Origin: Perkinsus chesapeaki ATCC PRA-425
Taxonomy: Eukaryota; Protista; Perkinsozoa
Direction of reading: 5' to 3'
NCBI GenBank assembly: GCA_013115145.1
Contig: JAAPAO010000128.1
Location: forward strand, 3,440 to 67,439
DNA length: 64,000 nucleotides
The notes beneath the pieces are model-generated. The model searched no databases. It had not been told where the DNA came from and saw only the letters and a list, made by a program, of their open reading frames with translations. Position numbers and translations under genes: made by a program. Each line of letters opens with the position of its first letter. Within the stretch, counting starts at the first letter, position 1. This document shows positions 1 to 64,000 of the stretch, one piece after another.

Positions 1-1283
1 ATCCACCGCTTCATAGTACATTGGAGATGCGGTCGCGATACGGCAACCGCTAGCGGAAACCGAATAGGGGCTCTCCATAGTGTTGTGATAGCCGCGTTTA
101 CCTTACCGCTCCTCCCGGCTACCGTCTATTACCGCGATATTGGTCGAGTGGTAACCGGGAAAGCGCGGTATTCGATAGCGGTATCCCGCGAAGTGGTCAT
201 TCGATTTTACCATTTCCCGAAAACCACACCGCGTTTACCAGGTTTTCGTTTATTTCCGGATACGTTAGAGGGGAGGAGAACAGTAACTGCATTGAAAAGT
301 CTACGTGGTTACTTCCAGCGCAAAACTGGCAGTAAGTGCAGTGTCCTGGTACTCCATATCGTAGAGTCTATGACCTTCCATTAGCATTTCAGGAGGTATC
401 CCTGAGGTATCTTATAAGACCTCTTGAGAGAAAACTAGGATGGAGCCTCCATTGTGGAGGCTGTCTGAGCTTTCACCTCAACTTCGCAAGACAGCTACGG
501 CGGCCGGTAGCAACAGTTTTGTCAAAACTAGTGTACTGTACACGAGATTCGCGGTTATGGAGAGAGGCACAGGTCAAGATTATGGTACTTGGAAAACGGG
601 GCGCACCAGGTACGATTGATGTGCCTAGGTATATTGGAAGTCGTTCACCGAATGATGTGACCGTCAAGCATGAAGTTGCGTCCCTCGAAATTCAAGGCTC
701 GAACGTATTATGACTGTTCCTCAACACAACTGACAATTAGTATATCTGATAGACCGGACTTGCGACTTTCCCAAACCCTTCGTTTCAGCAATGAGATGAG
801 AGAAGGACGGTTAACATCTATAAGGACTGCCTGTCACTATTTGATGATTGCTGAATCTGACTCGGCTTAGCATCGACTCGTTGCCAACGAGCCGTATTTC
901 GTCAATGCGTTTAAGATAATACAGTAGAGTTTCACGGTGAAACTGTCACCGGTTTTACATGTAAAACTGTTTTTCGCGTTGTGTAAATTGTGAAAAACGC
1001 GATGTGTTGTGTAGAGACGACACTTCGCGTAAGAACACTGGCGAAAAACGCAATAACGCGTTTTACACATCAATGATAACGCGTTATAAATGTACTGAAA
1101 AAAGCTATTGTCGTTTTTCAACGACAATTCAAGAAGCCTCCGGGAAATGATGGACAGGATGTCCGTGCAGTGGCAGGGACAAATGAACAGCTGGGCATGG
1201 GCAGGCGTCAGGAACAACACGACTTGATGAAGGACAGAGTATGGGTAATGACGCGTCACTGACGAGTACTTCTAAAAACAATG

Positions 1284-2020
1284 CTACCTAGCTGCTTTGA
1301 GGCTTAACCTCTTCGAAACATTCGTGTGGGAACTGGCTGTGTTGAACATCGGAAGTCTGTTGCCGTTGTGAAGCACACCATTGTATTGCGGTGACGTGAC
1401 GCCAGGCACCATCACTGTGGTGTTTCTGGCGTTCTCTTCAATCCTCTCTAACAGATAGATGCTTCTAGAGGGCACATCTCGGTCTGTTTCACGCGCCTCG
1501 AAACTAGTATCGCATGATGACTTATTATCGATAAGGCGTAAGTGTCGTCATGGAGAGCTGCGGCTCTCGGTTTGGGCGACTTCGGTGTGACCACGTCGGA
1601 ATCTGCCATCGCTCTGGCATGCAAGAGCGAGCCAAGCATGAGCCAGTAATGCTAGGAAATGGCGGGAGCACAGCCTCGTGTTGAAATAGCTCTCAAGAGC
1701 TGGACCGGTGTCGGCACGGCGGACAGTAGACTCGGCAACAGGTTGGGAGAGAGGTGGGGACAGAGTTAAAGAAGACCATAGTTACCCAAACGGATGGTGT
1801 CGGGCCGTGCGTCTGGCCGGGCCGCGTTGTGGCAGTTCGAAGGAAGGTGCTCTGCGCTTCAATGCCTGATCGGCAGCAAACTCGTACATTCGAGGCAAGC
1901 GGACTTGGTGGCTAACCTTGACAGCCAACGAGAGCCCTCCTGTGGATGTGCGGCTGCTCGGTCGATAACGCTGACAAAATGAGTAACATTAAACCTTTCT
2001 CGATGGTGAGCTATAACCGC
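1284..2020 (-). pseudogene. Internally deleted, frameshifted duplicate of the Sfi1-like/coiled-coil gene at 9265-11560
   Basis: 1135-1609 aligns by eye to ~9040-9575 and 1620-2020 to ~11170-11575; the ~1.6 kb between is missing. The join puts the ..HAWLA.. exon out of frame with the ..DSDVVTPK.. exon, and a ~14-nt insertion near 1516-1530 shifts the frame again. Confidence 0.75.
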
Positions 2021-3063
2021 TGGCCGCATGTTGGAACTAATGGGAGCTTAGCTCCGCCGTGGCATGGAAGAACTAGCACCCACTATTCTCGCATCAATGG
2101 ACTGCGACTTATGCGTCAGTGCCTAGAATTCAGTCTAACTAAGGGCATCATAATACGAATATGATATGTTGCTCCGTCGAACTGCATGAGGGTATCATGC
2201 GCGGAGCTTGCCGAAGTTGGCCCGGTAGTCGGCAACAAGGCGAAGTGTGCTAGATCGACCGTCGTCATTGATCACATGGCACAGTGTGCTCCTGTAGTTG
2301 GTCTCTAGCGAATCCATTAACACATGATGCTTGTTGTCTTTAGCTTCGGAGGGAGCTTCTGATGCTCCACCACGAGTCACTTGCTAAAGTCATGTTGATA
2401 CAAAGGTGAGCGAAACCCACTGGCAGGGGTAACGGTGAGGCTACAAGAGTTCTCACTATAGCTTCGAGACCCAAAGTAACTTTGAGACGAGTACTACCGT
2501 AGGACTTCTACGGGGATGGGCCCTGCCGCAGCGTGACAACGTGCTCTGTCTTCATGGCGGCACGCGTACACGAATGTGGACTCGCCTCGGTGGGTTGGGA
2601 TGGGATTCATCCGATGAATCCAAATGGACTGCATAAAGATTAGGGATGCACACATCATCTTACAGGATATACCTGCGAGCCTTTGTCTCGTTGTAAACTC
2701 ATTGAGGAATCTAGCCTCAGGGGCCGAATATATAATCGCGGGAGCGGCGCATCTTGCAGGCGCCTCCAAAGCTCGTTAATGAACACTTCTCGCACCGTGT
2801 ACCTGTTTTTTACCTCTACTTCGTTTTCTCGCTCTCGTCGGGTTGTGGTGATAAACTAATATCGGCAAAACAGCTCCGGACCGGACCTCCGGTAGGGGCG
2901 GTAAGCAAAGCCTCCCGAATGACTCGGGTTTTCGCTACCTCAAATTCACCCTTGAAATGCTTCGATATTCGAGACCATACATCAACAACGTGACAGCGCC
3001 TAGAATGGTCGCTTCAGGTAGACTGCACCTATGCTACACATTCAAGCTCGCTGCTCACTCCAC

Positions 3064-5084
3064 ATGATTTTATCCCTGCTTCTAGTTATCAGATGCTCAG
3101 GAGCTCCATCGCTGGTATTCGACCAAGTCATTGACCACTTTGGTGGCGCAGGTATGTATGAGGGACTCTGAGTATGCCCTCCCGTTCCAGGCATGTATTC
3201 GGATTCCTAGCTTACCTCCATTAGGTACATTCAAGCAACGTTACCTTCATTCTGATAAGTTCGTAAATGGATCGAAACCAGAAGTGAGTGATTATCCCTG
3301 CGTCAATATATCCGCCCTGTATGCAGCTAGTCATAGTGGATATTAGAGGCGAGTTCAGTGAAGACGAGATGGCCGACTTTAGCTTGGATGTATTCAACGT
3401 TGGCTTTCAAACGCAGAGCATAGTCGTTGCTTTAGAACACAGGTGAGACTCTTCGACACCTCTTTCTAGTGCCCTTCTCCATTAGGTCTTATGGTAAGTC
3501 TCGTCCGAACTCTTCCCCGACCACCCAGGATCTTCGCAAACTTCTCCAGACTAACCAAGCAATTGCGGATCTTGTTACATTCCGTGAGTTCATTGTCAAG
3601 AAATATGGTCTGAGTGGAGTAAAGTTTGTTCTGATGGGCTGCAGCTATGCAGGGGTATCCATGGACGCTTCTGTAAATCCTTTACGTCTTTGTTTCAGAG
3701 TCTAGCAGCATGGGCACGCGTTAAACATCCCGACCTGTTCCTCGGAGCCGTAGCCAGCTGTCCTGTCATAAACTTGAATTATGATTTTACTGAGTACTTT
3801 CAACTCGAGACTTATAGACTTGTACAAACTTGTCTCTATAGATACTTGGGTTTCTTAAGCGGTTTATTCAGTGATGAACGTATTGGAGGAAGCCCGGCAT
3901 GCCTCGCATTTGTATGTTGGTTGTACACCGCTGTACAATAATATGTGAGTGAATTTCAGATACGCCGAGCGAGTGGTATAATCAAGGAAAAGATAGCTAC
4001 CTCGGCTGGTAGAAGACAAATCGAGAGTGTCTTCGGCTTGCGCGCGAATTATCTCGAAGACCAGAAGACAAGATTGCTCTGGTAAGGATTTCGACGATTC
4101 ACCCAGTACGAGTGAAACACCATCTTTATTCAGGTTGAGCAGTAATAACGCCCGTTTTATGGTGCAGTCGAATGATCCATATTGTACTAAGGACCTCTGC
4201 AACATAAAGAAAAAGTGCAACTTCGTTGCTAAAAGTGACACCTCAACAGAGTGAGGCGAGGGGGTCCTCTAATAATGAGCTGCGTCCATCTTTCAAGGCA
4301 AAAAGCTTTGAAAGTCCTCGACACAATTGGATCCCCAGTGCCCGGCCAACATTCAGCTCAGGACTACAATCAACACATTAAATGGTGATTTATAGCCTAT
4401 TTCACGACGTCTTGAGTCGTCGATTTTGTCGCCCTTCATCAGGTTGAAAGATAAGTCACAGCTCAGCGATACAAGATTCAACACTTTCCAATCCTGCTCC
4501 CAGTGGGCACTGTTTCGCTCATGCAATCCTGGTTCCAAATGCCCTCTCGTTCAAGACTCAGGAATCCTTGGGATCGAACAAGCTGTTTGCCAGGATGCGT
4601 TTGGGATATCTAAAGATGATGTGATTACCTTTTAGCCACTACCTGGCTATCAGGTGAATTGTGATATCAAACGACTCAGGTGCAAAGGAATATTGCTGAA
4701 GAGATGAAGGATTTCGGAGGCGGCGGCCTGAAGGGAACTCGAAACATTATTGTTCTACTTGGTGGCATGGATCCCTGGAACGCTGTTGGAAGAACTCAAA
4801 CTACTGGACGCGGTCCAGTACAGTACCAGGTAGGAAACAACTCGCTTATGACAACTCGAACAACTCGAGAACCGACTCGCTTATGAACTTGTCTCGTAGA
4901 TACCCTTGGCCAGTCATTGCTATTGGGATAAAGCTGGGGCAACGAGGCTTGATGGAGTGAAGTCTGAATCATTTATCCTATTGCTGGTATTCATTTTTCT
5001 TTCAGACAAATTATGCGTAAGACAGTTGAGACTACTCGGTCTTGGGTTCAAGCAGATGATGGCGTGACTCCATTATTTCTTTAG
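3064..5084 (+). CDS. Secreted serine carboxypeptidase, family S28 (prolylcarboxypeptidase/thymus-specific serine protease-like), multi-exon
   Basis: Spliced by eye: signal peptide MILSLLLVIRCSG, FDQVIDHF, GTFKQRY, VVALEHRSYGKSRP, QAIADLVTF, nucleophile motif GCSYAG, LAAWARVKHPDLFLGAVAS, GGMDPW (Asp), ASHCYWD (His). Stop at 5082-5084. Confidence 0.92.
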
Positions 5085-6567
5085 TGTAAGTGGGTTACTG
5101 TTATTGTTTTCGCCCTATTTCATTTTATGTAGACCCTACACCCGCCACCTCGCTTTATCTCCTTCTCTTGAACCCCTCTTGAAGACCAACCCCTGCAGGC
5201 TCGGTAATTCCGACGCTATTATGTTCCGAGCATTTTGAAGTTCTTTCTGGTCCACCAGCTAGGTTGATGTCATCTCCTGCCAACGATGTACATAGATAAC
5301 GGTGGCAGACATCTCAGCCTTTTTTTGACTTCGAAGAGTTGCGTTGAAGCAATGCCGTTGTTGACTAGTTCGCCGGACATTCACCCTCTCTTTCTCAACT
5401 TCAAGAGTTGGACCGCGCTGAAGGGGTTGGGATCGGTTGGGCAAGCCCCGAAAGTAGCTCAGTGTGAGTAGCATTCCTTACTTGTTTTGCAATCATGAAG
5501 AGGACTGAGCAGTGATACAACATCTTCAGCATGCGAAGTTCTTATTTGAACAAGGGAACCCATAGACGCTGAGGTTGGGACTCCCAACCTTGGAAGTAAC
5601 TGTCACAAATTCGCTAATAAATTTAGCTAAGCTCAAGTCGGATTACCGCATAGAATCGTAAGACATCGTGGTAAACTACACGTTCTGTTCACCGGTGCTC
5701 GCGGTTGTCTTCCTTTTTCTGCGGTGTTCGTGAAGTCGTAAACGGTTACCGCTAGCGGCTGCCATACCGCGAGTGCATCTCTATTATATTTATTTCCATT
5801 TTATTTGCGTCATAAAATCAAGAATCTTGATTCAAGATAAAGGGTACTACTAGCAAACGGGATAATAACTATACCTTCACTTCAGTAGAGTGATGACGTA
5901 CCCGGTAGGCGCGGTACAAGCGAACCCGTTGAGCGTAACCGGGATGTCGTTACCGCGTGAGCCACGTAGCGCAACACTCGTTTACCCTGCCACAACTACT
6001 GCGGTAAGCCTAGTTGTAAGCAAGCTCATCAGGATTCGAAACGAAGTTCAAGATTTGCAACTCGCACCGAGAAGAGTGCCTCAAGACAAGCCGACAAGAG
6101 ACAAGAGTCTAACCGTCAAGAGCGCCGTTAGACGTGGCTTCCCCTGTCACCTTGCTAGCAACACAGGTGATTTCGTGCATTCATAAGCGAGTTCTGGCCG
6201 TGGCCCACGAGAGCGAGGAATCGTGGAACGTCGGAGAGAAAGTACGGAAACAAATGTTCATATATGATCGTTACACCAAAGTATCGCAATACTCTTCCGC
6301 GCGCCATCCATGACGCGGCTGCGAAGTTCACTGTAAGAATATTACTCCTGGAAGTAGCCACTGCCGACACAAATATGGAATATCTCCATCGATAGCTTCA
6401 TTCCACCCCTTAACGTTTTATCCTTGAAAACTAGATTAGCATATCACGCAGTAGTAGAATGCACACATCAGCTATTTTCTTCTCATACCTCACTGTCGAT
6501 ATAATTGGCGAGAGAACAAAACAGCAAGTAACCGGTTAGTTGGGATGAGTATATTGATCATGGAAAG

Positions 6568-7895
6568 CTAAGTTCGCCAATCTCTTGCACGTGCAATCTG
6601 GTCATCTAGTGCTTGAATGGTTGCATCTCTCGCGGTGTAAACACCGGTGTCCAAAAGGCTTTGTTTCTGAGCCTCTAGCCTTCGGATGCGCTCAGACTCG
6701 CCTCCAGCAGATGAGGCGCCGCTATCCGATTCTGATTCGGATTCTGGAACCTCCTCAACCTACATGAAATTTATACCGTATATAGAAGGGAGAATGGAAA
6801 GCAAGCACATACGTTCCACTCACCTCGACGCCTTGCTTATCCAGCTGGTTGCATAGTTGTCGAACAGCTGCTCTGAAGTGATCCCGAGACTTTGCCAAGA
6901 GAAGTTCACGTTGAGCAGCCTGTTCTAGCTGATGCTTCAGGACCTTCACATCTGCCTGCAGCTGTACCATATTCGAGGACTGTAATGTCTTGTGAGCCTG
7001 TAAATAGTACTAATCATCGCTAGCAAAAGCCTTACCTTATTAGCGCTGTCCTCGGCCTCCTTCACCTTCTTCTGGAGTTCCACTATCCTAGCCTCTGCGT
7101 CGCTTGCTCGCTTGGTCGCGATCTTTGTCTTCTCTGCTTGTAGCCGTAGCGCGTGTTCATGGTCCGTCACCAGCCGTTTCTGTGCAACTAAACGAGTTAG
7201 AGCATTCCACTAATTTGGTTCGTATAACGTATTCTCGCAGTATGTATATTCGATACGGTAGTCGTACGACTAGGACGACGAGATGCGAGTGGCCAATGCA
7301 CATGAAGTTATTAATAAACGGGGAAATAAACGTTCTTGTACATGCGTGCTCTTCATCGCGGCGTCGTAGCGTAGTAGCGACGCCATCCTTCTCCTTCTGA
7401 AGACTCTCTTCTGCAGAGAGAATGCGTACCTTAAGACGCGATGAACCTCCTGAGTCTCGGGAAGGAGGTATGCCCGAGGAACGCACTCACTTCACGCTGT
7501 TCCAAGTCGGTGGCTTTCTTCTTCAGTTTACCCTCGAGTGCCGCCAGTGATTTCATCTTCTCGACGAATTCCCGTTGTCGAGTGAGCTCCTTTGCTGTGT
7601 ACCTACTGATGCCTGTAACCCATTCCATAACAAATAATCTAGACTGCAAAAATGACGTAGGTGGTGGCTGTACCCACTCTTCATTGATGGTTCTCATCTT
7701 AGATGCCTCCTGCTCCCTTAGCCAGGCTCGGAACTTCGCCTCTTCATTCTTCTTCCATGTCTCGAGCTCGACAGCACAGATATACTCGGGCCGCAGGTTA
7801 CCCGTGGAGTCTGTCGAAAGTGTTGAATGTTGGTGAGGATAGCGTGTGCCATCAGGCAGCTCGATAATCGACAGGTCGGTAGCTGAGCTTGACAT
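6568..7895 (-). CDS. CEP120: CEP120-like centriolar coiled-coil protein (C-terminal coiled-coil part only)
   Basis: RPEYICAVELETWKKNEEAKF..EEW and LEGKLKKKATDLEQRE resemble the CEP120 coiled-coil start (EYxAALELEMWK). Last exon LEAQKQSLLDTGVYTARDATIQALDDQI matches the CEP120 terminal L..TGVY...D..I..LD.QI motif. The 5' end is uncertain. Confidence 0.72.
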
Positions 7896-9264
7896 TATTA
7901 ATCTACGCAATAATTGCGAATCCACGTCACCCCTTCCGAGCCATACTGCGATTTGTGCGATCCTAAGCTACGACTGACATTACCATGATAGCCGCTTTTC
8001 GATGCATGTCGAAATGATCCGTGGTTTTCCAAAAGACCACATCAATTCGCTTTCGATTCCCCTCGCAATTTTAACAACGAAGCTTGTACTAAACGCAGCT
8101 TCGAAACTCTTCTGGAAAACTATGTTGCGCGTATCATCAACTTCACTGAGGGCGAGCCACTATCGGTGAGATCCTTCACTAAAACGTTAGCGTGTCGATG
8201 AGCGGCATAAACTTGGGTCAACTTGAGAGTAGATTAGATATTCTCAAGTTGCAGCTCTCAAAATGCCTGTGTTCATGTGCTGTTTCTAATGTTCATAATA
8301 TTATATATGTTATACGGCGTATAATATACGCAAACGTAGACTTGGTTAAAGAACATTCGACGATCTTTGAGGCGTCAAGTTGAGGTATCAGCTTTTTCTC
8401 TGTGTCCAAATCTCTATATGGTGTAGATGAGCTACGGCCCAAATCTGAAGGGGATGTCGAGCCTGAATTTCTACTATCAGATTTGTTCGCACAGTCAACC
8501 CCCGGTCTGTAGTGGAGATACAGCTACATATACGGGGACGAGCGAACACGCTAATGATGTAAATGACCTGACCACCCGCCGATGTCATCGCTGATTGGGC
8601 TTCCAGTTCCTACTATGCAGATCCTATGGAATTGGGTAGAAATCTGCAGGATCAGCGCCGGGTGAGTGGTGGAGATGCAGAGATTCGGGAGGGAAGCTGA
8701 CTAGAGGTGACAGTAGATGACAGTAATGTGCGAGACTGCAGATCGAATGACAGGATCCGAGGGTGGAGGTCGTCTAGGCTCCGGGTGGGTCATACCTTAA
8801 AACCATTCGACTACAGCTAGTGGTCACCACTAAGTGGTGACTAGCATCCTCACCGGACCATAAGTGGAACACGAAACTGTACAGTGTTATGGAAACGCGC
8901 CTAATTAACATGGGAGGATGCTCAGCCTCCTGAGGGAGTCTTCAGCGAGCTATATGGCCTAGCAGGGAATAAGCGAATGAGGCTTGGCTCCAAGGCTACA
9001 TTCCGGCTATGGTAAGTGAAGGTCATCCATGCTCTCAAGTGGCCTCCGGGAAAATGATGGACGCCTTGTCCGTGCAGTGGCAGGGGCAGATGAGCAGCTC
9101 AGAACGCTAGCAGCTTCCAAGAATGATGCCGAGGATCGAGAGAGCCGGGAATGCTGAACAAACCAGCGCTGACCAATTTACGAGCAGAGGCGAGCATGAC
9201 CAGGCGCCAGGTAAAACAAGACTTGGTGAAGGACAAAGGGTGACGAGTACTTCTAAAAACTATG

Positions 9265-11560
9265 CTATCTAGCTGCCTTTGGGCTTACCCGCTCTGAAAG
9301 GTTCTTATGGGATCTAGCTGTGCTGAACATCGGAAGTCTGTTGCCGTTGTGAAACACACCATTGTATTGCGGTGACGTGACGCCAGGCACCATCACTGTG
9401 GCATTCCTAACATTCTCTTCAATCCTCTCTAGCAGATCGATGCTCTTAGAGGGCACATCTCGGTCTAATTCACGCGCCTCGAAATTAGTATCGCCTGATA
9501 AGGCGTAGGTGTCGTCACGAAGATCTGCGACTCCCGGTCTGGGCGACTTCGGTGTGACCAAGTCGGAATCTGACATGCAACAGCGCAACACTCAAAGTTG
9601 CTGGGCAAGACTTACCATCTCCATCGATCTTGATCAGAGTGGATTCATTCTCGTCACTTATAGATTCATGGGCTTCAACTGCTATCGGTTGTGCTACAAG
9701 AGGAGGGCCTTCTCGGCTTGCTAGTGTTATGTCGGGAGGAGGTGCCTTGCCGAGCTTGCCACGCAGTGGCTGATAAACACCTTCAGCGGTTTGGGGTCGT
9801 GATTGCCTCACCGATGGAGATCCATGCAGGGTCCTATCGAAGTTGTCCAATATTACACGAGGAGCTCTGAAATAAGAACGATCGAGACAGGCACCGAGAC
9901 GGACGGTATACGCTAGTGAAGGAAGGCTCTCCAGTGATGCGCCAACGACGCCCTTCGCTTGACGGCCCGCACCAGCGACGTTGAAGAGGCCAACGGAGTG
10001 GTTGCTGGGATAAAGAACCAGGCATGTACAGGGAGAACTCGCCGAATCTCTGGCTCACTCATCTCGATTCTCATCGGGGTAGGTGACCTTTGGGAATTCC
10101 TCGAAGGGACTCAAAGCTTCCGGACCGAGCAGCTCCCCGATGCTGTACTGTGGCTGACAGTCATGTTGATGCCCCAGCAGCTCAAGAGGGGGATCGCCAA
10201 AGCTTCGCTCCGCCAGACCATTCACAGCTTCTTCGACGTACACTCCAGCATCGGCCCCCTCGTCGGGGACTAGGTCTCCATCCTCAATCGGATGGACTGT
10301 GTACCACTGACCATTAACCAGAATAGGGGAGGGATGAACAGCTTCCCTGACACCGCACTGTTGCACGGCGAGCAGGCCGGCTTCGAGGCTCGCGAGGCGC
10401 TGCTGGACGGTGGCAGTGTCGACTTCGTCCGAATCTGGCTGGCCCATAGACCGACACTCCGCCTCCGCTAGTCTTTGATTCAGTACCCGATTTTTCCAGA
10501 GCAGCAAAGCCTAAGAACGGTAATTATAACGGTGGTGAAAATACAAGCTGTCGGCTCTGCGAAACTTTCTACCATGAGAGCGGCCAGTTTCCGCCCATCA
10601 GACGGCGCTTTCACGTCGCTGCCACACGCTGCATTAGCGACGCTTGTAGTACACTGAGTGGACGTCGATGACACAGGCAGCAATGGGCTAGTAGCAGAAG
10701 CAACCTGATAGATCCTCAGTTCAGGCTAAAAGCAGGCTATGTGCGGGGGTCTCACACTGGTGAGTCTCGGAGGGGTGAGGGTCTGCATTCCGCAGGTTCT
10801 TCTGCAAGGGCTAGTCGGCTTCTTGGACAGCAATCGCCACATCCACAGTAGAGCCTAAGGAACGCACTCCACGCGCCTAGCTGGGAGTGCGGACAGACGA
10901 CCTTCAGCATGGTCTGGTTCCGGCAGTCCATGATCTTCATTCGGCATTCTACGAAGTTCCTTCGAGCACTGGAAGTCCTTCGCCAGCAATAGAACGCGCG
11001 ACTTTGGCTCTGGAATGTCGATGTGACGATGCGGTCCTCAGAGAAACGCCGCACTGCGCTTCGCCTCCAAAACGCCCTTGTCCATCCATACCACACTGAG
11101 GCATTCGTACGGTGGGCAATACGGGCCCGGGCAAACTGCCATAGCCGCCGCTGGCCTTCGCGGCGTCTAGCAAAAGCGAGCCAAGCATGAACCAGTAATG
11201 TGAGGAAACGGCGGGAGGACAGCCTCGTGTTGAAGTAGCCTTCAAGAGCTGGACCGGTGTCGGCACGGCGGACAGCAGATTCGGCAACAGGCTGGGAGAG
11301 AGATGGGGACAGAGTTAAAGAAGAGCATGGTTACCCAAATGGATGGTGTCGCGCCGTGCGTCTGGCCGGGCGGCGTAGTGGCTGTTCGAAGGAAGGTGCT
11401 CTGCGCTTCAATGCCTGATCGGCAGCAACCTCGTACATTCGAGGTAAGCGGATCTAATGGCTACCCTCTACAGCCAACGAGAGCCCTCCTGTTGAAATGG
11501 CGCTGTTCGGTCCATAACGCTGACAAAATAAGTGACATCAAACCTTTATCGATGGTGAGC
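9265..11560 (-). CDS. Multi-exon hypothetical protein with Sfi1-like Trp-spaced helical repeats and a low-complexity C-terminus
   Basis: Exons read ..LLVHAWLAFARRREGQRRLWQF..RAFWRRSAVRR..RAFYCWRR..GAWSAFLR.., then coiled-coil and Pro/Ser-rich exons (ORFs 10055-10507, 9515-9850, 9265-9591). The 5' end may extend through ORFs 11706-11999 and 11948-12199. The Sfi1 call rests only on W periodicity. Confidence 0.55.
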
Positions 11561-12234
11561 TATAACCGCTCACCGACCTGGGAGATCGCCGAACGCTCCA
11601 TGATGCGACTTGCACTGTGCGCGCTGGCTGCCTGGGGCAAACAACCACGCGTGGCTGGAGTGGACTGAACTAGGCTTGCTCAACGGTATCAATCATTAGA
11701 ATGCATCACCGAAACTGAGCTTGCTTCCAGCCTCGATACCGATACCTCCGCGATCCTGCGAGCCAGTAGCCGGACGCCTGTGAAGCAAAGTAATCAGCAG
11801 TTGGAATGCCGCAGGAGGGGGCACCTCCAGGCTCGGCAACTGTGGCCCATTTGCCTTTGATGAGGGTGGGCTCCAGAAAGGACACTCCGCTGTCGCTAAT
11901 ATTGGAGCTGGCGGCTGCCGCGCGGGCTAGGGCGGTCATACGAGCAATCAGGAGTTCAGATAGCTGGATATATACAGTAGGGGCATGAGAAAGCAGCAAA
12001 AGTTTAGCTTAGCGTCAGCGAAAACCTGATGAAGCGACAGCTCGACAGCTTCCTGTCGAATACAGAGCTGGAGATGCTGCGGAAGTCTGTACGGTAATGG
12101 CCAGAGATCTGAGCAACCACCAGGCCAACGACCAACCTTGTGAACGCAACTGCGTAGAAAGTCACGTAAAATACGCACAAGAGGGTGAGAGCATTGCACT
12201 GTGGGAATTCACTCATTTCAATAGGTGCAGTGAT

Positions 12235-14392
12235 TTAAACGCAGTAGGAGGGCTGAACCGCGGAAACCTCGGCATCCAGCTCGGCTGCTTCGTCGGCCGA
12301 GGTGATATCGTAACTACACCGAAGATGAAGTGATCCTATCCAGACATGCTCTCACCGGTAGTGAACTGTCTTGGACCGCACCCACGACCCTGTGTTGTCG
12401 AATATGAGAACGAGCTGAGGGAAAAGTGTACCTATACCCGGCGCCGCGCAAGTCTTACTCGAGCCTCCGTGTCTTCCACCGAATATTCTCCCCGCACACT
12501 TCTGTGGCTGCTGCATTTCCCTAGCGGCACCACGAACCTGTCAGTTCAGCACGAAGATGAACGAGCAAGCCTGGAAGACTACTCCGATGTGATTTGGCCA
12601 TCCCTTTGGGAGCGGACCTCCACGCCGAAGTTAATGTCCTGCGATTCCACCCCAAAGGCCCAAGACACAATATCCCCTTTTTTAACAGTCAGTGGGATCT
12701 GCATGCTCTGGCCCTTGGCGATGGTCACCGTCTGACAGAATGGGCAGATTCTCCATCTAATCGAAAGATGCTTGGTGTACCTCAACGCCTGTAGACCCCA
12801 GGCCAAACCTGTCGTTCAGGAGACGCCCCGTCTCGGGCACCTGTCCGAGCGGGCTGTCGCATGAGCCTCCTAGGAACTCGGGAAGGTTCTTCTCATCCAC
12901 CAATTGAAGAATGCCGTTTTCGGCGGGTCTGAAAATGTTTACCTGAAATGAGTGGTAAGTAGAAGGCATGCAGAAGCTTACAACCAGAAAGGGGAGAATG
13001 AAACCGTACCGTTGGATTATGCTGGCTAAAGCAGCCGGCCTTGTAAGAAGAATATCAGCGTACATTACGGACATTAATCGAGGAGCGATGAAGTGAAGGC
13101 TTCACTGTAGAGCGCGTAATGGGGAGGCTCACCTTAGAAAGGCTGTCCTTGGGGAAGAAGGGCTTGAGGAGCTTGAAGAATGCATCAAACAACCAAGGGG
13201 CATTCAGAAAGCAAACTTTGCTGACCTGTACGTAACTTGGCTCATTTATATTATATCATCACCTACTTGCTGAGGGTAGTAGGTCTCTCTAAGCCTGCCT
13301 CCGGAGCCCAGCCTATTCACAATGGTCTTGCACACTTTGGGGTTGGACCATGCTGATTTCGGGGCTCCCCCGACGTCAATGGCCAACATGAAGGAGGCAA
13401 GCTCTCCGGTTCCTGATAAGGTAAATACGGCTTTCCCGTGTGCAGCGAATTACGCTGGTAGTGGTTATGGATCACAAGCTGCCCGAGCTCGCTCAGGTAT
13501 ATGGACATCTCCGAGAACTCGTCGTCGGTTACCTATACGAACGCCGCAGTGGTGAATTGAAGAGGCTTGAATCAGGATTCGACGATTAAATCTAATACGC
13601 TCTCTCGAAATGTTTACTGCGCCGCACTTGAGAGATTCAGAGTCTCGGATCATGCGCCACGAGTGAGAGACTGCCCACCTCGCCGACAAAGCCGTTGGAC
13701 TCTATCATTCCGAGTCTCTCGCAGTAAATGAATGAGCCGTCTTTCGCACGCAGCGGCTCCCCTGCGGCATTACGGAGGCAGGCGTTCAATGGCAAGTAGT
13801 AGGAGACCTAATACAATCTTATCAAAGAAGAGAAGCTTGACCGAATTGGTGCCGGCGCTGGAAACCTGGCCTGGACTACAGCGTCGTTCACCTCAGTAGA
13901 GTGTCTTCGAGGTGCGCAGTGGGTTGAACTTAAAAGGGCGTATCTTCTCAAGACTTACCTTCTTGAGGTTCGGTATGTCATCGAACGATAACTTCCTTTC
14001 GATTATATCGGCTCTAATGGAATCCACGTTCCTCTCTACACGCCAGGCTAGGAAATCCCTGCGTAAGATACTAGGGCTGTGGGGCAGCTCTGTTCTCACT
14101 TGAACTGCTTGGCAGCTTGCTCTGCGTCGCCTTTAGCGGCCTTGAGGAACATAAGGAGGCGCAAGTCACCGAACACATCAGGCATACTGTCGGAATTCGG
14201 GTACTCTACTATATCATCTGTTAGTAATCCCTGATGAGTAAGAATGCGCACCGATAATACGAGCCATCGCAGAGGCACCTTCAATGTTTGAAGAGCGGCC
14301 TTCTCAGCATCTGTAACCTCTGAGGGAAGGGTCACATCCTCAGCAACCTGGCAATGGAGACTTGCCCTCCCCCCAGATTGCCCCTGTATCAT
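12235..14392 (-). CDS. SEC14/CRAL-TRIO lipid-binding protein with C-terminal GOLD domain
   Basis: GDLRLLMFLKA (CRAL-TRIO N), DFLAWRVERNVDSI, FMLAIDVGG, ETYYPQQVSKVCFLNAPWLFDAFFKLLKPFF, LQLVDEKNLPEFLGG; GOLD: VTIAKGQSMQIPLTVKKGDIVSWAFGVESQDINFGV and LVLIFDNTGSWVRSKTVHYR. Confidence 0.9.
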
Positions 14393-16325
14393 TGAAGTAC
14401 GAACAGTCGAATAAATTACAATAAGAAAAGCTATAGCCCGTACTCCCTTTTATATGACTCACCAAAGTGCTATTTCCGGGGGCTATTAGATTTAGAGAAA
14501 GAGACGTTACGAAGAGTGCTTACCCGAGGGCTTTCAGGTATTGAATCGCTTTGTAGCATGCGATAGTTTATAAAATTAAAATGATGAAGGCTGCACAGTA
14601 CGTAAAGTAGTTTTCGCTAAGAACAAGAGAACCCATAATCCTCTTCAAGCCAGCATGACAGCGCAACACATGTCAGTGAAGTACTCAGGAAATAAGAGAC
14701 ACCTGGTATCCAGTGAAATCTTGGTAGCATTCTGTTGGCACTATCAGTCGCGACGCCGAACTCTGGCAGCTGCACCAAACGTGCATTCATGATTTACCCA
14801 TAGTGAGACGCTCGATCTATCGGGCCAAATGGCGGTCTAACTCAGCAATCGGCAAGTCACACGTCGAGTACTCAGCAGGTGGTTCGTGGGCATAGCACAG
14901 GTCGAATAACCGGCGTAGTTGTGCCAGCTTCTGTATGGAAGCATTTTTTCAAAATGTCGAGCTAGTATATCGAAACCATGAGCTACTCGACAATTGTGCC
15001 ATCTTCAAGGACATGCTCTGCTGAGCGCTACTTGAGAATGCTCTTGAGTGAACCTCGCAGCACAGGGCATGCAAGGGTAGCTAGACATGACAGTTTTGCT
15101 AGTAGCTCGCCTCATGCAGTATTTGCCACCTCCCGCGAGAGGCACTGGCATCAAAAATAACATAAAATTTGAGACTGATTTACGGCGCCGTTATAGCTAT
15201 ACAGGATGACGGTGGTGTCAGCCGCATTCGATATTATGCTACGGAAGATATCCTAGAGATTACAAAGACGAGTTAATTGAACCGACAGAGCTACGAGGCT
15301 GAAGGATGTTGAATGCGCGGGAAAACTGTCCGAATACGACGTTAGTTTGGTGAGCGATAAACCCTAACGCACGCGTGCAGATGCATCGAATAACCAATGA
15401 CGAACCACGTAACTCTAAAGAACTAAGTAAGAATAACGATTCATAGCCGACCACATTGACTCAGTCTCAGTGTGATTATATAACAAAGAAAATAGCCCAC
15501 AGACTTGTCTGAACTATCGTAGAGAAATCATTCACATTGCGCAGCCCACACCAAGAACTACTAACACGTTTTTACGAGTGCTGCGGCAAAACGGCAGGCA
15601 CAATGATTCCCAGCGACCACATAGTTTCGGTTACTAGCTAGTCTTACCCTACGATGAAATCGCAATAAGATCATCGGTGTATAGGAAGTAAGCCTCAATG
15701 TGTGGAAGCAATTGATCTAGATTTACCCACATTTACCCTAGTTTTACGAGGTAAAGCTTATCGCTAGGGCACAGCTCAGAAGTGCAGGAAGTATCAATGG
15801 GTGGCCCGATAGGAATAGACCCGCGGGAGACAGGCAGGCTCCATACCCGGCTCCTGTAGACCTTTCACGCAAGTGCCTTGTTCTGCCTTGTTCTGAGTAC
15901 AGCATTATCGATACCGAAGTACCTATGGCACGTATGAAGCAGTCACTGCTCCGTGGTATTGAAGGCCCCCAAGAGACGCCATTAGCTCAAGACCCCGTAC
16001 GCTCATAAGGCTGGTGACGCCGGGTCGAATATCAGAAGCCCGATATCAGAAGCCGGGCGGGCCTCTTGAGCTCATAGACACAAGTCTTAATAAGGTTTTG
16101 GAGTTAGCATTCCATTACGGCAATGAATGGTATTGTGTCCAACCTCTGGTGGTTACTCCCTGCCGCCATTTCGTCCGATCTGAGGGGTAGCAGTTACGAA
16201 GAAGTGGCCAGTTAAGCTAGATGGCTCCTTTATTAATGAGCCAATCTCAGGTCAGAATTTGACAGGCCCATGGAGGACTCGGGTAAACAACTCACGACCA
16301 TACGATCGGTAATGTTTGGTAGTAG

Positions 16326-16802
16326 GTGCTTATGCTCCGCCGGATGGGACGTGCAGGTGGAACGTTCGTACCAAAAAGCTAGATTTCTGTAAATGCCCAA
16401 ATGGCACTACCCCCTACTGCCCGGTAAGCGTTTACCACTGCTACCAAAGGCCAGGTCTACTCTCCAAGAGACGTTTACCTTCCTCTCTCTTCATTGATGT
16501 ATTTCTCAGGATTATTGGGGTAGTGAACGCCCTAAGCACTGCGTCTGTACGACCGAGTGTGCTTGGGGAGACGATTGCCCACGTCAGCCAAGTGGAAACT
16601 CCCCGCCTTATTGTCACGACAGAAAGTGCCTCCTCGGATGCAGGGTAAACCTTCTATGTTGTTCAACATGAATTGCTTCCGATTCTTTCTATCGCAGGGC
16701 CCTGGGAGAAAGTGTCCCGAAGATATGTCGTGCATATGGAACTTCTTCGATAAATGGACAGAAGACTGCATATGGCCTAACGTTGACGAGGACCTATCCT
16801 GA
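16326..16802 (+). CDS. Small cysteine-rich protein (14 Cys in three phase-0-joined exons); 5' exon(s)/signal peptide not resolved
   Basis: Exons 16326-16423, 16510-16644 and 16698-16802 splice in frame at GT/AG: GAYAPPDGTCRWNVRTKKLDFCKCPNGTTPYCP|DYWGSERPKHCVCTTECAWGDDCPRQPSGNSPPYCHDRKCLLGCR|GPGRKCPEDMSCIWNFFDKWTEDCIWPNVDEDLS*. A candidate leader MNGIVSNLWWLLPAAISS lies at ~16122. Confidence 0.7.
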
Positions 16803-17402
16803 TTGAGCCTCACGGATGCTGTCTCAGACTTCAAGAAACTTTATGTTATTCTAGCTATCTGAGCGATACTTAACTTGCCTTGTGCAGTCAATTAGTCGAA
16901 ACTGCAGTGTTGAACACCGAACTGTAGTCACACCAGGGTTCTGTTGGTATATAGTATAACGGCTATGAAGTTTGGCCATATAGTATATGTGCACAAGGCT
17001 TGAAAACGGAAGAGCCGAGAAAAATGGATTACGGCACAGCTAATATTGAAAGTGAGAATAGCCCCCAGATTGCTGCCTAGACCTACATCTGACGAGGCTC
17101 GTCGGAGGCGCGATGCCCCGATCTGGAACTCCCCTAGGAACGTGCTAAAGGCCTATCGTCAAGCCACCGAGTGCTAAGAGAATACTAACGGGCATATGCA
17201 AGTCGAATGTCGAAAAAGTAACACAAATAATTGAAATACTCTAGTCTGTGCTCAAATGATAACATGCTTGTTCAAAATCGGACTAGAAATGTTTGATAGT
17301 CATCAATTGACAAGTCTTCGAGGGGATTAGTCGCAATATGCTGGCTTCGCTCGTGCGTTCCTTCGGAGTTTTTCTCATGAGTGTTAGTTCTCTGCCACTT
17401 AG

Positions 17403-20400
17403 TTATCTGCAAGACACTTCTACAATACACAGCTGGCTACTAGTGCGTACTACGCGTCGAATAACAGGGTTGCTGCGACCAATCGTGAAGTGCTGTTTCT
17501 TGGTCATCTTGTCCAGGTTGAACTCGAGGATCTTCGCTGGGACCTCATACGTCTGATTAACCTTTTTCAATCACACAGGCCATCAATCTCCTACCTGGGG
17601 ACATTCCAAGGCTGACTGTATTATACCATTAGGGTTGACTTGCTTATTTGGGCATCTCTTCTCGACAACACCGAGAAGCATATTTCAAGCGTTCGCACCG
17701 TAGCCAAAAAAGAGCGAGTAGGCTCCTGAAAAATTTCGGTGACAGAGAACGTAATTGTGCTTCTATATGATACGAGACACCGGTCGCAGTCAATCGGAGC
17801 AGAGTTTGGAAGAAATTCAGCCTCTACAGAAGCTCTGTAAATCCGCCCGCGAAGTTCTAGTGGAAAGGCCCGTTCCTTGCAGCACCATCTATCTTTCCAT
17901 GCATTCTCACGTGCAATTGACGCTGAGGCTCACTGCGGGTATACAATGACAACACAACGTAAGTTCATGGCTCATGAGATGTTGAGAGTGATAAAGAACG
18001 AACAATGGATGAAGCGGCAGATGTTATTATGAGAGAAGCGACGAAGCTCGTTGCCAGGTCGGGTAAGCCGGCCTTGTCTCGGACTACGACGGAGTCTTCG
18101 AGAGCTCTTGGACCTAGCAACACAGAATGTCGAACTGGGCAGACGTGTCATGCTTTAGGAGCTCGTGCGAATTCCTCACCAGCGAGCGGTATGTTGCGGG
18201 ATAATAGAGTTGGAAATCATCGAGCACGCCACCGTGGAGGTACTTGCTGATTCCCAAGTCTTCAATCTGCCAAAAACTCGCTCATCTAGGACTTGGTGCC
18301 GTGACTCACCAGTTGATCGTGGTAGAGATTAATATAGAAGAATATAGTGCAGGGCCTCTGTGGAGTTGCTGGTATGTTCTCCTGGGCCCATCGGCGGTAT
18401 TTGGAAATGTCATTTCGCATGTCTGAAATGCCAGACTCATAAAATGAGTAACCATATATGAGAAGCGCTAGAGTGGGCATTGAAGCTGGATAGGCTAAGG
18501 ACACTTTCGATGGAGTTTATCAAAGAAGTTTAGAGCTTCGTCGCCAACTTCACCGCTGGAGCCTCTTCCATCCTGGAAACATCTCGCCATTGCACAACCT
18601 CCACATGGGAAGATTTCCAGAAAAACATGCAAACGTTTGCGATATACAGTACGCGCAATCTAGAGAGGTCGAAACTGTTCAGGGCGAGAAGTCCTTAACT
18701 ACAGTGAGTTTTGGACTGAAATTTCGGCTGTACGATATTCAGCAGCTAGCTAAGGTTCTGGACGCCTACAGGGCGTTCCTAGACCCGCTCAAGCAACGAA
18801 TTCGACTAATAGTGTCTATCTCGTTTTCCATTTAAGAATTCACCATCAAAGGAGACAGGTTAGTGAAACCACCTTCAACATGTTATGTTAGGAAATCAAA
18901 TCGGTATAATTATAGCGACCAGCTCACCAGAAGAAGTGGCTATGATCCTGCCTCTCCAGAATGCTGCCAGCCAGAGTGCTTGTAGAGTAGAAGAACCTAA
19001 GGTAGGAGTAAAAACAAGACAGGAAGCAAACCTACTGATGCTGACATTTGTCGAAGCCCACCCGACAAATCCCAGATCTGAAATTTCTGGGTGGACCTGA
19101 GACGTCGTAGGTTGCGGTTCCTGCACTAGTCCTTACGATATGGCGGTAGAGCCACGGTCCTTCACCGTTCTCGCACACAAGCTTCTTCTTGTATTGCTCA
19201 GGAATTATTTCCATCGCCGCCTCGAATCCGGTACCTATTATATAACAAAACTTGAGCTCTAGGCCACAACAGCGGTTTGTCAATTAGGTAACAGAGGAGC
19301 TGCGAGATATTCCCGTCTGAAATGCTTACCGAATACAACAGCGTCGCATTGAAGCTCTTCTCCAGTGTCCAGTAGGATGCTATTTCTTTTGAACTTCACG
19401 ATTGTCGCTTGCTTCGCCTCTGACAACAAGGAGCTCGAAGACATAGCGAAGCTACTGCAGACTACTTATCTCGCGGGAGGCCATTCGTTGGTAGGTGCCT
19501 TCAGGAACAACCTGAAGAGTTAATAACCAATCCGATCAGACCAGCAATCTCACAAATTGGTTGTGAAAGATATCCTTTGCATATGGCGCCTGAGGCCGCA
19601 TATCGGCAGCACCTGGGGAGATAAGCTGGTGAGCATTCAGGGTGTAAAGAATACCCACTCAATCCATGCTGCCAGTCAACGATGTGTCCCCAGATCCACC
19701 ACCACATTGTTGTGAACATACGGTACAGGAGCGACCTAGGCTCATCTTCTGTATAGTAGGCAGGCAATACCCAGGCAAATGCACGGCAAAACATGACCTA
19801 AAAACTCACCCATATGTCCCCGTGTCGCTTGCATAAAATACAGAGCACACATAAAATAATGCGTACGCAATTTTACAGTGAGCATGGATGAAGTGTACCC
19901 AATTCCTCAGCTGTGGAGGCCATTACAAGCTGTGGTGCGGTTAAGGCTGTCGCTGGCTTACATGAATAATAGATATCTTCCACAAATTGTTGGGAAGTGG
20001 CCACCTTTTCTCACGGAATAGGAAAGTTGCTGAAAAAAAGATTAAGAACAGAGGCGCGTTGAGCGGAACAGACTACAGGAAGTGCTAGTGAGTGGCCCAG
20101 CGGGCGAAAATTCAGTATTATCAAACTAAACCAGTAGTTTAACGATGGCGACGGAAGTGAGGTGATATATAGCAGGGTAGTGATGATATAAGCAAGAAAC
20201 ATAAGAGTTTAGTATCCTTTTGATGGGGGGTGAATGAAATGGCTTCACAGGTAGCCTAGTCCTACTTGATGATGGCTAGTAACGATGTTGAATATAGAAG
20301 CACACCGCTATATGCTTAGTCACATTTATGAAATGAAGTTTACAACACTATCACGGAGAGCTACAAGTTCAACGACACCCAGAAAAGCAACGTTAGCGAG

Positions 20401-21544
20401 TAGTATACTTCTTACTGCTCTTGACATCATCCTTGAGTTCGTACATAAGGTCAAGTGTGGACTTGCCGTAACCAACGAATACGACATCTTTGCCAGCCAA
20501 AGCGCTACGGTCACTACCTAAGCCGGAAAAGGGATGATGTCCAATCTGGCAAGACAACAGGATGAATTTGAGAATCCAGAATTCAGAGATAACTCTAATC
20601 CCGTAGTGCATGAATTGCACGAGTATAAGATTGAACGAACGCGAGCTTGAGAGTATCTTACAGTCGGAGCTGTGATAGACTTCCACCTTAGTGTGATCCA
20701 TATCGGAAATTTGCGGCACAGTTGTCTTCCTAAATAGGCCGGTACCTAGAAAAGCAAGAAATTCCTGAAACTGCTGTTGTATGAACCCACGCTTAAACTT
20801 ACAGATAACGACCTTATCAAAGATACGCTCTTGACCATCTTGGGTAGTGACTCGCCAGCCTTTGCCTTTAGGATTATCGAGACCCTCGACGGTAACGTTA
20901 CAGTGGATATAGGAGGCAAGTTTGAAATGAGCAACCTATACGGTGAGGATGGCAATGTTTTAAACGCGCTCGTGATCAGCTTGGGATTTGTACCGTACGA
21001 CAGGGCAGTCCACGGCGGAATTAGCTAATACTCACAAGAGTGGTTGTCGTAAGCAAAAAATAATAATCAACTGTTAAATACGTCACAGTGATCCACATTA
21101 TCAAATGCAGTTGATATCACGATTCAGCTTCTTCCTCGCCGTATCCGAGCACACTTGATGTTTTAAACTAAGTGATTACGTAATCATCAATGTAGTTGCA
21201 AATATCCTCCTTCTTCATGAACAAAGGATACTTGTCACCGACAGGAAAATCGCTGAACTCATAAAACCAGCTGGGTGATTGGGCCTGACCGAGTCGGTGC
21301 ATAAAAGCTAAGCTAAGATGACACCTACCCCTTGCCCAACGTAGCCTGTTGCCCAGACGCCTCCAACTCTGCTCCGAGCTTCGAATCTGAACCAAGCAAT
21401 CGTGCCGCTATTTGCGGACCCTTACAGTGTGGCGTCAAAGCCTTCTGATAAGAGTGCCCGCAAAGTGACAATCCCGGATACTCCTCCACCGATTATGCAC
21501 ACTGACTGCTTGTTAACAAAGCTATTTGGATTCGAGTCTCCCAT
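17403..21544 (-). CDS. Flavin-containing monooxygenase (FMO family), multi-exon
   Basis: VCIIGGGVSG (FAD), LFEARSRVGGVW, QSPSWFYEFSDFP, FDKVVICTGLF, VYHSSD (FMO fingerprint region), GKDVVFVGYGKSTLD (NADPH), CDAVVFGTGF, LYRHIV, LGFVGWA. Exons below ~18150 (to 17403) are tentative. Confidence 0.88.
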
Positions 21545-22271
21545 GAGAGATGAAAGATTATCAAAGCTTCGAAGGCAAGGTGCAAAGTAGAGCTATTTCT
21601 CAAACGCTAGCACTTAGACCTGCAAAGGGCCAAGGTAGTCCGAGAGAGTGGACAGCTTCACGGCGCCATTATGGTTGAATTAGCGTAGCTTGAATTACCG
21701 AAAGGATGAGGTTTGAAGCACTTTCGAGGTGACTGTTCTCGATAAATAGCTATGACAAGCAACGTTATTCAATTCTATCCGGGAATGACCCTAGTGCTAT
21801 CCTAGGGAGCTCGATCGGTGATAAGATACCCACCACGCATGACGCGCGACACATCCGACGTTATAACAGAATTATTGGGCGCGCGACGGGAATGAAAATT
21901 AATCGCGAGAGGACAGAGCGTTTGTTATGCGAGAAGCCCGGGACAACCATGGCCATTTCCAAGTGAAGAAAATCCACGAGAATGTGGTAGGAAATGTCCT
22001 AGCTCTGCCCCACTGCTGGAATACTTATGACAGACCTATTCTCGCTAAAAGGGGCGTTCAACTTGCCACCGATGTCATCTGTATAATTTGTCTCGAGTCT
22101 CCCCGCGACCTGACGATTTTCTCTAGTTAGGTGAATTCGGGCCGTACTGAGGTACTAATAGAAGAATGGAATTTCGGGCCTCAGTGGACAACATTCTTCA
22201 TTTTGGTCGTAAATGCGGCCAAGCATTATCACAGCCCGCCTTTGATTAATAAACGCAAGACATATTTTCAT

Positions 22272-23155
22272 TCATTCTGCAGGAGCTTCCCTCCTTCGTA
22301 TACACTCCGGCAGATCCCACTGAGTTTCACCTGACAATCAACCTTATCGACGCAATACACTCACGCATACCTGTGGCGCTATTGTGCCAATAAGATACCC
22401 CACTAGATCGATCACGGACGACACTCCAATCTTGCGATACCGGCACCACCATCGATCTATCTGCTCCATTCTCTCGAGGAGAGCTGCCGAGGAACTCTTC
22501 AATTTCATCATCGCTGCGGTGCCCTCCTTCCTCCTGACAAAGCACGACCCGTTTGTCCAATCCAACCTGAAATGCAATACTCACTTTAGTTCTAGTTTTT
22601 CTCGCTAACAGCATGCCGTTCACCATCTGCCTCAGTCCTGTGTAGGCATTGTGTGTATTGGCTGAGGCGGAACGGTCAGCAGCTTCGACGGGCCCAGAGG
22701 AGTAGGACTCCAAGCGAATCCGATGTGCTGGTATGTTCGAAACTGATCCTGATGAACATCGACGAATCCTCGACCACGATTGATGAGCTTGAAAATCAGT
22801 GGTTGTGCATCATTTTCATTTCCACGCATTAGAACAACAATGTAGAGATAGCCGGAAGCGAGAACTAAGTAACAAAGCCCAGCTAAGCTTAGCGAAGACA
22901 ACTGAATGTAGTACACACAAGCTACTAACATAGATCATCGCCATAGGAAGCCAATGTAAACCTACCGGGATGCTTGCTGCTGGGAACAGCGGTATCGGCT
23001 CCCTCTGAGATCAGCAATGACCCTTTCGATCCTGGGGGCCGGGGAGGACGGCTTCCGGCGGCTCGCTCGGAGCCACTCAACTCTCTACTTAGTCGGTCCT
23101 CCTGCTCTTGGAAGTACATGGCCAGTATCCCATCGTTTTCTATTTGTGTTGCCAC
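22272..23155 (-). CDS. Low-complexity protein with C-terminal WW domain
   Basis: Spliced WSVVRDRSSGVSYWHNSAT|GETQWDLP is a canonical WW domain. Start MATQIENDGILAMYFQEQE at 23155; stop at 22272-22274. Confidence 0.8.
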
Positions 23156-23971
23156 GTCAGGAGCCTACAAACATTTCAAGAATCCTTTGAGCATGAAATA
23201 AAACAGCAAATATTCCCCAGAATATCAGTATTTCTTCGAGCAGTACCGAAGCAGGAGCCTCATACTGCCATCCTACAAGAGCCCAGTGAACTCCTCAGTA
23301 AGAGAGAGTATTTCATCAAGCGATGTGGCTTGCACTATTTGCAAGCAATAAAGAGAAAAATAGTATCAATGATACTGTATCATCTTACTGGAGTCAGAAA
23401 TAAGACAAACCTCATACGGCGTGAGTGACCGTGATAATACATCACAGTCACGTTATGTAGCTTTTGCGGGGTATGAGAAATCCGCGATTAGATCTTAGTA
23501 GGGCAACTATCTGCCTCGCTCGCCTAGGGAGAAACATAGGCGGTTCGATTCTCAGAGTTAACGAGGCTTGTTAAAAAGCTATCCACAAGAGTGTGTAGAG
23601 GTCGCTACTAACCTCTACGAAGACCCCTGCGCGGCATGGCCAGTTTAGCACCCCCTTCATTCGAGCCTTGTTCTTTTTCCAAGCGCAGCTCATAACACTA
23701 GTGAACATTCTGTTCAAGCGAGGTTCTCATCAATATCAAAGAATGAAATGTATCCACAAAGAGCTTCGCCAAGCCTTTGCCGGTCTTGTCAGTTGCCATT
23801 GGGGCGCCGACCAAGGAGGTAGTGATTATGCCATCCACTATTCCAAGAATAAGCTACTCAAGGTGGCCGCCTCCAGCCACTGCAGTGCAGTGTGTTACCG
23901 TGACTTTGTCGTAGGTCACCGCAGTCGATTTGTAGCATTTCCGAAGTATAACTTGCACGCCAGGAGAGACC

Positions 23972-24715
23972 ATGGCTACCGAAGTGGGCACCGCGAGCCC
24001 TGCGAACATCCTCGTCCAGTTACGTGCCGCGAACATCGATCTCATTCGGGTGGGAGGCATCCCGAAACAGATGCTATTACAGTCGGTTGAGGCCCTCAAT
24101 TTCTGGTTCGACCAATCCTTCCCCCACTCTTTATGGGAGCCTGGGAGCCTCTGGGCCGGTAAGTCCTTGCACTACTTTGATTTTCGCGGCGAAGAGAGCA
24201 CGGAAATCCCTCGTTTTCGAGGGAAATTAGGACAAAAAGCGTCAATCCGACAAGTGATCCACCAGAACTGTACCACGAACGCTCGTACGCTATGAAACCA
24301 GCGCCTTTTTGGACACCTCGCGCCCTGCGCACAGGTGAAAGGTGTCATACGGAAGGGGAGAAGATCTCCTATAGGACTCCTTCTCCGTAAACTAATCCTA
24401 GAATATCAGTATTCGTCTCTGGCCTCGAAGTATTCAGGACCCCTGAATCAGGGGCAGATTGGCCGAGGGAACAACAAATCCGTGCACCAACAAACAACCG
24501 GAGCAGAGCGAAATTCGTTTCCGATTCCTGAGTTTCGGAGACTTACCGAGCCTTGTGGGGGAGGAGGTGGAATCTCAGAGGGGTCTCCCGAGAGGATATC
24601 CGGTGGCTCTGGTACTTGCGGAAGAGATGATGACAACTCTGGATGGGCTGGGGACGGCTTGTCCCAGTCCTTTAAAGATGACGATAAAAATAATGATGAA
24701 TCTGAAATACAGTAA
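23972..24715 (+). CDS. Hypothetical protein, acidic/Gly-Ser-rich C-terminus
   Basis: ATG-initiated ORF 23972 (MATEVGTASPANILVQLRAANIDLIRVGG..) with GT/AG-bounded pieces leading to ORF ending DDDKNNDESEIQ*; no recognised domain. Confidence 0.4.
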
Positions 24716-25189
24716 TTAGCAATCGCCACTTGGCTGTCGAACCTACTATGTGACACGCAAATTTGTTATGCAAATACATATACACTCCAATTTTGACATC
24801 CGCAGCCGCACTGCGGCGAGAGAACACTGAAATTTCGTAATTTGCACAGCAAATTTGCACGTAAAGTATTTTAGATTTTTGATACCCTGTTTCTATGCCC
24901 GCTATCCTTGTTTGAGGGAACCCTGGAAACCTTCGTATCAAAGACTTCAAGAGCTGATTCCCAAATATGAAATTTACGTACTTTCGAAATGTCATTTTCT
25001 CACCGACAGATGTCACATCTGAGATGTGGCGACCAGTCACCACGACTCGTGGTCGTCATCTGTCACATCTTTGCAAAATATTTCAGTTGCCTAATGCATA
25101 ATGGACTTCATTATAGAGTGTCCATTGAATGAATACGACAGCAGGAAAGCTTTCTAAATCGAATTATCAGATTCGGAGGGAACCCACAA

Positions 25190-26671
25190 GGCAGCTCCCG
25201 ACGCCATGCCAAACTATATGTCGCTTCGTACTTTGAGTCGCGGATCCGGTAGCTTGTATCCGGCTGAGCACTTCTTCCAGCTTGTCCGAGAGCGCAATGA
25301 GATTGCTAAGTTGATCCGAATCCTCCTGGCCGTTCTCAAACGCCTGCTCAATGGTGGCTCGAAGCCGTGATTTGCCTGCGGATGCCTAAGCGAATCTTTC
25401 GCACTACATATATTTTCAGGAAGCTACCTCCGCATAATCGGCTTCGAAAGTTTTTCTTGGTAAATTTGGACTGGAGAACAACTCATCAACTGCCCGCCGG
25501 AGTGCTTCAATCTGCGAGGGAAATGAAGCGCGCTGTGATTTCCTCGGGGCTAACCTCCGCTGGCGACAAAACCATCGCCTTAGTTTCCGCAGTAGTGTGT
25601 TTAGTAGTAGCCAAACTAGGATTGAGCGCAGGCGACTCCTCTGCACCTAAGAGAAAAAGGCTGAGGGATGCTGCAGACCCAGTGCGCGTTCGGGTACCAA
25701 TCAGAGTGAGTCCGAATGGCTTTAGATCAGAGGGTCGGAACTACCAGTTGCGAGCGTATCACCAGCGGTAGGCCGTTCGGCACTATTGTGAACTTTCATG
25801 CGTAAACATGCCACAAGGGTGACATTGAGAAAATAGACAGCAACAGCCAGCAAGCCCCGCGTACCTTTAATCTGAAATCTAACAGTTTCGTCTCGTGGCG
25901 GAAAGGGTTCTGAACGTACCAATACACCAACGTCGTGCTCGCAGCTCACCCTTTCTCCGCCGAAGTTCTCTATATGCTTTGAAAACACTCTCCATTTGCC
26001 CCTCCTTGAGAATGAAGGCATCGCACCATTCCTGTATCAACGACAGGACCTTCGCTCTGAAAAGTGCAGGAGAGATGTTAACATGAGGCAATGGGAAATT
26101 CATGCTAAATCCCCTCACTGGAGCAGGAAAGTACTGAATCATTCATCCTTGAAGTTCCAGGGCTCCTTAGTGAACCCATATTCTCATATAGTCTATATAG
26201 CGTGTCGTGTGAGGCCTTTATGATAAACCTGTATCATATCTATATGATAGATACAGTACAGGACACTGGAGGCGCTCAAACTCCCCACATATACCGGAAA
26301 TATGCCAACAGCGCCGAATACGCCAAGACCACGCGGAGACATGTATAGGCAGGTGGGACTCGAGGAAAAAGCTACACTCGTCCTCTACTTGATAAGTTTC
26401 CGTTCAGTTCCACTAGGTATCCGTACTTTAAGTTGAGGTTGGTACCACCACGGAACCGACGCTAGTCGATACATATCCTTCATGAAGCCCTAAAAGAGCA
26501 ACGCTGAGACTCCGATGCTAAGGCCACTGACGTACGTCGCTCATATAGGTACACACTACATACCCACAATTCTTTACTAGCATCTCCAGAAGGGTTAAAC
26601 AAAGTTGAATCTATCACGGAAAATACGGTATGAAAAGTAGAACGCATATTCACAGTGGCAGAGTCCCCCAT
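25190..26671 (-). CDS. VHS + GAT domain protein (TOM1-like trafficking adaptor)
   Basis: RAKVLSLIQEWCDAFILKEGQMESVFKAYRELRRRKG..PFPPR is the VHS C-terminal signature; RLRATIEQAFENGQEDSDQLSNLIALSDKLEEVLSRI resembles GAT. The 3' end is uncertain. Confidence 0.7.
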
Positions 26672-26762
26672 CTCAAAACCATTGCGGATCTCCAGAAGGA
26701 CCTCTGGTATTAGGGACGGACAGGACTGAGAAACGAGCTACTCCCGCGATGCAGGGGCTGCC

Positions 26763-27344
26763 TTACCGACAACATGTCGCAGATTGCCACGTTGGCTTCC
26801 CAGTTGATAGAATCGCCTCCTGAAGAACACCGCAGTACCGAGGCAGGAAGAACGTTACTAAGTACGCCAGAGGATCACCCAAGAAACTATTTCGTGGGTT
26901 TGCTTCGGGTGTTCGGACTATAATTCTACTGGATCTCAAAACGATTCCGCCCGGCAAAAAATACACCAATCTCAGGTCTTGTGATGAAGAATTTCGTAGC
27001 AACTGTCACCCAGCATGGAGCCGCTCGCACATGACGTATGCGTATCACCACCATGGTGATTCATAGTATGATATTCGGTGATCAGCGAAGGATAGAGGAG
27101 CCCTGGATATTCCCAGACGGAATCCATTCGAGGCTAATTTCGGCTTTGCCAACAGAATTTGCATCTCTGCGTAGGGAGCATTTTTTGACCCCCGGAATGC
27201 GGTAAGAACAGATTTCCGTAAGGCGAGATGGATCGCTTTAAGTGACTTACCGAGCGCGGCTGTTAATAGGGTGTCGAGTCGACTTGTATGATACATGAGA
27301 AATAACAAACGATTGTAGCAACAACACTTATGCTGGAGAATCAA
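26763..27344 (-). CDS. Possible small hypothetical gene between ALG7 and the VHS gene
   Basis: Two protein-like minus-strand ORFs (27045-27344, 26763-27002) with plausible splice sites; no recognised motif. Confidence 0.25.
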
Positions 27345-27445
27345 CTACACCACTTCGACCGCCGCCCAGACTGTTGACAGACTTTATAAAGCAAACCGAA
27401 CAAGTCAGAAAAATGTTGGTAGCTGCGGTAAATGTACAGAGAGCC

Positions 27446-30400
27446 TCAGTCAACTACATTGTAGACGAACCCGGCCAAGCCGTAGCGAATGTAGAAGGCG
27501 CACAAACTCCACATGCACTGGATCTGAAAAAGTGTGGAAATAGCCGTGAAACGATTACAAGAATTTCCATGCGGACTAGCTCTACTAAGTGTTAGAGATG
27601 TCTTGCCCACTAGTAGCGCTCAAGTCCATTAAGATGTCATGGGATGCAGAGAACTCCCAAGAAGTGTCGACGATACTATTTGCGCGAGAATCTTACAGTT
27701 AGAGCTATATAGTTGTTCCTCGAAATGTCGCTTACCAGTAATAGTATTTTATTTAGGGTATCCTCATGAGTGTCTCCTTTAAGCCACAACACCAGATTTA
27801 TCAAAGTAAGATTCTGTACACGAACCTCATTGTTATCGCTGTTGGTCTCGACCTTGGCCAAGTGGAGCCATTGAATGACCGACAAGCAAAGGCGACCTGC
27901 CAGAGCTATAAGCGGGAAAACTTGCATAACACAGAGAATGCCAGTTAACGCGCAAGATAGAGCCGATCTATTGGAGAAACCCCGCTTCCTGCCAAATTTC
28001 GGAAAACGTTTCGCTACCTCGAGAGGATATCTAATTCCTAGATGGAGCGGTATTTATATATTAAAATTATTATTATTGGTAAACCCCAGTGGGAGGGAGC
28101 TGCTAGATATGCCAACAATATTGGTATGTCTGAAAGCATTAGAGATCGACTTACCCAGGAAGTTTAAATCCTTGCTGGGATTGAACCATGGTGTATAGCT
28201 GACACTAAGCAAGTCTGTCTTGGGGGTGTAATGGGGTAGCCTATGCCTCGGACACGGTATGAGCTTGAAAAGCTGCGGGACAGAGTACCTAGCAAGCTCA
28301 TCACTGCGAAGCCCACCAAGCCTCCTTACAGGAAATTAAATATTTGCGGCCCGAAAAACAGTAGGGTCTAAAAAAAAGAGAAATTTTCCGGAAAATTTCG
28401 GAATATTTTACTCACCGTTTTGGAACACTGTCCCAGAATACCGCTAGCTGCCAACGTCATGCCGGCCAAGTAACAGTACGTGTCCCCAACAAACGCTGTG
28501 GCCGGATACATATTGGCGACCATCAGAGGCAATGATGCTGAGGGGAGAAACAAAACTTCCTAGAAGTAAACCGAATAGTAGTCGGGCAACTCCTAGCGCT
28601 CTCTTCAGCCGGGTGATATATCTTTCTCACTCATTGAAGACACCCTATGTTACACAGGAGGTTTCAGATTTAGCAACAATTTCGGTAAGATTTCCAAGTT
28701 CCAAGCAGATGTATATATTTTAAAACCAGAAAGACTTACCACCAACGAATGGCAATAGCAAGTAAAGGCTCATCAAATGGCTTTCATAAGGAGGCCATGT
28801 AGATGCCTAAGGAGGGATCTAGAAAATAAAAAGTGTAATGAAATGTTACTTGGTCGGCATGTCTGTAGAGCTGGAGGAGATCGTTTAGTATCAGGGAGAT
28901 GGCAAGGATCATCGATTGGCCTATTTCCAACCCATTAATACCTGACATAATTCCGGCGAGATGACAATAGAGGTTTATTCGATGGAATGTTCCATTGGGA
29001 TCACTCCATTACTCCAGGTAGTGACATCGTAGGAAATACTCCCCCCTTACAGCTCGACTTCTCCTACCATGTGACTGATAGGCTGCACGAAAGACTTTGC
29101 CGAACTGTCGCGCATTTCGCAACTTTAACTTGTCCGCATGTGAATTATTATTATGAAATTAATAATAAATTAAATTATGAAATGCTAAAGTAAATATATT
29201 TCAGCCATGCTCCTTAAGAGAATCTATCCCGACCTTACCTGCCAATATGTTGATAGCATTCGTGCAGAAAACCGATAAAAGAGATAAAAATATATAATAT
29301 AGCACCCCAATGTCAATTGCTCCATGGCCTCCACTGAGGGAAAGAGGAATCGATAAGGCGGAAGAGGAAGAGTTATTACGGAATATATGGACGAATAATA
29401 TCAGGCAGCAACACCCAGGTATTGCCAATGGATGAGTAATATACCAGGAGAAGCGGAAGGGTTGCAACTGAGCTATAGAGTATCAAGCAAGCATGAACCT
29501 AAGATCCCTACCTGTTGGTATTATAAGTTTAATCCTCCAAGGCAGGTCCAAGACATTATCAGCAAATCCCAGGAAACACATAGCGTTAATCGACAGCAGC
29601 GATCCCATAAAGAGACCTGACAAAGGCTCTACTATATTTTTCAGAGAAACATTTAGCGAATAAGGACGTCACATGCGGGATAGGGCCTTCACTGAGGGCC
29701 CCTTAGTTGGGCGATGACGGCAGTACAGAACTTGTAGGCGTACTAATCCATATGTACAAAGTCTCTTCACCAGGTCTTCGCACTCCCCGCGGTATTACTA
29801 GCTTTCCTTTGGCTCATCAGCTCCGCTTCATCCACTGGAACCCCCTGTGGTGAGCACATCATATGGAAGGGCAAGAACAAGCTCAATGCCAAGCAGTAGA
29901 CAGCGCCGACACAAACGCCGGCGGCCTCTGGTATCTAATAGTAAGGATCCCTCCTAAGTAAAGAATACGTCCGCCAGACATGTCCGTATGAATATATTCA
30001 GCACGGAGAGCTCATAATTAACCCATGATAGTTCTTAATGCATTATTTAACTTGATATTACCGAAGATCAAATCTCCCATTTCATCGACGATCCAATAAT
30101 CAGAATATTCAAATTTTTCGCTCTCTCCGCCTGCTTCACAGGGGGTCAGTTACGCAGCGTAACTTACGCTTTCCTCCTACACAGTACCGCAAAATTGGAT
30201 ATAGAAGGTGAACAGGAAGCCGGCACCCACTGAGGTTTCTCGCGAATTGCCCAATCGGTAGGATGCGTCTTATATGGCAACTTCCCACTTTCTGTACCTC
30301 GGGCTTCCCTTTTTTGTTCAGGTCTTTCCCGCAAATGCCCGCTCTCCGTAATGAAGCCAGCGCGCGTGGAAGAATCTTATTGGTTACTATACCTACCTCA

Positions 30401-30470
30401 GAAAGATCATGCGTGCTTGGAGAAAAGATACGGTACATGCTAACGCAGAGATTGCAATCGATGCCATCAT
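27446..30470 (-). CDS. ALG7: UDP-GlcNAc:dolichyl-phosphate GlcNAc-1-phosphate transferase (GPT)
   Basis: [72 protein letters not shown] and terminal [19 protein letters not shown] are DPAGT1/ALG7 hallmark motifs. The start may lie slightly upstream. Confidence 0.95.
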
Positions 30471-31265
30471 CTCTGCTCCACATATTATCCCTGATTTAGG
30501 CACCGCTGCGCACAGAACCTAACAACACTGATAAAGTCTGACAATGCTATAGAGTTGTCCAGTAAATGTTAGCCTTTTATTCACTACCCATCTAAGACCG
30601 GCTATCCTGACCGTCCCTCCAGTGAGCGTCATTTTAGGGTTGAAATTTCAGCCTCATAGTTACAATATCCACTCTAACCCTAAAACCCTTCCCTCTACTA
30701 CCCCTGCAATCGCCAATATAAGTATCTCTGTCGACTTGCGGAGAGGTGGAACTGATGACATCTCAGAGAATAAAGGCAAACAGCGGCCCAAACTGAAATG
30801 ACCCGCAGACACTCGTCGGGGTTCTTCAGATCCTCTACCTCGATACGATAGCGAATGTTATCGTTCGTCCCGAGTTTTGCAAAAACTTCCCATCGTTCTG
30901 CCAACGCTTGCCGGCGAGAACCCCTCTTCTATTATAACTTATAAAATATAGTATATATTAATATATTGATTCTCTGTATATATCACATAATTATTATTTG
31001 ATTACACTTTTTCTGATACTTGTAGATTTGTATTCATATCTATATCATCATTATAATATACCTATTCAGGTCCCATTAGTCCAAAAAAGGCTGCTCTTTC
31101 CCAGCAGGACTGACCCGTTACGTTCACTCAATGAGTATCGCAGGCACCGGATGGACGCGGCTCGTGTTGAAAGAAGTGTGGTAGGAAATTAAACCATCAA
31201 AATTATACTTAACCCAAGGCCCTTTAATAACAGCTAACATCCCATAACAGCTCACAACATGTATA

Positions 31266-32211
31266 TCACTTTCTCACCAGCTTCGATGTCTTCCGCTTTA
31301 ATATATCCTTCACCTTATCTTCCATCCATGTCCTAGCTCCCCTATGGAACTTTAGTATCCATTCACTACTACCTTTATAATCCTCATAAAGGGCAGGAGG
31401 GTCGTTTAGAATAGCATCGACGACATACAAGCATCCTTCTAAATCCATCTTAGTTAGGCCTCTAGAGTACGTTTGCAGAACCTCTTTCGTTCCCTGTGAA
31501 ATGTGGGACAACGGCAAAAGCCCGTCTTCGTTCATCTCATCGTAATCGTGGTTGTTGGTGGTTTCGCATATTAGGTCTTCAGAATCTGGTCGTGAACGGA
31601 TATGGGCATGAAACTCGGGTCTATGAGGCGTGGTCCAACTGAAGTAAGTTCCATCGGCAGCAAGGTAACACAGGGAATCTTACAATTCATAAATCCCTTT
31701 GTGGTCAGTGTCGTACAACCTGGTATGATAAACTCGGCCAGCCTTAGTGAAGCGGACGAAAAAAGACATAGCTTCCAAGGGCTTGTCTTGTGCTATCTCG
31801 CATCCTCCTTGTTGAGCTTTGATTGTTATCTATAACCAACAAACCACTCGACGGAATTAAGCACATGAGAACTGATAATGCGGCGTTATATTGATTTGAT
31901 GGATCATGTTATCTACCTCGAAAGATATTCTATAGGTCAGATGCCATAAAAGCCACCTATACATTATGTAGTGGATACGACAAGAAAATGCACAATAATC
32001 CCGAAACACACACTGGAAACTTTTTAGATAATTTTATTTGGTCTTATACTGTTTCATAGCTTTACCATTAACATATTGAAAAGCTATAAGTACTAGGCTT
32101 CCTTACCCCTTTCGAACGAAGGCGCTCCTCGATTTCGCCCGATTTCGAGGCTTCAGCTAGAATCAGTGAAATAATGGTGATTAGGATGGTCGGAAGGCCA
32201 ATGAGGGTCAT
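31266..32211 (-). CDS. Predicted secreted protein of unknown function
   Basis: Signal peptide MTLIGLPTILITIISLILAEA; exons ..AMSFFVRFTKAGRVYHTRLYDTDHKGIYEL| and WTTPHRPEFHAH..MNEDGLLPLSH..KLVRK*. Confidence 0.65.
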
Positions 32212-32540
32212 TACGAAAGTACAACGACTATGCAAAGCATTCCATATAGAATTCAGCTGGGCATCGAATCTCCTCCTTGCTGTTGGTAAGGGAAATGTAT
32301 AAAATGCATGAGAGAAGCACCACACGAAATTGCTCGGGAGAGACGTGAAGTCTGTTAGGGCATCAAGCGGTTGTTTGAGGGTTAGGTAGCACTAGTATGC
32401 AGTCTCGCTGGGCCTGTGGAGAGACAAGTCTCTATCTATTTAATTCTACATTAGTACACACAAAAAAAGATCAAAAAAATTCCGCCCGAAAATTTATTTC
32501 CCCTCTTGAGGATTGTCAACCCGAGCTCTGCACGGTACAA

Positions 32541-32679
32541 CCTTAGATTTAGCCGAAGTCTCCTTAGAACGCGCAACCTTAGATTATATCGTGCAAACCT
32601 TAGATTGTGCAAGATCGCCTTAGGGAAAAAACTGGGGCGCAAGCGAAACGCACCTTAGAAAACTTACATTCCCCTTAGA
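32541..32679 (+). promoter_or_regulatory. Array of seven CCTTAGA/CCTTAGG heptamers in the divergent intergenic region
   Basis: Copies start at 32541, 32562, 32577, 32598, 32618 (CCTTAGG), 32653 and 32673, between the start codons at 32211 (-) and 32833 (+). A regulatory role is inferred from position only. Confidence 0.45.
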
Positions 32680-32832
32680 ACAAATGATTTCCACCGGATT
32701 GTCCGTTGAGAAGTGTCCTAAGAAATGACCGCGCGCCACGTTATTCACTATCACTTGTGAGGAGTAACGAAATGGTTATTATTATAGATTGTACACATTA
32801 TCCCTATCAGGCCCCTTTAGGATATTTATCGC

Positions 32833-42224
<9,392 letters not shown>

Positions 42225-42938
42225 TGCGACATGCAGACCCGACCAGCGTGACAACAGCGTGGCTGAAGGACACTCTCGAGTGCCCTGGCCTGCTGACAAT
42301 GTGTAGGTGCAATGCTGGAATGCTACGGATCATAGTGCGCATCTCGAGCTCACCTGTCGACGGAATTTCCTTATCGAATCGCTATAGAAAGAAGTTGATG
42401 TTGTAAGGTTCGTGAAACCGAAAGATATTTTGTGAAATTGCTGCGAAAATTTCTCTTCTCTTCAATACAGGCAGACGAGGGCCGCCCTCGGAGGGCGTGT
42501 TAATGGTTGGCAGCAGCATTGTGATTTTAGTGTGAGCTGCAGGCACGAGTGGTAGAACGGCATATGTCCGTAGAGCCGCACTACCTGCGGCGGCGGCCAC
42601 GCTGAGGCGAGGGCTGGAAGGGACAGTGGGGAAAAGGAGACATGTGACACAAGAAGGATACAGGAAGGAGGTGTTCAAACTTATGTGTGCAGCGAGAAGG
42701 TGAATGAGAACTATTTGGAATGCTTTGTTGTTGATTTGCTGTATGCTCTGCGAAAATTTTCAAGCCGAAACGCCAAGTATCTGCGCGGGAACGGCGGTTT
42801 TAGTGACTTGGGTAGCAATTTGGGACACCCTGTGTTCTTATCTTATTTCACCAATAATAAATACTCGTACCACATTAATGTTATGGTTGAGCTACTGAGC
42901 GTCTCTCCGTGCCTTGTCATCTATCCTTCACTCGGCAC

Positions 42939-44214
42939 ATGACCGAAAGCCTCTCCGTATCAGGTTGCTCCGGAGCAAGGATGCTTTGGATCGACGAACT
43001 GCTATATCTGGCGCGGCAGAAGTTGCCAGCCTGCTCTCTATGGTCATTCAATCCGAGAAGGTCGGTTTCCTCTACCACTTGTCTTTATTACAGGTCTTTG
43101 TCTTCAGAAGCCTCCCGAAGCTGACGTAGCACTCGAGGCTCGAGGGTTCGCCAGGGAGCTGCTGCAAAGCGACCTCAAATCGATAGAGTGTCGGCAAGCT
43201 GCCGCCAGGGCCAGCGCCGCGCTAGCTCTCTGCGTCGGCTCTGACGGCACCTACTCGGGTAGTGACGTGTTTCGGGAAGTTATCGAGAGAACACCTGTCC
43301 CGGAGGACGAGTCCGTGGGACTGGTGGATGCAGCACAAGCATGCCTCTTGCTCGGGGACAGCTCGGATGGCCTGGCCGCTCGGTATCTCAGGGACTCTCT
43401 CGGTAGCGCCGATAAGGCCGTACGGACGCGCGCGCTGCAAGCGGCGGCTCGGATAGACCGACGAGTGCCGTGCCTTGTAGATGCCTTGGTCGAGTACGCC
43501 GCACTGGGCGAGTCGCCAGTTCTACTGGTGTTCCAAACAACAGCGCGCCATTTGACCGGTGACAGTCTAAAAGGCATAGACAAGCTGCTTGTGGCCCAAA
43601 CTGAGCGTGCTGCTAACCTTTATCGAGCAACAGCAGCTGAGATCTGCGCCCAGCGGGGGGCGGTTGTCCCTGTATGCGTGAGAGTGATTGAGATCAGCGA
43701 GGCTCCTGAACCGCTTATGAGGCTCGCGGCTCGGTTGCTGGCGGCATGTCTCCGAGAAGAGCGTTTCCAGCCAGTGCGGTTGAGTGCTCTGGATGAGCTG
43801 GCAAAGTGTCAAGTTGTTCCCGAGGCAGTACTGGACTGCGCTCTACGTCCATGTGAGAGCATGGCCAATCCTAAAGATAAGGCGCTGAGCAAAGCCGCAG
43901 TGGTGGCGGGTGTGGCCCTGAGGAACGAGAAGCTCGCGAGCGGTATGAGGGAGAGGTGCCTTCGCTTCTTGCTGAGGATCCTTGAGAGGACCTGGGAAGT
44001 ATCCGGCTACGTTACTACTGTGGCCATCGGGCAGATCAGAGAGGCTCCAAGGGAAGGGACAGACTGGAGCCGAGTGCGTAGAGTGGCCGAGAGTGCGTTG
44101 GCGTTGGCAGTCCCTGGAGTTGGAGATGATGCTGCGAGGACGAAGAAGGAAGGGGCTTTGCAAGAGTTGATAATGATGACAGTTTCTTATGAATTACAAC
44201 CTCATCATGCTTGA
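42939..44214 (+). CDS. ARM/HEAT-repeat-like helical protein
   Basis: Long Ala/Leu-rich exon (~43090-44214) with HEAT-like motifs (LGSADKAVRTRALQAAA, QPVRLSALDELAK); the first exon is uncertain. Confidence 0.6.
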
Positions 44215-44770
44215 AGATAACCTATTGAGTTTGACATTCGTATATTAAAGCCAATTACAGCTGATTACAAATCTCTTATATTTGTAATCAGCTTGGAACA
44301 AATGAAATAAAGCTAGTGGATACAGAGTATTCCCTGGTACACCCGAGGGTATCACTCATCAGCATCATCACAACGTATGCGGTTGGTAGGCGTAGGCGTA
44401 CTGGCACAGTAATAATACATAATCTATCATTATAAATTAGATATATATGATCAGCTTTGAATATATTTATACACTATTCTATATTCATTGATAGTATTAT
44501 ATAAGCTAAAGATATAGTAATAACACTAATATTATTATATCACAAGGTGATATTATAGATATAAGCTATAGAAACCTCTAATATAATATTAATTCAAGGT
44601 AATATAGTTATCCATATACAGTGTAATATATAGGGTATTATATAAATATAATACAGCTGGTTATAGATCAGTGCCATATTACATATTAATTACCCGCATC
44701 ATCACGTAGGCGTACGCGCATCAAAACGTTCACTCTCACTGTCTCGCTTGTACTCAGCTTCGTCGTCTAA

Positions 44771-44851
44771 CGTACGAAATCTACCGATCGGTAGATTTCG
44801 TACGGTAGACGACGATTCGGCCGAATCGGCAGAATCTGATTCGGCCGAATC
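44771..44851. repeat. Perfect 34-bp palindrome followed by two (C)GATTCGGCCGAATC(G) palindromes
   Basis: CGTACGAAATCTACCGA|TCGGTAGATTTCGTACG at 44771-44804; 16-bp palindrome at 44813-44828; 14-bp at 44838-44851. Confidence 0.95.
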
Positions 44852-46004
44852 TGGGAATGAATACGACGGTCCTTCCCGGACTAGTAACAGCCTTCCGAAA
44901 TTTGCCTGGCGGCCCCATTGAATTCCTGACAGGCGTTGCCTTCCTTCTGGTAACCGAGTTCATCTGTTATCTGCTGATACGAGACTGGTATTAGCTTTAG
45001 TTAGTTGTCCATCATGGCCCCGTTATCTCGGGAAGCGACGTATTCTGGGATAACGCGTTGGTATTCGGCAGACGTGCCATGCCGTGGTAACAATCAAGGC
45101 GAGTGGCTGCCCAAACCGCCTAGAGGACTTCTGCACTGCTCAGCCTCGGGGTAAGCCAACAACTCGATCGTTCTCATTGATGCAGGCCCGTTTAGCTTGT
45201 TCAATGGCGTAAAGGAAACGATAAATCCTATTGGAGTCTCCAAAGGTGAGCCTACCCGCCAGCAGCACTGTCTGTTGCACAATGTATTTTCACCAGTTCA
45301 GTTCTGAGCTTGCAAGTATCTGACTTCGCCGTTAGTTTGCGTCGAAGAGGACACCTTCCACAGGTCACTGGTTCCTGCTGCCGCCTGCAAAAGCACCGTC
45401 ACCCGGTCCGGTTTTCGGCCCAGTCCCGCCAAGACCTCAGCCACACAGAAGCCTTTGGAGGAACTCACTGCAGCCTCTAGAGCCTTTTAAAACAGTGGGA
45501 GCATTTGCTTTTGGATATAAGGACCAGATGCTCTTTCAGCCCCGGAGTCTGGCGCGCTCTGGCTCTTGCCTTTCCTATTTCGGTCGGCGCACCGAGGGCC
45601 ATTTGAACCCAGAAACGATGGCACGGTCAACGCAGAGACCGGGCGGACTGAGCACGTGGAAGTCCAGGTAGCCTCGCTCGCTGTTTTGATTTGTATGTCT
45701 CTGTCAGACGGTGGCATGCCACGTCCACGTCTTTACCAATATGCCTTGTCTGACTTGCTGTTACCAATGGTCGTCTTGTGTTCAGAATTAGCCGGCGTAA
45801 GGCCTCTCCAGCAACACAGCATGCGTTGGTGTGGCTGAGATGAGAACAATGATTTTTCAAAAATCCTTAGAAAAACTAATTACCCAATCCGATAGGGAAA
45901 ATTAGGGCCATGCTAGCGGGCATCTTGCACGGGGATGTTGCAAGCTGTTTTTGACTCATTCGCCAATGCTTTTGCATATCAGCCGCAGCACCCCCTTGAG
46001 GGCC

Positions 46005-47674
46005 ATGCTGTTCATGGTCGTTGCGGCCAGGCGAGGGCTCTGCACAACGAGACGGGTTGCTGCCGTTGTGAGCCAATTTCGCCGAGCATTTCCGAGATTG
46101 TTATCTGACAGGTGCTCAGTCGACATGGGGCTCGAACTCCCACGTCCCTGTCATCTTATCCTGGCGGGGAAGATCAGTACCCTTGGAAAGGAATCCTGGT
46201 GGGACAGTTTTCAGACGCGTAGCGCAGCATGCCCTCGGTTCAGCCCCCCGGTGGCCTTACCAGCTTGGGAAAGGCGCAAATGGTGACCATGGGTCACCGC
46301 TACAGCCATTTGTTTGGTGATGTAATCGGCGATGAGGTGGAGATAATTTCATCGAAGAAAGCACGAGCTCTGGAGAGCGCGAATGCGATGGCTGAAGGGT
46401 AGACCAAGACGCTCTCACTGATGTTGACTTGGGTTATGTTTAGGTTTTGGGACCGCCAAAAGGGCACATCTTTGGTGCGCGTCGATAATGAAGTTCTTTC
46501 GAGCTCTGATGCTGAACGAGTGAAGGAGCTTATGGATGAGAAAGACAAAACAGACGAGTACATGCGGAAGGCGCACGGAGAATGGAAACACCTCTTGGAA
46601 GCTTTCGGCGTTAATCGAGTCACGAAGCTGAGGAAGGTCGGCTCGCTCGTACTTTGCCATCGCGCACACGACTTGCCTCCGCCGTATTCGGGCCGAGCAG
46701 CGGAGCTCGTCGACGAGGTGAGGCGCGAATCGGATTGTGTCGATGAGCTGTCCCCTCAGGCCATGGTGGCTCGTGATTGGATCATGCGCACTCGGTATGA
46801 AGGGTTCAAGATTGGCCGAGTTGCTGGTGGGCGACTTCTACAATGGTTGATTAATGCTTATTTTAACAAACCTAAGGGGCTCACGATCTTGTCTGGACAT
46901 GATGCGAATTTATTTGCCCTGCAAAGTGTAGGTTCGCGCCGGACACCACTGCTGCTCTACTCTCACTTTGGTGTGAAGAGCATCATTGTTGTTACGTTAT
47001 TATTGGTCTCCGACTATCTGTCTTCTTCAATCGCGCCATTCCTCGCCGATTCGGTATAGAGGCTGCGTCCTTCAGTGCTGAGTGATGAAAAGCCTGCTTG
47101 ATTTACCTCATCATTAGTTCCCTCACCAACAAGCGGCCAAATGCATATATTGCCATATTGGATATATTTTCAGTCCTTTCATCAATGCTAAGCTTTCGAT
47201 GCGCCACTTTGCTTTCCGCTTCGTACCTCAGGCGGCACGTCCTTATGCCTTCCTTTGCGCAGTCAGCTCAAAGTGAACCCGTAGCGCGCCTCGAAGTCAT
47301 TTGCAGGTCCTCGGCGTCGGTCGCCATAAGATCTTCGTTCCCAATTTCGCCGATTCCCTCGCGATGGAACTGTGGGTTGAGGAGGTGTCTGGCCGTCCCC
47401 CTACATCGTGGGTGACCTTTGAACGTCATTGCTATAAAACATTAGAATGCCCACACTTCAAGAACCAGTCAGATGCTTTCGCTCGAGGTGCTGGTGAGCC
47501 GTATTGTTGGTGCGAATAGGAGTTTGTTCAGGGGCGAAGCAAGCGCTGACTGATCCCCAAGATGTACCGAAGTCTCTGGCCAAGAGGTTCGGAGAAGACA
47601 ATGTTATTGCTTTAGTTGATCTGAGTCGGTATGAGAAGCTTGTTATGAGCTCGCCTGTCCATCAAGCTGTTTGA
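46005..47674 (+). CDS. Histidine acid phosphatase (branch 2)
   Basis: VLSRHGARTP, GLTSLGKAQMVTMG, ARALESANAM, LTILSGHDANLFAL, PNFADSLAMELW; 3' exon boundaries approximate. Confidence 0.88.
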
Positions 47675-48184
47675 TGTCCTTTGAATGATTTGTGTCGTCA
47701 ATGATGACGGGGAATGTCGCGCTGATTCACCATTTGCCCCACAGTCCCCCCGGCGCGGAATTGCTCTGCGTCTCTGTAGCGAGGATCATTCAAGTGTATA
47801 CTCATCATTTCTTTCACCAGAAGATGCACTCAATAGGTTTGCCGTTTCCTTGCCGCAAGTCCCGTGAAGGCTGATGGGAATGGTGTAGAATAATTGTTAT
47901 TTGCTCTCTTGGGCATATAACGACGCCAATCGCCGGTTCCCTGCGCATGCGTGCATAGCTAAGTCCTAAAACCTAATATGGGAGAGTTGGAGAATAGCAC
48001 AGAATCAAGAGAGACATTTTACTACTTCCTTCATCACATGCGAAGAAATCCTCATATGGTCGGGTAACGCTAGCAGTGTGATTCGGTGCGCATGTGACAG
48101 ACTTGGAAATCTTACATTTCCTCAACGCTAGAGAGCAGCGCCGCGTCTCCGCCTTTCACCGTTGTCTCTAGTTGCCCGTATTTA

Positions 48185-48671
48185 ATGTCTGACGAGAACG
48201 AGAATCAATTTGGCCGCTACCAGCAGAGCGATAAGGATTCGCTGGACTGTAGGCAATATGCACCTCCTCCAGTGTGGCAGTCTGTCTGCAGGGACCGGCA
48301 TTTTGGCGCTCTTCATTTTCTGGGGCGTTTCTATTGCCTACTATACGATATTTCACTCGCTCATCTTCGTTGGCGGTACGGAATACCGCTGGGTGCTATT
48401 GGCGCTGTGGCTCGGTAAGGAAGGCATGGCGCTGCTTGGGAATGGGGAGGGCTCGTCAGGCACGATACTCATCACGGTGACCCTGGTTGGGATTTGGACG
48501 CCTAAGAGAAGGAAGCTACGTGAAGAGGTACTATTGGGAGAGCTCAAGGTAGTTAAGGATCCACTAGGCTGGTCTGGGCGGACGTGTCACAATTGCCGAG
48601 TCGATGAAAATGAAGCAGGAGGAGGAGGCTCCCAAAGCCGAGGAGCAGCAATGAGCGGGCCGGTTGAATGA
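48185..48671 (+). CDS. Small hypothetical membrane protein
   Basis: MSDENENQFGRYQQSDKDSLD followed, probably after an intron, by hydrophobic GTGILALFIFWGVSIAYYTIFHSLIFVGG..WVLLALWLG. Confidence 0.4.
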
Positions 48672-49079
48672 AGCATGCACGTTTACTTGATAATTTATGC
48701 ACTTGTAGATCCCTTGAGAATTTGTGTTGATGGGAGGGGCACTCTGAATGGCAGGTTGTTTCTACTATTTGTTTCTCTATGGCATTTGATTCTAACTCTT
48801 CAGCCTTCCCAGTGGAAGCACCTTTGGCGTCAAGCCCATTAGAAGTTGTATTATCCGCCCAAAAAGTATTAAAGGGTGGGATCGAACCGGGGTGGACAGT
48901 GTGGCTTTCAGATTGTTTCGTACAAGTTATTGGCCTTAGAGCAGGACATGAAATATTTGGAGAAAAAGCGCGCTTGTTATCTACAGCGGAAGTAGGCTCC
49001 TTTCACAGCACTCATCCATTTAAGACGACCACTCAGGCTTGAGATCGCTCGGGAACTCCAGAGGAGGCAGCTGTTGGCC

Positions 49080-50359
49080 ATGCCAGTTGGACAGCTTCCA
49101 TTCGAACACATTGCCCAATTCCTTACCGACCGAGACATCGTTCGGCTATCGGCCACGAGTCGACACTATCACGCTGCCTGTTGCGACCCTATCAAGGGCA
49201 AACTATTGGTGCCACACATCGCTCATGGTGGTACCAGCAGCGTATCTTTTGGTCGAGCGGCCAGAGCTGTTCCTAGGCTTTGCTTGCCGAGTATACAGAG
49301 TCTGAAGCTGGACGCGAGGAAGCCTGGGGCTCACGGGATGTTGTCCGCGTTGGCCGGGCTTCAACCGGGTTCTGTCCCCAACTTGCGCATTTTGCGTGTT
49401 AACTGCGCGGCAGAAAAGGACCACTTCGTTGACAACTTGGTCGATTTCTGTTGTACTGTGATGAAGGCTGATCAGCTCGAGTCTCTTCACATAAGTGGTA
49501 TCCGAAGCTTCGATACGTTGTGTGCGATACTAGGAGCCCACAGTGCATCGCTCAAGACCGTGAGAGCAGACTATTTTGTGGCTGGCCATGAGGCCAGATT
49601 TGAGGAGGGCGCATTGCCCCTCATGCCGAGGCTTACATCGCTCGCGCTTGATGTTGCTGATGTGACTGAGATTTCCTCCGCATTAGCGCTCAGGGTTCTG
49701 AGTGCCATCGAGGAGCCTGAGAAGGTGATGGCAGCATGGCTCCGGTGATGTAGTATATTCAGTCTCAGGTTCAGCGCTTGTATTTGCCGCACGTTGAAAT
49801 CAGCGGTGATAGTAACCATGTGAGCCAGGTGGTCCAGGTGTTAAATCGTTTTACTGGCCTCAAGCAACTGGTACGAGGAGTCCTAAGTGTCGGGGGAGCT
49901 GTGTCTCAGGTCCTCAGATTTGCGTTCATGCCGGTCAGCATTAAGGAACTTGTACGAATGAGGGAAGTTGATTTGAGACATCTTCCAGCTGTTTGTATTT
50001 CTGATCACTTTATTGTTGCTATGGAGAGATGGGCGCCGTGGTGGCCGGCCATATCTGAAGTGAGTGCGCTGCCAGGTGGAGGTTAGTAATGCTGCTGCTG
50101 CTGCTGCTCCTGTTAGGTTTGGGAAAAGGAGGACAGCATAACGGGGCTGTCGGTATTCCAGGAGCAAATTGACTTCGAAGTCCTCGGCACAACTGCCGCT
50201 CGGGAATGGCTGAAATTGTCCCAAGAGCAAAAACGCGTTTGGGAGAACGAGATAGCGCCCACTGTCCGCCGCTTGCACCAAGACGCGCGGAAGAAGTCTC
50301 CTCGAGAGGTCCCCCGATTAGGGACCAGAGTCCAGCAGTTCAGCCCTCCATCCGTATGA
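49080..50359 (+). CDS. F-box-like + leucine-rich-repeat protein
   Basis: N-terminal LPFEHIAQFLTDRDIVRLSATSRHYH (F-box-like); LxxLxL repeats (IQSLKLD, LRILRVN, LESLHIS, LKTVRAD, LTSLALD); three exons ending ..FSPPSV*. Confidence 0.65.
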
Positions 50360-51561
50360 GTTGGCGATGTCTTCAGGCTTTTTGCCGCATGTAAGATGAT
50401 GATCGTTGGCCCTTATGGGCTAAAGGCAGGCGAACACGTCGTATTCGAGCGCAGCGCACGAATAAGCCGCTAGCGTCTCGTTGATATCTTTGCAATTCTT
50501 TGATGCTGCTTTTCCTCCTGTTGTTGTTCAGTGTATTGACTGTATATTATATTGATACTTGCTGATTTATCGTCAAAGTAGTCGAAGAAGTTCTGAAAAG
50601 TGCGGCACTCTTCCAACTACAACCACCTTCTTGCGTTGTAGTGTTCGATGGACATTACCTGATTGCTGCTTGTTAGGATCCCCTTTTGTCAGCTGGTATG
50701 GACCGGCGTGCCGGTCAATTGTCGGAAAGTGAAGTTATAACAGGTCTTCATGATGCTTATTTTTACCACGTTTTCCGGTTGATATCACCTTCGTGAACTC
50801 AGCAGGTTTGAGCCAATAGGCCTGAGGAGCAGGCATTTCTCACAATCGGCAAGTGCGTAAAATTCATATGTTAAGGGAAAGAAAGGAGCACGTTCCTTAT
50901 AGCAATGGTTTTATATGCAAGCTCAAGGAACGTTCATTATCCTTATTGGATTTCAGGTTCAATTCCCGGCCGACTTGGTGTTAGATGCTAAGACTTGGGT
51001 TTTATAGTAAGTCCAAGATCCTCTGATTGGGAGCATAGAAACTCGTTGTTGACAAGTTCTTGATATATTGCATTTATTTGGAATACTGTCCGTCATGTTG
51101 TCCCATTCTCAGCGAAGCATCTTTCAAAGGGGAAGTTTCTAAGAAATTTCCCCTGAAAACTTTCACACTACTGGTCTTGCTTCCATCGGCTTATAAAGGC
51201 GCACGAGTTCTGAAACAAAAATTTACTATAGGACTCCTATAATAGGAGAAAGTATTGATTCTGTTGGACTAAGAGCAGGCAGTTGTGCTGCCTCTCCCTG
51301 GGCTTCACAGATATGCTCAATAATTCCTGGTTGTTACTGGAGCCGAAGCAGTTCGGGTATGTTGCTGTTATGCTTGCAGTGCCTTCCGTCATTCTCCTGT
51401 AGGCCCCTTAGCGCTTTACGCTTTTCACTTGGCGTGACCTTTCACCAGCGAGCCAAGGAGGTTCTCTTTTCACTGTGTCAAAAAACCTTAATACATTATA
51501 AATGGTTTGCGTTAGCGATGGAATGCTTGTGCGTTCAGTTTGAAGGATCAGAGTTATTCTC

Positions 51562-52974
51562 ATGGAACTCACGTCAGATGATATCTGGGGCTCGCCCATC
51601 CGAGGAGTGGCTTTGCGTGAAATCACCGCAAGGTTGTCTGTGTTTCGGAACTCTGAAGCATCAGATGAATCATACCGATTGTCCAAAACGGTCGAGAAGT
51701 TAGATCTATTTTTAAGTCACTCATGGTCTGGTAGCCCTTTCTGGAAGCATATGACACTCGTTACCGTTCTGTATGTCAAGTTTGGTTATATTGCAATGCT
51801 CCTCACTGTTATACCATTATCAGTAGGTATTTACTTCTTACCCGTTTATAAAAGAGAGGCTGTTGTAGCCACGGAAGTACTCGGTGTGTTGGCCATGTTT
51901 CTCGGTATGTGGTTTGGTTATCTAGTCCCAAGCCGAACCAACAAGAAAATGGTGTTCCTTGATAAATGCTGTATACCTCAAGTTGACGAGAAGGCGAAGA
52001 GGGAAGGGTTGAAGAACATGGAAGCCTACCTTAGTCGATCTGATACGCTGCTTATCCTTTGGACGCCCGAGTACTTCTCGAGGCTTTGGTGTGTCTTTGA
52101 GTTGGCTAGCTATCTTCGTAGTCATGGAGCCGACTCGATTCTGTGCTTGTCGGCTTGGTTTATGCGGTTTTCTTACGTTGTCGTCTGGTGGGAGGTGTTC
52201 AGTCTTCTTGCTGCTGAAATCGCGAACGCCGCAATCCCAATCAAACAAGCACAGACGCTTTGGGGCGAATTCGTTGTGTGTTTAGTCGCTGAGGTCGCTA
52301 TATCCATCGCTATATGTTTAATTGTGATCCTCTTCTGTATTCCTGCCAAGATGGAGTTGAAGAAGCAGGTTCAACAGTTTTCAATGCGGACAGCATACTG
52401 CACGCTCGCTGAAGATACTACTATGCTGAGCTCTCGAATTTCCGAGTGGTATGGCTCGAATGAAAACTTTGATGAGTGTGTACGAAGTAGCTGGTCACGG
52501 GTAAACTCAGTAATGAAGATTCCAGAGCCTGCCTTATCGAGACCGGGAATTGCCTTCGTTACCTTCCCTTATGTAATGGCCTTGTGGCCTCGTTTGCTTA
52601 CTGCTTTGGCCTGGAATTATGGAAGCGAGGAAAATGGGTATTCATGGACTGTAATTATTCGGAGTACATTCATCATGTTTGTTCTACTAGCATGCCGCAC
52701 ACCTCTCTTCGTTGTGATGTCCTACCGCATAGGTAGCGCCGTATGGCTGAAGGGCAGTCTCGCTAAATGCATCAGTATCGCTATTATGGTGTTTTTTGCT
52801 CTTCTTTACGGTGGCGCTATGTTCGTTTCAGCGCAGGGAGTCTTAATCTTTTACGGACCCCAGACGCCAGTTCTATTCCCGCAAAGTCCCTGGGCGTGGC
52901 TATTCATCACACTACCGATATTGGCCGTTGCATTGGTGTGCTGGACCCACTTTCCCCGCAGCTTGCATCATTGA
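51562..52974 (+). CDS. Multipass membrane protein with split TIR-like domain (copy A)
   Basis: Intronless 470 aa. LDLFLSHSW - two hydrophobic helices - VFLDKCCIPQ - YLSRSDTLLILWTPEYFSRLWCVFELASYL, then ~5-6 further hydrophobic helices. Confidence 0.8.
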   Translation: MELTSDDIWGSPIRGVALREITARLSVFRNSEASDESYRLSKTVEKLDLFLSHSWSGSPFWKHMTLVTVLYVKFGYIAMLLTVIPLSVGIYFLPVYKREAVVATEVLGVLAMFLGMWFGYLVPSRTNKKMVFLDKCCIPQVDEKAKREGLKNMEAYLSRSDTLLILWTPEYFSRLWCVFELASYLRSHGADSILCLSAWFMRFSYVVVWWEVFSLLAAEIANAAIPIKQAQTLWGEFVVCLVAEVAISIAICLIVILFCIPAKMELKKQVQQFSMRTAYCTLAEDTTMLSSRISEWYGSNENFDECVRSSWSRVNSVMKIPEPALSRPGIAFVTFPYVMALWPRLLTALAWNYGSEENGYSWTVIIRSTFIMFVLLACRTPLFVVMSYRIGSAVWLKGSLAKCISIAIMVFFALLYGGAMFVSAQGVLIFYGPQTPVLFPQSPWAWLFITLPILAVALVCWTHFPRSLHH

Positions 52975-53504
52975 TAAGTCATTATTTCATCCTTATTTGT
53001 CGAGGTTTAAAATTATAGGCAGGTCTTTTGTAAGATACGTGTATTGAGTTTAGTTTTCTCCGTTTTTGGGCATTGGTAAAGTGACATTAGTTATTTGAAA
53101 TATATAATATATTTCGAAATCGGTGTTCCTTGTTGGCAAGAAGCTTTTGATTGTATGGCAAGTAAGGCCTTGAAATTTCTGTTGGCATCTAAATAAGTCA
53201 GAATGTGACCAGTATGATATCGAAGGAGTAAGAACAGACCTTTCCTGAGGGTGAGGTGCTAGCCCTCCGAACCATGAGACGAGAATGGTGGGAGTTTAAG
53301 TCCAAGAACCGGGATCGAGATCTGAAGTTTTAGCTGTTCTGTATTGCAACTTAATGGTTGAACCACCTTCTTCAGATCAAATACTGTGCAGGTGATTAAG
53401 TTCTTCTCGTTCTGATCACTCTTTTGGTTCCAGAGTGTCAAAACCTCATACTTGTTACCTCTGCGGTCATGCGTCCACCACCTGTCGCCCAGCAGGCTGC
53501 TGGG

Positions 53505-53808
53505 CGTTTGCCGACGCAGCTGCTGGCAGCAGCTGTGTCGGCAAACGTCATAAGAGTCTCTTATTGAGAGATGACATCAAGCACATCTCTGAGATGTGAT
53601 AAGTATTTCCGAAATACTATGTCGCCTGAATCCTCCGAACTTCGGAGTCTTCGGAGTCCGAAGACTGGGGAGTTCCCAGTGGGGACTGTGACACAGTCGC
53701 TGTGTCCGACATTCAATATCGGGCTTCACAAGGGTACAGTAGCTCGCATGGAGAAGTACATACCGAGAGGCTTCGTGCCTTTTTCCTGGAAGAACCCTCC
53801 CGGAGGGT
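53505..53808. repeat. Cluster of 1-nt-spacer palindromes
   Basis: Arms 21 bp with 1 mismatch (53505-53547), 8 bp (53582-53598), 7 bp (53633-53647), 10 bp (53646-53666), 7 bp (53688-53702), 7 bp (53794-53808). Confidence 0.85.
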
Positions 53809-53974
53809 CCCTCCCCGTCTAATACGGGGGGGGCGGAGGAGGTCAGCCTAAAACGGCTTTGGATCCCGTCACCTTGCCATCAGCCAGCGAGATTGGCAAG
53901 GAGTTTAGCACGCTCAATTTTCTAAACCAGCACGATACAGCCAGATACTTGAGCGACTTGCTGAGGATCAGGGA

Positions 53975-54343
53975 GTGCTAGACTTGCTCAAGCTCACCCA
54001 GGACGCCGCCTGTGCAGCTAAGCCTCCTGCTGCGGTTCCTATGCCCCGCGTGAAGTCCTATGTATCCACCTTGGACCTTCCCCAGCGTAAGCTCGAGAAG
54101 CTTGCTGGTAGTATCGATAGAGACTCATGGAGCTCTGTGCTCCCGCAGAGGTCACCCATACGGTCCTCCTTGTCGGACTGTGAGCTGAACTTTGTCCTAC
54201 GGAACCCAAGGATATGTTCAGCTCTGTTTGCAAGCACTTCGAACTTCAATCTACCTCCAGCAGCTCCAGCAGCACCAATAGCACAGAAGGGTCACAGAGA
54301 CTCGTGTTCGGGATGGACTTCGGTGGTGGCACTAATAAGGTAG
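53975..54343 (+). CDS. Hypothetical ORF or gene fragment
   Basis: 122-codon open frame extending upstream as PARYSQILERLAEDQGV; no ATG start and no recognised domain. Confidence 0.3.
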   Translation: MLDLLKLTQDAACAAKPPAAVPMPRVKSYVSTLDLPQRKLEKLAGSIDRDSWSSVLPQRSPIRSSLSDCELNFVLRNPRICSALFASTSNFNLPPAAPAAPIAQKGHRDSCSGWTSVVALIR

Positions 54344-55304
54344 CCGTACGTCCTGTGGGACTATCCGATGGACATGGCTGTTTGGTTGTGCTGGACAGCA
54401 GGAAGGACTCGAGGCTCACCACAAAACAGATCGTTCATGAGTTGAAACGGCTCGAGCAGTGGTTCCACTTGTTTCAATTCTGATAACGAACAACAGTTTT
54501 CGGCCGGGACATCATCTAACGCCTGATGGTTATGCGCCGCATGATATTTCTTCCCGACGACACCGCATAATATGCTAAGGTCTGGACCAGACCATCTGGG
54601 GCATGCAGGAATCAACTGGAAGATCTTCGGTCAGATAAGCTGCATCTATCTCCGGGAGATGATCTCCCACCAACCCTATTGCAGGAAGCACTCCCACCAA
54701 GACTGACGTCTTGTGCTACTCCGGGTCCCGGAGTCCGGGAATGACTGCAAAAGGATCCTAGAGTCTAGGACCTAGACAAATCGGATACTACTGCGCCCGC
54801 TCTCGAAGGCTTGGAGAAGTGGAAAGATTCATGTAAGGTCCCGGTAGCTACGTGTTTGCTCATGAAAGGGCTGATGGCTGCGCATTCTGCGGAGTCCCGT
54901 TAATGATTTCAACAATGCGTACGTTTCTGCAGGATACAATTCGAGTCTGATTATTCATTAAATGAATTTCATTTGCTGTTGGTCCATACAGTCGAGCTCT
55001 ATATGGCAGCAGTGATGGCTTGCGACTAGTGACTGAGGAGTTGTCAGAGCAAGTACACTCGGCGGTGAACACAGTCATTAGACGATCACAGATGGGATCC
55101 AATTTGCTCGGTCCAATGGCCATGTGGAACTGGCAGTATTCGCCTGATGAAGCCTCGGAATCCGTCGATTACCTTATCCCCGGGAGCCCTAGTTACAGGC
55201 CGGAGCGGAACCGGAAAGGGGATAGCATTATCTTCCCAAGTTAATCTCAGTTCTACCTCTCAGCCTTCCACTCGGTTTCAGTCAGGTGGTTCGGAGTATG
55301 TTGA

Positions 55305-55435
55305 TGGAAGGGAGTCCAACAGTAAATAATTCTTTCGAGTCGAAAGAATTATTTACTGTTGGACTCCCTTCCAATCACAATCACACACAATCACAGTAAG
55401 TTAGTCGAAAGTTTCGACTAACTTACTGTGATTGT
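55305..55435. repeat. Two adjacent perfect long inverted repeats, each with a single G spacer
   Basis: 34-bp arms at 55305-55338/55340-55373 and 24-bp arms at 55387-55410/55412-55435, checked base by base. Confidence 0.97.
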
Positions 55436-55776
55436 TGCACCGATAAAGATTCGTTCCGAACGCGAATATTCTGAGGAAAATAGCTAAAACAAGATTAACA
55501 GCTAAAATTTTAGATTAGTAGTGTGGACCACTGATTGCTCACGACTCCCGCGTAGGCAAACCCTGGCAGTTGTTAAGGATGCGACACACATTCTGTCACA
55601 CTGCGTGAACAGTCACAGCGTGACTGTGCCCCACCGACAGAAGTTCTGTCGCTGCGAAATGCTCGAAGCCCCTGGGATTTAAGTGGTAGCCTTCATCATT
55701 GCGAGGTACATGTCTTTTTGTTGTGGGCTTTCGCTGCTCTATTCTTCAGTCCTCTTGGCAGTATATTCCTTTTTAT

Positions 55777-57267
55777 ATGGCTGATCCTAATATCGGCGTT
55801 GAAGGACCCCCAGAGTTACGAATGCGGAGCTCGAGCGACGTGTCGGACCTCGCCCAGCTGCTACGAGGAATACCTGCTAGTGTTATCGCAGCTAACTGGT
55901 CTCTTTTCCGTGATCCTGGAGCTGATCGCTCTACATATGATCTGTCCCGACCTGTTAATATCTTGGACGTTTTTATTAGCCACTCATGGTCAGGCAGTCC
56001 ACTGTGGAAGCAGATATCATTTCTAACTACCCTTTACCTCCGGGAGGGCTATATTGCTATGTTTATCGTTGTTATTCCTTTATCTATTGGAGTCTATGTA
56101 TTACCATCTCACCAGGAGCTCGCGTCTGTCCTGGTTGAACTTGTTGGTGTCATTGCTATGTGTCTTGGTGTGGTGTATGGGTATCGGTTGGTCAAGAAGA
56201 AGTCGGAAGATATGGTTTTCCTGGATAAATGTTGTATACCACAAGATGATCCTGCCGCCAAGGAGCGGGGTATATGCAGTATAAGCGTTTTTCTACACCA
56301 TTCGAGCAGGCTTATGATACTGTGGAGCCCAGACTACTTCTCACGGCTCTGGTGCGTATTCGAATTGGCATCCTTTCTTCGAGCACATAGCCCCGATGCT
56401 ATTGTACTAGTATCCACATTGCAAAGCCGTTTTTGTATATCCGTCACTATCTGCGAAATTGCTGTGCTCGTGACGGTCATCCTAAGCGATCTGTTGTTCA
56501 AAATCCATCCATTAGCATTCTATGCACCACTCGTGGTCCTCATTGTACTAGAAGTCATAGTGACTTTTGTCATATGCGTTGAGGTTATTTCTGGATTCGT
56601 GCCGGCGAAGTCTAAGATCAACGAACAAGTGGAATCCTTTCGAGTGAGTGAGGCCCAGTGCTCCCTCCCCGAGGATAATCGTGTCCTTCGTGAAACCATC
56701 GCTCAATGGTATGGATCTGAATCACAGTTTGAGGACAGTTTACGTGACAACTGGCCTCGCTTGGGTGCAACTCAAATTCCGGAATGGGCCCTGAGTCGGC
56801 GCAGCGTAGGGATCGTCATGTTCCCGTATATGATTATTTGGGCTCCGCGTATTGCGTGTCTCATATCTACGCCGACTCTGATGCCCAGAGAGCAGTGGTG
56901 GTTGTACGTTAGAGATGTCCTTATTGCGTGTGTCATGCTTGCTTGTCGAACACCGTTATTCGCTTTTGTTGCATGCAAACTAACAACCTCAGCCGGACGA
57001 CATGGAGTACCAAACTGGATCGTCATTGTCGTGGTGCTTGTATTTGGGGTTTTGTATGATGCTACTGAGATTGTTGGAGGAGGGGTAGCCCTGTTCGACT
57101 CGAGCCTCGCAACTCGGTTCAAGCTCCCTGAACCCTATGGCTGGGTGTTCGTCATTCCTGCTTGTGGTTGCCTACTTGCTATTTGGTGGACTTATCGTGG
57201 TCTCACATTTTGTTCAAGGCGCCGATCGACACCTCAAAAGATCGTCAGTACAGAAAACTCACTTTAA
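55777..57267 (+). CDS. Multipass membrane protein with split TIR-like domain (copy B, diverged paralog of A)
   Basis: Intronless; LDVFISHSW, VFLDKCCIPQ, LMILWSPDYFSRLWCVFELASFL, FRVSEAQCSLPED..IAQWYGSESQFE. First ATG at 55777. Confidence 0.8.
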   Translation: MADPNIGVEGPPELRMRSSSDVSDLAQLLRGIPASVIAANWSLFRDPGADRSTYDLSRPVNILDVFISHSWSGSPLWKQISFLTTLYLREGYIAMFIVVIPLSIGVYVLPSHQELASVLVELVGVIAMCLGVVYGYRLVKKKSEDMVFLDKCCIPQDDPAAKERGICSISVFLHHSSRLMILWSPDYFSRLWCVFELASFLRAHSPDAIVLVSTLQSRFCISVTICEIAVLVTVILSDLLFKIHPLAFYAPLVVLIVLEVIVTFVICVEVISGFVPAKSKINEQVESFRVSEAQCSLPEDNRVLRETIAQWYGSESQFEDSLRDNWPRLGATQIPEWALSRRSVGIVMFPYMIIWAPRIACLISTPTLMPREQWWLYVRDVLIACVMLACRTPLFAFVACKLTTSAGRHGVPNWIVIVVVLVFGVLYDATEIVGGGVALFDSSLATRFKLPEPYGWVFVIPACGCLLAIWWTYRGLTFCSRRRSTPQKIVSTENSL

Positions 57268-59784
57268 TTTCCTTTTCTGAACTTGTTTTTTCTAATCATG
57301 TACAGTAAGCTGTCGGATGATTTGACTGGCTTGACTTTGCTACCCATGCAGATTGACCGACATCTGTTAAGTATTTTCGTTTCATTCGTGCCTAGTTTAT
57401 GAAGCCGGTGAGGCTCATGTTGGAGTGCGAGAGGTTTGTTGATTGCTGTCCGTTGCATAAGCGTCAAAGGGTGAGTGACGCAGCCGATCAAGTCGGGCAA
57501 TCTATTGCATTTTCCTGCTGTACTTTACATTTCACGCCTTCGATTATGTCGTTTCGATACCTACTAACCGTCATAATACTACAGCAAGGCTGTAATTCGA
57601 TTCCTTCGGAGATTATCTTAGTTCTCATAGTGTAAATTCGGGACTAACCCTCAAACAAAGATCAGAAATCCACGACGATCTTTGGCAAGTGCATGGATCG
57701 ACAAGTTTTGCGAGAATCTGAGCCGAGGATTGGAGAGTCTTATTACATACTCGGGTACTGAGGAGTGTACACCCTTTCCACACAAGACAACATCGGTTCT
57801 CAGACCGCAATGCTTTCCGAAGTATATAGTAGGCCAAGTCTCCAGGGCAAGTCGAAACGAAATGCAATGATGGAGCAATCAAACAAATAGATGTGTTGAT
57901 AGAATGTTGTGTATATAATACTCATTGATGGTCTCGAGTCCTTGGCAAACATCTTTTCATGAACTGCGATCGTGTTCGGTAATTATCCTACAACTGTTGT
58001 GTGTAACACACTTCTCCCGCCACAGCTAATCTACATCCGACTCAATCTAAGTTCATAATGATTCATTATTAATAAACAATCGGAGATGATGGCGTCATCG
58101 AAGCAACCTTGGTATGGCAACTCTTTCAGAGGTACCAAAACTTGAAAATCACAAGTTGCGGAATTGAAGTTGCAACCTCCATCCTAGCTCGGATTCGTTA
58201 TTGCAGTAATGACAAGGCAACTAGATTTGACAATTATCTCGAACTATAGACGAACCTAAAACATGGGGTCGTCTGATGACATCCTTATATCCCATGTTCT
58301 GTTACAGAACTCCTGTAGCCAGGCAACAGTAGACTTGCACTCAAAATATATGTGTGGCACGGAACATACGATTCCACGACAGTGCGAATTGCAATCGGAT
58401 TAACGGAATGAAAACTTGGATCCGGTGGAATGACAAACCAGTTGCTAGTAATTGAGATCCAACAGCACCAGTCGCTTGACCATAAACTTTTAATGGCATG
58501 AAGCCTCATCTGTATTCCAGCCCGACCGAGTACAGGAGAGACTCGGTCAAGTTTGGGTTTTTTTATTGTAGTTCTACCGTCATGAGGTGCTACCGAGCTT
58601 AAGAGCAATAATAAAACTATTCACTCATTCCTGTGGCTGTTGTCGCCTACAAACTGTAGACCATAATTTGTGTGTAAGATGGCAACGCTAGGAACCAAGT
58701 TGGTTCAACCAACGCCAACACTCATCTAGCAGCTTTGCGAATTGCACTAGAATTTCGCGTGGAATTAGATGCCTGACGGCTTTTGATTGAACTAGCTGAT
58801 TCCATAAAATCTCACTTGACGAAGCGGGTATCTATAAAATATAAGATACGACAGTGTCATGATGACATGACGGACTACTTCAATTCGTCATGTACCTATA
58901 TCATACCTATTGGAAGACTCCACTAAGCCCGAGCGCCGACCGAGTTGAGTATTGGTTGAGATTCACCTGCAAAGACGCGGTTTTCGTTCGATCCGCAAGG
59001 ATCGAGAAAACCGCCCCAGTACATTTAACCTCATTGTTACCTTTGTGGTAACACCAGGCTATCCAAAACAACGCAGTTTTCATCGTTCGTTGAGTTGAGC
59101 CTTTGTCACAGTCAGTTCGGTCGAAAATTGATGGAGTTTTTGTGAGGATGTCATAGTCAGTCTGGGCTCAGACTGACCGACTAAATAACGAGCTTATCAC
59201 AGCAGTAAGATTATGAAACTTCTAGTGATGCCGGTATTATAATAGTTGGTTGATGAGGGATATCCCAAATCATTTTCCGTTCACCTCTTCGCAGTTGCAG
59301 CCTGAAGCATACAGCAATTGGCTCTATACCTCGTGAAGCGAACTTACTCAGTTCCCATAGCTTACGCAAACCGCCATAGCTATCGTTGACTGAGTATCAC
59401 GTTTGACATTGTGAGAAAATCATCTGGTCGTGTTCCAAATGGGAGGGTGGCTTCAATCTCGTCTACTATGAATCATAGTCTATGATAGTTTATCGAGAAA
59501 CGTTCCCAGTGATGTGTTAACAACTGAGTAGCAAGTGCGTTGGACCCGCAGCATGAGTAATTGCTTCGTTCGAGCCCACTAGTTGCACGTCTGTGAGGGT
59601 CTTGCTTACTGGTATCAATTACGTCCCTAACAGGTTTTTATCCTATACAACAATCAAAAATCGGTCGATCTTCTAGCATTTCTAGCTTAGCAGGTCCATC
59701 TGGGAGCACTGGCGCTGAAAAAAAGGTTATACAACTCACGTCGCTCCAGACAAGAACTGATCCATCATCGCTAAGTGGAGCACT

Positions 59785-60087
59785 CTACAGTCTCTGCCCG
59801 TTCATACTCCGAGCAATACGAAGGTGCGAAAGAAGGCTTCTCTTCGCATATGCTTCGCCTTTCCCTCGCGCAATAAACGAGTGAATTACAGAACCTTCAA
59901 TCTTAACGGCATCAGTTTTCAGAAACACCGAGTCAGGTAGACACGGGACTCGTGACAGAACTCCTGTCACCGGAGATGCTTGACTGACCGCGCGCTCTGT
60001 CCCACTCTGAGATGTATCGTTGCCATTATTTGTGTGGCATAACCCTACGGAAGACTCCTCCTCTGGGGGTTGGATCGGGTTCGGCAT
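59785..60087 (-). CDS. Small hypothetical ORF divergent from copy C
   Basis: ATG-initiated 100-aa ORF, no recognised domain. Confidence 0.25.
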   Translation of the reverse strand: MPNPIQPPEEESSVGLCHTNNGNDTSQSGTERAVSQASPVTGVLSRVPCLPDSVFLKTDAVKIEGSVIHSFIARGKGEAYAKRSLLSHLRIARSMNGQRL

Positions 60088-60292
60088 CTTTAAGGCTCTA
60101 GCAGTATGGTCACTAGATTATTTGATACCTGCTTGCGTTTGAAGCCGGCAGGCTACAAACATTCCGCGGAGCCCCAGCAGTGGCATCATGAGAAGTGCGA
60201 CGTCACCCCGGCTGCCGGAGCCCGGCATCTCGCTTCGATCTGAGCCGAGATCCGTTTTATCGTTCTCAGTTTGAAGTGCGAGCTTTCCTCTC

Positions 60293-61714
60293 ATGGACTT
60301 CATCACGTCGAGCGAGAGACCTGTGTTCGGATCTCATATTCGAGGTACAACTCTGGATAACATCACCTCAAGATGTTATTTATTCTACAATTCGGAGGCA
60401 TCCGAGAAAACTTACGAGCTGTCGAGACAAGTCGAGAAGTTAGATCTATTTTTAAGTCACTCATGGTCTGGTAGCCCTTTCTGGAAGCATATGACACTCG
60501 TTACCGTTCTATATGTCAAGTTTGGTTATATTGCAATGCTCCTCACTGTTATACCATTATCAGTAGGTATTTACTTCTTACCCGCTTACAAGAGAGAAGC
60601 TGTTGTAGCCACGGAAGTACTTGGTGTGTTTGCTATGTTTCTCGGTATGTGGTTTGGTTATCTAGTCCCAAGCCGAACCAACAAGAAAATGGTGTTCCTT
60701 GATAAATGCTGTATACCTCAAGTTGACGAGGAGGCGAAGAGGGAAGGGTTGAAGAACATGGAAGCCTACCTTAGTCGATCTGATACGCTGCTAATCCTCT
60801 GGACGCCCGAGTACTTCTCGAGGCTTTGGTGTGTCTTTGAGTTGGCTAGCTATCTTCGTAGTCATGGCCCCGACTCGATTCTTTGCTTGTCGGCTTGGTT
60901 CATGCGGTCTTATCATATGGTTGTTTGGTGGGAGGTCGCATGTGTTATCAGTTTGGAAACCGCAAATGCCGCGATTCCGAGGGACCCACAAATAAAACTG
61001 TGGATCGCGTTAGTTTGTTGGTCCGTGACCGAGGTCGCGTTATGCATCGCTATATGTTTAATTGTGATCCTCTTCTGTATTCCTGCCAAAATGGAGCTGA
61101 AGAAGCAGGTTCAACAGTTTTCAATGCGGACAGCATACTGCACGCTCGCTGAAGATACTACTATGCTGAGCTCTCGAATTTCCGAGTGGTATGGCTCGAA
61201 TGAAAGCTTTGATGAGTGTGTACGAAGTAGCTGGTCACGGGTAAACTCAGTAATGAAGATTCCAGAGCCTGCCTTATCGAGACCGGGAATTGCCTTCGTT
61301 ACCTTCCCTTATGTAATGGCCTTGTGGCCTCGTTTGCTTACTGCTTTGGCCTGGAATTATAGAAGCGAGGAAAATGGGTATTCATGGACTGTAATTATTC
61401 GGAGTACATTCATCATGTTTGTTCTACTAGCATGCCGCACACCTCTCTTCGTTGTGATGTCCTACCGCATAGGTAGCGCCGTATGGCTGAAGGGCAGTCT
61501 CGCTAAATGCATCAGTATCGCTATTATGGTGTTTTTTGCTCTTCTTTACGGTGGCGCTATGTTCGTTTCAGCGCAGGGAGTCTTAATCCTTTACGGACCC
61601 CAGACGCCAATTCTATTCGCGCAAAGTCCCTGGGCGTGGCTATTCATCGCATTACCAATATTGGCCGTTGCATTGGTGTGCTGGACCCACTTTCCCCGCG
61701 GCTTGCACCATTGA
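60293..61714 (+). CDS. Multipass membrane protein with split TIR-like domain (copy C, close paralog of A)
   Basis: Intronless 473 aa; nearly identical to A except the N-terminus and one internal segment. Confidence 0.8.
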   Translation: MDFITSSERPVFGSHIRGTTLDNITSRCYLFYNSEASEKTYELSRQVEKLDLFLSHSWSGSPFWKHMTLVTVLYVKFGYIAMLLTVIPLSVGIYFLPAYKREAVVATEVLGVFAMFLGMWFGYLVPSRTNKKMVFLDKCCIPQVDEEAKREGLKNMEAYLSRSDTLLILWTPEYFSRLWCVFELASYLRSHGPDSILCLSAWFMRSYHMVVWWEVACVISLETANAAIPRDPQIKLWIALVCWSVTEVALCIAICLIVILFCIPAKMELKKQVQQFSMRTAYCTLAEDTTMLSSRISEWYGSNESFDECVRSSWSRVNSVMKIPEPALSRPGIAFVTFPYVMALWPRLLTALAWNYRSEENGYSWTVIIRSTFIMFVLLACRTPLFVVMSYRIGSAVWLKGSLAKCISIAIMVFFALLYGGAMFVSAQGVLILYGPQTPILFAQSPWAWLFIALPILAVALVCWTHFPRGLHH

Positions 61715-62460
61715 TCTGTCTTCGCGGAACAATTTCATCGTTACTTGTCGCCGATAGTTTAAAGATTATTGTCTTTTGTAAGATACTGTATTGGGTTCAC
61801 CTTTCTCCGTTTCTGGCATTGGGAAATCGATATTAGTTACTTGGAATATGATTTCGTCCTTGGCAAGATGCTTGTCTTCGGAATCAGGGCGTTGCTGTTT
61901 TTGTGGCCTTCCGCATAAGTCAGAGTGCGACCAGCATGATCTCGAAGGAGTGAGAGAAGATCTTCCCTGAGAAGAGGAGTGGTGTTAACCCTTCGAAGTT
62001 CGAACCACAAGATAAGAATGCTGGGAGCTTTAGTCCAAGAACTGGGCTCGAGTTTCGCTGGAGATGCGGCGTCCCTGACGGCAGCCGTAGAGGTCGCTCG
62101 TACACCCAAGGCTTGAGTCTCAAGCCCACTTACAAAGCTGCTAGAGCTGCCACTAGATGCCTCATTGATAATTAAAGCTTCAATTTAGATAGCTAGGAAG
62201 AAGTCTGTTACTAGTGGAAGCTCCCTAAGTATGTTAGCACCACACGTTGTGATGTTCACATTGGCGAACCGCTGCCTCACGGCTCCCGCGTCGGCGTTCC
62301 CCGCCGGTTGTTGAGGATCTTCTTCCGTCGCTGCGAAGTTGACGCTGCTGGTCTCAGAGCCACTTGGCTTCGGGTATTAACCTTGCTAGCTGAACCTGTT
62401 TTCGTAACAGGTTTTCGCTGCTCTATTCTTCAGTCCTCTTGGCAGTATATTCCTTTTTAT

Positions 62461-63267
62461 ATGGCTGATCCTAATATCGGCGTTGAAGGACCCTCAGAGT
62501 TACGAATGCGGAGCTCGAGCGACGTGTCGGACCTCGCCCAGCTGCTACGAGGAATACCTGCTAGTGTTATCGCAGCTAACTGGTGTCTTTTCCGTGATCC
62601 TGGAGCTGATCGCTCTACATATGATCTGTCCCGACCTGTTAATATCTTGGACGTTTTTATTAGCCACTCATGGTCAGGCAGTCCATTGTGGAAGCAGATA
62701 TCATTTCTAACTACCCTTTACCTCCGGGAGGGCTATATTGCTATGTTTATCGTTGTTATTCCTTTATCTATTGGAGTCTATGTATTACCATCTCACCAGG
62801 AGCTCGCGTCTGTCTTGGTTGAACTTGTTGGTGTCATTGCTATGTGTCTTGGTGTGGTGTATGGGTATCGGTTGGTCAAGAAGAAGTCGGAAGATATGGT
62901 TTTCCTGAATAAATGTTGTATACCACAAGATGATCCTGCCGCCAAGGAGCGGGGTATATGCAGTATACATGTCCTTATTGCGTGTGTCATGCTTGCTTGT
63001 CGAACACCGTTATTCGCTTTTGTTGCATGCAAGCTAACAACCTCAGCCGGGCGACATGGAGTACCAAACTGGATCGTCATTGTCGTGGTGCTTGTATTTG
63101 GGGTTTTGTATGATGCTACTGAGATTGTTGGAGGAGGGGTAGCCCTGTTCGACTCGAGTCTCGCAACTCGGTTTAAGCTCCCTGAACCCTATGGCTGGGT
63201 GTTCGTCATTCCTGCTTGTGGTTGCCTACTTGCTATTTGGCGGACTTATTGTGGTCTTACATTTTGA
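62461..63267 (+). pseudogene. Copy D: near-identical duplicate of B with a 630-nt in-frame internal deletion and truncated C-terminus (pseudogene or truncated variant)
   Basis: B ..GCAGTATA|AGC..AGAG|ATGTCC.. becomes GCAGTATA-C-ATGTCC at 62961-62974. FLDKCC becomes FLNKCC. A 4-nt deletion near 63265 creates an early TGA. Confidence 0.8.
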
Positions 63268-64000
63268 GGCGCAGATCGACACCTCAAAAGATCGTCAGTA
63301 CAGAAAACTCACTTTAATTTCCTTTTCAGAACTTGTTCTTTCTAATCATGTACAGTAAGCTGTCGGATTATTCGACTGGCTTGACTTTGCTACCCATGCA
63401 GATTGACCGACATCTGTTAAGTATTTTCGTTGCATTCGTGCCTAGTTTATGAAGCCGGTGAGGCTCATGTTGGAGTGCGAGAGGTTTGTTGATTGCTGTC
63501 CGTTGCATAAGCGTCAAAGGGTGAGTGACGCAGCCGATCAAGTCGGGCAATCTGTTGCATTTTCCTGCTGTACTTTACATTTCACGCCTTCGGTTATGCC
63601 GTTTCGATACCTACTAACCGTCATAATACTACAGCAAGGCTGTAATTCGATTCCTTCGGAGATTATCTTAGTTCTCATAGTGTAAATTCGAGATCGGTCC
63701 GCCGAGGTGGAGGATCCCTCGATAACTAACCATCAACGAAAGATCAGATAGTACCGAATCCACGACGAACTTAAACAAGTGGATGGATCGACACCTTTTG
63801 CGAGAATGTGAGCTGAGCCTCAGCTGCTGAGGATTAGAGACTCTAAATTAAATACTCGGGTACTGCGAAGTGTGCACCCTTTCTACTCAAAACAGCATCG
63901 GTTCTCAGACCGCAACTCATAATATAGTACACCTTTTCAACGCCTATTTCGACAATAGTAACTTCTATTTCGACAGGCGAGCGAGATTTATGTTAAGATT

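Follow-up and report, generated by a model that had tools for sequence, protein, structure and literature searches.

The window analyzed is a stretch of 64,000 nt from Perkinsus chesapeaki ATCC PRA-425 (GCA_013115145.1, contig JAAPAO010000128.1, positions 3,440 to 67,439 of the forward strand). P. chesapeaki is a parasite of clams, and Perkinsus species are parasites of shellfish. The open reading frame (ORF) listing places four plus-strand frames at window positions 51562 to 63267, three intact (A, B, and C) and one broken (D):

51562..52974, plus strand: gene A, single exon, intact, 470 amino acids, predicted split TIR domain and eight transmembrane (TM) helices; the ORF aligns end-to-end with its homologues
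55777..57267, plus strand: gene B, intact paralogue, 496 amino acids counted from the 55777 ATG in a frame that opens at 55699, 36-39% identity to A, all motifs present
60293..61714, plus strand: gene C, intact paralogue, 473 amino acids, 88% identity to A, mosaic
62461..63267, plus strand: D, decayed copy of B (about 98% nucleotide identity; pairwise DNA alignment and motif scan)

The starts of B and D are the ATGs at 55777 and 62461, the frames themselves opening at TTGs. The ESM Atlas contains a sequence identical to A. A motif scan showed that A, B, and C all carry FLSHSW or FISHSW, VFLDKCCIPQ, SRLWCVFE, C[ST]L.ED, and WYGS; the motifs quoted in an earlier note on this DNA are thus present in all three. 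Their positions in A are:

51709-51726, plus strand: FLSHSW/FISHSW
51952-51981, plus strand: VFLDKCCIPQ
52078-52101, plus strand: SRLWCVFE
52399-52416, plus strand: C[ST]L.ED

The Cluster and Its Family

The earlier note had described a cluster of multipass membrane proteins. The four ORFs exist, but D is a degenerate copy rather than a fourth intact member. Pairwise DNA alignment showed that D has lost, in frame, 630 bp matching B 56283-56912, a deletion that removes the WCxxE core, the second TM hairpin, the third cytosolic segment, and TM5. D also has VFLNK instead of VFLDK (Asp-to-Asn) and a 4-bp deletion close to its 3′ end, and it appears in public data as a 344-amino acid hypothetical protein (P0010). 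The genes are uninterrupted single ORFs, and the tree and the genome matches indicate an expansion that is tandem, as had been proposed, and lineage-specific.

Divergence between A and C is unevenly distributed. The core shares 97% amino acid identity (dS 0.08) and the second hairpin 65% (dS 0.74), and dS by region spans 0 to 0.94. Omega was below 1 in every region, and positive selection in the variable regions was not supported, omega being 0.2-0.6 there. As dS is high in these same regions, mosaic gene conversion is indicated instead. B has a 1:1 orthologue in P. olseni (in the tree, L006 pairs with P0007 with support 100/100). An A-B unit probably duplicated in tandem to give the cluster; gene conversion would since have homogenized the catalytic module, and D has decayed.

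The genome-wide count that the earlier note had suggested yielded at least 41 copies among the genomic matches. About 25 other open frames of the genome contain the motif trio, with 71-85 amino acids between the first two motifs, and so do thousands of proteins elsewhere, which is far beyond chance. At 50% identity, public data contain 6,463 full-length representative clusters; those with names belong to Perkinsus and to dinoflagellates, and some family members derive from transcriptomes. The nearest ESM Atlas clusters are labelled Haptophyta on the basis of very few members with known taxa, which makes this label a lead only. Eight long homologues that extend further at the N-terminus were scanned against Pfam, and no sensor domains were found. 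A beta-lactamase-like N-terminus (P0028, and P0030 by precomputed Pfam) and a fusion to ABC_membrane (P0029) could be artefacts of the gene models. Pfam has no family entry for these proteins, a literature search on Perkinsus/Symbiodiniaceae TIR and multi-pass TIR NADases found nothing on the split architecture, and neither Perkinsus nor Symbiodiniaceae is mentioned in the text or the supplements examined of a eukaryote-wide TIR atlas from 2026.

A Predicted TIR Domain Interrupted by Membrane Helices

TIR_2 and TIR were the recurrent Pfam matches among 28 family members, with TIR_2 matching 23 (mostly sub-threshold, best E 8.6e-5) and TIR matching 14. A, B, and C scored 15.8-16.5 bits against TIR_2, below the cut-off of 28, and the strongest genomic paralogue reached 26.5 bits. 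One member only, homologue P0013, passed the PF01582 cut-off (22.6 versus 21.3 bits). Full-length phmmer and full-length profile searches against PDB produced marginal IL1RAPL2 matches only (E about 0.1) because the TM regions dilute the signal, a problem that was solved by trimming the profile to the core. When the resulting 78-amino acid profile, built from 21 paralogues, was searched against all PDB sequences, the 30 matches at E<=10 were all TIR domains, among them IL1RAPL2 (5.4e-5), plant RPPT-TIR (0.003), TLR2 (0.009), and the RPP1 NADase (0.01). The profile aligned RlWCvfElA to plant SSWCLDELA, the catalytic-Glu motif.

The AlphaFold2 model of full-length A had a pLDDT of 87 and a pTM of 0.87, and a second model, of residues 40-335 and from 128 sequences, had a pLDDT of 90. 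The best Foldseek matches were TIRs (probabilities 0.94-0.98), with structural alignments starting at residue 44-47 and ending at 318-334; searched with the full model, Foldseek returned mostly unrelated polytopic membrane proteins and no significant match. TIRs ranked above every other alpha/beta fold in the two independent models, and nucleoside 2-deoxyribosyltransferases and DNPH1 also occurred among the fold matches. The predicted models show a flavodoxin-like alpha/beta fold with a parallel sheet betaA-betaE. Instead of a contiguous domain of about 125-200 residues, the models build the TIR fold out of residues 45-58, 118-197, and 272-332, with TM hairpins, 59 and 74 residues long, between them. 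The predicted segments of A are as follows:

51562..51735, plus strand: residues 1-58, N-terminal cytosolic lead-in and TIR strand betaA (model strand 47-53) with F-x-S-H-x-W (51709-51726)
51736..51912, plus strand: residues 59-117, first TM hairpin, helices 59-92 and 97-117, at the TIR alphaA site (DSSP of both models; hydropathy peaks 77-95 and 100-118)
51913..52152, plus strand: residues 118-197, TIR core betaB to betaD, with VFLDKCCIPQ and SRLWCVFE (Pfam TIR_2 profile positions 41-77)
52099-52101, plus strand: codon of Glu180, within SRLWCVFE
52153..52374, plus strand: residues 198-271, second TM hairpin, helices 198-224 and 234-271, at the TIR alphaD site (models)
52375..52539, plus strand: residues 272-326, third cytosolic segment, carrying the motif F273, C280, D285, W296, F303; its betaE bridge, alphaE, and an extra helix complete the TIR fold
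52540..52971, plus strand: residues 327-470, four more TM helices (327-351, 362-394, 399-423, 443-463)

Sequence profile and predicted fold together support the assignment of the soluble segments to the TIR superfamily, in agreement with the earlier note. Its interrupted TIR-like domain was also found, but the models support two hairpins and three cytosolic segments, followed by four more TM helices, where one hairpin had been described; the "conserved soluble stretch" that had been listed as a separate part corresponds, in the models and structural alignments, to the third TIR segment. The number of TM helices between cytosolic segments is even in the model, and the prediction supports a protein with eight TM helices, both termini inside, and all three segments on the cytosolic face. 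The charge bias in 149 homologues agrees with this topology, as the loops predicted to lie inside have a K+R density of 0.135-0.18 and the outside loops one of 0.06-0.076. The loop joining the helices of the first hairpin is short and K+R-poor throughout the family. With the SHSW and WCVFE segments both predicted to be cytosolic and a TIR fold matched, the opposite-sided arrangement and missing fold match that the earlier note had named as fatal to its proposal are not what the models predict. The term "receptor-like", if it implies a ligand-binding part on the outside, was not supported: all four extracytosolic loops are short (median lengths 6-14 amino acids), and an ectodomain receptor is therefore unlikely. 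AlphaA and alphaD are predicted, from helix lengths and alignment ranges, to run on into the membrane.

Among the 149 homologues, F50, S52, H53, W55, K62, D134, C137, Q140, R174, W176, E180, and F303 are each 99% conserved, D285 is 100% conserved, and C280 95%. E180 does not vary among 128 homologues, and A, B, C, and every intact paralogue have it; the earlier note had seen this Glu in the same three genes, and D lacks the region. By alignment to the plant motif, E180 lies in alphaC in the W-x-x-x-E/WCxxE context of the NADase TIR subclass, with W176 at -4 and C177, the Cys of the WC pair (97% conserved), at -3. The BB-loop region is strongly conserved. Mean conservation of the TM parts is 0.21-0.34, with TM5-8 (0.21) and the second hairpin (0.22) lowest. 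The invariant residues form a pocket-like set that includes the Glu aligned with the plant TIR NADase catalytic Glu.

Proposed Function and Competing Explanations

We favor, as the probable reading, that A, B, and C are eight-TM proteins whose three-segment cytosolic TIR acts as a Glu-dependent NAD(P)+ N-glycosidase (hydrolase and/or ADP-ribosyl cyclase) governed by the membrane bundle. The first segment would supply betaA, the second betaB, the BB loop, alphaB, betaC, alphaC, and betaD, and the third betaE and alphaE, while long helices would replace alphaA and alphaD, enter the membrane, and return as TM hairpins. Because two TIR helices are predicted to be continuous with membrane helices, activity or self-association could depend on the state of the bundle, be it packing, lipid, voltage, mechanical state, or partner proteins, and not on an outside ligand-binding domain. 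A sensing or immune-like role, as the earlier note had suggested, is a candidate.

Many Glu-bearing TIR domains are scaffolds or have other chemistries. The proteins could be a module for cell death or incompatibility that resembles HET, or an enzyme of the TIR superfamily that acts on another substrate (nucleic acid or 2′,3′-cNMP synthetase type, nucleotide N-glycosidase, or base exchange), with the eight-helix bundle as a membrane-damaging or ion-conducting effector. HET, a remote homologue of TIR, executes fungal cell death (PMC10890737). The betaB/BB motif FLDKxCIxQ is nearer to the HET block than to any proven NADase, the Cys of the WC pair is conserved, nucleoside 2-deoxyribosyltransferases and DNPH1 are among the fold matches, and the lineage-specific expansion resembles self/non-self gene families. 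However, Pfam HET matched 5 of the 28 members (best E 0.0038, all below cut-off), fewer and more weakly than TIR, and only over profile positions 33-85, the block matching VFLDxxCIxQ, rather than across its three conserved blocks. A six-frame scan of the genome found no HET, the control genomes giving no match either; the TM bundle had no confident match to any channel or pore; and no fused or neighboring recognition domains were found. This explanation is unlikely.

It seems rather improbable that the domain is a non-enzymatic scaffold that assembles by homotypic or heterotypic TIR-TIR contacts, as in TLR/MyD88, into a membrane-bound signaling platform without NAD+ cleavage. Non-catalytic animal TIRs (IL1RAPL1/2, TLR1/2/6/10, SIGIRR) are among the best sequence matches, and the strongly conserved BB-loop region is important for adaptor contacts. 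Against this, about a dozen polar residues (S52, H53, K62, D134, C137, Q140, R174, E180, D285) are almost unchanged among thousands of proteins that are otherwise very divergent, while surfaces vary; active sites show such a pattern more typically than interfaces do. In addition, a TIR_2 search of the genome found no other TIR_2-type partner, all 12 of its weak matches belonging to the split-TIR family itself.

A distinctly doubtful extension is that the family provides the ADP-ribosyl cyclase of dinozoan cADPR-Ca2+ signaling, as a membrane-embedded enzyme with alphaA and alphaD mechanically coupled to the TM bundle, a coupling that would turn the state of the membrane (stretch, voltage, lipid) directly into an NAD-derived second messenger. 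In dinoflagellates, cADPR-dependent Ca2+ release is reported from pharmacological work, including cortical mechanosensitivity (PMC9959387), and a CD38-type cyclase was not detected in the P. chesapeaki genome, a weak negative. That these are transporter-like membrane proteins with a generic flavodoxin/Rossmann-like cytosolic domain and convergent TIR motifs is very improbable, being countered by the TIR-exclusive profile search (30/30), the agreement of the motif register with the plant WCxxE helix, the ranking of TIRs over other alpha/beta folds in both models, and the member above the curated Pfam TIR cut-off.

TIR domains have been studied as compact, contiguous, soluble modules. A TIR fold predicted to be threaded twice through the membrane is a variant of this known fold, and membrane-governed NAD(P)+ cleavage, if true, would be a new mode of TIR regulation, exerted by the membrane part of the same chain and not by a sensor domain attached to it. 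With thousands of divergent members in dinoflagellates, coral symbionts and bloom formers among them, and dozens in Perkinsus, the family is very large, and it is the only TIR-like set detected in the P. chesapeaki genome. It is a candidate for NAD-derived signaling or regulated cell death in alveolates, and its natural "split-domain" design is of interest to structural biologists.

Comparison with Known Systems

The TIRs of plant TNL proteins (RPP1, RUN1, RPS4, Roq1, RPPT-TIR), of the NADase/ADP-ribosyl cyclase type, have alphaC S-x-W-C-x-x-E-L where SRLWCVFELA is found here, with the Glu aligned, and share the betaA D-x-F-L-S motif with the split-TIR family. The plant domains, however, are contiguous, soluble, and fused to NB-ARC-LRR, whereas the split-TIR chain is predicted to exit the domain twice as TM hairpins and has no NLR part; its betaB/BB motif FLDKxCIxQ is also unlike that of plant TIRs. 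SARM1 (SARM1/TIR-1 type) gave no match in the sequence-level searches and, unlike this family, is a soluble octamer under ARM/SAM control. The animal receptor TIRs (IL-1RAPL1/2, TLR1/2/6/10) are the best sequence matches (E 5.4e-5 to 0.4) and likewise belong to membrane proteins with a cytosolic TIR. They are single-pass proteins with a large ectodomain and a contiguous TIR that is mostly a scaffold, while in the split-TIR proteins the domain is divided, eight TM helices are predicted, and there is no ectodomain.

The fungal HET domain (PF06985) is a remote TIR homologue (PMC10890737, PMC4986451). Its WIDxLCIxQ-type block matches VFLDKxCIxQ, and HET families are also large and lineage-specifically expanded, but HET proteins are fungal, soluble, and without TM hairpins. 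In Dictyostelium TirC, a TM helix restrains the toxicity of a TIR NADase (PMC13142454). TirC and the bacterial TM-tethered TIR effectors hold a TIR NADase at the membrane, as proposed here; they do so with a single TM helix at a terminus, which leaves the TIR intact, while in the split-TIR family the TM helices are predicted to lie inside the domain.

A predicted TIR domain in three membrane-parted segments

Between window positions 51562 and 63267, the + strand carries four long open frames that belong to what we term the split-TIR family, predicted eight-TM proteins.

Open frames of the cluster (window positions)
A, 51562-52974, + strand: open frame, 470 aa
B, frame open from 55699, first ATG 55777, + strand: open frame, 496 aa
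C, 60293-61714, + strand: open frame, 473 aa
D, 62308-63267, ATG 62461, + strand: open frame

A motif scan found each motif quoted in the earlier note at its expected place in A, B and C, and the TIR-like domain proposed there was borne out. Taken alone, A, B and C matched Pfam TIR_2 below threshold (E 0.012-0.021, 15.8-16.5 bits; cut-off 28), the matched stretch falling in the right place on the profile (positions 41-83). In a set of 28 homologues taken from Perkinsus spp., Symbiodiniaceae and environmental data, 23 matched TIR_2, 14 TIR and five HET, with no other recurrent Pfam family; one homologue exceeded the curated TIR cut-off. When a profile of the 78-residue core only (betaB to betaD), built from 21 paralogues of the P. 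chesapeaki genome, was compared with every PDB sequence, all 30 matches at E<=10 were TIR domains. They included IL1RAPL2 (5.4e-5), plant RPPT-TIR 'ADP-ribosyl cyclase' (0.003) and RPP1 'NADase' (0.01), as well as IL1RAPL1, TLR2, Roq1, RUN1, Cat1, SNC1, L6 and RPS4. AlphaFold2 gave a full-length model with pLDDT 87.2 and pTM 0.87 (28 sequences) and a model of A residues 40-335 with pLDDT 90.1 (128 sequences); MyD88, RPS4 and ThsB were likewise among the structural matches. The family-wide Pfam matches, the core profile and the predicted fold together make a firm case for membership of the TIR superfamily.

Structural alignments to TIR domains started at A 44-47 and ended at 318-334, so that they span two long helical excursions. 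DSSP of both AlphaFold2 models gave the elements listed below.

Secondary-structure elements of A (DSSP, residues)
betaA: 47-53
helices of hairpin 1: 59-92 and 97-117
betaB: 130-132, then BB loop
alphaB: 143-158
betaC: 160-167
alphaC: 175-187
betaD: 193-197
helices of hairpin 2: 198-224 and 234-271
betaE bridge: ~279
alphaE: 283-297
extra helix: 300-317
four further TM helices: 327-351, 362-394, 399-423 and 443-463

Together, the alignments and the order of elements point to a TIR fold built of three chain segments, not two. The interruption by a TM hairpin seen in the earlier note was retained, but there are two hairpins, and what had been taken for a separate conserved soluble stretch is the third segment of the modelled fold. 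The hairpins occupy the positions of alphaA and alphaD in canonical TIR domains. In both, the first helix starts immediately past the preceding strand; it has 34 residues in hairpin 1 (59-92), exceeding the bilayer span, and 27 in hairpin 2 (198-224). These starts and lengths suggest that the alphaA and alphaD equivalents run on into the membrane.

Each excursion out of the fold is a hairpin, which would keep the three segments together on one membrane face. In the predicted topology of 149 homologues, K+R density was 0.135-0.18 in inside loops versus 0.06-0.076 in the four outside loops. The model and this family-wide charge count support an N-in/C-in topology with a cytosolic TIR, and the SHSW and WCVFE segments are accordingly placed on the same face in the prediction. 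At median lengths of just 6-14 residues, the outside loops leave no ectodomain; the description 'receptor-like' could only apply as sensing within or at the membrane.

Duplication, family size and evolution

By DNA alignment, D matches B at ~98% identity but carries three lesions: 630 bp are missing (B 56283-56912), spanning the WCxxE helix, second hairpin, third soluble segment and TM5; Asn replaces the invariant Asp of VFLDK; and 4 bp are deleted close to the 3' end. These lesions mark D as a copy of B in decay. The four frames represent an A-B pair that was duplicated as a unit (A-B / C-D). Past the B and D stop codons the unit runs on for at least 650 bp at 85-98% identity (window 57667-57810 and 63757-63915), so that the B-to-D duplication takes in the 3' flank. 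Two perfect palindromes with 1-nt spacers lie ~340-470 bp upstream of the B ATG (window 55305-55373, 34-nt arms; 55387-55435, 24-nt arms), and weaker ones were seen at 53505-53547 and 53637-53675. A search of the B-C spacer found no palindromes.

The tandem expansion noticed earlier extends through the genome. The 41.7-Mb assembly, which its closest protein matches assign to P. chesapeaki, holds at least 41 family matches, many in tandem groups (four each on contigs C3300, C1631 and C309, the last containing the window at 3440-67439, three on C2117, and others). In ~25 of them an open frame contains all three motifs, the first two being 71-85 aa apart. When the whole genome was scanned in six frames with TIR_2, no canonical TIR was detected; the 12 weak matches, none above cut-off, all fell in the split-TIR family, which is therefore the sole TIR-like set detected there. 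Among 1.84 billion cluster representatives, HMMER found 6,463 at E<=1e-3 and 1,826 at E<=1e-30, with nearly the whole profile covered among the matches listed. Named public matches came from Symbiodinium, Durusdinium and Gymnodinium, some transcriptome-derived; haptophyte membership (ESM-Atlas) is a lead only. Two environmental homologues of 889-890 aa, P0028 and P0030, carry a beta-lactamase-like domain (PF00144) in precomputed annotation, N-terminal at residues 25-117 when P0028 was rescanned; the domain reflects either a genuine fusion or an error in gene modelling. One paralogue bears the automatic UniRef name 'TIR domain-containing protein', so the TIR signal was not wholly unseen before. 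In the searchable library, where absence is no proof, we found no paper that treats a TIR interrupted by TM helices, or perkinsid or dinoflagellate members of the split-TIR family.

In the tree, Perkinsus members form a clade separate from dinoflagellate members. B pairs one-to-one with a P. olseni orthologue, and A and C fall within a five-member P. chesapeaki-specific expansion whose sister is a P. olseni-specific pair. A and C have diverged in a strongly mosaic fashion: within this one gene pair dS ranges from 0 to 0.94.

Synonymous divergence of A versus C
N-terminus: dS 0.94
TM1-2: dS 0.16
TIR core: dS 0.08
TM3-4: dS 0.74
third segment: dS 0
TM5-8: dS 0.03

Even when paralogues from separate contigs are compared (loci L003 and L005 included), TM1-2 and the TIR core are near-identical, with dS 0.04-0.28. 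This pattern suggests that gene conversion homogenises the putative catalytic module, while the N-terminus and second hairpin remain diverse. Positive selection as the source of the mosaic was rejected, omega being <1 in every region.

Predicted active site and relation to known systems

The most conserved positions among 149 aligned homologues all lie within the three TIR segments.

Mean column conservation (149 homologues)
betaA motif: 0.62
TIR core: 0.53
TM3-4: 0.22
TM5-8: 0.21

F50, S52, H53, W55, K62, D134, C137, Q140, R174, W176, E180 and F303 are 99% conserved, C177 97% and D285 100%. Most dinoflagellate members carry a ~14-residue Cys/His-rich insert between the conserved Cys and Asp of the third segment (A 280-285; consensus C-F-C-C-x3-H-x2-P-x-T-G-x4-C-D-R). 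The insert may be a zinc knuckle, and is absent from the Perkinsus members.

The invariant polar residues round the Glu of the W-C-x-x-E helix are what would be expected of an active site, and mainly for this reason we think an enzyme, an NAD(P)+ N-glycosidase or a cyclase, more likely than a protein that serves only as a scaffold. The split-TIR proteins are probably membrane-integral enzymes that would cleave NAD(P)+ by Glu-dependent TIR-type chemistry, their own TM bundle governing activity or oligomerisation. A HET-like cell-death module or other substrate chemistry, possibly with the TM bundle as effector, seems unlikely. A non-catalytic TIR scaffold, against which the polar residues around the Glu argue, is a rather improbable alternative, and that the domain is not a TIR at all can hardly be entertained. 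Were the proteins NAD(P)+-cleaving enzymes, they might be the missing ADP-ribosyl cyclase of dinozoan cADPR-Ca2+ signalling, whose pharmacology has been reviewed (PMC9959387), though we regard this identification as doubtful. A CD38-type ADP-ribosyl cyclase was not detected in the P. chesapeaki genome, a weak result, the control genomes giving no match either.

The core profile aligned the family's RlWCvfElA onto SSWCLDELA of plant TIRs, whose Glu is their catalytic residue. In fungal HET, a remote TIR homologue whose mechanism is not known (PMC10890737; PMC4986451), the block at profile positions 33-85 is the counterpart of the betaB/BB motif FLDKxCIxQ and matches it. No Pfam family covers the split-TIR proteins in scans of A, B, C and the 28 homologues; judged from the HET-block match and this remote homology, they thus sit inside the TIR/HET superfamily, yet in neither curated family.
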